A DNA stretch of 64,000 bases from Deltaproteobacteria bacterium (GCA_040218735.1 JAVJQW010000049.1:96001-160000); one strand, 5' to 3'. Shown: positions 1-64,000, counted from the first letter of the stretch. The notes: generated by a model not told the origin, from the sequence alone. A program made the numbers and translations.

Positions 1-6
1 CTGACC

Positions 7-1665
7 CTACCCACCGATCTTGCTGTTGAGCGCGTCGGCCAGGCTCGGGTCGGCCGGCTCGTCCTTGGACTTCTCCACCCGTGACGTCGCGCGCGCGCGC
101 GCCTCGTGTTTCGTGCCGAGCACCGCGCTGGGCACCCCCGTCGCATCCATCTGCGTCGCCGCGTCGAGGATGTTGAACCGCGCCCGCGAGGGGAGCGGTC
201 GGGTGTGCGCGGGGGGCGGCGGCTCGGAGCCGTCGAGCGCGCCGAAGGTGGTCGCCTCGTCCGGGTCACGCGTCGCCGCGGCGAGCGCTGCGGCGTCCAC
301 GGGGGACATCGCGATCGTCTGCGCGCCGCCCTCCGCGATGTCGTCTTCGTCCTCGTCGACTTCATCGTCCTCTTCGAGGTCGTGGATCGAGGACACCGCG
401 ATCGTCTGCGCGCCCGTATCACGCGTCACCGCCGACATCGCGATCGTCTGCGCGCCGATGTCCGACGGCTCGTCGGGCAACATCCCCGGCGGCACGGACG
501 ACATCGCGATCGTCTGGGCCTGCGGATCCATGCCGTAGTCGTCTTCGTCGTCCTCGTCCTCGTCGTCGCTCGACAGGCCGGGGAGCGGGTTGATCGCGAG
601 CGTCTGTCCGCCCGCGGCCTGGATGGCGTCGATCGCGCTGTAGCTGCGGGTCGGCGCAGAGGCGTCGCGGATGAGGTCGAGCGACTCGTAGGCCATCGTC
701 TGCGCGCCGAGGTCACCGTCGCTGTCGGTGGTGGCGTCGTCGATCGCGAGCGCGTTGGGCTCGCCGGACGGGTTCGTCGGCTGCAGTGGATAACCTTGGA
801 GGTTCACCGGCGGTCGCGACGGCGCATCGGTCGACGCGTCGTCGAAGTGTCCGCCGGGTCGCGGCGGTTCGGCGATCGAGTCGAAGCCTTCTTCGTCGTC
901 GATCTCCAGTGGGGCGTCGAGCGCGTCGAGGCTGCCGAGCGACAGCTCGATCGCACCCGAGGCGTCGATCTGTTGGGGCGTGAGCAGCTGCTGCTCCTGC
1001 GGCGGTTGCGCCAGCTCGCTCGGCACCGGCACCGGTCCGCCCGGCGTGGGCGCGCCGAGGTCGACGGGGACGACCGGCGGGAGGTGCACGTCGATCTTCG
1101 CGATCGGCGCGCTGCCGTTCGCCATCACGGCGTCGCCCGGCATCTCGTTTTCGCTCTCTTCGGCGGGCGGTGAATGTGTGCGCGCCATGGAGACGGCGCG
1201 GCCGAGGCTCCGCGGCGCAACCTGTCTTTCGAGCTGGACGGCGTCGGCCTCTTGTCCGAGCTCGCGGTAGATCGCGGCCGCCGTCGTGCGCGCGAGATCG
1301 GCGTCGCGTTTGCGGTCGATCGTCTCGTACACCTCGATGAGCTCGAGGTAGGGCGACGGGTCGCGACGGTTTACCTTCGCGAGCTGCTGCAGGACGGCGA
1401 TGCGTTTGAGGTGTTTGCCTTCGTCGGCGAAGCGCTTGGCGGCCTTGCGATAGGCGAGGGCGGCTTGCTCCGGGAAGCCGCGGCGCAGGCTCTCCTCGGC
1501 GAGGCGGATCATCTTGCGTTCGTCGCTCTCGGCGACGGTGCTGATGCGCGCGACGAGTGTCTGCGGCGCCGGCACGTTGAAGGCGGGGGCCTGCGGCGAC
1601 ACGGGATCCGGTTCGGCCTTCTTGCCGAACAGGCGCGCGAAGAATCGCTTGAAGAACCCGGCCAA
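7..1665 (-). CDS. Hypothetical protein: N-terminal TPR-like helices plus a long acidic disordered tail with repeated GAQTIA(M/V)S motifs
   Basis: 552-aa ORF with TTG start; helical N-terminus (AALAYRKAAKRF, LIEVYETI); Asp/Glu/Pro-rich tail with about 6 Thr-centred repeats. Confidence 0.75.
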   Translation of the reverse strand: MAGFFKRFFARLFGKKAEPDPVSPQAPAFNVPAPQTLVARISTVAESDERKMIRLAEESLRRGFPEQAALAYRKAAKRFADEGKHLKRIAVLQQLAKVNRRDPSPYLELIEVYETIDRKRDADLARTTAAAIYRELGQEADAVQLERQVAPRSLGRAVSMARTHSPPAEESENEMPGDAVMANGSAPIAKIDVHLPPVVPVDLGAPTPGGPVPVPSELAQPPQEQQLLTPQQIDASGAIELSLGSLDALDAPLEIDDEEGFDSIAEPPRPGGHFDDASTDAPSRPPVNLQGYPLQPTNPSGEPNALAIDDATTDSDGDLGAQTMAYESLDLIRDASAPTRSYSAIDAIQAAGGQTLAINPLPGLSSDDEDEDDEDDYGMDPQAQTIAMSSVPPGMLPDEPSDIGAQTIAMSAVTRDTGAQTIAVSSIHDLEEDDEVDEDEDDIAEGGAQTIAMSPVDAAALAAATRDPDEATTFGALDGSEPPPPAHTRPLPSRARFNILDAATQMDATGVPSAVLGTKHEARARATSRVEKSKDEPADPSLADALNSKIGG

Positions 1666-1760
1666 AACTCACGCCATAGTATACGTGCGGGGCGGCTCAC
1701 GGGTCCGCCGACCGTCCGACACGGTGCGTCGAGCTGCGGCTTTCGAGTACTCTGCCCCCG

Positions 1761-3515
1761 ATGGACCGGCGGCGCCTGGGTGAGAGCCTCTACACCGCGG
1801 GCACCCTCGCGCTCCCCTTGGGGATCGGCGCGGCGGGGGGGTACTGGATCGCGGACGCCGGTGCGCGGTGGGTCCCGACGACGCTCGGCGCGCTCCTCGT
1901 CGTCGGTGTCCTCGGGTTGGCGTTGCTCGCGGCCGGGAGCTCCCTGACCGCCACACAGCGCTCGCCGAAGACCAAGCGGTTCGTCTTCTTCACGCTCCTC
2001 GCGTTCCTGGCGGCGGTGCTGCGACTCGGCGTCTGGTGGGCGTCGACCCCGACGCCCCTCGCGACGCGCGACCACGCCGACTTCCTGCGGGTCTTCCGGG
2101 ACGACGTGAAGCAGGTCGCGGCGCTCGCGCACACGCTCGACGACGCCGGCGGGACGATCGCTGCGAGTGTCCCCGTGGAGGGGGTGCTGTCGGCGGACGC
2201 GGAGAAGGTCGTCGCCGACGCTTGGGCGGGCTACGTGCACGCGTCGTTCGCGCTCGACCAGGTGCGGCGCTACTACGAGGACTACTACAAGCTCGACCTG
2301 TCGAGGTTGGAGCGGACGCGGCACACGCTCTCGTTCCTGCTGACGTTCGCGGCGGAGCTCGCGCTGTTCGAGCGGACGTTGTTGTTGGAGTCGGCGGTGT
2401 CGAAGAACGCGAGCGTCGAGAAGTTCCTCGACCTCCCGCGTCCGCAACACGACTTGCCGGGCGACAGCTACTCGACGGCGAAGGAGGAGCTGCTCGGCGT
2501 GAGCGACTACTCGCGCATCGTCGCGGGCAAGAAGTACATGGCGTACCTCGCGACGCTACACGAGGTAGATCGCGAGGTGCGCGCGGCGGGGTTCGACGCG
2601 CTGTGGACGGACGTCACGGCCCGGCTCGAACGCCTCGCGGAGCACCCGAAGGTCGCGGTGGCCTTCGACTCGGTGACGAGTGACTTCGCGCCGATTCAGC
2701 GGAAGGTGAAACACTTCGCGTTCCCCGTGCAGAAGGAGGTCGCGGAGTGGATGGGCGACACGCGGGTGCGCCGGGCCGGGCACTACCTCGTGGACGACGC
2801 GCTGCAAGCCAAGTTGCAGACGAAGCTCCGCCCGGGCGACGTGATGCTCGCGCGGAAGAACTGGTACCTGTCGAACATCGGCCTCCCGGGCTTTTGGCCG
2901 CACGCCATGGTGTACGCGGGGACGCGCGCGCAGATCGCCGAGGCGTTCGACGAGGACCCGGAGGTGAGGGCGTACGTCGCTTCGTTGGGGCACGCCGGGA
3001 CCTTCTCGAGCTTCCTGGAGACGCGTTTCGTCCGGGTGTGGCGCTTGCTCGACGACCAGCCGATCGTCGAGGCGGTCTCGGAGGGCGTCGTGGTCAGCGA
3101 CATGCACCACGCGGCCGGGGACTACGTCGCGGCGCTGCGCCCGCGGCTGCGCCCGGTCGACAAGGCGAAGGCGATCGTTAGGGCGCTGTCGCTACTCGGG
3201 CGCCCGTACGACTTCGACTTCGACTTCGCGACCGACCACGCCGTGGTCTGCACGGAGCTGGTCTGGCGAAGCTACCGCGCCCACGACGGCGAGCCGGGAC
3301 TGGAGCTTCCGCTGTCGCGGATCGCGGGGCGCTTGACGCTGCCGGCGAACGAGATCGCGCGGGTGTTCCGGGACGAGGGGGACGGGGCCGCGCGGCAGTT
3401 CGACTTCGTGGCGTTCGTGGAGGGGCGGGAGCACCAGCAGGACGCGGTGGAGGCCGATGCGGAGGCGCTGGCGGCGACGGTGGATCGGTCGAAGTGGGAC
3501 TTCGGGCAGCCTTAG
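1761..3515 (+). CDS. Membrane-anchored permuted papain-like NlpC/P60 (YiiX/YaeF-type) amidase
   Basis: About 3 N-terminal TM helices; permuted motif order LRPGDVML...WPHAMVY...VEAVSEGV...GRPYDFDF...VCTELVWRSY (His before Cys). Confidence 0.85.
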   Translation: MDRRRLGESLYTAGTLALPLGIGAAGGYWIADAGARWVPTTLGALLVVGVLGLALLAAGSSLTATQRSPKTKRFVFFTLLAFLAAVLRLGVWWASTPTPLATRDHADFLRVFRDDVKQVAALAHTLDDAGGTIAASVPVEGVLSADAEKVVADAWAGYVHASFALDQVRRYYEDYYKLDLSRLERTRHTLSFLLTFAAELALFERTLLLESAVSKNASVEKFLDLPRPQHDLPGDSYSTAKEELLGVSDYSRIVAGKKYMAYLATLHEVDREVRAAGFDALWTDVTARLERLAEHPKVAVAFDSVTSDFAPIQRKVKHFAFPVQKEVAEWMGDTRVRRAGHYLVDDALQAKLQTKLRPGDVMLARKNWYLSNIGLPGFWPHAMVYAGTRAQIAEAFDEDPEVRAYVASLGHAGTFSSFLETRFVRVWRLLDDQPIVEAVSEGVVVSDMHHAAGDYVAALRPRLRPVDKAKAIVRALSLLGRPYDFDFDFATDHAVVCTELVWRSYRAHDGEPGLELPLSRIAGRLTLPANEIARVFRDEGDGAARQFDFVAFVEGREHQQDAVEADAEALAATVDRSKWDFGQP

Positions 3516-3628
3516 GGTTGCCTAAGCGCGAACGGAAGGATGGTGCGCCGGCGAGCATCGGGCGCCTTAGCGCGGACCGAAGAACGGTGCGCCGGCGGTG
3601 GCGGGTGCTCGTTCGAATTGAATTCGAT

Positions 3629-4070
3629 CGCGGGCTGGTGAGCGGGAGAGGCTTGGGGTGAGGCCGTGCGCCGAAACGGTGGGGCGTGCCGCGTTGGGGG
3701 GCGAGGTGCGCCGACTCGCGTGTACGCCTTGCCGGTCGCGGTTGGGGTGTTGGGGTCCGGGCGAGCGTTGGCGCGCGTGCTTTGCGGGGCAGAGCTCGCT
3801 CGAAAGTGTCGCATGTAGTTGGCGCTTCTTGGGGCGCATTCCGTTCGATCCGAATCTGAACGCGGGCTGGTGAGTGGGTAGGGCTTGGGATGAGGCCGTG
3901 CGCCGGTGGGGCGCGCCGCGTTGTGGGGGCGAGGTGCGCCGACTCGCGTGTGCGCCTCGCCGATCGCGGTTGGTGCGTGGGGGGCCGGGCGAGCGTTGGC
4001 GCGCGTGCTTTGCGGGGCAGAGCTCGCTCGAAAGTGTCGCAGGTAGTTGGCGCTTCTGGGGGCGCGTTCG
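3629..4070. repeat. Tandem direct duplication, period about 232 bp, 2 diverged copies
   Basis: Copies begin CGCGGGCTGGTGAG at 3629 and 3861 and share long identical blocks such as CCGGGCGAGCGTTGGCGCGCGTGCTTTGCGGGGCAGAGCTCGCTCGAAAGTGTCGCA. Confidence 0.9.
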
Positions 4071-4437
4071 CTGAATAGCCGGCCCCTGGACTCGATGCGC
4101 TGGCGAGGTGGCCTCGCGGTTGTGTGCGCTCGCGGCGACTTTCGGTTCTTGGCGGCCCCGATGGCTGCTTTTGTGTCTGGCCATCGTTCGCTCCAACGAC
4201 GCGGTCGGCGCTCGTTGCGCTGAGCGTGAGAGCGCGTTTCTGGCGCGAGAGCCTTCCGTCGCTTTCACCCGAGGTCGCCCCCGCTCGGTGTCGAGCTCGA
4301 GTCGGTTCTCATTCGATCGGACTTCCCGCCAAGTCTTTGCCGAGGGGGGCAACGTCCATCGGGTCCGTCCTCCTACTGTCGAGTTCGAAAAGTCGTGGGT
4401 TGTTCCCTTGAAGATAAGATGTTAGCCTTATTCAAGA

Positions 4438-5121
4438 GTGCAGGGCGTACTGAGATTCCCGTTCGGGCACGGTGGTGCTCGGAAGAACGCGGGTCGGAAG
4501 AAGGGCCGAGGTCGACGGAACGTCGAGCATCGTCGGCGCGAGTCGATCCCCAAGGGAGCGCCCGTTCACGTGACGCTCCGGGTCTCTCGGGCCGTGGGGA
4601 ACCTGCGGAGCAAGCGGCGCTTTCAGCCGATCAAGCAGGCGCTGCGGGACGGTAGCGAGCGCTTCGCGTGCCGCCTCGTGCACTTTTCCGTGCAGAAGAA
4701 TCACCTGCACCTGCTGGTGGAACCTCGGGACCGGCGCTCACTGATGCGCGCGATGAAGGGGATGCAGGTTCGCCTGGCGCGTCGTCTCAACACCGCGCTG
4801 AAGCGGCGGGGGCAGGTGTTCTCGGACCGGTACCACACACACGTGCTTCGGTCGCCGCGGGAGGCGCGGCACGCGATCGCCTACGTCCTGCTGAACGCCC
4901 GCAAACACGCGGCGCGGGGTGGCCATACGTTGCCTAGGCGCTGGATCGATCCCTACTCGTCGGCGCGCTGGTTCGACGGATTCGAGAATGGAGGGTGGGT
5001 CACGACGGATGAGGTTCGCATCGGTGGGCCGCCTGGCGTTTGGCTCCTGCGAAAGGGGTGGCGCGACGCCGGGCCGATCTTCGTGGAGGAGGTCCCCGGC
5101 CGTCGGTTGCGCGGTCGGTGA
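4438..5121 (+). mobile_element. Y1 HUH transposase (IS200/REP-associated tyrosine transposase, RAYT-like)
   Basis: PVHVTLR, HUH motif QKNHLHLLVE, GQVFSDRYH, catalytic Tyr in AIAYVLLNARKH, DPYSS; N-terminal GGARKNAGRK. Confidence 0.85.
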
Positions 5122-5242
5122 GCGCTACCTCGCCACCGCGCACGTCCACGTGAACGCGGCCACCGGGTTTCCGGGAGGCGTCTGCGCGTTCGGTGAGCGC
5201 TACCTCGCCACCGCGCACGTCGACGTGAACGCGGCCACCGGG
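5115..5242. repeat. 53-bp direct repeat (5115-5167 and 5190-5242), 1 mismatch
   Basis: TCGGTGAGCGCTACCTCGCCACCGCGCACGTC[C/G]ACGTGAACGCGGCCACCGGG occurs twice; copy 2 covers the 3' end of the convergent gene. Confidence 0.92.
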
Positions 5243-6246
5243 CCCTCCAGGCAGTAGCCGATCGGATCCGGACACGGCCACCACGTGGGCGCCGACGTCG
5301 CCGTGGTTGCGAAGGCACGCGCCGTCTCGTCGACGTAGCAGCCGCAGCCGTCGCAGCGGACGCGCTGGGAGTGGAACGTCAGCATCTCGAGCTGCGCGTT
5401 GCGGCGGCACGTGATCCCCCCGAGGGGCTCTTCGTCCTCGTCGACGACGACGGGCGGAGGGAGGCTCATCAGGGGGGCGCCCGCGCACTCCGTCGCGGTG
5501 GTCCCGCAGACGACCAGCGGATCCAGGGGCGGGTTCACCGTCACCGAGACGTCGATCGGCGACGCCTGTGTTCCGAAGATTTGATGGCGGCACCGCACAC
5601 TCGCGGAAGGGACGTCCGAGTCGCTCACAACGATCGATGCCTCGCGCGCCGCCGCGATCGCGAGGTCGTCCAACGTGCCGACGACGCCGACGAACGCGGT
5701 GAAGCGCCCGTTGGTCGCGGTCTCGTACAGCGCGAACTGCTCCGACGACATCTGGGAGAGGATCGACTCGATGTCGAAGACGTAGGCGACGAACGCGTTG
5801 AAGGACGAGTCTGCGCCGATCACTCGGTCCGGGCCGCCGTCCTCGAGGCTGCGGGCGTCGAAGCTGCCGCTGTCGTCGAGGTCCTCGTAGACCACGAAGC
5901 GCGGGCGGTAGGCGTTACCGCGCGTCGGGAAGTTACCGTTGAAGCCGAAGCCGATCGCCTCCTTCGGGGACAGCAGATCGATCTGGTCGGCGGGCGGCGC
6001 GACGACGTCGAGCGTGATCGTGGTGCTCGTGACGACCTGGTCGAGCGTCACGACGTACCCCGTCGACGGCTCCCCGGCGTCGCTCACCTCGCTCGTGACC
6101 CACACGACCGCGAGCCGCACCGGGTGCGTGACGACGAGGTTCGGCGCCGGCTCCAACACGAGCTTCACCCGCCCCGGGAGCGGCGCGCGTGTCGCCTCCG
6201 GACGACACGCCGCGAGCAACGCGAGCAGCAGGACGGCGCGCTTCAC
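5200..6246 (-). CDS. Hypothetical lipoprotein with Cys-rich C-terminus
   Basis: Lipobox MKRAVLLLALLAAC; GTG start overlaps the upstream stop; EF-hand-like YEDLDDSGSFD loop. Confidence 0.75.
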   Translation of the reverse strand: MKRAVLLLALLAACRPEATRAPLPGRVKLVLEPAPNLVVTHPVRLAVVWVTSEVSDAGEPSTGYVVTLDQVVTSTTITLDVVAPPADQIDLLSPKEAIGFGFNGNFPTRGNAYRPRFVVYEDLDDSGSFDARSLEDGGPDRVIGADSSFNAFVAYVFDIESILSQMSSEQFALYETATNGRFTAFVGVVGTLDDLAIAAAREASIVVSDSDVPSASVRCRHQIFGTQASPIDVSVTVNPPLDPLVVCGTTATECAGAPLMSLPPPVVVDEDEEPLGGITCRRNAQLEMLTFHSQRVRCDGCGCYVDETARAFATTATSAPTWWPCPDPIGYCLEGPVAAFTSTCAVAR

Positions 6247-7547
6247 AAGAACACCTCCGCTTCCACCACCACATAATCACCCGGCTCGAACCGCCGACGC
6301 ACGGGGTCGGTCAGGAACTGATCACTCGCGACCTGTTTGTTGGTGATGAACGCGTTGATCCGGTGCGGCAGCTCCGGCCACGGCCGGACCTCCACCCCGA
6401 AGCGGTAGTAGACCTCGACCCACTGCCCGGGCGCGCGGTGCCCCTGCACGTAAGTGACGCGGTCCTCGCCGCGCGGGTTGTCGAGCGAGCGGAGCAGGAT
6501 CTCCGTCGTCCCCGTCACGTAGAGGTAGTCGACGACCGGGATGCGCACCTCACCCATCAACGTGTGCGCCCACTGGTCGAACAGCGGACCGAAGTCGAAG
6601 AACTCATAGCTGTTCGTGACGTACGTGTTCTCACGCTCGGGCGTGCTGAACACCAACGTGGGGACCTCGGCGGTCGTGCGCGGGCTGAACCCACGACCGT
6701 AGTAACGCGCTTGGTAACCGACGTGGAAACCGGCGCCCCAGATGTCGCCGAACGCGGCGTCGAAGCGGATCATCCCCGCCGTCTCGAGTGAGTTGCGCAG
6801 CCGCGCACCGTACTCCGCCGAGACCCCCGCCCACTCCGTGAGGGGCCAGTTGAACGAAGCCGTGAGGTAGTGCGCCGCGGGGTTCACGTCGGTCGTCGTG
6901 AACTGCCAGCGCGCGAAGTTGAGCTCCAGCCGCCCGTCGAGCGCGCCGAGCGCGAAGGTGATGAGGTCGTCGTCGCTCCAGAACACCCGCCCGCCGAAGA
7001 GGTGGCGGAAATAGAAACCGTCGTACCCGATGCTGAGGATCTGCCCCTCCAACGGGATGCGCTCCAGCAGCAAACCCTGGCCGAGGGTCACCGGGCCGAG
7101 GTCGACGCCGATACCGTCGATGTCGAGCGGGACACCGTCGATGACCCACTCGTCGTAGTGCAGGTGCACGCTGACACCCGCGGAGATCTGCGAAGACAAC
7201 CGAAAGCCGTCGCTCGCGGAGGGGTTCGCGACGAGGACCTCGACGTTCACGTCGACGAAGTCGAGCGGCTGCACCGCGAGGAACCCGTCGAAGAGGAAGT
7301 ACCCGTGGTAGCGACTCTGCGGGTTGATGCCGCCGGTCTGCTGTGTACCGACGCTCGCGTCCGCCGCGAGCGCGAGCCAGTCGAGGTCGTTGCCGAAGCG
7401 AAAGTGCTGCCCCGGCGCGCGGATCTGCGTGAAGAGCTCGCGGTTGATCAGCCGACGATCGAGGAGCGTCCACGGATCACGTGGGTCGTCGAAGATCGGA
7501 GGTGGCGCCGACGAGACGAGCAGCGCAGCGAGGACGGTGAGGCTCAT
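6243..7547 (-). CDS. Hypothetical exported protein, probable outer-membrane beta-barrel
   Basis: Signal peptide; aromatic-rich alternating strands (FHVGYQARYY, YYRFGVEVRPW); ends YVVVEAEVFL. Confidence 0.65.
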   Translation of the reverse strand: MSLTVLAALLVSSAPPPIFDDPRDPWTLLDRRLINRELFTQIRAPGQHFRFGNDLDWLALAADASVGTQQTGGINPQSRYHGYFLFDGFLAVQPLDFVDVNVEVLVANPSASDGFRLSSQISAGVSVHLHYDEWVIDGVPLDIDGIGVDLGPVTLGQGLLLERIPLEGQILSIGYDGFYFRHLFGGRVFWSDDDLITFALGALDGRLELNFARWQFTTTDVNPAAHYLTASFNWPLTEWAGVSAEYGARLRNSLETAGMIRFDAAFGDIWGAGFHVGYQARYYGRGFSPRTTAEVPTLVFSTPERENTYVTNSYEFFDFGPLFDQWAHTLMGEVRIPVVDYLYVTGTTEILLRSLDNPRGEDRVTYVQGHRAPGQWVEVYYRFGVEVRPWPELPHRINAFITNKQVASDQFLTDPVRRRFEPGDYVVVEAEVFL

Positions 7548-7571
7548 CGACGTGAGGGGCGGACGGTATCA

Positions 7572-9602
7572 CTACTCGGGCGGGTGCGTCGTCGGCGTAT
7601 CTTCGAGCAGTTTCTTGGCCGCCGCGAACGCGTCGTCGTCGCCCGCGATGCCCAGGACGTCGCCAGCGCGCAGGACCTCGTGGCCCGTGGGCAACACACG
7701 CTCGTCGTCGGCGCGGAGGATCGATATCACCGTGGCGCCGGTGCGCCGCCGCAGGTCGAGGTCCGCGAGCGTGCGGCCGACAGCGCCGTCGGACGCCGCG
7801 ACGGTCAACGAAGTGATGCGCTCGAGCGCCGGGAGCTTGGGGGCAGGGGGTTGGCCCGTCCGGTCCACGAACGCCGCGGCGATCCGCTCCGTCCCGGACG
7901 CGAGCTCGTGCTCGGCCACCGACGACGCACGCCAGAGGTAGGCCATGAACGCCAACACCGCCGCGGCGAGGAGCGGGGCGGCGAGCGGCGCACCGAGCAC
8001 CGGACGAAGCACCGCGACCGCCGGGACGCCGACGCCGAGGAGCACCAGGAGGTGGACGATACCCCGCAGGAGTCGCACGACGACCTTGGCCGTCTCGGAG
8101 GTTCGCTGGTCCGCCGGCAGGAGCTCCTGCGCGAGGTGACGTGACAGGCGCGTCGACGTGCTGATCAACGCGAGGAGGATCGGGAGCGCGACGCCGAGGA
8201 CCCCCGCGGTGACCAACCACGGTCCCCGCGAAGGCCCGACGAGTGAGCTCGCCCAGGCCAGCAGGTCCGGTCGCCACGCGAGCACGAACGTCAGGAAGAC
8301 GATCAGCGCGATGGCGTCGAGCGCGATCGCCCGGAGCGTGCGCACGAGGAAGGCGCGCCCCGCGGCGGAGCGTCGTCGCCCGAGCCACTCGCGCCACGTC
8401 TCGTAGAGCTGAAGGAGCACGAAGAGGCGCCGCGGGAGGTGGGCCTCCAGGCGATCCGCGATGCGCTCGGCGTTGTTCACGACCATCGGCGTCGTGAACG
8501 CCGTCAACACCGCGACGGTGACGAGCACCGGCTGGAGCATGTCGGGGACGACGCCAGCGGCGCGCCCGATGCCGGCGATGATGAAGGCAAACTCACCGAT
8601 CTGTCCGAGGGAGAGCGCGGCGACGATCGAACGTCTGAATCCGCTCCCCGACGCGAGTCCGACGAACATGATGATGAACAGCTGCCCGCCGATGACGAGC
8701 GCGAAGACGATGAGTGAGACGTCGATGTATTGGAGCGCTTGGCGCGGATCGACGGTCATCCCGATCGAGACGAAGAACAACGCGGCGAAGACGTCGCGCA
8801 TCGGTTCGATGACGTGCTCCACGTCGTGGCCGTGACCCGACTCGGCGACGAGGATGCCGCCGATGAACGCGCCGAGCGCGACCGAGTAACCGGCGTGCTC
8901 CGCGATGATCGCGAGCGCGAAGCAGAGGCCGAGCGCGACGACGACCAGGATCTCCTTGCTCGCGAAGCTCGCGACGCGCCGGACGATCGGAGGCACGACG
9001 AACAGCCCCGCGACGACGAGCACGAAGAGCAGCCCCCCGAGGCGGCCGAGCGTGAGGAGGAGGTCCTTCGGGCCGAGGCCGCCGCCCGCGGCGACGCCGG
9101 TCGTCACGGCGATCAGAACGATCGCGAGGACGTCCTGCACGACGAGCACCCCCAACACGTGGGACTTCACCGCCCCTGGCACTTTGGATTGGGCGAAGAC
9201 CTTGCTCACCACCATCGTGCTGGAGATCGCGATGCTCGCGCCGAGGAACACCGACGCGACGATCGTCCAGCCGAGGAGCTGCCCGAGTGTGAAGCCGCAC
9301 CAGACCATGAAGCCGACCTCCACCACGCCGGTCAGGCCGGAGGTCGGGAGCACGCGCAGCAGCGTCTCGATGCGGAACTCGAGGCCGACGGCGAACATGA
9401 CGAGCACGACGCCGAGCTCGGCGAGGGTCTCGATGCGGTGCGGGTCGGCGAAGATCGGGATCGGGATGTACGGGCCGACGATCAGTCCGGCGAAGAGATA
9501 GCCGAGGATCGTCGGCTGCCGTAGCCAACGGGTGACGACACTCATCAGCGCCGCGACGGCGAGGACGAGGCCGAGATCGACGACGAGTGAAGCGCCGTGC
9601 AC
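7572..9602 (-). CDS. CPA2-family cation:proton antiporter with C-terminal TrkA-C (RCK_C) domain
   Basis: Multiple TM helices; LAELGVVLVMFAVGLEF, ISSTMVVSK, VQDVLAI, QIGEFAFII; C-terminal GRTLADLDLRRRTGATVISILR. Confidence 0.92.
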   Translation of the reverse strand: MHGASLVVDLGLVLAVAALMSVVTRWLRQPTILGYLFAGLIVGPYIPIPIFADPHRIETLAELGVVLVMFAVGLEFRIETLLRVLPTSGLTGVVEVGFMVWCGFTLGQLLGWTIVASVFLGASIAISSTMVVSKVFAQSKVPGAVKSHVLGVLVVQDVLAIVLIAVTTGVAAGGGLGPKDLLLTLGRLGGLLFVLVVAGLFVVPPIVRRVASFASKEILVVVALGLCFALAIIAEHAGYSVALGAFIGGILVAESGHGHDVEHVIEPMRDVFAALFFVSIGMTVDPRQALQYIDVSLIVFALVIGGQLFIIMFVGLASGSGFRRSIVAALSLGQIGEFAFIIAGIGRAAGVVPDMLQPVLVTVAVLTAFTTPMVVNNAERIADRLEAHLPRRLFVLLQLYETWREWLGRRRSAAGRAFLVRTLRAIALDAIALIVFLTFVLAWRPDLLAWASSLVGPSRGPWLVTAGVLGVALPILLALISTSTRLSRHLAQELLPADQRTSETAKVVVRLLRGIVHLLVLLGVGVPAVAVLRPVLGAPLAAPLLAAAVLAFMAYLWRASSVAEHELASGTERIAAAFVDRTGQPPAPKLPALERITSLTVAASDGAVGRTLADLDLRRRTGATVISILRADDERVLPTGHEVLRAGDVLGIAGDDDAFAAAKKLLEDTPTTHPPE

Positions 9603-9640
9603 GACTCAATCTTTCTTGCGCGACGACGGCGCGCAACGGT

Positions 9641-10822
9641 TCAGGGCCACGAAGGGAAGCTCTTTGGCGGCGTGCCGAAGCGGACCGCCGGGATGCGGCG
9701 GTTGCGCGCCGTCGCGCGCACGGGTTCCTGGTCGGCGGGGCTCCACTCCACCTCGGGCCACCAGCGCGCCGGCGGTTTGTCGACGCCCGGCTCGAAGGAT
9801 TGCCCGGGGCGGGGCGTGAGGACCACGACCTTCGCCTTCTTCGCGGCCGCGAGCACGCGCTCGATCGGCTCGGTCCATCCGTGCAGCGCGAGATCGAATG
9901 TCCCCCAGTGCACGGGGATGAGGACCTTCCCGCGGAGGAGCTGGTGCGCCTCGACGGCTTGCTCGGGACCGACGTGTACGTCGGACCAGAGTTGGTTGTA
10001 GGCGCCGGACTCGATCATCGTCGCGTCGAACGGACCGTAGCGCCGACCTATTTCGGCCATCGCCGGAAAGAACGAGGTGTCGCCGGAGAAGTACACGCGG
10101 CGGCGCGGGCCGGTGATGACCCAGCCGGTCCAGAGCGTCTGGTCGCGGTCGGCGAGGGAGCGCCCGGAGAAGTGGCGCGATGGGACGGAGACGATGCGGT
10201 GTCGGCCGAGCTCGGCGACGTCCCACCAGTCGTGTTCGTGGATGCGGTCCGGCGGGATGCCCCACAGCTCGAGGTGCGCGCCGACGCCGAGCGGCACGTA
10301 GAACGGGACGTCGGTTTCGACGAAGCGGAGGATCGTCGGGTAGTCGAGGTGGTCGTAGTGGTCGTGGGAAATCACGACGGCGTCGATCTTCGGGAGCTCC
10401 TCGAAGGGGAGGGGCGGTGGGTGGAAGCGCTGGGGTCCCGCCCACGTCGCGGGGGACGCGCGCTCGCCCCAGACGGGGTCGGTGAGGATCGTCTTGCCGT
10501 CGATCTCGATCAGGAGCGTGGAGTGCCCGAGCCAGGTGATGCGCAAGCCACGTTGCGGAGCCTTCGCGAACGAAGCGCGGGTACGGGGGACGATCGGGAT
10601 CTCGGCGGTGGGTGAAGCGAACTTGCTCCCGCCGCCTCCGAGGAACCGCGAGAGGAGCGCGCCGATGCTGGGGTCGCGGCGCGGGAGGAGGTCCATGAAC
10701 CCGTCGCCGTTCCAGCGCAGGCCTTCTTGCATCTTCGCGAGGCGCGCCCCCCGCGGGTTGGCGCCCATCGCCGTGCACGCGGAGGCGGCGAGGAGGCTCG
10801 CGAAGAGGAGGGCGCGTCGCAC
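9641..10822 (-). CDS. MBL-fold metallo-hydrolase (RomA/NAPE-PLD-like), probable lipoprotein
   Basis: ITWLGHST, LTDPVW, ISHDHYDHLD, RHFSGR, YFSGDT, PVHWGTF; start moved to GTG 10822 (VRRALLFASLLAASAC). Confidence 0.9.
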   Translation of the reverse strand: MRRALLFASLLAASACTAMGANPRGARLAKMQEGLRWNGDGFMDLLPRRDPSIGALLSRFLGGGGSKFASPTAEIPIVPRTRASFAKAPQRGLRITWLGHSTLLIEIDGKTILTDPVWGERASPATWAGPQRFHPPPLPFEELPKIDAVVISHDHYDHLDYPTILRFVETDVPFYVPLGVGAHLELWGIPPDRIHEHDWWDVAELGRHRIVSVPSRHFSGRSLADRDQTLWTGWVITGPRRRVYFSGDTSFFPAMAEIGRRYGPFDATMIESGAYNQLWSDVHVGPEQAVEAHQLLRGKVLIPVHWGTFDLALHGWTEPIERVLAAAKKAKVVVLTPRPGQSFEPGVDKPPARWWPEVEWSPADQEPVRATARNRRIPAVRFGTPPKSFPSWP

Positions 10823-10909
10823 GGCGCAGAGCGTACGTGGCCCAGGAGCACGGCGCACCTCGAAAATTCGAGGGGGCCGATCGCGGGTTGGAGGAGGTAG
10901 GAAGGAACC

Positions 10910-11941
10910 ATGAGGCGATGGTGGATGGGCGCGGCCCTGCTGTTGGTCGCGTGCGCCGGCACCGAGCCGGACGTGACGCCCGGGCGCGACGCGGGGACGG
11001 TCCGCGACGGAGGCACTGACGGCGGAGTGAATCGCGACGCCGGACCGGCGCGCGACGCCGGGCCCGCGCGGGACGGCGGCCCGCGGCGCGACGCGGGCCC
11101 GTCGACGTGTCCGCCCGCCGAGGACTACGTCGGCGACGGCGCGTGGACCGGAGCGTTGGTGGTGCCGTCCGGGCTGACGTTGTGCAGGTTCGCCGCGCAG
11201 CACGAGCCCATCGAGGACGTCTACGCGCGCCGCGGGGAGGCGACGCTCCCGGCCGGGACGTTCCCGCTCCCGACGGAAGCGACGGACGAAGCGATCTTCC
11301 TGCCGATGTGTCTACCGTCGGGGCCGGACCTTTCGGCCGGCACCGTGTCCGCCGAGCGTGGGACGCGACTGGACGACGCGACGGAGCGGTACCACGTCAC
11401 GGTGACGCAGCCGGCGGCCGACGGCACGTCGGTGCAACTAACGACGTCGCTGCCGACCGACGATCCGACGATGACGATCGACGGGCCGGTTTCGACGTAC
11501 GGCGCGCTGGCGCTCACGCACTGCCGCGAAAAGAACTGCTTCCAGGATCAGGACCTGTATCTGCCGTGCGCGCTCACGCCGAACATGTGTGATCGGCTGA
11601 CCTTCACGGACGGTGACATCGCGATCGATCAGTTCCACTGGGCCGGTTCGGTCGGCGCGGGGTTCGCGGCGGCGATGCGCGCGCAAGGCACCTTCCGCGG
11701 CACGGGCTTCGACGTCTCCGCGTACCCGCAGCTCACGATGGCCTACGGCCACCACGCCTTCACGCGATCGCTGTGGCTCACGTTCGACGCGCCGATCGAT
11801 GGCGTGTGCGCGCTGCGATTCGCGGAGGTCGGTGAGTACGGTCAGCTCGACCCGGTGGAGCTGCTCGACTGCGACGGGAACTCACGCGGTACCTCCGCGA
11901 TCACGGCGGACAGTCATGAGTTTCGGATGAGTTGTAACTGA
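10910..11941 (+). CDS. Hypothetical lipoprotein with RDAG/RDGG repeat linker
   Basis: Lipobox LLLVAC; linker RDAGTVRDGGTDGGVNRDAGPARDAGPARDGGPRRDAG; Cys-containing globular region; purine-rich RBS. Confidence 0.8.
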   Translation: MRRWWMGAALLLVACAGTEPDVTPGRDAGTVRDGGTDGGVNRDAGPARDAGPARDGGPRRDAGPSTCPPAEDYVGDGAWTGALVVPSGLTLCRFAAQHEPIEDVYARRGEATLPAGTFPLPTEATDEAIFLPMCLPSGPDLSAGTVSAERGTRLDDATERYHVTVTQPAADGTSVQLTTSLPTDDPTMTIDGPVSTYGALALTHCREKNCFQDQDLYLPCALTPNMCDRLTFTDGDIAIDQFHWAGSVGAGFAAAMRAQGTFRGTGFDVSAYPQLTMAYGHHAFTRSLWLTFDAPIDGVCALRFAEVGEYGQLDPVELLDCDGNSRGTSAITADSHEFRMSCN

Positions 11942-12803
11942 GTAGGAATTGACTCGGTGGCTCGCCCACGATCGCCTTGAAGTCACGCGCGAGGTGCGCC
12001 TGGTCGGTGTAGCCGAGGGCCGCCGCGAGGTCGGCGAGGGTGCGGTCGTCCCCGCGCTCGAGCCGCAGCGCGACCTCCTGCAGGCGGTTCACCCGGATGA
12101 CCCACTTGGGCGTGGCGCCGACGTGGGTCCGGAACAGCCGCTGGAGCTGGCGTACGCTGTTGCCGGTCTGCTGCGCGAGCTGGTCGACGGAGGTCAGCTC
12201 CGGGTCTTCGCAGATCGCCCGCACCAGGGCGATGGCGTCGCCGGCCTCGTCGTCCGCTCGGCGATGGGACAGCAGCCACGATTCGATGCGCGCGAAGGCG
12301 GCCTCGTCGTCGTCGACGTCCGAGAGCTCGGCGTGGAGCGCTTCGGCGTCGTCGAACAGCTCCGTGAGCGGGACGATAAGACCCGTGAGCGTGTGCGCCG
12401 GGCGCTCGGTGAACGCCCGGACCGCGCCCGGGTGGAGCTTGATGCCGCGGACCCGTCCGACGCCCGCGAGCTCGCGCTCCCACAGGCGCGTCCACACCCC
12501 GACGACCCGTGCGCCGACCTGGGGCCCGGTGCCGTCCTCGAAGACGAAGTGCACGCTCGGGTCCGCGAGGAGCCTGGAGGTGTGGGGTGCCTCGGCTTCG
12601 AGCGACCAACGGCCGGCCCAGAACGCCTCGACCGCGTCTTCGACCGAAGCCGGTGCTCGGTAGCGCGCCGCTTGGATGCGTCGACCGCTGTCGACGTTCG
12701 ACACCAGACCTCGCGCCCGTCGGTTCCCGGTCGGTCGCGTTTGTACAAGCCGGCCCCCCGACACGTCGGTTACCCATAGAGCCATGGAAGACATCACGGT
12801 CAA
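11901..12803 (-). CDS. AraC-family transcriptional regulator (DUF6597-type N-terminus); true start probably near 12700
   Basis: C-terminal double HTH SVRQLQRLFRTHVGATPKW...LAAALGYTDQAHLARDFKAIVGEPP. Confidence 0.88.
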   Translation of the reverse strand: MTVMSSMALWVTDVSGGRLVQTRPTGNRRARGLVSNVDSGRRIQAARYRAPASVEDAVEAFWAGRWSLEAEAPHTSRLLADPSVHFVFEDGTGPQVGARVVGVWTRLWERELAGVGRVRGIKLHPGAVRAFTERPAHTLTGLIVPLTELFDDAEALHAELSDVDDDEAAFARIESWLLSHRRADDEAGDAIALVRAICEDPELTSVDQLAQQTGNSVRQLQRLFRTHVGATPKWVIRVNRLQEVALRLERGDDRTLADLAAALGYTDQAHLARDFKAIVGEPPSQFLLSYNSSETHDCPP

Positions 12804-13158
12804 GTCCCTCGAATCCTGCGCGCCCTACGAAGGGCCCCACGCGATCGAGGGCATCCGATTTCGCCACGTGCGGGAGGCGCTCGGCGTCACCGCATGGGGC
12901 ATGAACGTCCTCGAGCTGGACCCCGGCAACACCGGCTACCCCGAGCACGACCACGTCGAGGACGGCCAAGAAGAGGTCTACGTGATCCTCACCGGTTCGG
13001 TGGTCCTCGAAGCCGACGGCGAGTCACGAACCCTGAACGCCGGCGACTTCGCGCGCGTCGCGCCGCACGTGAAGCGCAAGCTCGTCACGACCGGCTCCAG
13101 CGTTCGTGTCCTCGCGATCGGAGGCACACCCGGTCGCCCTTACACGTCCAACCTGTGA
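12784..13158 (+). CDS. Cupin domain protein
   Basis: YPEHDHVEDGQEEVYVILTG...LNAGDFARVAP; ATG at 12784. Confidence 0.85.
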   Translation: MEDITVKSLESCAPYEGPHAIEGIRFRHVREALGVTAWGMNVLELDPGNTGYPEHDHVEDGQEEVYVILTGSVVLEADGESRTLNAGDFARVAPHVKRKLVTTGSSVRVLAIGGTPGRPYTSNL

Positions 13159-13353
13159 GTGCATGGGCGGCGCTGCGGGGTGCGCGGGGCGTCGCGCACC
13201 TTGTAGCGGGGGTCGAGCGCCCCCCAACCGCGCGAGGGCGTCGCCTGGCGCCCCCTGGGTTCCACATCGAGAGGGCGCAAGTCAGCTTGCGTGAGCGTCG
13301 GCACACGATCTGCTTTCGGAGTCCGCCTGATGACGATCAGGGTCCCAGACTCC

Positions 13354-15579
13354 ATGCGACAATCTCTGTGGTTCGGTATCGGTGTCGTCCTTGCGACGGG
13401 GTGTGTCGCCAAGGGTGATCCGGCCGCGCCCGACGAAGGGTGTGTCTCCGACGAGAAGTTCTTCGCCGCCGAGGTGTGGGGGCCGACGCTGTCGAGCAAC
13501 TGCTTCCAGTGCCACAACGCCCAGGGCGCGGCGAACCAGACGAAGTTCGTCCTGCGCAGTGAAGCCGAGACCGGCTTCATGGAGGCGAACCTGAAGATCG
13601 TCCAGGACGTGGCGGCGTTCGAGGTCGACGGCACGTCGATCCTCCTCCTGAAGCCGACCCTCCAGATCCCGCACGAAGGCGGCATGCGCATCGCGGCCGA
13701 CGGCCCCGAGTACGCAGCCATCGCGGAGCTGGTGCGCCGCATGGACGAGCCGGTCGCGTGTGAGGACGCGCCGGACGAGACGTACTTCGAAGGCGTCGTC
13801 ATGGCGGACGACGTCTCGCTCCTGCGCAAGGTCGCGCTGAACCTCGTGGGGCGGCTCCCCACGGCGGACGAGACCGCGCGCGTCCAAGACGGGGGCGAGG
13901 CGGCGCTCGGCGCGGTGCTCGACGGGATGATGACCGAGCCGGCGTTCTACGAGCGGCTCAAGGAGATCTACAACGACCAGTTCCTCACGGACCGGTACCT
14001 TCGGAACAACGACGCCGTCGACCTGTTGGACGCGACGGACTACCCGACGCGACGCTTCTACGAGAGCGACGAGGACGAGAGTCGGCGCAACACGCTGCGT
14101 TCGCTGGCCAACTACGGCGTCGCGCGGGAGCCGCTCGAGCTCATCGCCCACGTCGTACGGAACAACCGGCCGTTCACCGAGATCGTCACCGCCGACTACA
14201 TCATGATGAATTCGTTCTCGGCGCGAACGTACGGCGCGAGTGACTACGCGTACGTCGACCGCACCGAGATCGATCTCTACAACCCGGATGAGTTCTTCGA
14301 GGCGCGCGTGCCCGGCGTCCCGCACGCGGGCGTGCTGACTTCACACATGTTCCTCAACCGGTTCCCGACCACGGACACCAACGTGAACCGCCACCGCGCG
14401 CGGATGACTTATCAGTTCTTCCTCGCGACCGACGTGCTGAAGCTCGCGGAGCGGCCCGTGGACCCCACCCAGATCCAGGACCACAACCCGACGCTCTACA
14501 ACCCCGGCTGCAACGTCTGCCACGCGACGATCGATCCGGTCGCCGGCGCGTTCCAGAACTGGGACGACCGCGGTCGCTACCGCGTCCTCGAGAACGGTTG
14601 GCACTCCGACATGCGACCCCCGGGCTTCGGCGAGACGACGGTGCCCGCGGGTGATTCGACGCAGAGCCTCCGCTGGCTCGGTCAGCAAATCGCGACGGAC
14701 GATCGGTTCGCGACGTCCGCGATTCACACGATGTACCGCGCGCTGACCGGTGAGGAGCCGCTCTCCTCGCAGACCGCGACGCTGCGGGCATTCGAGGCGC
14801 AGGAGGATCTCTTCAAGGCGATCCGTCGGCAGTTCATCGACAGCGGTCACGACTTCAAGGTCATGGTGAAGGCGCTCGTGATGTCGCCGTACGTTCGGGC
14901 GAAGGACTACCGCGGCGCGGACCGCGCCGGTGAGCTCGACAGCGTGGGCTCCGCGCACCTGCTGACGCCGGAGCAGCTCGACCGGAAGATCGAAGCCGTC
15001 CTCGGGTTCGCGTGGGAGCGCAATGGGCGACGGCAGCTGCTGTCGACGAACGAGATGATGATCTTCTACGGGGGCATCGACTCGAACCAGATCACCAAGC
15101 GCATCACCGAGCCGAACGGCGTCATGGCGAGCATCGCCACGCGCATGGCGAACGAGATGTCGTGCCTCGCGGTGCCGCAGGACTTCACACACGACGCGGC
15201 CGACCGCCGCCTCTTCCCGCACGTGGAGATGAGCTTCGTGCCCGAGGACGACAATGGGTTCGAGGTGCCGGGCGCCGTCGAACGCATCAAGGACAACATT
15301 CGGCACCTGCACCAGCACATCCTCGGCGAGGAGGTCTCTTCGGTGGAGCTCGAGCGGACCTACGCGTTGTTCGTCGACACCTGGCGCGAAGGTCGCGCGG
15401 GCGTCATCGACGAGACGATCGACCGCGACAGCTGGAACTGCCGTGCGGAGCGCGACCCGATCACCGGCGAAGACCTGCCGGAGGAGCGACGCGTGCGACG
15501 CGACGAGGACTACACGATGCGCGCCTGGATGGCCGTCGTGACCTACCTGCTGTCCGACTACGACTTCCTCTACGAGTGA
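13354..15579 (+). CDS. Lipoprotein with two CxxCH heme motifs, DUF1549/DUF1553/DUF1588-like
   Basis: Lipobox LATGC; CFQCH and CNVCH; LLRKVALNLVGRLPT; HAGVLT..F; LLTPEQL; co-oriented with a DUF1501 gene. Confidence 0.75.
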   Translation: MRQSLWFGIGVVLATGCVAKGDPAAPDEGCVSDEKFFAAEVWGPTLSSNCFQCHNAQGAANQTKFVLRSEAETGFMEANLKIVQDVAAFEVDGTSILLLKPTLQIPHEGGMRIAADGPEYAAIAELVRRMDEPVACEDAPDETYFEGVVMADDVSLLRKVALNLVGRLPTADETARVQDGGEAALGAVLDGMMTEPAFYERLKEIYNDQFLTDRYLRNNDAVDLLDATDYPTRRFYESDEDESRRNTLRSLANYGVAREPLELIAHVVRNNRPFTEIVTADYIMMNSFSARTYGASDYAYVDRTEIDLYNPDEFFEARVPGVPHAGVLTSHMFLNRFPTTDTNVNRHRARMTYQFFLATDVLKLAERPVDPTQIQDHNPTLYNPGCNVCHATIDPVAGAFQNWDDRGRYRVLENGWHSDMRPPGFGETTVPAGDSTQSLRWLGQQIATDDRFATSAIHTMYRALTGEEPLSSQTATLRAFEAQEDLFKAIRRQFIDSGHDFKVMVKALVMSPYVRAKDYRGADRAGELDSVGSAHLLTPEQLDRKIEAVLGFAWERNGRRQLLSTNEMMIFYGGIDSNQITKRITEPNGVMASIATRMANEMSCLAVPQDFTHDAADRRLFPHVEMSFVPEDDNGFEVPGAVERIKDNIRHLHQHILGEEVSSVELERTYALFVDTWREGRAGVIDETIDRDSWNCRAERDPITGEDLPEERRVRRDEDYTMRAWMAVVTYLLSDYDFLYE

Positions 15580-15599
15580 GCACTAGGAGCCCATCGAAA

Positions 15600-16850
15600 A
15601 TGCAACGCCGAGACTTCTTGAAAGCAGCTGGATTCGCGGGACTGTCGCTCGTGTCGCCGTTGGCGGCGCGCACGGCCCGGGCGGAGCCCTACGAGGGACG
15701 CTTCTGGATCTTCGTGAACGCCGGGGGAGGCTGGGATCCGACGAGCCTCTGTGACCCGAAGGGTGCGACGAGTGAAGACGATCCGGATCCGATGAACCAC
15801 TACCTGCGCGATCAGATCGGGCAGGCCGGGAACATCAGCTACGCGCCGGCGCCGGGGAACCAAGAGTTCTTCGACAAGTATTACCAGCGACTGACCATCA
15901 TCAACGGACTCGACACCGCGACCAACGGGCACGACTCGGGCTCGCGCCACATCTGGAGCGGCCGCCTCGCGGAAGGTTATCCGTCGCTCGCCGCGCTGCT
16001 TGCAGGCTCGCTTGCGCCGACGAAGCCGCTCGCGTTCATCAGCAACGGTGGGTACGACCTGACGCAGGGGCTCGTCGCGCCCACGCGCACCGGTTCGACG
16101 GGTGCGCTCGGGCGCATCGCGTACCCGAACCGCCCGGACCCGGGTGACGGCGAACGGAGCTACCACCTGGACTCGACGATGGAGCGCATCCAGCTCGCGC
16201 AGCAGGAGCGGCTTGCGGCGAAGCGCGAGCGCATGGGGCTCCCGAACCGACGCGCTTCGATGAACCAGCTGTTCCTCGCGACACAGGGCAAGAACGAGAT
16301 CCGACGACTCACCGAGTTCCTCCCGGACCTCGACGGCTCGAACAACCCGCTGCTGCGTCAGGCGCAGCTCGCGATCGCCGCTTATCGCGCGGGGGTCTCG
16401 GTGAGCGCGAACCTGAACATCGGCGGCTTCGACACGCACGGTGACCACGACAACCGTTCGGTCCCGCGGATGCAGATGCTCCTTCAGGGCGTGGACTTCA
16501 TCATGGAAGAGGCGGCGCGCCAGGGCGTCGGGGACAAGGTCATCGTCGCGGTCGGGTCCGACTTCGGCCGCACGCCGGGGTACAACGGCGACAACGGCAA
16601 GGACCACTGGTCGATCACGAGCATGATGTTCATCGGTGCCGGCATCCCCGGGAACCGGGTCATCGGCTCGACGGACGACGGGCACGTCCCGATCCCGGTG
16701 AATCCGACGACGCTCGCGAGCGACCCGAACGGCATCCGCATCGAGCCGAAGCACGTGCACGGCGCGCTGCGTCGGCTGGCGGGCGTCGACGGCAGCGATG
16801 CGGCGCAGCTGTACCCGATCGGCGAGGAGCCTATCGCGCTGTTCGGATAG
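15600..16850 (+). CDS. Tat-exported DUF1501 family protein
   Basis: Tat signal MQRRDFLK; GGGWDPT..CDPK; GGFDTH; SDFGRTP; GKDHW. Confidence 0.88.
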   Translation: MQRRDFLKAAGFAGLSLVSPLAARTARAEPYEGRFWIFVNAGGGWDPTSLCDPKGATSEDDPDPMNHYLRDQIGQAGNISYAPAPGNQEFFDKYYQRLTIINGLDTATNGHDSGSRHIWSGRLAEGYPSLAALLAGSLAPTKPLAFISNGGYDLTQGLVAPTRTGSTGALGRIAYPNRPDPGDGERSYHLDSTMERIQLAQQERLAAKRERMGLPNRRASMNQLFLATQGKNEIRRLTEFLPDLDGSNNPLLRQAQLAIAAYRAGVSVSANLNIGGFDTHGDHDNRSVPRMQMLLQGVDFIMEEAARQGVGDKVIVAVGSDFGRTPGYNGDNGKDHWSITSMMFIGAGIPGNRVIGSTDDGHVPIPVNPTTLASDPNGIRIEPKHVHGALRRLAGVDGSDAAQLYPIGEEPIALFG

Positions 16851-16866
16851 CTGCAGGTAGTCGCGG

Positions 16867-17472
16867 TTAGTCGGCGACGAAGGTGCCGCTGATCTCGGTG
16901 ACGTGGTTCTCCGTCTGGAACACGAAGTCGTAGTACGGGAGGCCTCCCTCCGCGGTCATCTCGATCTCACCCTCGATCTGGCCGCCGCTGACGGCGGTGA
17001 CGCTGAGGGTCGCGGTGATCGTCTGCGCCCACCACGGGTCGGGACCACAGTAGCAGCCGACCTGGACGTACGCGCTGCGCACGTCGGCGTCGTGGGCGCT
17101 GCGCCCGGTCGACGTCACGCTCTTGGGCCCCCCGCGCATGAGATCTTCGGGGGCCTCGAAGGTCGTGACGGCGTCGACGACGATCGTGTCGCCGGCCTGT
17201 CGCGAGAAGAGGTCGTCGATGATGAATGTCGCGTAGATCCCCATCTCGTCGTCGGCGATGTCGGGGTCATGGGGACGCATCCCACCCATCGAGAGGCGCC
17301 AGGTCGAGGCCGTGGTGGAGGAGACGGACGCCGAGAAGTCGACCGCGCCGAAGTCCTCGCCATCGACCTCGATCGTGAGCACGGTGCCGTCGGCGCTCGG
17401 GCTCGACGAGGAGGAGGAGGGGCCGCACGCGAGGGCCGTGAGCGCGAGGAGCGGGAGGGACAGGCGGATCAT
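16867..17472 (-). CDS. Hypothetical lipoprotein
   Basis: Lipobox LTALAC followed by a Ser-rich linker and beta-rich domain. Confidence 0.7.
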   Translation of the reverse strand: MIRLSLPLLALTALACGPSSSSSSPSADGTVLTIEVDGEDFGAVDFSASVSSTTASTWRLSMGGMRPHDPDIADDEMGIYATFIIDDLFSRQAGDTIVVDAVTTFEAPEDLMRGGPKSVTSTGRSAHDADVRSAYVQVGCYCGPDPWWAQTITATLSVTAVSGGQIEGEIEMTAEGGLPYYDFVFQTENHVTEISGTFVAD

Positions 17473-17556
17473 GCTTTCGTGGCCAAGTGCAGGAGTGATG
17501 CCGGTGGCGCAGCCTCGAGCGACTGCGGCGCGCGGACGTGGAGCGCGACATCCTTG

Positions 17557-18309
17557 TCAGTCGAAGCGGAGGCGCCGCACCGCGAGCATGAGCAGCCCTG
17601 CGTGCAGGACGAACGCGACGAGCGCCGCGATCCACCACCTCGGATCGTCCGCGCGCGCGAGCCAGAACGCCTTGCAGGTGAGGAACGGCGGGAACGCGGC
17701 GAGGAGCCACTGCCAAGGGCCGGGGATGAACCACCCCACGAGGATGGTGAGGCCGGCGACGCCGCCGAACTTCGTGAACGCGAGGCCCTGCACGCGATCG
17801 TTCGCGAAGGATCCGAGGAGCAGCATCGTCAGCGGCGCGACGAGCGCGGTGCTCGCCGCGAGCGGGACGAGCTTCACGAACGGCAGCGGCGCGTGGCCGG
17901 CGAGCGGGACGAGGACCAGCGCGAGGACGAACGCGATCGTCGCCGGCACGGCGACGCGGTACCACAGGAAGGTCGAGAACGGCGCGGGGCTGACGCGGAG
18001 GACGGTGAGGGTGTCGTCCTCCTTCTCTTCGATGAGCACGAACCCGAACGCGGTGCCCGGGAGCAAGCCAGCTTGCCACAGCGCGATGAACGCGACGAAG
18101 ACCTCGTAGGTGTCCGAAAACCTGAGCGCGTTCGTTGCGCTCGGGAGGACGCCGTTGGCGGCGAGGGATTCGTCGAGGACGGGGAGGAGGTACCGCGCGC
18201 CGACGCCCATCCCGAGCGAGACGATCAGGAGGAGGAAGACCATGCGCTCGCGGAGCACGAGGCGGACGTCGTTCCTCGCGAACGCGCGAAAGTAGGTGGC
18301 GGCGCTCAT
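17557..18309 (-). CDS. ABC-2-type exporter permease (fluoroquinolone-export permease-like)
   Basis: About 6 TM helices; LIEEKEDDTLTVLRVSP; FANDRVQGLAFTK; ATG 18309 overlaps the upstream stop. Confidence 0.82.
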   Translation of the reverse strand: MSAATYFRAFARNDVRLVLRERMVFLLLIVSLGMGVGARYLLPVLDESLAANGVLPSATNALRFSDTYEVFVAFIALWQAGLLPGTAFGFVLIEEKEDDTLTVLRVSPAPFSTFLWYRVAVPATIAFVLALVLVPLAGHAPLPFVKLVPLAASTALVAPLTMLLLGSFANDRVQGLAFTKFGGVAGLTILVGWFIPGPWQWLLAAFPPFLTCKAFWLARADDPRWWIAALVAFVLHAGLLMLAVRRLRFD

Positions 18310-19016
18310 CCGGCCCTCCCGGCGACGTGGGTGCGGAACGCGGCGAGGCTCCACCACGCGAGCACCGCGAGGGTCAGCGTGGTGCCGCCCAAGGCGTAGG
18401 CCCACTGCCACGGTTCGAGATCGACGTAGGCGGCGCGGAGGAACATCGTCGGTGCGCCGGTGGGAATCGCGAGGATCGCGACGTGATCGATCGCGCCGAC
18501 GAACCACAGCGCGGGGAGTTGCATCAACGTGGCGATGACACCCATCGGGATGAGCGCTTCGACGATGCGTTCGTAGCGCACGACGATCACGATGCCCGCG
18601 AGCACGTGGACGACGCCGAGCGTGAGGACCCCGACGGCGAGGAAGGCGTTGGGGGTGGGCGCGTCGTCGACGAGGAGGTGCGTGCCGAGCGCGATCAGCG
18701 CGGCCTCGAGGGTGGCGAGCGCGGTGAGGGTGATGGCCTTCGACGCGAGGTACTCCGCGTCGCGTAAAGGGGAGACGAGGACGGCGGTGAGGGTGCCGTC
18801 GGCGCGCTCGAGGATGACCATCGCGACCACGTACAGGAGCGTCGAGCCGCCGACGAACATCAGCAGCGCCATCGGGACGCTGCGCTGGAGGGTGTCGGGG
18901 GAGGAGAGCCACGCGACGGCGCCGCTGCAAAGGGCGGCGACGCCGATCGAAATCGCGTAGAGCTGGTTTCTCGCCTGCAGGCGGACGTCGGTGCGGACGG
19001 CGGTCAGGAGCCTCAC
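18306..19016 (-). CDS. ABC-2-type exporter permease
   Basis: DVRLQARN; ILERADGTLTAVLVSPLRDAEYLASK; GTG 19016 overlaps the ATPase stop. Confidence 0.82.
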   Translation of the reverse strand: MRLLTAVRTDVRLQARNQLYAISIGVAALCSGAVAWLSSPDTLQRSVPMALLMFVGGSTLLYVVAMVILERADGTLTAVLVSPLRDAEYLASKAITLTALATLEAALIALGTHLLVDDAPTPNAFLAVGVLTLGVVHVLAGIVIVVRYERIVEALIPMGVIATLMQLPALWFVGAIDHVAILAIPTGAPTMFLRAAYVDLEPWQWAYALGGTTLTLAVLAWWSLAAFRTHVAGRAG

Positions 19017-19870
19017 GGCGCGAGCCTCTCGCCGGTCACCTCGATGAAGACCTCGTCGAGCGACGTCTCTTGCGAGTGGATGGCGCGGATGGGGCGGGCG
19101 AGGAGGGCGCGGAAGGCGTCGTCTTCGCCGAGCCCGTCGAGCGGGAAGTCGGCGGTGGTTTCTTCTTTGTCGTCGCCTTCGTAGGTGACGCGCACGATGC
19201 GCTGGCCGTGTTGGCGCTTCAGGGCTTCGGGGGCGTCGATGACGGCGATTCGTCCGGCGGTGATGAACGCGACGCGGTCGCAGATCTGTTCGGCGACGGC
19301 CATGTCGTGGGTGGTGAGGAAGACGGTCGTGCCTTCGTCGCGGAGCCGGCGGACGAGCGCTTTGACGTGTTTGGCGTTGATCGGATCGAGGCCGCCGGTG
19401 GGTTCGTCGAGGAAGAGCAGCTTGGGTTTGTGCAGGAGGCTCCGCGCGAGGTTGAGGCGGATCTTCATGCCCTTGCTGAACTCGGCGACGCGTTGGTCGG
19501 CGGCGTCTTCGAGGCCGACCCAACCGAGGACTTCGCGCGGGGGGACGATCGGGCCGCGGTAGAGGCCGCCGAAGTGCTCGAGGTTCTCGAGCGCGGTGAG
19601 GCGTTGGTGGTGGTTGGGCAGCTCGAACTGCACGCCGATGTTCTCGTAGTAGTCGGCGCCCCACGTGGCGGTCTCGCGGCCGAGCACCTGCACGCGGCCG
19701 CGGTAGCCGGTGAGGAGGCCGATGAGGATCTTCTGCGTGGTCGACTTGCCGGCGCCGGAGGGGCCGAGGAAGCCGAAGATCTCCTGGTCGGCGACGTTGA
19801 AGGAGACGCCGCGGACCGCGGGGGCGGAGGCGCCGCGGTAGGTGAACTCGAGGTCTTCGACTTCGATCAT
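19013..19870 (-). CDS. ABC exporter ATP-binding protein
   Basis: Walker A GPSGAGKST; signature FSKGM; Walker B LLFLDEPT; TTH. Confidence 0.95.
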   Translation of the reverse strand: MIEVEDLEFTYRGASAPAVRGVSFNVADQEIFGFLGPSGAGKSTTQKILIGLLTGYRGRVQVLGRETATWGADYYENIGVQFELPNHHQRLTALENLEHFGGLYRGPIVPPREVLGWVGLEDAADQRVAEFSKGMKIRLNLARSLLHKPKLLFLDEPTGGLDPINAKHVKALVRRLRDEGTTVFLTTHDMAVAEQICDRVAFITAGRIAVIDAPEALKRQHGQRIVRVTYEGDDKEETTADFPLDGLGEDDAFRALLARPIRAIHSQETSLDEVFIEVTGERLAP

Positions 19871-20334
19871 CGGCGGGACTTCTTTCGGCTCTTGCGCCAG
19901 CTCGCGAGGAGGCGCGGCATCTCGTCGTGGAAGAACGCGTGGAGCGCGCGCAGCTCACGGAGCGGGCGTTGGCGTTCGGCGGGCTCGCCTTTCAGGAGCG
20001 CGAGGCCGCGGTCGGCGATGGGGAGGAAGGCGCCGAGCGTCGAGGTCATGGCTTCGAAGCGGCGTTCGAAGCCGGTCGAGTCGACTTGGTAGTACGTCGC
20101 GCGCTCACCCGGGAGCGGGACGCGCTCGATCAGCGCGCCGGTTTGGAGGAGACGGAGGCTGGTGCTGATGCTGCCCTTGCTCGCGCCCAGCGCTTCGGCG
20201 AGCTCGGCGGCGGAGCGGTACGGCGGGTCGCAGACCAGGAGGAAGCCAAGGATGCGGCCGGCGATGCGCGGGAGGCCCCCGGCTTCGAAGAACAGCGCGA
20301 CGTCCTCGACGTAGGCGGCGAGCTCGTCGTCCAC
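19867..20334 (-). CDS. GbsR/MarR-family transcriptional regulator
   Basis: GLPRIAGRILGFLL...SAAELAEALGASKGSIST...PGERATYY; first gene of the exporter operon. Confidence 0.88.
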   Translation of the reverse strand: MDDELAAYVEDVALFFEAGGLPRIAGRILGFLLVCDPPYRSAAELAEALGASKGSISTSLRLLQTGALIERVPLPGERATYYQVDSTGFERRFEAMTSTLGAFLPIADRGLALLKGEPAERQRPLRELRALHAFFHDEMPRLLASWRKSRKKSRR

Positions 20335-20361
20335 GGGTCTGAGGTTCGTCGAAGATAGTTA

Positions 20362-20379
20362 GTTCAGTCAAGACTGAAC
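20362..20379. promoter_or_regulatory. Perfect inverted repeat, probable operator of the GbsR/MarR regulator
   Basis: GTTCAGTC-AA-GACTGAAC in an AT-rich divergent intergenic gap, 27 bp upstream of the regulator start. Confidence 0.7.
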
Positions 20380-20426
20380 AAATCGAGCAGTCGATTCGAC
20401 GGGGGCGCGGACGTAGACTCCCGCGG

Positions 20427-21338
20427 ATGACGGCGATCGAGCGCTTTCACCCGATTGGCACACCCGGCGTGCCCTGGACGCAGGTGGAGAAGGACCGCTG
20501 GCGATCCGAGCGAAGTGTGCAGCGGAGCTACCGCGACGAGGTGCTCGTGAAGATCGATGCGTTGAAGGGGCCGTTCGAGGTGCAGCGATACGGTGCGTTG
20601 AGCGTCGACGCCGATCGGTATCCGCAGCTCGCGGTGCGGATGGCGCACGCGTCGGGGCGGCCTTGGGCGCTCGTGACCGGGGGCGTGCACGGGTACGAGA
20701 CCAGCGGGGTGCAGGGGGCGCTCGCGTTCCTCGCGGAGGCGGCGGAGGCGTACGTCGACCGGGTGAACCTCGTCGTCGCGCCGTGTGTGAGCCCGTGGGG
20801 TTATGAGGTCATCCACCGCTGGAACCCGTTCGCCGTGGATCCGAACCGCTCGTTCGTCGAGGACAGCCCGGCCGAGGAGTGTCGCGCGATCATGGCGTAC
20901 CTCGCGGGGATCGACTTCGCGATGCACATCGATCTGCACGAGACGACGGACACCGACGAGACCGAGTTCCGTCCCGCGCTCGCTGCGCGCGACGGCAAGG
21001 CGTTCGAGCCGGGCACGATCCCCGACGGCTTCTACCTGGTCGACGATGCCGCGGCGCCCGAGCCCGCGTTCCAGACCGCGATCATCGAGGCGGTGGAGAA
21101 GGTCACGCACATCGCGCCGGCGGACGAGGCCGGGCAGATCATCGGGAGCGACGTGAAGCAGCGCGGCGTGATCGAGTACGCGTTTGGCGACCTCGGCCTG
21201 TGCGCCGGCATGACGGACGCGCGGTACACGACGACGACCGAGGTCTACCCGGACAGCCCGAGCGCGACGCCCGAGATCTGCAACGCCGCGCAGGTCGCCG
21301 CGGTGCGCGCGGCGTTGGACTTCGTGCTGTCCGTCTGA
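20427..21338 (+). CDS. M14-family zinc metallocarboxypeptidase (succinylglutamate desuccinylase-like fold)
   Basis: GGVHGYETSG (HxxE), DPNRSF, HIDLHET, TTTEVYPD. Confidence 0.9.
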   Translation: MTAIERFHPIGTPGVPWTQVEKDRWRSERSVQRSYRDEVLVKIDALKGPFEVQRYGALSVDADRYPQLAVRMAHASGRPWALVTGGVHGYETSGVQGALAFLAEAAEAYVDRVNLVVAPCVSPWGYEVIHRWNPFAVDPNRSFVEDSPAEECRAIMAYLAGIDFAMHIDLHETTDTDETEFRPALAARDGKAFEPGTIPDGFYLVDDAAAPEPAFQTAIIEAVEKVTHIAPADEAGQIIGSDVKQRGVIEYAFGDLGLCAGMTDARYTTTTEVYPDSPSATPEICNAAQVAAVRAALDFVLSV

Positions 21339-21421
21339 CTGTTCGCGTACTGTACAGAGCGTCCCGCGGCGGCGATGGACGCGCGCGTGTGGTTGGCACA
21401 CCGGCTGCTCTCGGTCGGGGG

Positions 21422-24400
21422 ATGAATCGCATCCAAAGACTGCTCCCCGCGATGGCCCTGGTCGCCTGCGCCGATGTCGGCGAGGTGCCGCAGAAGGAGG
21501 CCGAGACGGAGGCGCCCGTCCAGATTGTCAGCAACGCCTGCAAGTGGTCCGGCCTCGTCTCGAAGGACACGCCCGATAGCTGTGCGCTTCAAGGTGGCAG
21601 CCCGGTCTCGACCGAGATGCGCTTCGTGCCGCGGATGGGATTCGTGGACGGGATGTCGTGCGGCGTGTGGCCGGCGTCGCTCGACTACGCGACGATCGGA
21701 CAGACCATCAACGGCAACCTCCCGCACAACGCCGTCACGACCGACGCGATCTGGTTTCAGCAGAGCGCGTTCGCGGCGGGGGCGCTGGAGTGGGTCGTGT
21801 TCGGGAGCAAACGAGAGCTCCAGGTCCGTCGGATCCCGTGGACGCGGACGACCGAGCTCGCCGTCGCGGTCGACGTCGAAGCCGGCTACGGGATGGTGCT
21901 CGACTTTGCGCTGACCTGCGACGAGGCCGACCTCCACGCCGGGCTCTGTCGGATCGTGTCCGGCACGATCGATGGCAAGGAGGTCGACATCCTCGTGCGG
22001 AGCGAACCGGCTTCGGTGGCGCGGCGCGACGTCATGCTGGTGGCGGAGACGATCCGGTTCCCCGAGTCGATCGATCTCGACGTCGGCCTCCTCGCGATCG
22101 CCGACGAGGTCTCGGGTGGCCCCCGCGTGGAGCGCGAGAAGCTCATCGCGGACCCGGTCGACGTGCAGGTGTTCTCGGGACGCAAGCCCATCGGCAACAC
22201 GTGGGCGGAAGCGGTGCACGCGATGGGCGACGTTCCCGAGCGCCCGGTGCTCGCGGTCTTCGCGCACGAGGTCTCGGGGATTGGGAAGCTGCGCTCGAAG
22301 GCGCACGCGCGCGTCGCGACGCTGAGCCTCACCCACGCGTCGACCGACATGTTCGCCGATGCGTGGCAGGCCTCGGACGTCAACCGCATCGTCGAGGCGA
22401 CGTTCCCCAAGGTGCTGCCCGGAGAGATCGACGAGTCGATGCAGCTCGTGCAGCAGGGGGGTGAGTACAAGATCCTTCAGAACGTACACATCGAGTTTCG
22501 GCCGACGCTGCAAGTTCGCTTGCAGAGCGACGGTGGACTGACGCAGCTCGGCGTCGCGGCCGGGAAGGCCGAGGCGGCGCTGCAGGCGCACGGTGAGAGC
22601 AAGCTCGCGGTGGTCTGGGATCCCACCGAGGTGCAGGCTTACGCGGCGGCGCTCGCCCAGTACGTCACGCAGTTCGACCCGGCGTGTGTTGCCGTCGCTC
22701 CGGGCGACGACATCTGTTGGAACGAAGACGACTGCATCTGGTACCCGGATGGCTCCTGGGACTGCGACGTTGTCCAGGTGTGCCAGCCCGGCCCGCCGGA
22801 AGAGGCGTGCCCCATCGTGGGGGGGCTTACCGCGGCCTTCCCGGGGGGCGCGACGGTGCAGGTGCAGGGCGACGTTCCGCAGTTTGCGCTCGAGCTCCGT
22901 GATGCGCTCCTCGCGACGTTCGCGCACCTGTACCCGCCGGCGCAGGGGCCGACGAAGTTCCCCGGCGGCGACGTTCGGTCCGAGGAGGGCTTCTCGCGTA
23001 CGCACTTCGCGGCGCAGGCGCTGAGTCACGGCACGCTGTTCGACGTCCTCTACGAGGCGCACGACAACCGCAGTCGTCGTCACGGGCTGTTCGCACGGGA
23101 GTGGGAGCGCCTCGGGCTCGCGACGGATCCTCAGGTGATGCACCCGGCGTTCGATCTCGCCGACTACGGTATCGACGAAGCGCGGTGGCTCGAGGTGCAG
23201 CAGCGCCGCGCGTACATCGAAGCGTTCGACGCGAGCGACGTCTCCGTCTACCTCGACGGGTTGGGGCTTCCGTACGGTCAACGCGCGGTGGGGTGGCACC
23301 CGACGCACTTGGTCAGCAGCGGCAATGCGTACGGTTCGATGATCGAGATCAGTCAGCGCTGGGCCGACCTCCCGCAGCTCGCGCAAGAGCTCGACGCGGT
23401 GGCGGACGATCAGAACTTCGTCGCGCAGCTCGCCGGACTCATCTCACTCACGACGGCGCAAGCTACGTTGACGCGCGACTCGGCTCAGGCGCTCGGCGAT
23501 TCGGCGAGCTCGAACGTGGCGTCGCAGACGGCGGCGATCGCGAAGTTGGAGACGGCGACGCAGACCGTGATCGCGTTGGCGGAGGACTTCGAGCAGGACG
23601 TCGACAACATCTGGAACTGCTCGGGGAGCCTCGCCGGGTGCGCGGCTTCGATGGAGACGATGGTCGAGCAGATCGAAGCGAGCTGTTCCCAGAGCACGCA
23701 GCTCGACAACTTCTTGGCGTTGGTCGGGTTCCTCGCGTCGGTGGTCGACGTGGTCGCGCCGGTCGTCGGCGGGCTCGATTCTCTCGTGAACAACCAAAAG
23801 CTCATCGATCTCTTCGCGCTCACCCACAACACCACGGTCGACTCGCTGATCATCCAGGACGGCCTGAAGTGGATCGGCGCGAAGAAGAAGACGGTCGGCA
23901 CCGTTCAGAAGACGATGTCCAGCATCAAGAAGATCGCGGAAGACCTCGCGCCGATGCTCGGGACGGCGGTCGCTCAGTGCGAGGGGACGCCGCAGGAGGT
24001 GCAGCTGCTGCAGATGCAGTCGAACTTGGTCCTGATCGAGACGTCCGCGGGGATGCTCGCGGTGCACTCCGCGACGCTCGAGGGCGTGCTCGACGCGCTC
24101 AGTGGTCACGTGCAGCACCTGATGACTTCGGCGCAGGCGCACGGCGTGTGGGCGGAGGAGAGCGACGCGTTGATCGACGAGCTCGACTTGCTCCAGGACG
24201 GGACGCTCGAACAGCTCTCGCGGCAGCGTCGTTTCATCCGGGCGGCGTGTCAGACCACGCAGCGTGCGGCGACGCAGGCGCTCGCGGACTACAAGGCGGT
24301 GAGTGACACGCTGGTCACGTCGGCGGGTCGTTCGCGGACGTCGCACGGGCTGACGATTCCGCGGTCGCCGGGGCTGTCGACGGAGCTGTCGTCGGACCGC

Positions 24401-25297
24401 CACGATGGTTACGCGATCAGCGTCTGGGACACGGGGCTGTTCTCGGCGTTCGACGAGACGGGTGGGGTGAGCGGCACGCCGTTCCTCACGGCGGCGCGCG
24501 ATCGTTTCCGCGAGCTGGTGAGTGACGAGCTCTGCCGGATCGATGGCGGCCCGCTCGACGCGCACCGGTGGTTGGTCCGCAGGACCGTCCGCGGCGCGGA
24601 GCTGCAGGCGATGCTCGCGAACGGTCACTTGCTCGTCGACGTCTCGCTGGACGATCTGCTCGCGGGCAGCGTGGCGTCGGGTGTGAGCTTCGACGCGACG
24701 GAGACGACGACCGCCATGGGCCAGTCGCTCCCGCTCTCGGGCGCCATCGTGCTCGGCGTCGGTTACTCGGCGTGCACCGGCCCGGCGGGCGAAGAGTGCT
24801 GCAGCAGTCCGTCGTGCCGCACCGCGTTCACGCTCGACCAACCCCACCTGGTCCCGCGGTTCTTGGAGGTGCCCACGCTCGCGTGCCCGCTCGACAGCGC
24901 CCCGGTCACGGGCACCGAGCCCACCACGGGCCTCTCGGTCGACACGTGCCTCGCCCCGGTCGCGTCGCACCCCGCGCACCGCGAGCTCACCTACGTCGCG
25001 AACCCGGAGGCCCCGGACTCGGTGCTCGTGCAGAGCCACTTCGACGCGAACATCTGCAACGTCGAACCCACGGCTCTCCCGATGCAACAGCTCCGCGGCC
25101 TCCCGGCCCTCGGCGTCTACGAGCTCGCCCCCGACGGCGTCCTCGCCGACGCGATGACCCGGGAGCTCCACGACAGCCCCCCGGTGACCCTCCCCGAGAC
25201 GTGGCTGACCGCCAACGGCAACCTCACCGGCATCGAGTTCTTCTTCTACGTAGGCGCGGAGTCCACGAACGCGGCGGTGTACACGCCGACGCCATAA
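21422..25297 (+). CDS. Large (1291 aa) hypothetical lipoprotein with coiled coils and an internal hydrophobic helix; possible Tc-A-like/pore-forming protein
   Basis: ATG 21422, MNRIQRLLPAMALVAC; long amphipathic helices; FLALVGFLASVVDVVAPVVGGL; C-terminal LRGLPALGVYEL...LTGIEFFFYV. Confidence 0.7.
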   Translation: MNRIQRLLPAMALVACADVGEVPQKEAETEAPVQIVSNACKWSGLVSKDTPDSCALQGGSPVSTEMRFVPRMGFVDGMSCGVWPASLDYATIGQTINGNLPHNAVTTDAIWFQQSAFAAGALEWVVFGSKRELQVRRIPWTRTTELAVAVDVEAGYGMVLDFALTCDEADLHAGLCRIVSGTIDGKEVDILVRSEPASVARRDVMLVAETIRFPESIDLDVGLLAIADEVSGGPRVEREKLIADPVDVQVFSGRKPIGNTWAEAVHAMGDVPERPVLAVFAHEVSGIGKLRSKAHARVATLSLTHASTDMFADAWQASDVNRIVEATFPKVLPGEIDESMQLVQQGGEYKILQNVHIEFRPTLQVRLQSDGGLTQLGVAAGKAEAALQAHGESKLAVVWDPTEVQAYAAALAQYVTQFDPACVAVAPGDDICWNEDDCIWYPDGSWDCDVVQVCQPGPPEEACPIVGGLTAAFPGGATVQVQGDVPQFALELRDALLATFAHLYPPAQGPTKFPGGDVRSEEGFSRTHFAAQALSHGTLFDVLYEAHDNRSRRHGLFAREWERLGLATDPQVMHPAFDLADYGIDEARWLEVQQRRAYIEAFDASDVSVYLDGLGLPYGQRAVGWHPTHLVSSGNAYGSMIEISQRWADLPQLAQELDAVADDQNFVAQLAGLISLTTAQATLTRDSAQALGDSASSNVASQTAAIAKLETATQTVIALAEDFEQDVDNIWNCSGSLAGCAASMETMVEQIEASCSQSTQLDNFLALVGFLASVVDVVAPVVGGLDSLVNNQKLIDLFALTHNTTVDSLIIQDGLKWIGAKKKTVGTVQKTMSSIKKIAEDLAPMLGTAVAQCEGTPQEVQLLQMQSNLVLIETSAGMLAVHSATLEGVLDALSGHVQHLMTSAQAHGVWAEESDALIDELDLLQDGTLEQLSRQRRFIRAACQTTQRAATQALADYKAVSDTLVTSAGRSRTSHGLTIPRSPGLSTELSSDRHDGYAISVWDTGLFSAFDETGGVSGTPFLTAARDRFRELVSDELCRIDGGPLDAHRWLVRRTVRGAELQAMLANGHLLVDVSLDDLLAGSVASGVSFDATETTTAMGQSLPLSGAIVLGVGYSACTGPAGEECCSSPSCRTAFTLDQPHLVPRFLEVPTLACPLDSAPVTGTEPTTGLSVDTCLAPVASHPAHRELTYVANPEAPDSVLVQSHFDANICNVEPTALPMQQLRGLPALGVYELAPDGVLADAMTRELHDSPPVTLPETWLTANGNLTGIEFFFYVGAESTNAAVYTPTP

Positions 25298-25509
25298 CCC
25301 TGGAGCAACCAGGGCGACGGTCGCCCGCCCCGCGGGCGCCCGGCGCACGCACGGCGCTGGCCACTCCACGAAAGCCCCGCACCACCGCCCGCAGGCCGAG
25401 AGCGACCGCCAGCAGCTCTGCGTTCACGGATTTGAGCTGATGAGGTGGGTTTCACCGGCCGAATGGCCGGTGAACCCAGCGCTAAGCCCAATAGCGCCCT
25501 GGTGACGTT

Positions 25510-25532
25510 TCAGCCCGCCAGAGGCGGGCTGA
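25510..25532. terminator. GC-rich hairpin directly 3' of tRNA-Glu (possible terminator or processing stem; no U-tract)
   Basis: TCAGCCCGCC-AGA-GGCGGGCTGA, perfect 10-bp stem. Confidence 0.45.
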
Positions 25533-25535
25533 GAA

Positions 25536-25609
25536 CGTCCCCAAGGGGATTTGAACCCCTGTTGCCGGCGTGAAAAGCCGGAGTCCTGGGCCAACTAGAC
25601 GATGGGGAC
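25536..25609 (-). tRNA. tRNA-Glu (anticodon TTC), CCA not encoded
   Basis: Reverse complement GTCCCCATCGTCTAGTTGGCCCAGGACTCCGGCTTTTCACGCCGGCAACAGGGGTTCAAATCCCCTTGGGGACG folds as a cloverleaf; anticodon arm CCGGC-TTTTCAC-GCCGG; T-loop GTTCAAATC. Confidence 0.96.
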
Positions 25610-25767
25610 GTTGCGCTGGAGCCTATGCGAAGCGCCGCCGGAGTCAAGTTCTCAGTGCGTCGCCACGCATCCTTCACCGTCGTACCGGGATCGCACTGAT
25701 CCGCGCTCTGTCAGGAAGAAATGACCCAATCATGACGAGTTCCTCGGCAGGCGGTCGATACCTTGGG

Positions 25768-26955
25768 ATGCAGATGGAACTCGCGACCGCGCCCCGGGCC
25801 GAAAACGAGAAGCTGAACTGGATCGCATCGATACCGTACATTGCGATTCACATCGCGGCGGTCGCCGCGGTCTTCCTCTATCCGCCGACGCTCGAGCTCG
25901 TGCTGCTCGCCGTCGGGCTGTTCTTCCTGCGGATGTTCGGCATCACCGCCGGCTACCACCGATACTTCGCACACCGCGGCTTCAAGACCGGGCGCGTCTT
26001 CCAGTTCGTGCTCGCGTGGCTCGGCACGATGTCCTCGCAGAAGGGCGTGCTGTGGTGGAGCGGTCTGCACCGCCACCACCACAAGTACTCCGACATGGAA
26101 GAGGACATCCACTCGCCGAAGCGCGGCTTCTGGTGGTCGCACCACGGCTGGATCCTCTGCCCGAAGTACGACGAGACGCCGGCCGCCCAGCTGCGCGAGT
26201 TCGCCGACTACCCCGAGCTGATCTTCATCAACCGCTACTGGGTCGTCGGGCCGACGGTGCTGGGCATCGCGCTCTACCTGATCGGCGGGATGCCGTACGT
26301 CTTCTGGGGCGCGTTCCTGTCGACCGTGCTGCTCTACCACGGCACGTTCACGATCAACTCCCTCGCGCACGTCTGGGGCAGCCGCCGCTACGAGACCACC
26401 GACACCTCGCGCAACAACTTCTGGCTCGCGCTCCTCACCATGGGCGAGGGCTGGCACAACAACCACCACCACTACCAGTCGACCGCCCGCAACGGCTTCT
26501 TCTGGTGGGAGATCGACTTCAGCTACTACATCCTCGTCGCGCTCTCGTGGGTCGGCATCGTCTGGGACCTCCGCCAGCCCCCGAAGTGGGTGCTCGAAGG
26601 CAAGGCCCGCCGCCACGCGCCCGCCGCGCCGGCGCCCGCCGAGCTCCCGCCGCGCCTCGAGGAAGCGCTCACGCGCCTCGCCGCGCGCAAGGCCGAGCTG
26701 GAAGGCGCCGCCGCCGAACGCATCGCCGAGCTGCGCCTGCACATCGGCGAGGCCGCCGCGCACGCCGCAGAGGTCGCCGCCGAAGCCGCGCACGAAGCGA
26801 AGGGCTCTGCGCTCGCCGTCCGCGCCGCCGAGATCGCCGCCGAAGCCGAGGCCGTCGCCAACCAGATGGCGCGCGCGCTCGAAGCCAAGCTCCCGCCCGC
26901 GTGGGCCGCCGCCGCCGCGGACGCGAAGCTCCGCGCCGAAGCCGCCGTCGCCTGA
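25768..26955 (+). CDS. Membrane acyl-CoA (delta-9) fatty acid desaturase with Ala-rich C-terminal extension
   Basis: Three His boxes: GYHRYFAH, HRHHH...DIHSP, GEGWHNNHH; INSLAHVWG. Confidence 0.93.
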   Translation: MQMELATAPRAENEKLNWIASIPYIAIHIAAVAAVFLYPPTLELVLLAVGLFFLRMFGITAGYHRYFAHRGFKTGRVFQFVLAWLGTMSSQKGVLWWSGLHRHHHKYSDMEEDIHSPKRGFWWSHHGWILCPKYDETPAAQLREFADYPELIFINRYWVVGPTVLGIALYLIGGMPYVFWGAFLSTVLLYHGTFTINSLAHVWGSRRYETTDTSRNNFWLALLTMGEGWHNNHHHYQSTARNGFFWWEIDFSYYILVALSWVGIVWDLRQPPKWVLEGKARRHAPAAPAPAELPPRLEEALTRLAARKAELEGAAAERIAELRLHIGEAAAHAAEVAAEAAHEAKGSALAVRAAEIAAEAEAVANQMARALEAKLPPAWAAAAADAKLRAEAAVA

Positions 26956-26998
26956 GCGCGTACGGCCCGCGTTACCGGCGCCGTTCACGCGAGCGCGG

Positions 26999-27628
26999 TC
27001 AGCGCTGGTCGATCGACCGCAGCTCGATCACCTGCACCCGCTCGCCGGTGCGCTGGGTGATCCGACGCGCACAACGAATCCCGCCGAAGTCCTGATAGTC
27101 CGCGAACCGCGACGACGTGGTCTGTTTGCCCTCCGGCGTCTCGACCTCACCGCGCAGCGCGAGCAACACACCCGCGCTCTTGTCGAAGGACAACGTCACC
27201 GGACCCGTCGGGCCCTTCGCCTCGACCTCCCACACCGCGATCCCGTCGACCTGCGCGTCGCCGATCGTCTTCGCCGCGGCGTAGTGCTGCGCGAGGTGCA
27301 CGTCGAAGTGCAGATCGGACGCCCACGCGTCGTCGTAGGTCTTCTCGATCTTCCCGATGCCCGCGAGGTCCAGCTCGAGCTTCGCCGGGCCGTCCGACAG
27401 CGTGAGCCGACCCGTGCCCTCCACACCGCGATCCGGGTAGGCGATCGCAAACGCGAGCGTCGCGCCCATGAGCTTCTCGATCGCGCGCGACCCACCGACC
27501 GCCCTCAGGTGCCGCTCGAACAGCACCTCCGCGCGCACCGGCTCGTTGTTCGGCGAAGCCTTCGGCGGAGGGGTGCTCGCCGGACAGCCCGCCGTCAGCA
27601 GCAACGCGAGGACCGCCGCGCGCCTCAC
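26999..27628 (-). CDS. Hypothetical lipoprotein (outer-membrane lipoprotein-sorting-like tail)
   Basis: GTG 27628, VRRAAVLALLLTAGC; HLRAVGG; FADYQDFGGI. Confidence 0.65.
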   Translation of the reverse strand: MRRAAVLALLLTAGCPASTPPPKASPNNEPVRAEVLFERHLRAVGGSRAIEKLMGATLAFAIAYPDRGVEGTGRLTLSDGPAKLELDLAGIGKIEKTYDDAWASDLHFDVHLAQHYAAAKTIGDAQVDGIAVWEVEAKGPTGPVTLSFDKSAGVLLALRGEVETPEGKQTTSSRFADYQDFGGIRCARRITQRTGERVQVIELRSIDQR

Positions 27629-28107
27629 GATCCGCAGCTCGTCATCGGCGGGGGCGGGCACAACCGCGCGTCGGGGTTCACGGGCGCGAGCGTGAGCGGG
27701 ATGAGCGCGTCCTCGGTGGACTGCGCCCACATCGAGCACGCCTCGTAGCGGAAGATCTGATTCAACGGCGTCTGCCCGTCCTCGATGCAGACACACGCCT
27801 GCTGGTTCATCGCGTCGGCGCTGTCCGGGACACACGGTCCCGTGCACTCTTCCCAGCCCTGCAGCCACACGTAGAACAGCTCGCCCGGCGTCACCCCCGC
27901 TTCGATAGGCGCGCCGGAGCCGTCGAGCGGGAGGTTCTGCGCGGCCGCGAGCTCGTTCTGACCGCACACCCGCACGATCATGCGAAGGCGCGCGAGCCCG
28001 GCGAGCGGCGGCACGTCGTTCGAACGGCGGAGATCGATCGCGACCGTCGGCGGCCCGCCGCAGCCCGCGAGCACGCCCAACACCACGAACCATCTGAGCA
28101 CCTTCAT
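27625..28107 (-). CDS. Hypothetical Cys-rich lipoprotein
   Basis: ATG 28107, MKVLRWFVVLGVLAGC; ATGA overlap with the upstream gene. Confidence 0.7.
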   Translation of the reverse strand: MKVLRWFVVLGVLAGCGGPPTVAIDLRRSNDVPPLAGLARLRMIVRVCGQNELAAAQNLPLDGSGAPIEAGVTPGELFYVWLQGWEECTGPCVPDSADAMNQQACVCIEDGQTPLNQIFRYEACSMWAQSTEDALIPLTLAPVNPDARLCPPPPMTSCGS

Positions 28108-29480
28108 GGCAGCCGCACCTCGAACTTCGTCGTCGCCGGGTCCGGCGACAGGAGCACCACCCCCGCGACGACGCCTCCGACCGCCGCCGCTCCGACGATC
28201 GCCCAGAACCACCACTGACCGATGAGTGCGTCGTCGTCGTCGGGCGGCTCGGTGACAGCGCCGGTCACGAGCGAGCCGCCGGGCGGAGGGGGAGGGGGCG
28301 GCGACACGTCGAGGTCGACGGCGTCCGCGCTCCGGGACGCGTACATCGCTTCCGTCACCGCGGGGGTGGCGGTGAACGCGCCGTCGTCGTCGATCGAGAA
28401 GATGTCCGCGCGCTGATCCACGAACAGCCCCGCGCACAATCGCTTCACGTTGCGTGCGACACGCTCGCTGTCGATCACCGGGTCGAGCGGTACCCGGCCC
28501 ACCGACTTCAGCGGCCCGCCGCTCCCGTGGCGCGCGATGAACAGCCACAGGCGATCGTCGGTGCCCTTCTTCACCGCGCCCACGAGCGTCGTCCACCCGC
28601 GGGCGAGCGAAGCGACCCGCGATGCAAACGGTTCCGCCGCCTCGGCGCCGCGGCGTCGCTGTACGACCTCGAGCATCGCGCGCCGCGCTTCTTCCGCGGG
28701 CCCGGTGCGTTCGAGGCGGACCTGCGTCGCGCGCCCGGCGGCGACACGCACGGTCGTCTTCAGCACGCCGTGCGGCCACGTCGCGACGACGTAGTGCTGG
28801 CCGGGGAGGATGCGCGTCGCGACGAGCGGTGCTTCGCCGAGGCGCTGCCCGTCGACCTGGATCAGGCACCCCGGATCCGCGCACTCGATCTCGATGCGCC
28901 CGACCGCGCCGGTCTCGCGCTTCGCGGCGTCCCACAGGCGCACGAACTTCGCGGGGTGCGTCCGCGACGTCGGCGCGAGCTTGGGGCCGAGGGCGATCAG
29001 GTTCTTCAGCGTGGCCTTCGCGGCGCCGTGCTCGCCGCTTTGGTACTGCGCCTCGGCCTTCGCGAGCATCGCGTCGTGGAGGAGCTCGTAGTCCTCGAGC
29101 GTGACGAGGCGCGACTCGAAGATCGAGATGGCCTTGTCGAGCTTCTTCAGCGCGGACTTGTGTTTGAACCGCAGGAACAGATCGACGCCCTGGTTCTTGA
29201 GCTTCGAGACCAGCGCGGCGTCGTCCGCGAGGAGGCGTTTGTCGAGCGCGTGTCCGGACGCGTCGACGAGGCGGAACCGGTCGTAGCCGTCCAGCTCGTC
29301 CACCAGGAGGGTCTCGAGCTGACGCGCGGCCTTCGGTGCGAGGGGGCCGCGCTCCAGGCCCACCCAGGCGTACCGGCGCGGCTTGTTCTTGCCGTACACG
29401 GCCGCCGGCACCGTCAGCACGACGGCGAGCACCCCCCACGCGATGGCACCTGCGCGCACCGCAGCGGAGGCTATCGTCAT
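28104..29480 (-). CDS. Exported TPR/PEGA domain protein with C-terminal hydrophobic anchor
   Basis: Signal peptide from ATG 29480; PEGA-like GCLIQVDGQRLGEAPL...LPGQHYV; tail QWWFWAIVGAAAVGGVVAGVVLL. Confidence 0.8.
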   Translation of the reverse strand: MTIASAAVRAGAIAWGVLAVVLTVPAAVYGKNKPRRYAWVGLERGPLAPKAARQLETLLVDELDGYDRFRLVDASGHALDKRLLADDAALVSKLKNQGVDLFLRFKHKSALKKLDKAISIFESRLVTLEDYELLHDAMLAKAEAQYQSGEHGAAKATLKNLIALGPKLAPTSRTHPAKFVRLWDAAKRETGAVGRIEIECADPGCLIQVDGQRLGEAPLVATRILPGQHYVVATWPHGVLKTTVRVAAGRATQVRLERTGPAEEARRAMLEVVQRRRGAEAAEPFASRVASLARGWTTLVGAVKKGTDDRLWLFIARHGSGGPLKSVGRVPLDPVIDSERVARNVKRLCAGLFVDQRADIFSIDDDGAFTATPAVTEAMYASRSADAVDLDVSPPPPPPPGGSLVTGAVTEPPDDDDALIGQWWFWAIVGAAAVGGVVAGVVLLSPDPATTKFEVRLP

Positions 29481-29618
29481 TCGTCCCCCGGATCGAAGTC
29501 GGCGTTCGCGCGATAGTTTGGCGTGCTCCGGACTGCGTACTAGGATGGCGTCGGCCAAACACGTCGCGGCGCACCCGTGCGCCCAGACTTGGCCGAGGTG
29601 CGGGTTAGTCCGATTCGA

Positions 29619-32057
<2,439 letters not shown>

Positions 32058-32131
32058 GCCATAACGGTCCCTCGCTTCACGAGTGACCTTGGCACAGTCC
32101 TCGGACCCGCCGCATTCGCGGCCTCGACCCG

Positions 32132-32548
32132 CTACTCGGGGCGGGGGTTCATGACGATCTCGACGGTCTGACTCGTCGAGGCGTCGATCGGGCTGTCGGC
32201 GCAGCCCGCCGCGATGCCCTCCTCGGGGAGGGTGTCGAGGGTCGGCAGCGCGTACACGCGGAACGTGAGGTCCGGGTACGAGTCGAGGTTCACCGGCGCC
32301 GCGACGACGTCGTTGCGGTTCGGGTACTCGACCTTCGCTTCGGTCTGCAGGAGCATCGTCTGCGTCGTCGTGAACAGGTCGTCGCAGCCGCTGCCGTTTG
32401 GCGGGACCTGACGCACGAAGATGTGCAGCCCGCGCGTCCGCAGCTCGATGTCGGCGTCCGCGAAGGAGACGTCGAGCTCGACCTGGCCGATGTTGCCGCA
32501 AGCGAAGGAGGAGGAGAGCAGGAACAGTCCGAGGGTTCGCTTCAACAT
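32132..32548 (-). CDS. Hypothetical lipoprotein
   Basis: MLKRTLGLFLLSSSFAC lipobox; beta-rich 138 aa. Confidence 0.65.
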   Translation of the reverse strand: MLKRTLGLFLLSSSFACGNIGQVELDVSFADADIELRTRGLHIFVRQVPPNGSGCDDLFTTTQTMLLQTEAKVEYPNRNDVVAAPVNLDSYPDLTFRVYALPTLDTLPEEGIAAGCADSPIDASTSQTVEIVMNPRPE

Positions 32549-32583
32549 GCCCGCATCCGGCGTATCCCGAAGGCCCATGAGGG

Positions 32584-34209
32584 TCAACTTCGCTTGAACA
32601 GCCGGGACAGGGCGCTGCCGCTCCCCGGGTCGTCGTCGTTGTTCTGGCGCCGCTTCAGCAGGCGATATTCGCGCTCCGCGTCCGTGTGTTTGCGGTCCGC
32701 CCGCAGGGCCTCCCTGAAGTGGTGCAGCGCCTCGGCCGGTTTGTCCTGCTCCTTGAGGATCCGCCCCAAGTAGTAGTGGATGTTCGCGTCCTTGGGGCTC
32801 GCCTTGAGCGCCTCGAGCATCAGCGGGTAGGCCTTCTTCATCGCCTCGTCCCGGTCGAACTTCGGATCGGCGAACATCGCCCACCCGAAGAAGGCCTTGT
32901 ACGCACCGTTGCTATCGTCGGCCTCCATCGCGAAGCGGAAGAACTCGCGCGCCTTCTGATACTCGCGCTTCTTCAGCATCACGACGCCCATCTGCGACTT
33001 CACCTCGGCCTCCCGGATCAGCTCGGCCTTGCGGGCGTCGCCCTTGATGCGGTCGTCGGCGAGGAGCGCGACGTACTCGGCGCGTTTTTCGTCGTTGGTG
33101 AGGGTCTGGTACGCGTCGTTGAGCGCGGCGGTGATCTCGCGCGCCTTCTCCTTCGACGCGTCCGGCACGTCCATCGGGAACGCGTCGGGGTGGTACTTCT
33201 TTGCGAGGTTGGTGAACAGGCCGCGCAGGTCCGACGGGCTCGTTTTGTCCGTCGCGCCGAGCAACTCGAAGTGGTTCTTCTCCTTCAACGCTTTGTGCAG
33301 CGCGTCCACCTCCTTCACGATCGGGTGGTTCGGGTTCACGCGCGGCTTCGACGGCGAGCGCGGCGGCCGTGACGGCGAGCGGGGCAACGGCGTCGACGCG
33401 CGCTGCATCGGCTCGGCGTTCGTGACGCCCATCTGGCCCTTGAGGAGGGTCGCCTTCGGGATCGGGATGCCCTTCTTGGCGGGGAACAGATCCAGCGCGT
33501 TGAGCAGCTCGAGCCCACGCAGGAACCCACGCACGAACCGGCGGTTCTTCAACGCGCGCTCCAGCTGGTCCGGCTTGCGCGGCTTCGTGAGGTACGCGAG
33601 CACGCGCTTTTCGTCGCGGCTCGGCTCGTAGTCGGTGGGCAGGCGCTTCTGGTTCACCTGCACCGCCTGGCCGAGCAGATCGTTCGACAGCTTCCGAAGC
33701 TCGGCGTCCGCTGCGCTCGACTCGAGGGCGCCGAAGAACGCACCCCAGGGGTCGAGCTTCACACCGAGCTCGCGGATCCGCTGGTCCTCGCCGGGCGCCG
33801 CCTGGAATTTTGTGCCCTCCAGCCCCATGAGCCTTCGCATCCGCAGCTCGGTCTGCTTCTTCACGAGGCGACGCACGTCCTCGGTCGAGACCCCCGCGTT
33901 TGCGACGAGCAGCGTCCCGAGCAGCGCCGCGCCGGGGCCGAGGCGCTCTTGCTCGGCGAGCGCCGCGTCGATCGCCGACTGCGAGCAGCGACTCTCGGCC
34001 ATCAGGAGCTGACCGAGGAACTCTTCGCGAAACCCCGCGCCGCCCGCGTGCACGGGCGCGCCGTTCTTGAAGAAGAGCGTGCACAGGCCGGTCTCGGCGT
34101 GCACGAGGACGCCGCCCGAGAAGCGCGTGCGCACCGCGGAGAAGAACAGGTCCGAGAACCAGCTGCCTTCGCCGAACGTACCCTCCGTTGCGCTGCTCAG
34201 GTCGATCAC
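32584..34209 (-). CDS. DUF4388-like / DnaJ-domain / TPR protein
   Basis: N-terminal FSGGVLV...LFFKNGAPV; J domain NHFELLG...LAKKYHPD...AYQTLT; C-terminal TPR HYYLGRILK. Confidence 0.88.
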   Translation of the reverse strand: MIDLSSATEGTFGEGSWFSDLFFSAVRTRFSGGVLVHAETGLCTLFFKNGAPVHAGGAGFREEFLGQLLMAESRCSQSAIDAALAEQERLGPGAALLGTLLVANAGVSTEDVRRLVKKQTELRMRRLMGLEGTKFQAAPGEDQRIRELGVKLDPWGAFFGALESSAADAELRKLSNDLLGQAVQVNQKRLPTDYEPSRDEKRVLAYLTKPRKPDQLERALKNRRFVRGFLRGLELLNALDLFPAKKGIPIPKATLLKGQMGVTNAEPMQRASTPLPRSPSRPPRSPSKPRVNPNHPIVKEVDALHKALKEKNHFELLGATDKTSPSDLRGLFTNLAKKYHPDAFPMDVPDASKEKAREITAALNDAYQTLTNDEKRAEYVALLADDRIKGDARKAELIREAEVKSQMGVVMLKKREYQKAREFFRFAMEADDSNGAYKAFFGWAMFADPKFDRDEAMKKAYPLMLEALKASPKDANIHYYLGRILKEQDKPAEALHHFREALRADRKHTDAEREYRLLKRRQNNDDDPGSGSALSRLFKRS

Positions 34210-34225
34210 GGTGTTGCGGTCGCTC

Positions 34226-35020
34226 CTAGTTACTCGGCTCGTTTTTGCAGATGTGGACCTGCGCGCCCGACACCGAGTCTATCCCGGCGAAGGCCGGTTC
34301 GCAGATACCCCCCGCCAGACAATCACCGCCGCCCGGTCGACAGATCGCGTAGCAGGCCTCGGCGCCCGCCGGTTCCTGGGTGCCGCGCGAGCAGATCATC
34401 GCGCGCCCGAAGCCGTCCTCGGCAGAACAGAGATCCTCCACACCGCACTGCTCGTTGCGCGCACGCGCGCCGGGGACGATGCAGGCCGTGGTGCGTGACT
34501 GCCCGATGGGGTGGCAGACCTGGCCCCCCGCACAGGGCTCGTCGAGGGTTTTGTAGATCTCGCAGATCGTGAAGCAGATGCCCGCGCCGTTGAAGAACTC
34601 ACACTGCCGGCCCGGTCCGCAGGAGCCGGGCGTCGAGTCACACACCCCCTCCGAGCACACGCCGCCGCGCGGCGTCGACCAGCAGGTGTTGCCGTCCTGC
34701 GGGCACTGCTCGCTGATCCGCAGGCTCGACTCCGGGATGCCGTAGCTCTGCACGGTGCAGCGCGGTAGGCACCGAAATCCGAGCTCGTTGACGTTCTCGC
34801 AGATCGCCGCGCCCTGACAGAGCAGGTCCCCGCCGGGCGGATCCGTGTCCGTCGCGCAGGCCTTGAAGTCGTCGACGGACGCACGCGGGATGCACGAGCC
34901 GCTGCTGGTGCGGCACACGTGGTCCTCGTCGCACGGGCACGGGAGGTCACCGACGTCGTCGAAGTCGAGCGCGAGCGAGCACGACGTCGTCGCGAAGAGC
35001 AGGGCGATCCAGCGCTTCAA
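34226..35020 (-). CDS. Cys-rich hypothetical lipoprotein
   Basis: TTG start overlapping the upstream TGA; LKRWIALLFATTSC; very dense Cys repeats. Confidence 0.75.
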   Translation of the reverse strand: MKRWIALLFATTSCSLALDFDDVGDLPCPCDEDHVCRTSSGSCIPRASVDDFKACATDTDPPGGDLLCQGAAICENVNELGFRCLPRCTVQSYGIPESSLRISEQCPQDGNTCWSTPRGGVCSEGVCDSTPGSCGPGRQCEFFNGAGICFTICEIYKTLDEPCAGGQVCHPIGQSRTTACIVPGARARNEQCGVEDLCSAEDGFGRAMICSRGTQEPAGAEACYAICRPGGGDCLAGGICEPAFAGIDSVSGAQVHICKNEPSN

Positions 35021-36630
35021 AACACACCTCCCACGGCCATCAGCGCGCCGCCGTCCACGGGCACGACGCCGACCCGCGGGCCCCCCGTCACCTCCGCCGG
35101 GCTCGGCGCGCGGTTGGCGTCGATCAATAGGATGGCGATTCCGCCCGCGGCGATCGCGCTGCCGGCGATCCAGGTGATGTCGGAGATCAGCGCGTTGGTC
35201 TTGCCGCGGCTCTGCAGGTCCTCGAGGTCCGGGCTGAGCTGCGACGTGTCGCGGAAGTCGCCGTGCACCGTGGTGGCGAGGATACCGAACACGACGCCGG
35301 TGATGATCGCCGCCGTCCCGACGCCGACCATCGTCCACCCCAGGTAGACCTCGCTCGAGGTGGGCCGCTCCGTCGCGAGCGCGTTCGGCGCTCCGTAGCC
35401 CGGCGCCTGACCGCCGCCGCCGCCGCCGCCGCTCGGGGACTGACCGCCGCCGCCGAGCCCGAACGCGCCGCCGCTCTTTTCGCCGCCGCCGCCCGACGTG
35501 GCCGTCGGGTCCGTGCCGGCCGGCGCGCCGGTGCGCACGGCGACGAGGAGGCGGTCGAGGAACGCGTCGAGGTCGGCGTCGAACGTCGAGCCCTCCACGG
35601 CGAGCACGGTGCGCTCCGTCGCGATGCGGGTCCCGGTCGCGCCGTCGAAGACACCGCCGGTGAAGGTGGCGTCGCGCCCCGACTGGGTGACGGTGACGAA
35701 GAGGAGGACGTCCGCGACCAGAGTGCGGGTGATCTGGCGGAGCGCGCCGCCCATGCCCTCGTTACGGACTTCCTCGGCCGCGCGCGCCGCGAGGTCGCGC
35801 AGCTCGGGGCCGCGCTTGATGCTGCGCAGGCGCGTCTGGCTCGTGATGCGCTGGTTCGGCGAGACGTCGAGCGGCGCGCCGTGCACCGTGTACCCGAGCT
35901 TCTCGATCCGCAGGTAGTGCGTGCCCGCGAGGAGACCGTCGAGCTCGAAGGGGGTCGTGCCCTCGAAGCGCCCGTCGATGAAGACGGCGGCGTAGGGGGG
36001 CGTCGAGTAGATCTCCACCGTGCCGGTCGGGTTGCCGTCGACCCGCGCGAGCGCGCGCTCGAAGACCTGCGACACCGTGGGCGGGAAGCCGTCCATCGCA
36101 AACGTCGGGTTCACGGTGAGCAGCTCGACGAACGTGCTCTCGCCTTCGTCCGCCGACCCGCGCAGGACGAGCGCCGCACCGAGGTAGAGCAGGGCGTTCT
36201 GGAGCTCTTCGAGGTCGCCGAGGAGCGGGCCGGTCTGCTGGTACAGGCTCACCGCCTGACCGAGGCGCGCGATGGCGTCGTCGAGCTTGAGCGCGTCGTA
36301 CGCGCGGCGACCGTCGGCGAGGGCGGCGCGGGCGCGTTCGAGGGTCTCCTCCTCCCGGGTGCGCGGGTCACCGGAGAGGACGCGCCCCGGATCGATCAGC
36401 CGCAGGTCGCGCTCGGCGGCGACGCGGGTGCGCAGCCGGGCGTTGGCGACGGCGGCCGCCTTCTGCCCCGACGGATCGCGCGCCACGGCGAACACCGCGG
36501 TGGCGCGGAGCTCACCGGAAGCCTCGGCGATCTCGGGGGTGAGGAGCGCCAGCAGCGCGAGCGCTGCGGCGGATCGTGGGGCGCGAAGGTGCGCGTCGTG
36601 CCCGTGGGGCCATCCTGGCGTGTGTTCCAT
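35017..36630 (-). CDS. Exported TPR/PEGA domain protein with C-terminal hydrophobic helices
   Basis: Signal ending AEA; PEGA STPPYAAVFIDGRFEGTTP...GTHYLRIEKLGY; Gly-rich linker; two hydrophobic helices; ends VGGVF. Confidence 0.85.
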   Translation of the reverse strand: MEHTPGWPHGHDAHLRAPRSAAALALLALLTPEIAEASGELRATAVFAVARDPSGQKAAAVANARLRTRVAAERDLRLIDPGRVLSGDPRTREEETLERARAALADGRRAYDALKLDDAIARLGQAVSLYQQTGPLLGDLEELQNALLYLGAALVLRGSADEGESTFVELLTVNPTFAMDGFPPTVSQVFERALARVDGNPTGTVEIYSTPPYAAVFIDGRFEGTTPFELDGLLAGTHYLRIEKLGYTVHGAPLDVSPNQRITSQTRLRSIKRGPELRDLAARAAEEVRNEGMGGALRQITRTLVADVLLFVTVTQSGRDATFTGGVFDGATGTRIATERTVLAVEGSTFDADLDAFLDRLLVAVRTGAPAGTDPTATSGGGGEKSGGAFGLGGGGQSPSGGGGGGGQAPGYGAPNALATERPTSSEVYLGWTMVGVGTAAIITGVVFGILATTVHGDFRDTSQLSPDLEDLQSRGKTNALISDITWIAGSAIAAGGIAILLIDANRAPSPAEVTGGPRVGVVPVDGGALMAVGGVF

Positions 36631-36691
36631 TGCGATTCAGCGGACTTGTCGAATCTACCACCCACACCCCCACACCGGCTACCATGGGGCG

Positions 36692-37474
36692 GTGCGCGTC
36701 CGCGTCGCGTGGCTGGCCTTCGGCCTGTTCCTCACCTCGAGCGCCGAAGCGCGCCCGCTCACGATGCGGGCCGCGGATCGTGCGATCGATCTCGCGTTCC
36801 ACGCGGAGATCGCGGGCGACGTCGCGGGCGGTCGGGCCGAGCTCGAACGTCTGGTGGCGAGCGCCACGGAGCCGGAGGACACCGCCGCGCGCCAGCGCAT
36901 CACGTCCTGGATCGAGCGATCGAAGGTCCGCCAGGCAGCGTTCGCCGAACACGGGAAGACCGCGCCAGGTTACGCCGCGGCGTTCGAGACGTTGGACGGC
37001 TTCGGCGCCGAGCGCGCGGAGCTGCTGTGGAGCCGCGCGGTGCGCGACGTCGCGGGGCTGAAGGGTGCGCGGCTCGCGCTCACGCTCGTCACGGATCGGC
37101 TCGCGGGCCTGAAGACCGAGAAAGATCTCGCGGCGCGCCTCGCGAAGCTCGTCGAGCGTCACGGCGTCCACGTCGAAGAGGACCAACCGATCGTCGCGCG
37201 CCTCGACTTCGACGCGACGGAGACGAAGAAGGTCGGCCGCCGGACGCGTGTGGTGTGCAAGAGCTCGTTCGTGATCCGCGACAAACGACTCGGGACGTCC
37301 CTCGTCGGCTCCAGCTCGCAGCGCCGCACCGAGACCCGCCGCAAGGTGGCGGACGCCCGGCGCTTCGCCGTCCGGCGCGCGCTCGACGACGCTGCGGAAG
37401 ACCTCGTCTTCTACGTGCGGCTCGCTGCGCTCCAGCGCAAAGCGACGGTACCCATCGGTCCCACCGAACTTTGA
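36692..37474 (+). CDS. Hypothetical exported protein
   Basis: GTG 36692, VRVRVAWLAFGLFLTSSAEA signal peptide; directly upstream of a kinase. Confidence 0.65.
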   Translation: MRVRVAWLAFGLFLTSSAEARPLTMRAADRAIDLAFHAEIAGDVAGGRAELERLVASATEPEDTAARQRITSWIERSKVRQAAFAEHGKTAPGYAAAFETLDGFGAERAELLWSRAVRDVAGLKGARLALTLVTDRLAGLKTEKDLAARLAKLVERHGVHVEEDQPIVARLDFDATETKKVGRRTRVVCKSSFVIRDKRLGTSLVGSSSQRRTETRRKVADARRFAVRRALDDAAEDLVFYVRLAALQRKATVPIGPTEL

Positions 37475-37507
37475 CACCGGGTCCATAGTGCGGTCCAAAG
37501 TAAGGGC

Positions 37508-39589
<2,082 letters not shown>

Positions 39590-39662
39590 AGCCGAGCCAC
39601 CGTTCAGGTTGTCCAAGAACGTTTCAGGGAAGCGTTACGACGCCCGGTTCGATAACCGTAAC

Positions 39663-40247
39663 GTGAAGGCCTGGTTTCGCATCGGTGCCGCGCTCTCGAT
39701 CCTCGTCGCGTTACTCTCGACGGCGTCGTCGAAGGCCGAGGACGCCTCACGCCTCTCGTTCGTCGCATCGGTCGCGAAGCTGCGCGTCGAGATGGACGTC
39801 CCGTCGGGGTACATCGCGTCGCAGTCCAGAACCCGCGACCCTGGGACGCGACTCCCGGTGCAAGCCGACGCCTGCACGCTTCGGCCCAACAACTGTACGG
39901 TCCATCTCCGCCCGGCCGAGCTCCCGCGCGGGTGGCGGATCTCTGCGTTCGTGCAGGTTCGGAAGCGGACGAGCGCACGCTCGCAGGCACATCGTGGCGT
40001 CGAGCAGACCTGTGACGAGGGCGAGACGAGCTGCTGGACGACCCGCGTACGCGATGGCGTGGTGCTGAGCACTCCGGTGTGGAAGAAGCTGAGCTTCGTA
40101 CGCCGCGTCGTTGCACCCACGCCGGGGTACATCGTGCACGCGGAACTCAACGCTGAGGGGATGCCGCTGAACGGTCCCGAGACGGAGGAGCTCCGCAAGC
40201 GCTTCGAGGCTGCGTTCGCCTCGATCCACGTCGTTCCGGCGCCCTAG
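39663..40247 (+). CDS. Hypothetical exported protein
   Basis: GTG 39663, VKAWFRIGAALSILVALLSTASSKA signal-like; fills the gap between kinase and phosphatase. Confidence 0.55.
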   Translation: MKAWFRIGAALSILVALLSTASSKAEDASRLSFVASVAKLRVEMDVPSGYIASQSRTRDPGTRLPVQADACTLRPNNCTVHLRPAELPRGWRISAFVQVRKRTSARSQAHRGVEQTCDEGETSCWTTRVRDGVVLSTPVWKKLSFVRRVVAPTPGYIVHAELNAEGMPLNGPETEELRKRFEAAFASIHVVPAP

Positions 40248-41008
40248 TCTCCCATGAACTGAACCAACGCCACGGTGATGTTGTCGGTCCCGCCGGCTTC
40301 GTTCGCCGCGTTGATCATCTGCTCGCACGCCGTCTCCAGATCCGGCGCGGACAAACAGATCTCCCGGATCGTGTCGTCGGTGATCATCCCGGACAGGCCG
40401 TCCGAGCAGAGGAGGTAGTGGTCGCCTTCCTTCGGGTCGAGGCGGTTCACGTCGACCTGCACGGTGTCCTTCATCCCGAGCGCGCGGACGATGACGTTTT
40501 TGTGCGGGAAGTTCTCGATCTCCTCGGGCGTGAGTTTGTTCGCCTTGATGTAGTCGTTGAGGAGCGAGTGGTCGTCGGTGATCTGCTCGATCTTCCCGTC
40601 GCGGATTCGGTACCCGCGCGAGTCGCCGACGTGGCCGAGGTAGGCGCCGCCCTGCGTGAAGAACGCGGTGACGATCGTCGTGCCCATCCCCTTGAAGCGC
40701 GCCTCGCGCGCCGCGGCCTCGTAGATGCGCTGGTTCGAGAACTTGATGGCCGCGACGAGGCGGTTCTCGTCATAGCGGAGGTTCTTCTCCTCCTTGAACG
40801 GCCACGTCACGTCTTCGTCACGCGTCGTCATGCGGAAGAAGCTCATGATGGTCTCGACGGCCATCTGGCTCGCGACCTCCCCCGACGCGTGCCCACCCAT
40901 CCCGTCTGCCACGATGTACAGACTCTCCTCGGGGAGCAGCGCGAGGTGATCCTCGTTGTGCGTTCGCTTCATCCCCACGTGTGTGAGGCCAGCGTATCTG
41001 AGCTTCAT
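40244..41008 (-). CDS. pph1: PP2C/PPM (Stp1/IreP-type) Ser/Thr phosphatase, Pph1-like
   Basis: THVGMKRTHNED, VADGMGGH, TWPFK..YDENRL, GMGTT, HVGDSR, LLCSDGL, GGTDNITV; resembles myxobacterial Pph1 as recalled. Confidence 0.9.
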   Translation of the reverse strand: MKLRYAGLTHVGMKRTHNEDHLALLPEESLYIVADGMGGHASGEVASQMAVETIMSFFRMTTRDEDVTWPFKEEKNLRYDENRLVAAIKFSNQRIYEAAAREARFKGMGTTIVTAFFTQGGAYLGHVGDSRGYRIRDGKIEQITDDHSLLNDYIKANKLTPEEIENFPHKNVIVRALGMKDTVQVDVNRLDPKEGDHYLLCSDGLSGMITDDTIREICLSAPDLETACEQMINAANEAGGTDNITVALVQFMGD

Positions 41009-41057
41009 GGCACCCAAGACTGGACCGCGCAGATGGTTTCTTTGCCCGGACCCGTAG

Positions 41058-42005
41058 TCAAGTCGCGGCCAGCGGGACACACCAACGGGACCCCTGAGAA
41101 CGCCCGCGTTCGGGGGTTGTGCTTCCGAGGATCGTCCGATCGACGAGCACCACGTCCTCGAACGTCTCCCCGCGCCGCACGGTCACGTTCTCGCCCAGCA
41201 CACACCCCTCGACCCGCGCGCCGGCCTCCACGCGGGCCCCGGACCACAACACCGAGCGCGACACCCGATCCGACTCGACCGACGCCCCCGGCGAGCAAAC
41301 CACGTCCGGCCCCAGGCCCTCGGCGTGCGCCTGCACGTGCAGGCCGTGGTAGCGCTCGAGCGTCGAAAACTCCCACCAGCGCCCCTCGTCGAGCCGGCAG
41401 GCGTGCACCCGACCGGCCTCCAGGAAGGGCGGGTACACGTCGCGGATCGTGTCCGAGAACTTGGGCTCCGTCGCCGCGAGGACCTCGGGGCTCACCACGT
41501 GCAGCCCCGTGAAGAGCAGGGGGCTCGGCCCTTCGGGGACACGCCCCTCGCCGTAACCCGTCACCACTCCATCACGCACGCGCACCTCCCGGAAGTGCTC
41601 CCGCTTCGGGTTCGCGCGCAGGCCCAGCGTCACGGCGGCACCGGTCGACACGTGGTGTTCGAGCAGCCGCCCGATCTCCACCTGCGTGAACAGCTTCCCG
41701 TTGGCGATCAGCGTCGGGACGTCACGCGACAGCAGCCCCGCGTCCCGCGCGTGGGCGAGCGCCCCCGCCGTGCCGAGGATCTCCACCTCGTGCGAGAACG
41801 CCACGTCGTGCCCCTCGAGCGCGGCCCGCACCGACTCCGGACGGTGGTGGGTGTTCACGACGATCCGATCCACGTGCGGTCGAAGCCAGTCGACCAGCCC
41901 CGCCACCAAAGGCCGCCCGAGGAACGGCACCGCCGGCTTCGCGCGGTCGGCGGTCAGCGGCCACAGGCGAGTACCGAGCCCCGCCGCCAGGACGATCGCC
42001 TGCAC
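41058..42005 (-). CDS. NDP-sugar pyrophosphorylase / nucleotidyltransferase with short left-handed beta-helix tail
   Basis: AIVLAAGLGTRLWPLT...KPAVP; EILGTAGAL; hexapeptide-like C-terminus. Confidence 0.9.
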   Translation of the reverse strand: MQAIVLAAGLGTRLWPLTADRAKPAVPFLGRPLVAGLVDWLRPHVDRIVVNTHHRPESVRAALEGHDVAFSHEVEILGTAGALAHARDAGLLSRDVPTLIANGKLFTQVEIGRLLEHHVSTGAAVTLGLRANPKREHFREVRVRDGVVTGYGEGRVPEGPSPLLFTGLHVVSPEVLAATEPKFSDTIRDVYPPFLEAGRVHACRLDEGRWWEFSTLERYHGLHVQAHAEGLGPDVVCSPGASVESDRVSRSVLWSGARVEAGARVEGCVLGENVTVRRGETFEDVVLVDRTILGSTTPERGRSQGSRWCVPLAAT

Positions 42006-42006
42006 G

Positions 42007-44430
42007 TCACTCCCCAGCCCGCAGGAGGACGCGCTCGCGGAACGCCTCCATCCGGCCCTCGGCGTCCAGCAGGGCGTCCGCGTTCGTCGCCTGCTTCTCC
42101 GACAGCACGTCCACGCGGCGCTGCGCCTCCGCGAGGTCGCCGACGAACACCGTGTTCGACTCCTCGACCTTCACGAGCTGTCGCCGCGCCCGCTCCAGCG
42201 CGCGATCGATCTGTCGGGTCTGGCGCTTCAGACGCGCGATCTGAGCGTCGAGCTTCTTCGCCTCCGCGCGCTCCTCCTTGGACAGCTTCATCCTGAGGAT
42301 CGGCAGCGGGGTCAGCTCGGCGACGATCGGCTCCGCGCCGAGCCGGTCCGCACGGAAGCGTTTCCGCCACCGCTTGAACCCGTGTTTGTTCATCGTGAGC
42401 GTGAAGCGCCCCGCTTTGGGGAGCAGCACGTCGTACGCGGGGGTCTCGCCGATGGCCTCGCCGTCGAGCTCCAGCGTCGCCCCCGGCGGCTCCGAGCTCA
42501 CGTCGAGGCGCTGCGCGGGCGGGAGCGTCACATCCACGACGGACGCCGTCTCGGTCGTCGAGGCGATCACCACCCGCGTCGGGAGGTGCTCGTCGAGCTC
42601 CAGGGTGATCGTCGCGGTCTCGCCGAGCGCGATCGGCGCGAGCGATACCGGCGTCGGCTCCGCGAGCCGTGTGCCGTTCACCGCGACCACCGCGTCCGGC
42701 GGCGACGACCGCACCTCGAAGACACGCCCCGGAGCGAGGTCGAAGACGGCCTTGGTGTGTTTCGTCCCGGCCGGGATGCGGACCTCGGCGAACTTGGGGC
42801 GAACGGCGTGGTTCGTCTTCTCCACCCGCACCCGCAGCGGGCGGTCGAGCGGCAGCCGCTCCACCGTGTACGGGGTGGGCTTCGGCATCTTGCGCTCGTC
42901 GATGTAGATCGTGGCGCCTGCCGGCTCGGACGTCACCAGGATCGATCCGTACACGACCTGCGCTGCCGGCTTCGGGGCCGACTCACCCCCGACCGTCGCG
43001 ATCACGCCGACCGCGACCAACACCACCAGGAAGGCCCCGACGCCGAGCCAGACCACGGTGGGGATCGGCTTTCGAGGTTTGGGCGGCGACACCGGCCGCC
43101 CCGGGAGCACGGGCTTCGCGCCGCTCTTCGGGGGCGACTCGGCCTCCGCGTCCGGGTCGAACAACCGCTCGATCTGCGGCACGGAGATCGGCGGGACGGC
43201 GCGCTTCTGCGCGTCCTCGGACGTCTGCGCGCCGAAGTACTGCATCGACTCCATCGTCGCGGAGTTCGGGACCAGCGCGATGTCCTCCTCGGCCGCTTCG
43301 GGCGGCGCCGACGGCCCGCCGGGGATCTTCAGCGACGGGACGTCCGAGCTGGGGAGCCGCAGCGCCGGCGCCGAGCGCCCCGAGTCGAGGAACTCACTGG
43401 GCCAGCCCTCTTGGTAGACGATGGCCGTCCCCGTCGCCGCCTCCTGCTGAATCCACGTCTTGTCGAAGGACTCGTCGCCGGTCGGCGGCGGTGGCGCATC
43501 GATCGTCTGCTGCCCGACGAACGCGTTGAAGACCTTGCGGAGGAACTCGTCGATCGGCTGTTCGGGCGGGAGCTGACGGCGAATCGTGGTGAGCTGCGCG
43601 AGGGTCTCCGCGGCCGATCCGGGCCGTGCGTCCGGCTCGAGCGCCACGAGCCGCTGCGCGAGCGCCGAGATCTCGGGCGGAGCGTCCTTTCGGTAGCCGC
43701 ACAGCTTGGCGACGCGGGGCTGGATCGCGAGCACGCCGCGGACGTCGCCGCCCTCCGAGAGGACGCGCCGGGCCGAGACCAGCTCGGCGAGCATCACGCC
43801 GACGGAGAAGAGGTCGGCGCGCGGATCGATCGCGCCCCCCATCGCCTGCTCCGGCGCCATGTATCCCGGCTTGCCCTTGGCGGTGTGGGCGACCGTGACC
43901 TGCAGGCGCGCCTCGTGCCGCGCGATGCCGAAGTCCGACAGCTTCACGGCGCCCGCGCGGGAAAGCAGGACGTTCTGCGGAGAGACGTCCCGGTGCACGA
44001 CGTTCATCGGGCGCCCCTCGAGGTCGGTCAGCCCGTGCGCGTAGTCGAGCGCCTTCACCAGACAGATGCACAGGTCGACGGCGGCGCCGAGCGAGAACCA
44101 ACGCCGCTTCTCCGCGAGGACCCGACAGAGCTTGGCGAGGCTCACACCGTCGACCAGCTCCATCGCCATGTACGGGGTGCCGTCGACCTCGCCGTAGTCG
44201 AACGTCTGGACCACGTTCGGGTGGTTCAGGAGCGCGCTGACGCGGGCCTCCTCCAGGAACATCCGCCGCAGGTTGGGGTCGCGGCTGAGCTCGGGCGCGA
44301 TGCGCTTGAGCACACACGGCTTCACGACCCCGTCGGGTCCGAGCTGCCGGGCGAGGTGTACGTGGGCCATGCCGCCCTCGCCGGCGAGGGTCAGGAGCTG
44401 ATAACGCCCGAAGATTTCCGGTTCGGTCAT
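42007..44430 (-). CDS. Transmembrane Ser/Thr kinase with three PEGA-like domains and a C-terminal coiled coil
   Basis: ATG 44430, MTEPEIFGRY; GEGGMAHV, HRDVSPQN, DFGIA, GKPGYMAPE; TM; repeated S(E/S)PxG/DA PEGA starts. Confidence 0.93.
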   Translation of the reverse strand: MTEPEIFGRYQLLTLAGEGGMAHVHLARQLGPDGVVKPCVLKRIAPELSRDPNLRRMFLEEARVSALLNHPNVVQTFDYGEVDGTPYMAMELVDGVSLAKLCRVLAEKRRWFSLGAAVDLCICLVKALDYAHGLTDLEGRPMNVVHRDVSPQNVLLSRAGAVKLSDFGIARHEARLQVTVAHTAKGKPGYMAPEQAMGGAIDPRADLFSVGVMLAELVSARRVLSEGGDVRGVLAIQPRVAKLCGYRKDAPPEISALAQRLVALEPDARPGSAAETLAQLTTIRRQLPPEQPIDEFLRKVFNAFVGQQTIDAPPPPTGDESFDKTWIQQEAATGTAIVYQEGWPSEFLDSGRSAPALRLPSSDVPSLKIPGGPSAPPEAAEEDIALVPNSATMESMQYFGAQTSEDAQKRAVPPISVPQIERLFDPDAEAESPPKSGAKPVLPGRPVSPPKPRKPIPTVVWLGVGAFLVVLVAVGVIATVGGESAPKPAAQVVYGSILVTSEPAGATIYIDERKMPKPTPYTVERLPLDRPLRVRVEKTNHAVRPKFAEVRIPAGTKHTKAVFDLAPGRVFEVRSSPPDAVVAVNGTRLAEPTPVSLAPIALGETATITLELDEHLPTRVVIASTTETASVVDVTLPPAQRLDVSSEPPGATLELDGEAIGETPAYDVLLPKAGRFTLTMNKHGFKRWRKRFRADRLGAEPIVAELTPLPILRMKLSKEERAEAKKLDAQIARLKRQTRQIDRALERARRQLVKVEESNTVFVGDLAEAQRRVDVLSEKQATNADALLDAEGRMEAFRERVLLRAGE

Positions 44431-44539
44431 GAAGGAATCGTGGGAACGTCCGATGGGACGGTAACGCGGAAGTGCACGCGGAAAAAGTCCAGGCTTGGCC
44501 CGGATACCCGGCATCGGCGTAGACTCCCCGAGGATCTCG

Positions 44540-45247
44540 ATGGGACGGTTCTTCGACAAACGCCGCTTCGCGGAGCGGCGACGCGCGAGCGCGCCACCGG
44601 ACGAGGTGGGGCAAGCGCTGTTGAAGCGGTGGCGGAGGGGCGATCCGAACGCATTCTCCGACATCTTCAAGACGTACCGGAGCCTCGTCTACGGTGTGCT
44701 CCATCACTTGCTGTCGAACGACCCGGAGCTCGAGGACGTCGTGCAGACCGCCTTCGTCGAGGTGTACCGGTCGCTGTCGAGCTTCGAGGGGCGCTCCAAG
44801 CTGTCGAGCTGGATCGCGCGCGTCGCGCTGCACACCGGGTATCACCACCTGCGTCGCCGCAAGAGCCGCAAGGCCGACTACGAGTCCGAGCACTGGGTGC
44901 CTGATCTCGTGGACACTTCGCCGCACGCGGATCCCGCGCGCCACGTCGAGCGTCAGGAGGCGATGCGGCGGGTCTACGAGATCCTCGACACACTCTCGGA
45001 GAAGAAACGCACCGTCTTCATCCTGAACGACCTGCAGGGGCTCCCGCAGGAGGAGGTCGCGGAGGTCGTGGGCGTCAGCATCGCCACCGTCCGGACGCGC
45101 CTGTTCTACGCGCGCAAGGAGTTCTGGAAGAAGGCGAACAAGGATCCGATCCTCGCCGACCTCACCGACGCAGGGGCGAACGACGCCGCCGAGTTGACGC
45201 GCGCCAAAAACCGTCCCATCGATCGCGGGGGCGGGGACTCGGGTTGA
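44540..45247 (+). CDS. ECF (sigma-70 group 4) RNA polymerase sigma factor
   Basis: Region 2 EDVVQTAFVEVYRSLSSFEGRSKLSSWI; region 4 LPQEEVAEVVGVSIATVRTRLFYAR. Confidence 0.93.
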   Translation: MGRFFDKRRFAERRRASAPPDEVGQALLKRWRRGDPNAFSDIFKTYRSLVYGVLHHLLSNDPELEDVVQTAFVEVYRSLSSFEGRSKLSSWIARVALHTGYHHLRRRKSRKADYESEHWVPDLVDTSPHADPARHVERQEAMRRVYEILDTLSEKKRTVFILNDLQGLPQEEVAEVVGVSIATVRTRLFYARKEFWKKANKDPILADLTDAGANDAAELTRAKNRPIDRGGGDSG

Positions 45248-46329
45248 AGGTTGTCGCAGCGCTCCTCTCGGTTCTGTACTTCGGTGCGGTGATCACGCTC
45301 GTGGTGAAGTGGACGAGCTTCACCGACTACCTCGAACGTCCCGGTGAAACCTCCGACGCCGAAGCGATCGAGGTCGTCGTGGTCCCGGAAGGCACCACGG
45401 CCACCGACGTGCCCGGCCTGCTCGCGAAGGCCGGCCTGCTCGACGACCCGGAACCGTTTCAGCGCTACGTCGACGACTTCCACATCGCGCGTCCGATCAA
45501 ACCCGGCGAGTACGCGGTCACGCGCAGCATGACGCCGGTGCAGAAGCTCGGCCGTATCGAGAGCGGTCAGCTCGTCACGTACACGGTCGCGATTCGACCG
45601 GGGGCGACGGCGAACGACGTGCTCGGCGTGCTCGCGTCGCAGACGTTGGGTGACGAGGCCGAGCTCGCTCGACTCGTGCACGACGCGGAGTTCGCGAAGT
45701 CCCTCGGCGTGAACGGGACGTCGCTGGAAGGTTTTCTGTACCCCGACGCCTACGACCTGCCGCGCGGGCTCACGGCGAAGGCGCTCCTGTCGCAGCTCGT
45801 CGAACGACACCGGGTGGTCGCGGGCGCCGAGGTCGCGGTGGCGGTGCAGCGTCACGGGATGAGCCCGTACGAGATCGTCACGGTCGCCTCGCTGGTCGAG
45901 TCGGCCGAGGTGCCGAACGCGGAGCGTCGGCTCTACGCGCGGCTGATCCTGAATCGCTTGAAGCGAAGGATGCCGCTTCAGAGTCGGGCGGCGTACGAGT
46001 ACGGCGTGTCGCGCGTGGATCCGGCCAAGCTCGAGCCGGAGGCCGTGCGGCGGAAGCGTCGTCGTCGAAAGCGAATCCACCCGTGGGACACGTCAAAGAA
46101 CGCGGGGCTCCCGAAGACGCCGATCTGCAACCCGGACGTCGAATCGATCCGCGCGGTCGCGGCGGCGGCCGACAGCGAGGCGGTGTTCATGGTCCGGCGT
46201 GACGACGGGACCCACGTCTACTGCGCGGACTTCGAGTGTTACGAGGCGGCGCGGTATCAGGTGCGTGGGCTCGCGCCGCCGCCACCTCCGCCTCCGCCGC
46301 CCCCGACGGAGCCGGCGCCGACGCCGTGA
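45244..46329 (+). CDS. mltG: MltG/YceG-family endolytic transglycosylase homologue (catalytic motif divergent)
   Basis: N-terminal TM; IKPGEY; SLEGFLYPDAY; VTVASLVE; NRLKRRMPLQ; GLPKTPICNP. Confidence 0.8.
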   Translation: MKVVAALLSVLYFGAVITLVVKWTSFTDYLERPGETSDAEAIEVVVVPEGTTATDVPGLLAKAGLLDDPEPFQRYVDDFHIARPIKPGEYAVTRSMTPVQKLGRIESGQLVTYTVAIRPGATANDVLGVLASQTLGDEAELARLVHDAEFAKSLGVNGTSLEGFLYPDAYDLPRGLTAKALLSQLVERHRVVAGAEVAVAVQRHGMSPYEIVTVASLVESAEVPNAERRLYARLILNRLKRRMPLQSRAAYEYGVSRVDPAKLEPEAVRRKRRRRKRIHPWDTSKNAGLPKTPICNPDVESIRAVAAAADSEAVFMVRRDDGTHVYCADFECYEAARYQVRGLAPPPPPPPPPPTEPAPTP

Positions 46330-47120
46330 GTGCGGTCGAAGTTCGCGGGCTGAAGAAGACGTTCCGTCTGCGCAGGAACAAGAAGGAGCTGCTGATGCCC
46401 TGGCGTCCGCGTCGGACGACGGAGGCGTTGGTCGGCGTGGATCTGAAGGTGGAGCGCGGTGAGCTCGTCGCGCTGATCGGGCCGAACGGCGCGGGCAAGA
46501 CGACGCTGCTCGACGTGTTGGCGACGTTGGTGTTGCCGACGTCGGGCACGGCGTACGTCGAGGGTTACGACGTGGCGCACGACGCGGTCGAGGTGCGGCG
46601 TCGCATCGGCTACGTGCTGACGGAGGAGCGCAGCTTCTTCTGGCGGCTGACGGTGCGCGACAACCTGATGTTCTTCGCGGCGCTGCAGGGGCTGTTCGGT
46701 GCGACGGCTCGGGAGCGGATCGAGTCGGTGGCCGAGAGCATCGGGTTGGTCGACCAGCTCGCACGTGAGTTCTCTGCGTTGTCGGCGGGGCAGAAGCAGC
46801 GGGTGGCGATCGCTCGGGGGTTGTTGCCGGACCCGCCGGTTTTGTTGTTCGACGAGGCGACGCGTTCGTTGGATCCGGGGCGTGCGGAGCGGGTGCGTCG
46901 GGTGGTGCGGCGGTTGGTGGACCGCGACGGCAAGGCGGTGGTTTTTGCGACGCACGACTTGGACGAGGCGCGAGATCTGTCGGACCGGATCGTGTGTATG
47001 GCGAAGGGTTCGATCGCGTGCGCGGGGCGCTTCGAGGACGTCGAGGCGGAGGCGATGGCGTTGTTCGTCGAGGAAGCGCAGTCGGAGGACGCGGAGCTGC
47101 ACGCGTTGTTGTCGTCGTGA
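46326..47120 (+). CDS. ABC exporter ATP-binding protein
   Basis: GPNGAGKTT; LSAGQ; LLFDEAT; ATH; GTG overlaps the mltG stop. Confidence 0.93.
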   Translation: MSAVEVRGLKKTFRLRRNKKELLMPWRPRRTTEALVGVDLKVERGELVALIGPNGAGKTTLLDVLATLVLPTSGTAYVEGYDVAHDAVEVRRRIGYVLTEERSFFWRLTVRDNLMFFAALQGLFGATARERIESVAESIGLVDQLAREFSALSAGQKQRVAIARGLLPDPPVLLFDEATRSLDPGRAERVRRVVRRLVDRDGKAVVFATHDLDEARDLSDRIVCMAKGSIACAGRFEDVEAEAMALFVEEAQSEDAELHALLSS

Positions 47121-47935
47121 GGTTGCTTCGGCTGTTGTGGGCGTTCGTGGTGCGGGACGCGAAGATCGCGTTTTCGTATCGCCTGCAGTTCTTCTTTCAG
47201 TCGGCGAGTGTGCTGTCGCTGTCGATCACGTTCTTCTTCCTGTCGTTGATGATGAAGGGCGTCGAGGGGGGCATCGTCGCGCTGGACAGGTACGGCGGCG
47301 GGTACTTCGGGTTCGTCTTGGTGGGGATCGCGTTTTCGACCTACCTCGACGCGGCGCTGCGGACGTTCTCCGCGAGTGTGCGTCAGGCGCAGATCACCGG
47401 GACGTTGGAAGCGATGCTGACGACGTCGTCGCCGATCGGCGCGATGGTGTTCGGGTCGGCGCTGTACACGCTGCTCTTCACGACGGCGCGGGTCGGCCTG
47501 TTCTTGTTCCTGGGCGTCTTCATGTTCGGGCTGCGCCTGCACGGCGAGGCCTGGCTCGGCGCGGTGACGGTGGTCGCGCTGACGGTGACGGCGACGTTTG
47601 CGCTGGGGATCTTCGCGGCGGGTTTCATCGTGCTGTTCAAACAGGGTGACCCGGTCTCCGCGGCGGTGAACGGGTTGTCGTGGCTGCTGTCGGGCGTCCT
47701 GTACCCGAAGGAGATCCTGCCGGACTGGGTGCAGGACGTCGCGGACTTGCTCCCGATGACACACACGCTCGAGGCGGTGCGCTTGGCGATCCTGACCGGC
47801 GCGCCGCTCGCGGACCTGATGGGCGCGGTGACTTATCTGGGTGGGTTCTCGGCGGTGGGGATCCCGGTGTCGCTGGCTTGGTTTTCGTGGGCGGTGAAGC
47901 GGGCGAGGGTCGCGGGGTCGTTGGCGTCCTATTAG
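47117..47935 (+). CDS. ABC-2 exporter permease
   Basis: About 6 TM helices; QITGTLEAMLTT; LSGVLYP..LPDW; LPMTH. Confidence 0.9.
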   Translation: MRLLRLLWAFVVRDAKIAFSYRLQFFFQSASVLSLSITFFFLSLMMKGVEGGIVALDRYGGGYFGFVLVGIAFSTYLDAALRTFSASVRQAQITGTLEAMLTTSSPIGAMVFGSALYTLLFTTARVGLFLFLGVFMFGLRLHGEAWLGAVTVVALTVTATFALGIFAAGFIVLFKQGDPVSAAVNGLSWLLSGVLYPKEILPDWVQDVADLLPMTHTLEAVRLAILTGAPLADLMGAVTYLGGFSAVGIPVSLAWFSWAVKRARVAGSLASY

Positions 47936-48136
47936 CCCCAATGCGGTTCACTTGGCAGACGGCCTGCCACGAGCCCCAATCAGGCGGCGAGGGGCGCCTC
48001 GCGTAGGGCAGCGCGCCGGCGCCGCGGAGCGACTCGTCCCTCGTGCGTCGTTTCGCCGGGCTGGTGAAGGAGGGGGTCCGCGGAGCGCAGTACTCCCAAG
48101 GACGCCCGCGCTCTCGAACACCGCCTGGCATCGCTC

Positions 48137-49129
48137 TCACGAGCTGCCCTCCGCGCGTGCCGGTAGCGTCGGATGCGGTTCACGCCGAGGACGCTCGGGA
48201 CCCGCGCCTTGTCTGGGCTGGGTAGAGCGGCGCTCGTGAATCCTTCGAGCGATGAAGGCGTGACCCAACACCTCCCGCGCCGCGTGAAGGTTGTGCGCGC
48301 GACACAGTAATCGCAGCTCGCCGACCACGCTCTTGGCGCCCAACGCGCGGCCGCCCACGTGATCGAATTCGAGGTTCGACCGTTCGCTGCATCGCCGACC
48401 GTCCGGGCTCACGTACGTGCACTGCGCGCCGTCGCGTTCGACCACCGCGCGGCGCGTTGCCGCGGGGACGTACGCTGCGCCCGCCGGCGCATCCTCGGCG
48501 GGTTTCGATCGCGGACGACTCGTCTTTCCGTTCCTTCTTCGCTCCAACTTTTCCACGTACAGCGCAAGCGCCGCTTCGAAGATCTCCCCGATGTCCGTCC
48601 CAGGCGGGGTGAGCTCCTTGGCTCGATCCAACAGCGCCTTCGCTTCGGCGCTCCCGTCGAAACGAAAAGCGAACGTGTCGTGCGTTGCCGCCGTGACGCG
48701 ATCGTCAGAGCTCTTCGCGCCGGGGAATTCGGTAGCGATCAGCATCTCGACCTCGGCCTTGGACTTGTTCCGCGCCTGCTCGACGAGGCTGTGGGCGTTG
48801 TCGTCGTTCATGAACTTCGAGAGCTTCGCGACGCCGGTCATGTGCAGCTCACCGGTCGCGAGCAGCTCGAACACCTCGGGCACCCGCCGCGCCGCGCGCA
48901 CCACGGCGACGCGCCGGCACGCCTGGTCCTCGGTCAGCCCAAGCCCCTCGACGCAGAACCGAAACAGCGAGCTGAAGCCGCGTTCGACGTAGAGCTTGCG
49001 CCGCTCGATCTCCGCCATGAACCGGAGCGCCTGCACACCGCAATTCAGCTCCGCTCGAAGCGCCTCGTGAAGTCCGCTCAGGAGATCGTTCTGGGTCATG
49101 CAAGACAGGTTGCAAGCGTTCGGGCTCAT
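48137..49129 (-). mobile_element. DUF222-like / HNH endonuclease of the repeated myxobacterial type
   Basis: EIERRKLYVERGFSSLFRFCVEGLG; YVPAATRRAVVERDGAQCTYVSPDGRRC...LEFDH...LLCRAHN. Confidence 0.82.
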
Positions 49130-49826
49130 GCATCGAAGGTATCATCGAGCCCTCGAAACGCGATTTGGCGCGGCTCGAGGATGCCGGTCTGACACCTGCG
49201 AGGATGCACGCTATGGACCGTCAGCGCCCGGCGATGCGTCCAAGCTCGAAAACTTCGAAACGGACTGCGTTCGTCGAAGAGATGGTCCGGACAGGGCCTT
49301 TGATTCCGTCAACCCCCCAAAGAGAGAAAGAAGTTTCTTCCGCAACTCAACTTGCGCGACCGGCGATCCCCGTGACCAGCCGGCGAACCTCACACGTCCA
49401 TCGCAGCCCTCGACCGCCGCCGGCGCAATCATCCGACGCTGATTCCAGTGGTCTCGTTAAACGCGTCGAAGGCGGCACGGGTCACTCGCGAGCGAGGCCG
49501 CGAAGATTCATCTTCGTGGATGCCACGCCGCGAGCGCGACGTGGGGAGCATGGCGAGTGCCGCCGACCATCGGGCGGAGCCGACCGCCGTCCTCCTGTCT
49601 AAATGGAGCGCGGGCCGCACGGGCCGGCGGGGCACTTCAGTGTCGGGCGATGGCTCCAAGGTGCGTCGGGCGCGTCATCCCCCGCTACGGCGTTTCCAGG
49701 TGGCCAAATTCGCTAACCTAGCGTCATTGCTATTAGCCCCCGGCCGCGTCGGGCGGCCGCGGTACTCACTTGAGGTGGCGAGTCGTACTCAGCCAGGTGG
49801 CTGGTCTCGCCTTCGTGCGGGGGACG

Positions 49827-51350
49827 TCACCTCCCGACACCCTCCAGCTCCCTCGTCAGGGCGTCCACGCGCGCCGCGCTCACCTCGCGCGCTGCGCTCT
49901 CTCTAACGATCTGCGCGGTTACGCCCTCGATCCTCGCGCGGCGCCGACCGGTCGCGGCGTCGCGCATCTTCACCGCGCGTTGGTAGAGGTCGCGCAGGCG
50001 CGCCTTGGGGTCGAGCGTCGACGGAGGCTCGGCCGGCGGCTGAGTTTGGGGCTTGGCGCGCGACGTGCGGCGCCTCCGCACGGGTGTGGGTTCGTCGATC
50101 GGTGGCTCGCGCTCTCTAAAGAGTGGCTCCAGCGCTACGCGCTGCTCCACGCTCGGCGTCACGACCGTCTCCACCTCCACGATGCGCCCCTCGAACTCGA
50201 CCGGCAACGACGCCCACCAGGCGCCCGCGGCGATCACCAGGCTCACCACCGCCGCGGCGACGACCAGGCCTCCCCACCGCGACGGACGTGGATTCACCGG
50301 CTCCGCGGGCTGGCGCCGACGTCGGACTACCATCGTCCGCACCTGCTCCTGAGTTTGCGCCCGCGTTCGGGTGGGTTCCGGGGGCGGGGCCGTGTCTTCC
50401 AGCCCATCCGCGGTGAGGGCTTCGGTGAGCTCGTCGTGCTCCGCGGAGAAGTTGTTGCGCATCCACGCGCCGACGTCCGCCGCACTCATCGGCGCGTTCG
50501 TAGGTAGCGCCTCCATCAGTGCGCTCTTCAACGCCGCCGCGCTCTCGAACCGCTGCTCGGGGCGCTTCGCCAACGCCTTCGCCAGAATCGAGTCCACCGC
50601 GCGCGGGAGCGCGGTGTTCACGGTGCTCGCGGCGGGGGGTGGCTTGGAGATCACCGCCACCAACGCCTCGGCGTAGCCCACCTCGTCGACGAGGCGCCGC
50701 CCGGTCCACAGCTCGTAGAGCACCGACGCGAAGCTGTAGAGATCGCTGCGTGCGTCGACCGCGTCGCCGCCCGCCTGCTCCGGTGACATGTAACTCAAGG
50801 TACCCGCGATCGTTCCGGGTTGAGTCTTGAAACTCCCGACGTCGGCGCGCACCATCCCGAAGTCGATCAGTTTCGTACGCCCGTCGAACGCCACCATGAT
50901 GTTCTTCGGCGATACATCCCGGTGTACGACCGCGAGGTCCGAGCCATCGACGCCCTTCAGCGCGTGCGCGTAGTGCAGGGCGTCCAGCACGGCGTACGCT
51001 ACGGCCAGAGTGAGTTCGAAGGGCGGGGTGGGTTCCTTGGCGAGTACCCGCTCCAAGTCACACCCGGGGATGAGCTCCATCGCGAGGTACCAGCCGGCTT
51101 CGCTCCGGCCCTCGTCGATCCGGCCCGAGTCATGGAGGCGCGCGATGTTCGGGTGGTCGAGCAGCGTGCCGATCTGCGCCTCGCGCACGAACCGTTGCTC
51201 CGCGACCGGCTCGTCCGACCACGCTGCGTGCAGCACCTTGAGCACGCAGAACTCCGCCGAACGCTCCCGCTGCGCGAGCCACACCGACGCCATCGCGCCC
51301 GAGCCCAGACGCTCCACGAGCCGATAGTTCGGGACCTGCGGGGCGGACAT
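49827..51350 (-). CDS. Transmembrane Ser/Thr protein kinase
   Basis: ATG 51350; GSGAMASVW, CVLKVL, HRDVSPKN, DFGMV, GTLSYMSPE; TM GLVVAAAVVSLVIAAGAWW. Confidence 0.93.
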   Translation of the reverse strand: MSAPQVPNYRLVERLGSGAMASVWLAQRERSAEFCVLKVLHAAWSDEPVAEQRFVREAQIGTLLDHPNIARLHDSGRIDEGRSEAGWYLAMELIPGCDLERVLAKEPTPPFELTLAVAYAVLDALHYAHALKGVDGSDLAVVHRDVSPKNIMVAFDGRTKLIDFGMVRADVGSFKTQPGTIAGTLSYMSPEQAGGDAVDARSDLYSFASVLYELWTGRRLVDEVGYAEALVAVISKPPPAASTVNTALPRAVDSILAKALAKRPEQRFESAAALKSALMEALPTNAPMSAADVGAWMRNNFSAEHDELTEALTADGLEDTAPPPEPTRTRAQTQEQVRTMVVRRRRQPAEPVNPRPSRWGGLVVAAAVVSLVIAAGAWWASLPVEFEGRIVEVETVVTPSVEQRVALEPLFREREPPIDEPTPVRRRRTSRAKPQTQPPAEPPSTLDPKARLRDLYQRAVKMRDAATGRRRARIEGVTAQIVRESAAREVSAARVDALTRELEGVGR

Positions 51351-52776
51351 CAGGCCCCCTCCGGGGGCGCCAGCCACTCCACTGCGACGCTGTCCCCGAC
51401 TGAGCTCACCACGACCAACGCGTCGCCGACCTCCACGACGAAGGCCGAAGCCTCCGCCTGCACCGAGACCCGAGGACAAACGGTCGAAGTGCCGTCCGTG
51501 ACACGGTGGTGCCACAGCGAACCACGTTCGACCGCCACGAAGCCCCCGACGATCGACTCCAGTGCCAACACCTCGGAGGACATCGACGACGCAATGGGCT
51601 CGGGCGCTGCACCGAGGCGGGTCGGGTGTACGGACAGGCCGCCGGAGGCGTCGCCGAGGATCAGCCCGAGCTCGGGTACAAACGCTATCTGCGTGACCGA
51701 CGAGGTCGCGGCGCGCTCCTGCAGCGCGTACGCGGTGTACGCGACGTTACGCTCCGGCGCGAACGGCCACAGCGCCGCGGTGTGTTCACGCGAAACGAAC
51801 GCCAGGTCGCTGTCGACGAAACGCACGGAGTTGTTCGGGGCGGGCGTGGTGAACGCGAGCGGTTCGTCGAGCGCGGGCGGCTCCCCTGCGAACGTATAGC
51901 GGCTCACGTGCCCGAGGAACTCCTTGCGCACGTCGTTGTACCGAGCGCTGAAGAGATCGAGGCGTTCGACGGGAGCGCGCCGCGGGCCGGTCAGCTCGAT
52001 CGCCGCGAAATCGAATGCCGAACGACGCACCTCGTGGACGCGCTCGAATGCGCGCGCCTCGAGGTCGAAGTCCGATCGGTACACCGCCCCCGGAGCGCGA
52101 TGGTCCGGGTGTTGGCGTACGTGAACCAGAGTGTTCGACCGAAGCCGCGAAAGATCGGTCCGATCCGACAGGGGCCGTTACAGACGTCGTCCCCGACGGG
52201 TTGGTCGATCGGTTGGATCGTCTCGGCGGTGACCGCGTACAGGGCGCCGCCGCGCAGCCCCACCAGGAGGGTGGTCTCCTCCCAGGTGCCTTCGGCGCCC
52301 AGAGCCACCGCGAAGAGCGGCGGTTCGGTTGATGCAATCGAACGCGTCGTCTCGACGCTCGACAAGCAGCCGCCGGGCGCCTCGATGCGAAGGTCGACGA
52401 TCGGCCCCGCCCACCGCTCGGAGAGCGGCGACCACGCGACGGGAGTCTTCTGCGTCTGTAAGCTGCGGGCCGGGGTCGGCAGGAGGCGCCCACCCTCCAA
52501 TGCGAGGTCCTGCAAGCCAGGTTGCAGCCCGAGCTCGGCCAACGAGCGTTGGTAGGCGTAGAAGAACACCTCGTTGGGCACGTTGTCGGGGGCGACCCGC
52601 ACCGGCGCGTCCACGAGGACACCGTCTTCGAAGCGCAACGCGTGCACCTGGTTACCCAGGACGAGGAGTCCGGCTTGGTGTTGCGGTTCGACGGGGAGGT
52701 CGAAGAAGGCGGCATCGGGCATCGAGCAGGCGGCGCAGGCGAGGGCCGCGAGGGCGCGGAGGTAGCGTGCGCTCAC
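51350..52776 (-). pseudogene. Hypothetical lipoprotein apparently split by a frameshift near 52090 (or a sequencing error)
   Basis: 5' part from GTG 52776 (VSARYLRALAALACAAC) stops at 51991; 3' part 51350-52084 overlaps it by 94 bp in another frame; G5 run at the junction. Confidence 0.55.
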
Positions 52777-53588
52777 CGGCACTCTCGCGCGTCCGCGGCG
52801 AAGCACAGCTCGACGGGGTCGTTGGGGCCCGAGAGGAGCAGCCCCGCGGTCACGCCTGCCGCGACGGCGACGACGACCGCGCCGGTGACGACCCAGAACG
52901 CAGGCTGTTCGACGAGGGAGACCTCTTCGTTCAGCGTGACCCGGGTCAGGGACTCCTGTCCGGCGACGATCCGCAACGTTGTCGTCGCGGGAGCGTGGCC
53001 TTCGGCGTGGGCCTGGAGCGTGTAGATTCCCGGTGGCCCACGGTAGAGGCGGGGCCCGACGGCGACCAGCTCCCCTGGCGTCACGATCTGAGCGCCCGGC
53101 GGGCTGACCGCGACGCGCGCGCGACCGCCTCGGACCGCGCCGTGGGCTGTGAGGAGCCCGACCGACGCCTCGGCGATCTTGCGCGCGAGCAGAGGTCCTT
53201 CCGTCGGATCGAGCGCCACGAGGCGATCGTCGGAGCGCATCGTGTCCGGATGGATGATCGTCAGCGCGACGCTCCACGGCTCGAGCTCGAAGTTCACCGC
53301 TGCGACGACGATGAGCTCGAGCGTGTGCTCCCGAAACACCCGCGCGACACACGCCGCGTCGGCCCCGCAGTCGCGCACCTGAGACGCGCTCATGGAGGGG
53401 CTCTGCACGAGGAGCTGGTTGTAGGAGAGCGGCTCGACGAGCAGCGGCTGGGCCTCGACGATCTCGACGAGCGCCGCGTAGATATCGGCGGACGTCGTCG
53501 GGGGCGCTTCACCCGCGACGATCGGGACGAACGCGACCTGGGGCAGGGTAGCGTAGAGCGTCGCGAGTAGGTGCACCATCGTCTGCAT
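52773..53588 (-). CDS. PEGA-like domain protein with C-terminal hydrophobic anchor
   Basis: CGADAACV; PPGIYTLQAHAEGHAP; tail QPAFWVVTGAVVVAVAAGVTAGLLL. Confidence 0.7.
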   Translation of the reverse strand: MQTMVHLLATLYATLPQVAFVPIVAGEAPPTTSADIYAALVEIVEAQPLLVEPLSYNQLLVQSPSMSASQVRDCGADAACVARVFREHTLELIVVAAVNFELEPWSVALTIIHPDTMRSDDRLVALDPTEGPLLARKIAEASVGLLTAHGAVRGGRARVAVSPPGAQIVTPGELVAVGPRLYRGPPGIYTLQAHAEGHAPATTTLRIVAGQESLTRVTLNEEVSLVEQPAFWVVTGAVVVAVAAGVTAGLLLSGPNDPVELCFAADARECR

Positions 53589-53612
53589 CCTCGTACCGGT
53601 ATCGAGGCCTCG

Positions 53613-55730
53613 TCACCGCCAGCTGAAGCCCGAGAAGTGGCAGTCCGTGCAATCGATTCGCCCGAACGGGTGCGCGCCCGGGGCGACCGAACGCCCGCGC
53701 GCTGCGTCGAGCGCGTGGCAGTCGAAGCAGTCGGTCGGCAGCCCGACCCAGCGCTCGTTCGTGTGGCAGTCCATGCACGGCGTGACGAAGTGCCGTCCGC
53801 GCAGCGGCCACCCCGAGACGTCGTGGTCGAAGCGGACGAGGCTCCACCGATCGGCTTCGTGGCACCGTTGGCACTGGACGCCGAGCTGTCCGCTGTGCGG
53901 CTCGACGTGGCAGGTCCCGCACCGCTCCAACGGTGGCGCCACCTGACCGGCGGGGTGGCACTTCGCACACTTCAGCGCTGCGTGCCGGCGGACGAGATCG
54001 AACCCGGTGCCGCGGTGGTCGAAGGGATCGTCGAAGGCGCGCGACTCGTCGTGGCAGTCGCGACAGACCCCGAGCGCTTCGGAGTGGGTCGGCGCGTGGC
54101 AATTCACGCAGGCCTGCCGGTCCTTCGCCGCGTTCATCCGCGTGCTGTTCGTGCCTTCATGGCACTTCTCACATTTGGTCTCGGCGTGTTTCCCGGCGAG
54201 CTCGAACCCCGTGAGTTTGTGGTCGAACTTCGTGACCGGTGTGAAGCCATCGTTGGTGTGGCAGCTCGCGCAGTCCTCACCGAACTTACCTTGGTGGACG
54301 TCGACGTGGCAGCCGGCGCACTCGACCGGGAGGCCCGTCAGCTGCCCGCCGACGTGGCAGTCACTGCATTCGACCGACTTGTGTTTCCCCGCGAGCGGGA
54401 ACTTCGTCTCTTCGTGGCGCTCGACGGTGAAGAGGGCGGGGGGCGACCAGTCGGCCGTCGAGTGGCACGTCTCGCAGGCGGCCTTGGCCTGTCCGTCGTG
54501 CGCGTCCTCGTGGCAGTGCACGCATGCCTTCGTCCCCTTCGGGAAGTCCTTCGTCTTCTCCGCGTGGCAGTCTTGGCAACTCACCTCCACGTGTTGCCCG
54601 TCGATAGGGAAGCCGGTCGATTCGTGTTTGAACTTCGGTTGGTCGAAGCCCTTTTCGTTGTGGCACTGTTCGCACGCGCCGAAGTCACCGTGGGCCTTCA
54701 TGCCCTCGTCGCGGTGGCAGCCCGCGCAATCCTCCGGAGCCGCCTTGAACTGAGTTCGTCGACGCCGCTTCTGGAAGTGGCACCGGTCGCAGTCGACGGT
54801 CAGGTGGAGATCGACCAGCTCGAACCTCGACTTCTTGTTGTGATCGAACCGGTTGTTCTTCCACGACGTCGCCGAGTGACAGAGGCTGCACTCACCCAAG
54901 AACTCATGCGTCGACTCCTTCGCGTGACAGCCGCTGCAGAGGGTCGGGGTGTTCGTGAAGTCGAAGTCGACGTGGCAGCTCGTGCACGACGCCGTCCGGT
55001 GTTTCCCAGGGAACTTACACGTGCAGTAGGAGTGGTCGAACTTCGCGGGCTTCCAACCCGCGACCTGGTGGCAGTTGTCGCAGGGGGCGTTCGTCCCGTC
55101 GTGTCCGCGCTCGTGACACGTCGCGCACCGGACCTCCTTCGTCAGGCTGCGCCCGCCGAGGTGGCAGTCCGTGCACGTGCGCTCGGCGTGGCCGCCGTGC
55201 ATCGCGACCGCGTGGTCGCCGATCTTCTTGAGCCCCGTCTTCCAGCTCGTGTCGCCGTGGCACTTCTGGCACTGCGCGCCGAGCTCACCTTCGTGGACGT
55301 CGTCGTGGCACTTGGCGCACAGCGAACCCATCTCGCGGAGGGGTTTTGTGTGGCACTTCGCGCAGTCGATCCCGTCGTGTTTGCCGCGCAGCGCGAAGCG
55401 CGTGTCGTCGTGGGTGAATTTCTCGAGCGCGGCGGCCACGGTGAGGGACGCGCTCCGCCCACCGTGGTCGGCGTGACAATCGATGCACGGGGTCTTCGCG
55501 ACCTTCGCGTGGTACCCGACCGACTTGTCGATCCTGCGGTCGAGGTCCACGTGACAGTCGAGGCACTTCTCGTCGGGGACGCCCTTGAAGACGAGGTGGC
55601 AGCTGTCGCAGTTGGATTCGGTCTTCACGTGGTCGGTGCCGACGGGGCCCGGCGACAGGAGCGCCTGCCAGCCCGCGACCGCCGCGGCGGGCGCGAGCAC
55701 GATCGAGATTGCGATGACGAGACGTTTCAC
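53613..55730 (-). CDS. Periplasmic 30-heme c-type cytochrome (10 tandem tri-heme modules)
   Basis: Signal VKRLVIAISIVLAPAAAVA; 30 CxxCH counted; repeating FDH..TGFxLxGxH-CxxCH-CxxCH-H-CxxCH units. Confidence 0.93.
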   Translation of the reverse strand: MKRLVIAISIVLAPAAAVAGWQALLSPGPVGTDHVKTESNCDSCHLVFKGVPDEKCLDCHVDLDRRIDKSVGYHAKVAKTPCIDCHADHGGRSASLTVAAALEKFTHDDTRFALRGKHDGIDCAKCHTKPLREMGSLCAKCHDDVHEGELGAQCQKCHGDTSWKTGLKKIGDHAVAMHGGHAERTCTDCHLGGRSLTKEVRCATCHERGHDGTNAPCDNCHQVAGWKPAKFDHSYCTCKFPGKHRTASCTSCHVDFDFTNTPTLCSGCHAKESTHEFLGECSLCHSATSWKNNRFDHNKKSRFELVDLHLTVDCDRCHFQKRRRRTQFKAAPEDCAGCHRDEGMKAHGDFGACEQCHNEKGFDQPKFKHESTGFPIDGQHVEVSCQDCHAEKTKDFPKGTKACVHCHEDAHDGQAKAACETCHSTADWSPPALFTVERHEETKFPLAGKHKSVECSDCHVGGQLTGLPVECAGCHVDVHQGKFGEDCASCHTNDGFTPVTKFDHKLTGFELAGKHAETKCEKCHEGTNSTRMNAAKDRQACVNCHAPTHSEALGVCRDCHDESRAFDDPFDHRGTGFDLVRRHAALKCAKCHPAGQVAPPLERCGTCHVEPHSGQLGVQCQRCHEADRWSLVRFDHDVSGWPLRGRHFVTPCMDCHTNERWVGLPTDCFDCHALDAARGRSVAPGAHPFGRIDCTDCHFSGFSWR

Positions 55731-57103
55731 CACGTCGCACCCCACTGCGCACCGGCGTGTACGAAGAAGCGGATCTCCCCGCCGTTGAGGTTCTTCTCGA
55801 AGTCGCCGCCTCCGAAGAAGTACGCGTGTGCGTAGAAGATCCGCGCGAACAACACTTGCTGCGCCTGGAGCACGAACGGCGACAGGTCGTCCGGGTCGAC
55901 GGGTTGGCCGGGGGAGCGCGGATCGAAGGCGAGGCCCGAAACCGGTGCCGCGGAGCGTTCGAGGAAGCGGACGCCGGCCTGTGCGTCGACGTTGAATCGG
56001 CGGAACCCGAGCGCGCCCTTCCAGAGGATGCGGTCGAGGTCGGGACCGTCGGGGTCGTCGAATTCGATGTCGTCGTAGAAGATGCGCGCGAGGAGGTACG
56101 GACCCTTGATCCCCAGGCGGTTCGCTTCGATGGAGGCGCCGTAGCGGATCTCGCGCCGGTCCTCGCGGATGCGCAGGCGCGCCGAGGCGCGAACCCATCC
56201 GAGCTCCAGCGGCTGCACCGCGGCGTGGACGCGGTTGTCGAGGAAGTTCGGATCCTGGAGGACGTCGAGGTCGTCCGCGAGGCCTTCACGGAACACCGCG
56301 GCGCGTTGGAACTGGCCTTGGTAACCCACGCGAACCCAGTCGAAGGGCTGGTAGTCGGCGAACAGCACGACGCCGAGGAGGTTGAGCGCATTGGCCTGAA
56401 GCTGCGCCGACGACCACGACGGCCCGAGCACGTACGAGGCGCGTTCGGAGAACGAGACGTTGCCGCCGATCGTCAGCTCGTCGGTCGGGCGACCGACGCC
56501 GAAGAGCATCAGGTTGAACGCGTCGAAGTCTTCGGTGACCTGGGTGTCGTCGTCCTGTCTCAGCAGCTCGATGCGGTCGCGCGCGAACGCACCGACGAGC
56601 GAGGCTGAAAGTCGGGTGTCGCGCCAGGAGACGCCGCCGCCCACCGCGGGGAGGAAGTCGGAGAGGTCGACGTTGCGCCGTGACGTCGTGAGCGCGCGGC
56701 GGCCGCCGAACGCTTCGAAGCGGAGGCGGCCGTTGCGGTAGGCTGCCTTGACCGCGTCGACGGGGAGGAACGATGCGGAGCCCGCGACGAAGCGCCCGGC
56801 CGACAGCTCGAGGCCGTCGACGATCTCGTAGCCGACCTCCGCCTGGTAGAGGAGGCGGAGCGTGGTGTTCTGCACGGCGCCGCCGACCGGTTCGCGGCCG
56901 CGGTAGTCGACGGCGACCCGAAGTTTGTCGTCCAGCTCGCGAAGTCGCAGCCGGACGTGCATGCCGATCTCCTGCGCGGCGAACGACTCCGTGTCGGAGG
57001 ACGCCTCCGCCCGGAAGAAGTCGGTCGAGACGCTGCCGTCGACCTCGCCGGCGAACGCCGGGGACCCGAACAACACACAGAGGATGAACGCCAGGGCGCG
57101 CAT
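55727..57103 (-). CDS. Probable outer-membrane beta-barrel (cytochrome-associated porin)
   Basis: ATG 57103, signal MRALAFILCVLFGSPAFA; amphipathic strands; terminal aromatic FFVHAGAQWGATW; translationally coupled to the 30-heme gene. Confidence 0.75.
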   Translation of the reverse strand: MRALAFILCVLFGSPAFAGEVDGSVSTDFFRAEASSDTESFAAQEIGMHVRLRLRELDDKLRVAVDYRGREPVGGAVQNTTLRLLYQAEVGYEIVDGLELSAGRFVAGSASFLPVDAVKAAYRNGRLRFEAFGGRRALTTSRRNVDLSDFLPAVGGGVSWRDTRLSASLVGAFARDRIELLRQDDDTQVTEDFDAFNLMLFGVGRPTDELTIGGNVSFSERASYVLGPSWSSAQLQANALNLLGVVLFADYQPFDWVRVGYQGQFQRAAVFREGLADDLDVLQDPNFLDNRVHAAVQPLELGWVRASARLRIREDRREIRYGASIEANRLGIKGPYLLARIFYDDIEFDDPDGPDLDRILWKGALGFRRFNVDAQAGVRFLERSAAPVSGLAFDPRSPGQPVDPDDLSPFVLQAQQVLFARIFYAHAYFFGGGDFEKNLNGGEIRFFVHAGAQWGATW

Positions 57104-57861
57104 CACAGCCCGGGCGTGAACATGTACGAGAGGATGACGTGGACCGCCGCGAGCACGTACATCATCGCGGCGATCGGACGGTGCGCGATGATCCACCGCG
57201 AGAAGATCTTGTTGGCGGCCGCGTAGGCGATCATGCGCCGTTCGAGGATCAGACGCCGCTCCGCGAGCTCGCGAACCTGCGGCGCCAGCGACATCCCGCT
57301 CAATTGGCGGCGTGCTCGGCGGGCGTCGAGGTCGGCGCGCATCAGGCCGATGAGTCCGGAGGGCTTGGGGCCCTTTTGCGACAAGGCGAGAACCTCCGCG
57401 GGGAGGTCGCCGAGGGACGATAGCTCCGCATCGACGTCCTTCACCTCCATGCGCTCGCCATGAATGCTCCTCGGGAGCATCGAGTACATATAGCGGCCGA
57501 AGAGTCCGGAGAAGAACACGATGAGTACGAATACAAAACTCAGGAAGCCCGGGTTCAGCGGTGAGATGGGTGCCTCGCGGGTAAACAGGTGTGTCGAGTG
57601 GAATCCGACGAGGATCATGCCCTGAAATCCGAGGAAGATGTGCAGATGCAGCCACGCCGAGAGTCGCGCGACCTGCCGTAATCCTCGCGATCGTCGCGCG
57701 ATCGAGTAGACGAGCATGACGATCATCGCGATGAGTCCGCCCCAGCCTAGATAGATCGACAGTGGCGCGGATGAGTTGGGTGGGTCTTGGATGTAAACAA
57801 CGCTGAGATAGATCGTCTCGGCGATGATGATGACGAAATATAAGATTGGGATGAGTCGCAT
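57103..57861 (-). CDS. Inner-membrane His-rich protein, cytochrome b / ferric-reductase-like TM domain
   Basis: About 5 TM helices with intramembrane His pairs WLHLHIFLG...GFHS and WIIAHRP...AVHV. Confidence 0.7.
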   Translation of the reverse strand: MRLIPILYFVIIIAETIYLSVVYIQDPPNSSAPLSIYLGWGGLIAMIVMLVYSIARRSRGLRQVARLSAWLHLHIFLGFQGMILVGFHSTHLFTREAPISPLNPGFLSFVFVLIVFFSGLFGRYMYSMLPRSIHGERMEVKDVDAELSSLGDLPAEVLALSQKGPKPSGLIGLMRADLDARRARRQLSGMSLAPQVRELAERRLILERRMIAYAAANKIFSRWIIAHRPIAAMMYVLAAVHVILSYMFTPGL

Positions 57862-57904
57862 TTATTATCGTCCTGGTCTCGCCGGGGTGGTAACTTCTCG
57901 GGCC

Positions 57905-59227
57905 GTGGAAGTCGTCGTCGGGTTCGGAGTGCTCATGCTTGGCCTCATCCTCCTCTGGGGCGTGCGGTCGCTGCGCGGCCAGCGCGAGCTGGAGTCGCAG
58001 TCGCGCGAGAACCTCTCGCACGCCGAACGGTCGGGCGCGCTCCCGCCGTCGCTCCACCCCAAGGTCAACCTCGACGTCTGCATCGGCACGGGCGCATGCG
58101 TGAAGGTCTGCCCGGAGGTCGACGTGCTCGGCCTGATCGACGGCAAGGCGCGGCTCGCGAACCCGACGAAGTGCATCGGTCACGGCGAGTGCCTGCGTGC
58201 GTGTCCCGTCGATGCGATCGAGCTGGTGATCGGCAACGAGCGCCGCGGCGTGGATATCCCGCTCGTCTCCTCGGAGTTCGAAACCAACGTGCCGAATCTC
58301 TACGTGGTGGGCGAGCTCGGGGGCATGGGCCTCATCTACAACGCGATGACGCAGGCGCTGCAGTGCATGCGCGCCGTGAAGCGCGCCGTACCGAAGAAGC
58401 AAGAGGGCGTGCATCAGCTGGTGATCGTCGGCGCCGGGCCGGCGGGGCTCGCGGCGTCGCTCGCGGCCATCGAGGCGAAGCTCGACTACGTGACGGTGGA
58501 TCAGGAGTCGATGGGCGGCACGGTGCTGCAGTACCCGCGACAGAAGATCGTGATGAGCCGCCCCGTGCAGCTCCCGATCTACGGCAAGCTCGCGATCACC
58601 ACGGTGTCGAAGGAGGACCTGCTCGCGCAGTGGGAGGACATCGTCACGAAGACCGGCGTCCGGGTTCGAAACCAAGTGCGCGTCGATGGCGTGAAGAAGG
58701 GCGACGACGGCATCTTCGAGGTCGCGACTTCGCAAGGTACCTTGCGCGCGAACGTCGTGCTCCTCGCGATGGGGCGACGCGGGACGCCGCGGAAGCTCGG
58801 CGTGCCGGGTGAGGACCTGCCAAAGGTCACCTACCGTTTGCTCGAACCGGAGAACTACGCGGGGAGCCGTTGCCTCGTGGTCGGCGGCGGCGACTCCGCA
58901 GTGGAGGCGGCGATCGCGCTGGGCGAGGCGGGTGCCACGGTCCACCTGTCGTACCGCGGGAGCGCGTTCGGTCGCATCAAGCCGAAGAACCAGGAGCGCC
59001 TCGACGCCGCGGTCGGTGCGGGCAAGGTCGCGCTGATGATGGAGACCAACACGAAGGCGATCACGAAGGACGCGGTGACGCTCGACGACGGCGGTCGTTC
59101 CATCGAGCTGCCCAACGACTACGTGCTCGTGTTCGCGGGCGGCGTGCTGCCGACGAAGTTCCTGCAGGCGGCGGGGGTCGAGGTGCAGACGTTCAAGGGC
59201 GAGGCCTTCGCGCCTGCGAATACCTGA
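57905..59227 (+). CDS. Membrane-anchored ferredoxin plus thioredoxin-reductase-like FAD/NAD(P)H oxidoreductase fusion
   Basis: N-terminal TM; CIGTGACVKVCP and CIGHGECLRACP; YVVGELGG; IVGAGPAG (FAD); VVGGGDSAVE...SYR (NAD(P)H); start placed at GTG 57905. Confidence 0.85.
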   Translation: MEVVVGFGVLMLGLILLWGVRSLRGQRELESQSRENLSHAERSGALPPSLHPKVNLDVCIGTGACVKVCPEVDVLGLIDGKARLANPTKCIGHGECLRACPVDAIELVIGNERRGVDIPLVSSEFETNVPNLYVVGELGGMGLIYNAMTQALQCMRAVKRAVPKKQEGVHQLVIVGAGPAGLAASLAAIEAKLDYVTVDQESMGGTVLQYPRQKIVMSRPVQLPIYGKLAITTVSKEDLLAQWEDIVTKTGVRVRNQVRVDGVKKGDDGIFEVATSQGTLRANVVLLAMGRRGTPRKLGVPGEDLPKVTYRLLEPENYAGSRCLVVGGGDSAVEAAIALGEAGATVHLSYRGSAFGRIKPKNQERLDAAVGAGKVALMMETNTKAITKDAVTLDDGGRSIELPNDYVLVFAGGVLPTKFLQAAGVEVQTFKGEAFAPANT

Positions 59228-59259
59228 GCGTTCGACGACGAAGACGATCACGGCGCGGC

Positions 59260-60321
59260 TCAGTTGAAGTCGACCGTTCCGTCGACGTGGCGGTTCGGCG
59301 CGGTGATGGTGAGGTTCGGGCCGGCGACGGCGCCGTGGCAGTTGTTACAGGCGGACGAGCCGGGGTGCGGCGGCGGCGGAGGGTTCGCGTGGCAGGTGCC
59401 GCAGGCGGCCTGCGTGCCGTCGACATTCGTCCACACCGGCGTGGTGCTGCCGTGGCAGTGGGTGTTCGCGCACGTCGCGGCGTCGCGATCCCACGCGGGC
59501 GTGCGTCCACCGGTGGTGGGGACGGCTCCCCAGACGACCTCGGCGGGGGGCGCCGTGTCGGTGTGTCCGGGGTCGCCGACGGCCTGGATGTCGACGTGAC
59601 AAGCCGTGCACGTGACCGGCGCGAAGGGGCCGGCGGGGGCCAGGTGGATGCGGTGGGCGCCGACGCCGACGGTGGACGTGTCGGAGGCGCCGTTCAGATC
59701 GAGGGGCGGCGCGGGGTCGCTGTCGTCGCCGTGGCATCCGGTCGCACAGGAGCCGCCGCCTCCGTCGACGTCGAGCGTCCCGTCGAGGTGTCGCGACGGA
59801 TCCGCGAGCGTCTGGTTCGGTCCGGCGACGGGCGCGTGGCACGCCTCGCAGGTGTTCGAGGCGGGGTGGGGCGGCGGCGGCGGCATCGCGTGGCAGGCGC
59901 CGCACGCGGCTTCACTGCCGTCGAGGTCGGTCCATGCCGGCGCGCCCGCGCCGTGGCAGTAGGTGTTGTTGCAGGCGGCGGTCGCGCGGTCGTAGGTCGG
60001 GGCGGCGCCGGTGGAGGCGAGCGCGCCGAACTGGACCTCGGCGGGCCACGGGGTGTCGATGTGGCCGGGTGCATCGACGGTGCCCGGCACGAGGTGGCAC
60101 TCCCCGCACGCGACGGCGCGGCCGAGGCGCGCGCCGGTGAGGTGGGCCTGGTGCGCGCCGACCGCGGGGCCGTCGTCGATGCCGCCGAGCCCGGAGGGCG
60201 GCGCGGCGTTTGCGGCGCCGCCGTGGCAGTCCGCGCACCCGGCGACGGCGGGGACGTCCTGAGCGCGCTCGAAGCACGCCGTGGCGAGCAGGAGGAAGAG
60301 CAGGGGAGCGGGGGGGCGCAA
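59260..60321 (-). CDS. Lipoprotein multiheme cytochrome c with Geobacter-type CxxxxCH...CxxCH motifs (10 putative hemes)
   Basis: Lipobox LATAC; CADCH, CGECH, CNNTYCH, CGACH, CEACH, CATGCH, CTACH, CANTHCH, CGTCH, CNNCH; two duplicated halves. Confidence 0.88.
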   Translation of the reverse strand: MRPPAPLLFLLLATACFERAQDVPAVAGCADCHGGAANAAPPSGLGGIDDGPAVGAHQAHLTGARLGRAVACGECHLVPGTVDAPGHIDTPWPAEVQFGALASTGAAPTYDRATAACNNTYCHGAGAPAWTDLDGSEAACGACHAMPPPPPHPASNTCEACHAPVAGPNQTLADPSRHLDGTLDVDGGGGSCATGCHGDDSDPAPPLDLNGASDTSTVGVGAHRIHLAPAGPFAPVTCTACHVDIQAVGDPGHTDTAPPAEVVWGAVPTTGGRTPAWDRDAATCANTHCHGSTTPVWTNVDGTQAACGTCHANPPPPPHPGSSACNNCHGAVAGPNLTITAPNRHVDGTVDFN

Positions 60322-60495
60322 CGGGATCGAGTGTAGCGGCGCGGGGGCGCGAACCGAACGAAAGGTGGGGAGGGCCGGGCGGGCGCGGATCTGGCGATTC
60401 GATGCCGAATTCGGGCTGGAACGGGGAGGTATGAATCGTGGCTATGGCTACTATAGGCCACGCCTTGGACGCGCGACTGGCGCAATGCTCTGACA

Positions 60496-62145
60496 TCAAG
60501 GCAGCACGAGCTCGAACCCCGCCAGCCGAAAGCCCTTGGTGCCGACCGCACGCACGACTTCGATGTGCAGGCGCTTCACCTCCCCGATGGGTTGTGTAGC
60601 GAGCACGGTGCCGGGGTCGCCGAACTTCTTCGACGCGACGGCGAGGAGGCGCCCCTCTCCGTCGTAGACGCGCATCACCGACGGCTGCATCGATGCCTCG
60701 CCCGCGTCGCGGAGCACGACACTCTCGATCGTCGTCGGGTCGAGCTCCACGTCGAACGCGACGGTTCCGATGCTCCACTTCTGTTCGTACGTGAAGTGCA
60801 CGCCCTCCGACGCCATGGGGAACCGCGATGGCGGCGTCGCGGGTGACGTCGGCTTCGGGCCGGTCGCGCTCCGGAGCGCTCGACGCTCGAGCCGTGGTCG
60901 CCCCTCCAGGCGCTCGAACCGAACGGCGTTGTCCGGACCGTCCGTCACCAGCGCGGCGGGGGTGGTGAGGGGGATCTCGAAGTCGAGCACCTCGGTCAGC
61001 GCACGATCGATCGCGGCGGCGTCCCAGCCCTCGTTCTTCGCGAGGTGCCCAAAGAGCGCGGCCGCGATGACCTGGTTTCCGGACGGCATGAAGTGCCCCT
61101 GCGGAGCGCTTCGAGCCATCGTGTAGTACGCGTGCGCGTCCGCGAAGAAGGCGCGGTCGAGGGTGTCGACGCCCTGTTCTTCGAGGCACGCCACGAACGC
61201 GTCCCCGGCCGCGTCGGGCTGGTCCGCGTACAGCGGCACCACCAACACGGAGAGCTTGGCACCGTCGCGCTCGACGTCGCGCTCGAATGCGACGATCCGT
61301 TCACAGGAGAAGCGCGCCTTGTCCAGGTCGGTCCCGGGGTGGTCGACGTAGTTGTACACCGGACGATGCGCTCGAACGTGCACGAGGCCGAGATCTTCGG
61401 CGGCCGAAGCCACGAACGGGATCCTCAGCGCACCGTCGGTGAGGGTCCGATAGGCCAGAGAGCGGAAGTGGAGGCGTTCGTCGAGCGCCTGCCACGAGGA
61501 GAGGGAGACGTAGATCGCGGTCTTCTCGTACCCGACCCGGAACGCCTCGGTCGTCCCCTCCTCGAAGGGCTGTCCGATCCCGTAGCGCGTGCACGACGCG
61601 GGACCGTCGCGCTCTCGCCAGTTCTGCCACAGGTCGTTGCCGAGGTAGACCTGAAGCACGACATGGTCGGCCTGAAACGACCGCCCGATCGCGCCGTAGT
61701 AGAGCATCTGTCGGATGTTCGAGCTCCCCGAGATGCCCGTGTTCAGGACGTCGGCGCCGTCATCGACTTGGCGTAGCAGTGCGTCGAGATACGACGGATA
61801 GGCTTCGTCGTCGCGGACGCCATACCCGAAGGTGATCGAGTCCCCGAGGACCAGCACGCGAAGCCCGCGCTTCGTCTGCGCCATCGCGCGGGTCGAGCGA
61901 GCGCCGAGATCGTTGATGGTCGTCTCCACCCAGTGCTGGTCCTTGTCGTCGACGCGGGCATCGGCGGAGTGGAAGTCCGGCGTCAGAACCGTCCCGACCA
62001 CGGGGTGAAAGCTGTGGACGTACTGCGGCATCTTGCCGACGAGTTTCGTCGGAACGAAGAGGCGCAGGCACAGCTCGACGAAGGCGAGACCCACGACGCA
62101 GGTCACCAGGACAACGAGCAGGTTCGTCCCGATTCTGCGGCGCAT
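60496..62145 (-). CDS. Membrane-anchored SGNH/GDSL-family hydrolase or acetyltransferase with C-terminal beta-sandwich
   Basis: N-terminal TM; INDLGAR; VLVLGDSITFG; LNTGISG; YLGNDL; QGHFMPSGN. Confidence 0.85.
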   Translation of the reverse strand: MRRRIGTNLLVVLVTCVVGLAFVELCLRLFVPTKLVGKMPQYVHSFHPVVGTVLTPDFHSADARVDDKDQHWVETTINDLGARSTRAMAQTKRGLRVLVLGDSITFGYGVRDDEAYPSYLDALLRQVDDGADVLNTGISGSSNIRQMLYYGAIGRSFQADHVVLQVYLGNDLWQNWRERDGPASCTRYGIGQPFEEGTTEAFRVGYEKTAIYVSLSSWQALDERLHFRSLAYRTLTDGALRIPFVASAAEDLGLVHVRAHRPVYNYVDHPGTDLDKARFSCERIVAFERDVERDGAKLSVLVVPLYADQPDAAGDAFVACLEEQGVDTLDRAFFADAHAYYTMARSAPQGHFMPSGNQVIAAALFGHLAKNEGWDAAAIDRALTEVLDFEIPLTTPAALVTDGPDNAVRFERLEGRPRLERRALRSATGPKPTSPATPPSRFPMASEGVHFTYEQKWSIGTVAFDVELDPTTIESVVLRDAGEASMQPSVMRVYDGEGRLLAVASKKFGDPGTVLATQPIGEVKRLHIEVVRAVGTKGFRLAGFELVLP

Positions 62146-62263
62146 TCGACGACGGGTAGCGCCTCGCGTCGCTCGGGCGCAACGCGAATTCGTCGGGTTC
62201 TCGTGCGCGTCGCGGCGCGGAACGACCTCGAGGCGGAGCCTTCGCGGCAGAGTGGCTGGAAGT

Positions 62264-62411
62264 TGGGTCTCAGACCCGGTCTGGAGGTTCTTGGAGGCTC
62301 GGAGCTGGGTTTGAAACCCGATTTGGAGGTTCTAAGAGGGTCGGGATTGGGTTTGAAACCCGATTCGGAGGTTCTGAGAGGGTCGGGATTGGGTTTGAAA
62401 CCCGATTTGGA
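62264..62411. repeat. 42-bp tandem repeat, about 3.5 copies, with an internal palindrome
   Basis: Units start at 62264, 62306, 62348 and 62390; consensus TGGGTTTGAAACCCGATTTGGAGGTTCTGAGAGGGTCGGGAT. Confidence 0.9.
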
Positions 62412-62455
62412 CCCTCTCCGTAGCTCGTGCGTGGCTTCGAGCGTCGATCTCGGAC

Positions 62456-64000
62456 TCAGCCGAGGATCTCCACGAGCTCAGCGAGCACCCGCAGCTCGCC
62501 TGCGGCGACATCCTCGAACACCATCGCCTCGAATCGCGGGTCGGATGAGGCGGGCATGAGGGTCACGCGGTTGATGGCACCGTCCGCGCCGACGTCTGGT
62601 TGGTAGACCTTCACCGTGTAGCTCCCCAGGTCCGCATCACGCAGCTCGTCGTGCCGAACCAGGACGATCGTTCCGGCGGAAGGTGTGTCAATCGCGAGCG
62701 TCCAAAGGCACCAGGCCCCGTTGGGGATCCTTAGGTTCATCGACTCGCCGACGACCTGCGCCACGAACAGACGGGGGGCCGCCTTTGTCTTGCCCTTCAG
62801 TCCAGCCCACTCGAACTGCGACGGATTGGCGACCTCCTCGTGCTGGGGCACCTCCTCCACCGACTGCAGCGCCGAGAAGCGCCCCGCAGCGATCTTCAGG
62901 TCGTAAATGGGCACCGCGTTCACGAACGGACGCACGTCCTCCGCGGGTAGGTGCGCGAAGGGGAGCACGGTCGCTGCGGTCGGCTTGTCGCGGATCCGTT
63001 TGTAGACCTCCTGGAGCATCCGCTTGGAGAGGAACTCACGGAGGTGCGGGTCCTCGAAGAACAACGTCACGAAGTCGGCGTCGACCTCGAGGTGCTCTGC
63101 CATCGTGTTCGCGAGCGCGGGGTTGAACACGTGCGCGAAGTTGGCTTCGTCGTTCGCCTCGGCGCTGAGCCGGATGTCGTCGGCGTCGACGAGCGCGTCC
63201 GCGACGCCCCCGAGGAACTCGTTGACGTGGTCGGGGAGGTCGAGGCCGAAGCGCTGGTTGAGGGCTTCGATGATCGTCGACAGTTTCTCAGTCGGGCTCT
63301 GCGCCACGCCGGTGCCCGTGGCCGTCGGGCCCGGGAGCTCGCCGGCTTGCCCCTTCGTGAGGGGCATCTCACCCTCGGCGTCCTTCTTGAGCTTGAGGGA
63401 CGTCAGGATGACGTCGTCGTCGAGGTCGAGCGGTCCGCCCGTTTCGGGGCGCGGGAGCTTCCTGAGGAGCATCCGTCCGAACGCGTAGAGCTTTTCGAGG
63501 TGTCGGTCCTCGAACGGGATGACCTGAGCGAGGTAGGCGTACAGGTTCTTGAACGCCACGAGCTGCGCCCGGAACGTCTCCTGGAGGGCGACGCGCTCCT
63601 CGTCGTTGGCCCCGAGCGCCTTGAAACGATCCACCGCCGGGTCGAGCCACCCGTTGAGCTTCGCGTGGCTCGACGGGTTCACGTGTTCGGCGAGCTGATA
63701 GAAGACCGCGGCGAAGCCGTCGACCTCCGAGGACGTGTAGACGTGGGCGTCCGCGAGGTCGTGCTGCAGCTCGTAGAGTCGCTGGGGGTCGACGTCCTCC
63801 GCGATGGTGGTCGTCTCGTAGAAGTCTTGGAACGAGTCGAGGATGGTCTCGCGCTCGTTGACGAAGTCGAGGACGAACGTGACCTCCTTGCCGCGCGCGG
63901 TCCGGTTGAGGCGCGAGAGCGTCTGCACGGCCTGGATCCCCGATAGCCGCTTGTCGACGTACATCGCGCAGAGGAGCGGCTGGTCGAAGCCGGTCTGGTA
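62456..64000 (-). CDS. hsdR: Type I restriction enzyme R subunit (C-terminal part; 5' end beyond the window) fused to an S24/LexA-like peptidase domain
   Basis: YQTGFDQPLLCAMYVDKRLSGIQAVQTLSRLNR...FVLDFVN...FQDFY; tail VPIYDLKIAAG...VVGESM..IPNG...YTVK. Confidence 0.88.
   Translation of the reverse strand, partial: YQTGFDQPLLCAMYVDKRLSGIQAVQTLSRLNRTARGKEVTFVLDFVNERETILDSFQDFYETTTIAEDVDPQRLYELQHDLADAHVYTSSEVDGFAAVFYQLAEHVNPSSHAKLNGWLDPAVDRFKALGANDEERVALQETFRAQLVAFKNLYAYLAQVIPFEDRHLEKLYAFGRMLLRKLPRPETGGPLDLDDDVILTSLKLKKDAEGEMPLTKGQAGELPGPTATGTGVAQSPTEKLSTIIEALNQRFGLDLPDHVNEFLGGVADALVDADDIRLSAEANDEANFAHVFNPALANTMAEHLEVDADFVTLFFEDPHLREFLSKRMLQEVYKRIRDKPTAATVLPFAHLPAEDVRPFVNAVPIYDLKIAAGRFSALQSVEEVPQHEEVANPSQFEWAGLKGKTKAAPRLFVAQVVGESMNLRIPNGAWCLWTLAIDTPSAGTIVLVRHDELRDADLGSYTVKVYQPDVGADGAINRVTLMPASSDPRFEAMVFEDVAAGELRVLAELVEILG

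Follow-up and report, generated by a model that had tools for sequence, protein, structure and literature searches.

Five adjacent genes, termed A to E in the following, probably encode one envelope-spanning electron conduit of the PCC3/PCC4 (ptd) kind, in which electrons from NAD(P)H would reach an extracellular acceptor with no involvement of the quinone pool. The gene anatomy, the folds and motifs of the products, their co-occurrence in other genomes, the fission of the system into two modules and the fusions of D with A are observed directly. A conduit of this sort had been proposed in a preliminary description of the same DNA, and the proposal is supported overall, while the donor, the direction of flow and the independence of quinones remain inferences.

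Organization of the locus

The genes occupy positions 53613-60321 of the window, i.e. the whole stretch of 64,000 nucleotides that was analysed (Deltaproteobacteria bacterium, GCA_040218735.1, JAVJQW010000049.1:96001-160000). The genome is regarded as myxobacterial (phylum Myxococcota). The preliminary description had recognised a set of five redox/envelope genes here, and all five open reading frames were located:

C, 53613..55730, minus strand: exported multiheme cytochrome c of 705 aa with a signal peptide
B, 55727..57103, minus strand: outer-membrane β-barrel of about 22 strands, 458 aa, with a signal peptide and without a plug domain
A, 57103..57861, minus strand: inner-membrane protein of 252 aa with five transmembrane (TM) helices, putative di-heme cytochrome b
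A-D intergenic region, 57862..57904, no strand: 43 nt, divergent
D, 57905..59227, plus strand: one N-terminal TM helix, a two-cluster ferredoxin-type domain and an FAD + NAD(P)H domain
E, 59260..60321, minus strand: putative lipoprotein cytochrome of 353 aa with the lipobox-like sequence LATAC

The translational coupling of A, B and C on the minus strand, suggested before, is evident from overlapping start and stop codons, the stop of A sharing GTGATG with the start of B and the stop of B sharing GTGA with the start of C. D diverges from A at the expected distance of about 43 bp, with 43 nt between its GTG at 57905 and the ATG of A at 57861. This interval holds a sigma-70-like site on the minus strand (57893-57864), which is a consensus match only; one promoter-like site is observed where 0.3 are expected. 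The frame of D is open from 57824 and offers alternative ATG starts at 57824 and 57851, but the GTG at 57905 is favoured because homologues align from about residue 27-58. The earlier statement that D is followed by a 10-heme lipoprotein is correct as to adjacency; E lies on the minus strand, however, and is not downstream of D in an operon. The two genes are convergent, and 32 nt separate their stop codons.

The inner-membrane protein A

TM3 and TM5 of A carry the same motif, W70-x3-H74-x13-H88 and W223-x3-H227-x13-H241, respectively, and TM4 contains S118-G119-x-x-G122. An Arg-rich helical cytoplasmic insert of ~90 aa is located between TM4 and TM5. In an alignment of 44 homologous sequences His74, His88, His227 and His241 are invariant, while Trp70, Ser118, Gly119, Gly122 and Trp223 are invariant or nearly so. 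The placement of the histidines as two invariant H-x13-H pairs is thus suited to heme b, as had been anticipated; the label "His-rich" is not appropriate for a protein with 7 His among 252 residues. Judged by these motifs, A is a putative holder of two b hemes between the two His pairs, the heme loading itself being inferred.

The AF2 model of A (pLDDT 85.5) displays five long TM helices. No match to this model was found by Foldseek, and no significant structural match was found in VIA, where the top rows (Z 9.9 and 9.0) are chemoreceptor sensor domains. Scores for proteins with two b hemes, namely CybB (Z 8.9), cytochrome b561 (Z 8.1) and STEAP4 (6hcy, Z 7.5, 151 residues aligned, rank 36), all fall within helical-bundle noise. 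At the sequence level A remains below the Pfam gathering threshold for PF01794 Ferric_reduct (14.1 bits vs 28); weak matches to this model (E <= 1) occur in 36 of the 44 family members, the best with E 2e-05.

The flavoprotein D

D had been described as a membrane-anchored ferredoxin-FAD/NAD(P)H oxidoreductase, and each element of this anatomy is present: the TM anchor, the Fe-S domain (Fer4_10, 40.5 bits) and the FAD/NAD(P)H domain (Pyr_redox_3, 151.6 bits). CX5CX3CP occurs two times in the Fe-S domain and does not vary among the 30 sequences compared. Since each motif provides only three Cys, cluster type and potentials are undetermined. The dinucleotide motifs VGxGPAG and LVVGGGDxAxEAA are likewise conserved in 30 of 30 sequences. 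The flavin domain is TrxR/YpdA/FNR-like and lacks CxxC; its nearest solved structures are YpdA/Bdr 7a76 (E 3e-27) and 7a7b (E 3e-26), followed by TrxR-type FNRs. An assignment of D as a true YpdA was rejected, because the TIGR04018 score of 167.6 bits falls short of the trusted cut-off of 339.9, which makes D a relative and not a member of that family. The donor is inferred to be NAD(P)H, and NADH, NADPH or another donor cannot be distinguished from the present evidence.

The barrel B and the cytochromes C and E

The prediction that B is a β-barrel holds, with an AF2 model of ~22 strands (pLDDT 85.3, pTM 0.78) and a C-terminus GATW, whose Trp is the final residue. Foldseek matches consist of outer-membrane barrels only (E 1e-9 to 1e-7). 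In VIA, residues 19-455 match 22-strand TonB-dependent receptor barrels with Z 17-18.7, the best being PirA (Z 18.7), and only outer-membrane barrels appear among the matches listed. No Pfam or NCBIfam model matches B; its homologues form 58 clusters, every one unnamed or "hypothetical". B is patchy in relatives, with 3 of 60 other genomes found to contain it.

C contains exactly 30 CxxCH motifs, the number previously reported, and 62 His, corresponding to 23.5 aa per heme. It matches PF14522 Cytochrome_C7 with 101.9 bits (gathering threshold 24.8), and its CxxCH spacing recurs at about 16, 16 and 32 residues, as in c7-type triheme repeats. The match to the MtrC/MtrF domain is sub-threshold (26.3 bits vs 30).

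A complex prediction for B (20-458) with the C-terminal part of C (402-705) gave a median ipSAE of 0.44 (runs 0.01, 0.70 and 0.44; best control 0.00), with a partner pLDDT >= 76 and a contact agreement between runs of at least 0%. Of 80 solved complexes 58 attain the mark used, as do 2 of 110 mismatched pairs; scores <= 0.60 are seen for only 7 of the 80 solved complexes, as well as for both mismatched pairs that passed. With one run of three at 0.01, the predicted pairing of B and C receives weak support.

E has ten heme sites, in accordance with its description as a 10-heme protein, but not all are canonical: seven are CxxCH, one is CxxxCH and two are CxxxxCH, i.e. three of the ten deviate. 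NCBIfam TIGR01904 (CxxxxCH/CxxCH domain) is matched over 2 stretches with 72.1 bits (cut-off 27).

Co-occurrence, split and fused forms

The co-occurrence of the genes was assessed in 17 other genomes that hold B (L004-L019 and L077). A, B, C and D are present in all 17 and adjacent in 14, so that the expectation of a conserved gene set is met; related genomes are, however, not independent samples in these counts. D/A-B-C, or a rearranged form of it in L008, is adjacent in 11 of the 17, and in the remaining 6 the system is split. The split form comprises an outer module, E-B-(14 heme), which lacks E in L013, and an inner module, D/A-(16 heme). The two are found together within 9 kb in L010, L011 and L013, but L014, L015 and L017 come from genomes that carry them on different contigs. 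In split genomes D stays with A and not with B. As deduced from L010, L011 and L013, the N-terminal ~400 aa of C correspond to the 16-heme cytochrome of the inner-membrane module and the C-terminal ~300 aa to the 14-heme cytochrome of the barrel module; the split-locus sum, 14 + 16 = 30, equals the heme count of the fused C.

The slot of the outer cytochrome is more variable. An E homologue adjoins B in five split loci (L010, L011, L014, L015, L017), and in 7 loci with the fused 30-heme C a 27-heme lipoprotein cytochrome directly downstream of D takes the place of E. Nothing adjacent was found for this slot in 5 of the 17 genomes; L004 and L005 have little flank. E is regarded as a candidate surface cytochrome and a replaceable outer component, its localisation being inferred.

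A search anchored on A gave an A-like match in 99 of 401 Myxococcota genomes. From these, 17 distant loci were picked among high-scoring matches over different genomes and hence not at random. A D-like sequence is found directly upstream of the A-like one on the same strand in all 17, and in 16 a single open frame of >= 749 aa comprises both parts. Cytochromes summing to exactly 30 hemes (30, or 20+10) come next in 14 loci, a conserved candidate barrel of ~540 aa is nearby in 14, and a lipobox cytochrome, identified heuristically, in 9. A full-length, uninterrupted D-A fusion of ~750 aa is present in at least 88 of the 401 sampled genomes, as counted by hand among the matches listed; ABC82437.1 of Anaeromyxobacter dehalogenans is one such protein. 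The reverse order, A followed by the Fe-S and then the flavo domain, is found in P0289, and fusions of a polyferredoxin with an A-like part occur on contig C42 of the window's own genome and in P0392. D and A are adjacent or fused in every locus with enough flank, their linkage being further backed by the existence of these natural fusions, and the total of 30 hemes is conserved over three gene layouts. Both the split into two modules and the frequency of D-A fusions in sampled Myxococcota are new with respect to the preliminary description. That description had also named three outcomes that would refute it, namely that B does not model as a barrel, that the histidines of A are not conserved or suitably positioned, and that the genes do not co-occur; each was checked, and none applies.

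Many hosts have genomes of 8-11 Mb and records labelled Archangium or Myxococcaceae. Near-identical DNA is present in aquaculture/biofloc and sponge metagenomes.

Comparison with related systems

The preliminary account knew of no characterised system with this five-part arrangement. None has indeed been characterised, but very similar clusters have been described (PCC3/PCC4 in 2017, ptd in 2024), and the conduit is a variant of these predicted but untested porin-cytochrome systems, one that is widespread among Myxococcota. PCC3 is, in the portions of the sources available, a predicted and uncharacterised porin-cytochrome cluster (He, Barco, Emerson, Roden 2017, PMC5566968; Gallionellaceae survey PMC9900912). 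According to the available part of the former, its inner-membrane protein (IMP) has ~250-300 aa, 5 TM helices, SGXXG on TM4 and WX3HX13H on TM3 and TM5, a di-heme-b signature described for the IMPs of PCC3/PCC4 and for FRD domains alike, and its periplasmic cytochrome has a median of 21 hemes at a low residue/heme ratio (PMC5566968). As far as that description extends, A fits the IMP signature residue for residue, which is a match of motifs, with no sequence homology to the Sideroxydans lithotrophicus ES-1 protein shown; the barrel, the many-heme periplasmic cytochrome with few residues per heme and the second multiheme cytochrome, extracellular in PCC3 and putatively so in the case of E, complete the likeness. 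The window's host belongs to the Myxococcota, whereas PCC3 hosts are Pseudomonadota. Furthermore, the system described here includes a conserved Fe-S flavoprotein, often fused to the IMP, of which the accessible part of the PCC3 source makes no mention, and has as its outer cytochrome a 10-site lipoprotein of the TIGR01904 type or, in relatives, a 27-heme lipoprotein.

The PCC4 operon ptdABCDEFG, whose function is stated to be completely unknown, encodes 5-, 4- and 10-heme periplasmic cytochromes and no extracellular cytochrome (bioRxiv 10.1101/2023.11.21.568154). As in A-E, a porin and multiheme cytochromes occur in one cluster with a TM protein resembling ferric reductases, with a 4Fe-4S protein and with an oxidoreductase that binds FAD/NAD(P). 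In the window, in contrast, the Fe-S and flavin functions reside on one protein, D, and one 30-heme cytochrome plus a 10-site lipoprotein cytochrome are present, so that the ptd cytochrome criterion is not met. PtdC is described as resembling flavohemoproteins, while D is of the TrxR/YpdA-like type and has an Fe-S domain of its own; PtdE bears a cNMP-binding domain; and no mechanism or fusion evidence is given for ptd. A second, PCC4/ptd-like cluster is located on contig C60 of the window's genome, in addition to the polyferredoxin-IMP fusion on C42.

Similar to MtrCAB of Shewanella and the Pcc systems OmaB-OmbB-OmcB and Ext of Geobacter, the cluster would combine a periplasmic multiheme cytochrome in a barrel with a surface lipoprotein cytochrome meeting it. 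No match reaches family level, however, the one of C to the MtrC/MtrF domain being below threshold, and the periplasmic cytochrome has 30 hemes instead of 8-12. B has ~22 strands and its best folds are TonB-dependent receptor barrels; MtrB is absent among the 50 fold matches listed for B, which does not exclude similarity. MtrCAB and Pcc receive their input from the quinol oxidases CymA, ImcH and CbcL.

The proposed sequence NAD(P)H, flavin, two b hemes and outward is shared with NADPH oxidases (NOX) and ferric reductases (FRD, PF01794) and with MsrQ and Fre. A satisfies the two-bis-His criterion, two of its TM helices each bearing a pair of His at a spacing of 13 residues. Differences are found in the dehydrogenase, which in D is of the two-dinucleotide TrxR type and not of the FNR type and has an Fe-S domain interposed, in the number of helices (5 in A vs 6), in the only marginal sequence similarity, and in the acceptor, for which a 30-heme cytochrome takes the place of O2, Fe(III) or MsrP. 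The Hmc and Tmc complexes of sulfate reducers also join a periplasmic multiheme cytochrome c, a membrane cytochrome b and cytoplasmic Fe-S proteins, with inward flow to sulfate reduction and without a flavoprotein, an outer-membrane barrel or a surface cytochrome; their subunit families differ from those of the window, with HmcA (18.2 bits, cut-off 400) as the only match.

Proposed electron path and alternative interpretations

The overall design would be that of a split, NOX-like system. D, at the cytoplasmic face of the inner membrane, would oxidise NAD(P)H at FAD and pass the electrons to its two Fe-S clusters, from which A, with five TM helices and two b hemes, would take them across the inner membrane. 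The N-terminal half of C would accept them; C, a 30-heme cytochrome of c7 repeats, would be long enough to span the periplasm. Its C-terminal half would associate with B, the plug-less 22-strand outer-membrane barrel, and C would deliver the electrons to E as surface lipoprotein cytochrome. Cofactor loading, protein contacts, donor, outward flow and physiological acceptor are inferred in this scheme, for which there is no biochemical evidence. NAD(P)H has a potential of ~ -320 mV, far below that of Fe(III), Mn(IV), humic substances or O2, and the inside-negative membrane potential favours electron export; outward flow is inferred for these two reasons. As NAD(P)H-driven export would dissipate and not build the proton-motive force, a respiratory role is not obvious.

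The same hardware might operate inward, with Fe(II), Mn(II) or reduced humics outside the cell, a cathode or a partner cell as the source of the electrons, which A/D would pass to NAD(P)+ or another cytoplasmic acceptor; this appears unlikely. Multiheme wires and pairs of b hemes are reversible in principle, and TrxR-type FNRs, among the near solved relatives of D, work in both directions. PCC3 and PCC4 were, moreover, discovered in genomes of Fe(II) oxidisers and modelled with inward flow, as stated in the available part of that work (PMC5566968). Yet donors at ~0 to +0.2 V would have to reduce NAD(P)+ (-0.32 V) while the electrons move inward against an inside-negative potential, which is inferred to be strongly uphill, and A bears no sign of an energy-coupling device. 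In addition, the hosts include Anaeromyxobacter, a known metal reducer, and large heterotrophic myxobacteria, not lithotrophs.

A could alternatively be a quinol/quinone-linked cytochrome b and itself the true entry point, like CymA, CbcL or ImcH, leaving D as an accessory (alternative input, repair or redox-poising reductase, or regulator). He et al. proposed for the same IMP signature that the PCC3 protein exchanges electrons with the quinone pool, inward flow being implied by its occurrence in iron oxidisers, insofar as the accessible text covers this (PMC5566968). Several di-heme b membrane proteins are quinone-reactive, and E. coli CybB is among the best, though insignificant, fold matches of A. 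This role for A is nevertheless doubtful: D and A form one polypeptide in at least 88 of 401 sampled genomes, with fusions in both orders, D accompanies A and not B where the system is split, and in other paralogues the partner joined to this TM domain is a polyferredoxin, which together indicate an Fe-S donor in the cytoplasm. A quinone-site motif was not noticed in A, although no dedicated search was made.

The NOX-like arrangement of FAD/NAD(P)H followed by two b hemes across the membrane is also compatible with a role outside respiration and electron transfer to minerals, in which the envelope would be furnished with reductant much as by MsrQ/Fre or NOX, e.g. for the assimilatory reduction of Fe(III), for protection from oxidants or toxic metals, or for the deliberate generation of reduced oxygen species outside the cell by myxobacteria that are aerobic predators. 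The inference that NAD(P)H-driven export conserves no energy, the many hosts of 8-11 Mb labelled Archangium or Myxococcaceae and the near-identical DNA in aquaculture/biofloc and sponge metagenomes speak for such a function, which we nonetheless hold to be improbable. Thirty periplasmic hemes, a dedicated barrel and a lipoprotein cytochrome of 10-27 hemes far exceed the needs of a periplasmic repair or assimilatory reductase, and no conserved gene for a target enzyme is present in the clusters examined.

That the genes are mere chance neighbours, or that the unit is A-B-C only with D and E unrelated, is hardly credible: D is transcribed divergently, E convergently, and E is not adjacent in most relatives, but the constant linkage of D and A, the E-B adjacency in five split loci and the 30-heme sum kept over three layouts already contradict this reading by fusion and synteny.

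Implications

An NAD(P)H flavoprotein-Fe-S unit, separate from or fused to a 5-TM di-heme b protein and connected by way of a conserved 30-heme wire to a porin-cytochrome exit, could be the first recognised quinone-bypassing inner-membrane input for extracellular electron transfer, a possibility to which we give somewhat less than even weight. About one in five of the Myxococcota sampled would then possess this bacterial "NOX wired to a cable", among them Anaeromyxobacter dehalogenans, a metal reducer available in culture. Given the identity of the IMP motifs, it may also explain how PCC3, PCC4 and ptd are linked to metabolism in iron oxidisers and marine bacteria.

Organization of the five-gene locus

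The region 53613-60321 contains five genes; the G+C content of the sequence is 68–72%. The window itself corresponds to contig C29:96001-160000 of an 11.6-Mb genome in 70 contigs, the relatives of which carry the label Myxococcota.

Genes of the locus
57103-57861, minus strand: A, putative di-heme b protein with five transmembrane helices, 252 amino acids
55727-57103, minus strand: B, predicted barrel, 458 amino acids
53613-55730, minus strand: C, 30-heme cytochrome, 705 amino acids
57824-59227, plus strand: D, open frame of a membrane-anchored Fe-S/FAD/NAD(P)H flavoprotein, likely start GTG at 57905
59260-60321, minus strand: E, putative lipoprotein cytochrome with ten heme motifs, 353 amino acids

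A, B and C are connected by start-to-stop overlaps (GTGATG for A/B, GTGA for B/C). D probably starts at the GTG at 57905, since its homologues align only from about residue 27–58 of the open frame, and 43 nt separate this codon from the ATG of A. In the preliminary description D was followed by E; the two genes are indeed neighbors, but E lies on the minus strand and is convergent with D, with stop codons 32 nt apart. The sole sigma-70-like match found by a promoter scan of 8.4 kb (57864-57893, minus strand) is located in the A/D intergenic region upstream of A. It ends 3 nt before the ATG of A and, if real, would imply that the A transcript is leaderless or differently started. A scan for terminators gave no more terminator-like sites than shuffled controls.

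An open reading frame of 271 amino acids (52773-53588, minus strand) begins 24 nt past the stop codon of C. It has a hydrophobic C-terminal segment and a weak, sub-threshold match to the PEGA domain (16.8 bits), and is excluded from the system because tblastn gave no match of at least 50 bits in the 19 loci screened.

DNA nearly identical to the window occurs in at least 20 public runs from 10 studies, among them aquaculture/biofloc and sponge metagenomes; one of the runs may be the source of the window DNA. A sponge-metagenome contig of 11,295 nt spans the whole stretch with 112 differences, thus the five-gene layout recurs in a close relative. In one biofloc metatranscriptome (run X20) 5% of the sampled words are present, and contigs of 151–351 nt with 90–97% identity fall on C, the B/C junction (55654-55957), B, D and the D/E boundary. 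This run was dropped as evidence of expression, as the library may contain DNA and the sequences come from a relative. The runs hint at habitat and at possible expression in relatives, no more.

The split form of the cluster

B is rare: a search of 60 other relatives detected it in only three, all among the 19 from the same family, and in none of the 41 from elsewhere in the phylum. A pattern scan with one genome per species yielded 15 confirmed B loci. After removal of duplicates (L002 = L005, L003 = L006, L078 = L016, L079 = L012) the set anchored on B comprises 17 other genomes, represented by the loci L004-L019 and L077; the sequences of L019 and L004 end within B and C, respectively. Here as in the searches below, genes were counted from six-frame matches and open frames in DNA of high G+C content, and related genomes are not independent, so that all numbers are descriptive only.

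All of A, B, C and D are adjacent in 11 of the 17 genomes, ten of them with D divergent from A-B-C. In L009 D is 2.4 kb away, and L008 shows the order B-C followed by a divergent A/D pair. Every complete cytochrome of this fused kind carries exactly 30 CxxCH motifs (9 of 9).

In the remaining six genomes the cluster is split into two modules. B of L010, L011 and L013 is followed by a 14-CxxCH cytochrome that aligns to residues 402–705 of C. A divergent D/A pair lies a few kb off, where A is followed by a 16-CxxCH cytochrome aligning to residues 1–398 of C. The loci L014, L015 and L017 themselves hold only (E)-B-14-heme, and D/A-16-heme is found on other contigs of these genomes (A matches with E 2e-99 to 6e-105). 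A homologue of E (43–46% identity) adjoins B divergently in L010 and directly upstream on the same strand in L011, L014, L015 and L017; the canonical lipoboxes of these homologues, called heuristically, include LSAC, ISAC and IVAC.

From these alignments and from the sum of the heme motifs (14 + 16 = 30) it is inferred that C of the window is a fused pair of cytochromes, one part of which travels with D/A and the other with the barrel and the lipoprotein cytochrome. The split form is the strongest evidence that the five genes make two modules of one predicted path.

The outer cytochrome

Directly downstream of D and on the same strand, seven loci with a fused 30-heme cytochrome (L007, L009, L012, L016, L018, L019 and L077, from Archangium-like relatives) encode a cytochrome of about 1000 amino acids. 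It is rich in Ala, Gly, Ser and Thr and contains 27 CxxCH motifs and a heuristically called lipobox.

Examples of the 27-heme lipoprotein cytochrome, each directly downstream of D
L077:4526-7740, minus strand
L078:11394-14720, plus strand (L078 is the duplicate of L016)
L079 (duplicate of L012)

Relative to the window this protein takes the place of E in the opposite orientation. All five tested genomes with a 27-heme lipoprotein cytochrome next to D have E-type homologues elsewhere. If E-type and 27-heme lipoproteins are pooled, 12 of the 17 other genomes, like the window, have the slot adjoining the cluster filled. Judged by this gene content, the outer cytochrome is a replaceable component.

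Coupling of D and A in distant relatives

A profile of A matches at E ≤1e-5 in 99 of 401 Myxococcota genomes (80 of 316 of high quality, 49 of 154 genera; the phylum counts include one unpublished genome, G200). The surrounding 19 kb was examined for 20 of these matches, namely three close loci of the window type and 17 distant ones (L060-L076), which we picked from the higher-scoring matches in different genomes.

The A-like part of the distant loci is just 23–30% identical to A. All 17 have a co-directional D-like sequence (40–50% identity) directly upstream of it, and in 16 the two share a single open frame of at least 749 amino acids, L061 being the exception. Cytochromes summing to exactly 30 CxxCH motifs (30, or 20 + 10) follow downstream in 14 of the 17 loci (not in L061, L063 and L076). 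A conserved protein of about 540 amino acids with a signal peptide and an aromatic C-terminal residue is found nearby in 14, and a lipobox cytochrome with 9–29 hemes, identified by a simple heuristic, in nine.

The fused frame L069:9227-11473, a stop-free translation of 748 amino acids, is Anaeromyxobacter dehalogenans ABC82437.1 / WP_011421719.1, the annotation of which says no more than ‘NAD(P)-binding domain-containing protein’. Genes for 20- and 10-heme cytochromes adjoin it in strain 2CP-C, which also has a 9-heme lipoprotein cytochrome and the candidate barrel of about 540 amino acids. Searched in the 401 Myxococcota genomes, ABC82437.1 matches at E ≤1e-40 in 132, and by a hand count among the matches listed at least 88 have a full-length stop-free match. 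Three genomes (G252, G257 and G335) possess both a window-type cluster and a fused D-A copy elsewhere; no fused copy was found at E ≤1e-40 in the window's own genome.

A search of 1.84 billion representative proteins with the profile of A gave 2758 matches at E ≤0.001, 1263 at ≤1e-10 and 44 at ≤1e-30, many of them stand-alone proteins of 280–330 amino acids. Fusion in reversed order is found in P0289 (679 amino acids), where the A domain (residues 3–239) precedes the Fe-S domain and Pyr_redox_3, and L085 (G410:C110:184568-188281) has A-like then D-like as separate co-directional genes. This third layout corresponds to the domain order of eukaryotic NADPH oxidases. P0392, like a paralogue encoded at C42:546206-548365 in the genome that contains the window, combines a cNMP-binding or polyferredoxin region with an A-like domain bearing both WX3HX13H motifs in one fused protein.

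Related sequences in the window's own genome
C42:546206-548365, minus strand: about 708 amino acids, N-terminal region resembling cNMP-binding/polyferredoxin proteins with a 4Fe-4S dicluster (Pfam), A-like domain with five transmembrane helices
C60:84000-110500: second cluster, resembling the predicted porin-cytochrome clusters ptd/PCC4
C60:103679-105859: 726-residue polyferredoxin fused to a domain like the inner-membrane protein of such clusters, two WX3HX13H motifs
C60:107653-108897: D-like flavoprotein, 30% identical to D, several 7–9-heme cytochromes nearby
C58:377776-380400, plus strand: another cytochrome with 30 CxxCH motifs, sharing about 30% identity with C, and after it a 671-residue open reading frame

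Contig C42 has no multiheme cytochrome gene with at least four CxxCH motifs, and up to a distance of about 6 kb from the cytochrome on C58 nothing resembling A or D was seen. The genome holds 36 open reading frames with at least four CxxCH motifs.

The inner-membrane protein A

No family match of A exceeds its threshold. An alignment of 44 relatives shows no variation at W70, H74, H88, S118, G119, G122, H227 and H241 and almost none at W223; these residues make up a W-x3-H-x13-H motif on each of TM3 and TM5 and an SGxxG motif on TM4. The predicted structure (pLDDT 85.5) depicts five long transmembrane helices, with a helical, Arg-rich insert separating TM4 from TM5. In every fusion the Fe-S domain, which must be cytoplasmic, is joined to the A-like transmembrane domain; this fixes the cytoplasmic location of the predicted N-terminus and TM4-TM5 insert of A, as the positive-inside rule also predicts.

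PF01794 (Ferric_reduct) is weakly matched (E ≤1) by 36 of the 44 members with a best E of 2e-05; the score of A itself is 14.1 bits (cut-off 28). The profile of 44 sequences found nothing meaningful among PDB sequences (best E 0.28, a peptidase), and Foldseek gave no PDB match at E ≤0.001. In a wide VIA search the best match (Z 9.9) was a chemoreceptor sensor domain; CybB (5oc0, Z 8.9), cytochrome b561 (4o6y, Z 8.1), a designed two-heme bundle (Z 7.7) and STEAP4 (Z 7.5) appeared amid many unrelated helical proteins. The fold searches on the predicted structure thus leave an FRD or b561-like fold neither backed nor rejected. An Atlas feature search offers no more than a lead: clusters with the automatic names ‘Iron reductase’ and ‘Ferric reductase like transmembrane component’ scored 0.91–0.92.

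The flavoprotein D

D consists of one transmembrane helix, a ferredoxin-type domain (Fer4_10, 40.5 bits) and Pyr_redox_3 (151.6 bits). Its nearest solved relatives are YpdA/Bdr (7a76, E 3e-27; 7a7b, E 3e-26), followed by ferredoxin-NADP reductases of the TrxR type. The motifs for FAD and NAD(P)H are conserved across 30 D-type sequences, which share no conserved CxxC.

The Fe-S domain (58079-58205, residues 86–127) has six invariant cysteines arranged as CX5CX3CP twice, in all 30 sequences and in split and fused forms alike. The classical second cysteine is replaced by Thr or Ser in motif 1 and by an invariant His in motif 2. With three cysteines per motif, the clusters may be [3Fe-4S], or [4Fe-4S] with a non-cysteine (His) ligand. 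By inference from these motifs, the pattern suggests [3Fe-4S] or His-ligated [4Fe-4S] clusters and hence unusual potentials.

The cytochromes C and E

C has a signal peptide and exactly 30 CxxCH motifs, corresponding to 23.5 residues per heme, with a spacing repeat of 16/16/32. Its 62 histidines would suffice for bis-His ligation of all 30 hemes. It matches Cytochrome_C7 (101.9 bits, cut-off 24.8), and against PDB sequences gave a marginal NrfH match only. E has a lipobox-like LATAC and seven CxxCH, one CxxxCH and two CxxxxCH motifs; it matches TIGR01904 (72.1 bits, cut-off 27) and no PDB sequence.

The barrel B and a second candidate family

B matches no Pfam or NCBIfam family, and its 58 homologue clusters are all unnamed or ‘hypothetical’. 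The structure predicted from 48 sequences (pLDDT 85.3, pTM 0.78) shows about 22 strands in addition to a signal helix. B carries no plug domain itself, and its last residue is Trp. Foldseek retrieved outer-membrane barrels only (ushers, TonB-dependent receptors, OprD and AlgE, E 1.5e-9 to about 4e-7). The top ranks in VIA are barrels of 22-strand TonB-dependent receptors, with matches spanning residues 19–455: PirA (Z 18.7, rmsd 5.1, 355 residues aligned) and Fiu, PiuA, Cir and BtuB (Z 16.6–18.0).

A complex of B (residues 20–458) and C (residues 402–705), predicted with an own alignment for each partner, was graded ‘weak support’ (median ipSAE 0.44; runs 0.01, 0.70 and 0.44; best of three controls 0.00; partner pLDDT at least 76; contact agreement between runs at least 0%). 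Of 80 solved complexes 58 attain the support mark, as do 2 of 110 mismatched pairs; scores of 0.60 or below comprise just 7 of the 80 solved complexes plus both mismatched pairs that passed. This prediction adds only a small increment of support.

The protein of about 540 amino acids accompanying the fused D-A clusters (L060-L075) belongs to a second unannotated exported family, in which an N-terminal region of about 140 residues holds two invariant cysteines.

Members of the second family
L069:4062-5687, minus strand
L068:12364-14145, plus strand

These proteins, which match no Pfam family, are probably barrels, a structure model being absent. Comparison with B by hhalign (probability 21%, E 0.001, 215 columns) is too weak for homology.

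Comparison with known porin-cytochrome clusters

As far as the portion of He et al. 2017 (PMC5566968) considered here goes, the putative PCC3 consists of a porin, extracellular and periplasmic cytochromes (median 34 and 21 hemes) and an inner-membrane protein (IMP) of about 300 amino acids, the signature of which is likened to FRD and for which a quinone-active di-heme cytochrome b is proposed. A matches this PCC3/PCC4 IMP signature. The ptdABCDEFG operon was named in a 2024 preprint (10.1101/2023.11.21.568154), likewise covered in part. It encodes a pentaheme cytochrome, a porin, an FAD/NAD(P) oxidoreductase, a tetraheme cytochrome, a cNMP + 2x4Fe-4S protein, a ferric-reductase-like transmembrane protein and a decaheme cytochrome, and its function is there termed ‘completely unknown’.

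A literature search for a flavoprotein-fed or quinone-independent multiheme conduit returned PCC3/PCC4 and ptd. It gave no account of a D-type partner or D-IMP fusion (the supplements, not covered, may show a D-like protein), of a 16+14 or 20+10 partition of 30 hemes, or of the system in Myxococcota or Anaeromyxobacter (the He 2017 supplements, not covered, may list myxobacterial hosts). The 16/26-heme operon of PMC5539420 is a different system, and PMC6199725 and a 2026 peat preprint held nothing relevant to the conduit.

Proposed electron path and implications

Electrons would pass from NAD(P)H to FAD and two Fe-S clusters, all on D, then to the two putative b hemes of A and the 30 c hemes of C, and finally through or at barrel B to the ten hemes of E at the cell surface. 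The parts, their predicted compartments, their modular linkage and the physical coupling of D and A in relatives are established by comparative sequence analysis. Cofactor content, the order of periplasmic contacts, entry of C into B and surface exposure of E are inferred, with no experiment.

The redox potential of NAD(P)H lies far below that of plausible extracellular acceptors, and export of electrons is also favored by the membrane potential, which is negative inside. For these reasons outward flow is inferred to be considerably more probable than inward flow. By analogy with NADPH oxidases, outward flow from NAD(P)H would spend rather than build membrane potential; the system therefore more likely serves to dispose of electrons for redox balance, or to carry out reductions at the surface, than to act as a coupling site. 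If the direction is wrong, the same parts would form an electron-uptake route.

To our knowledge, all characterised Gram-negative extracellular electron-transfer pathways begin at quinol oxidases. For the widespread PCC3, PCC4 and ptd clusters the link to metabolism is an open question, their function being called unknown in the parts of the sources covered. The fission and fusion patterns supply a concrete wiring diagram, testable in a cultured organism, A. dehalogenans 2CP-C, with the fused product ABC82437.1. If true, the diagram would offer a compact input module on one polypeptide for engineering electroactive cells. It would also represent a new mode of coupling cytoplasmic NAD(P)H to the cell exterior, and would call for a fresh look at redox balancing and at the reduction of metals and humics by Myxococcota in soils.
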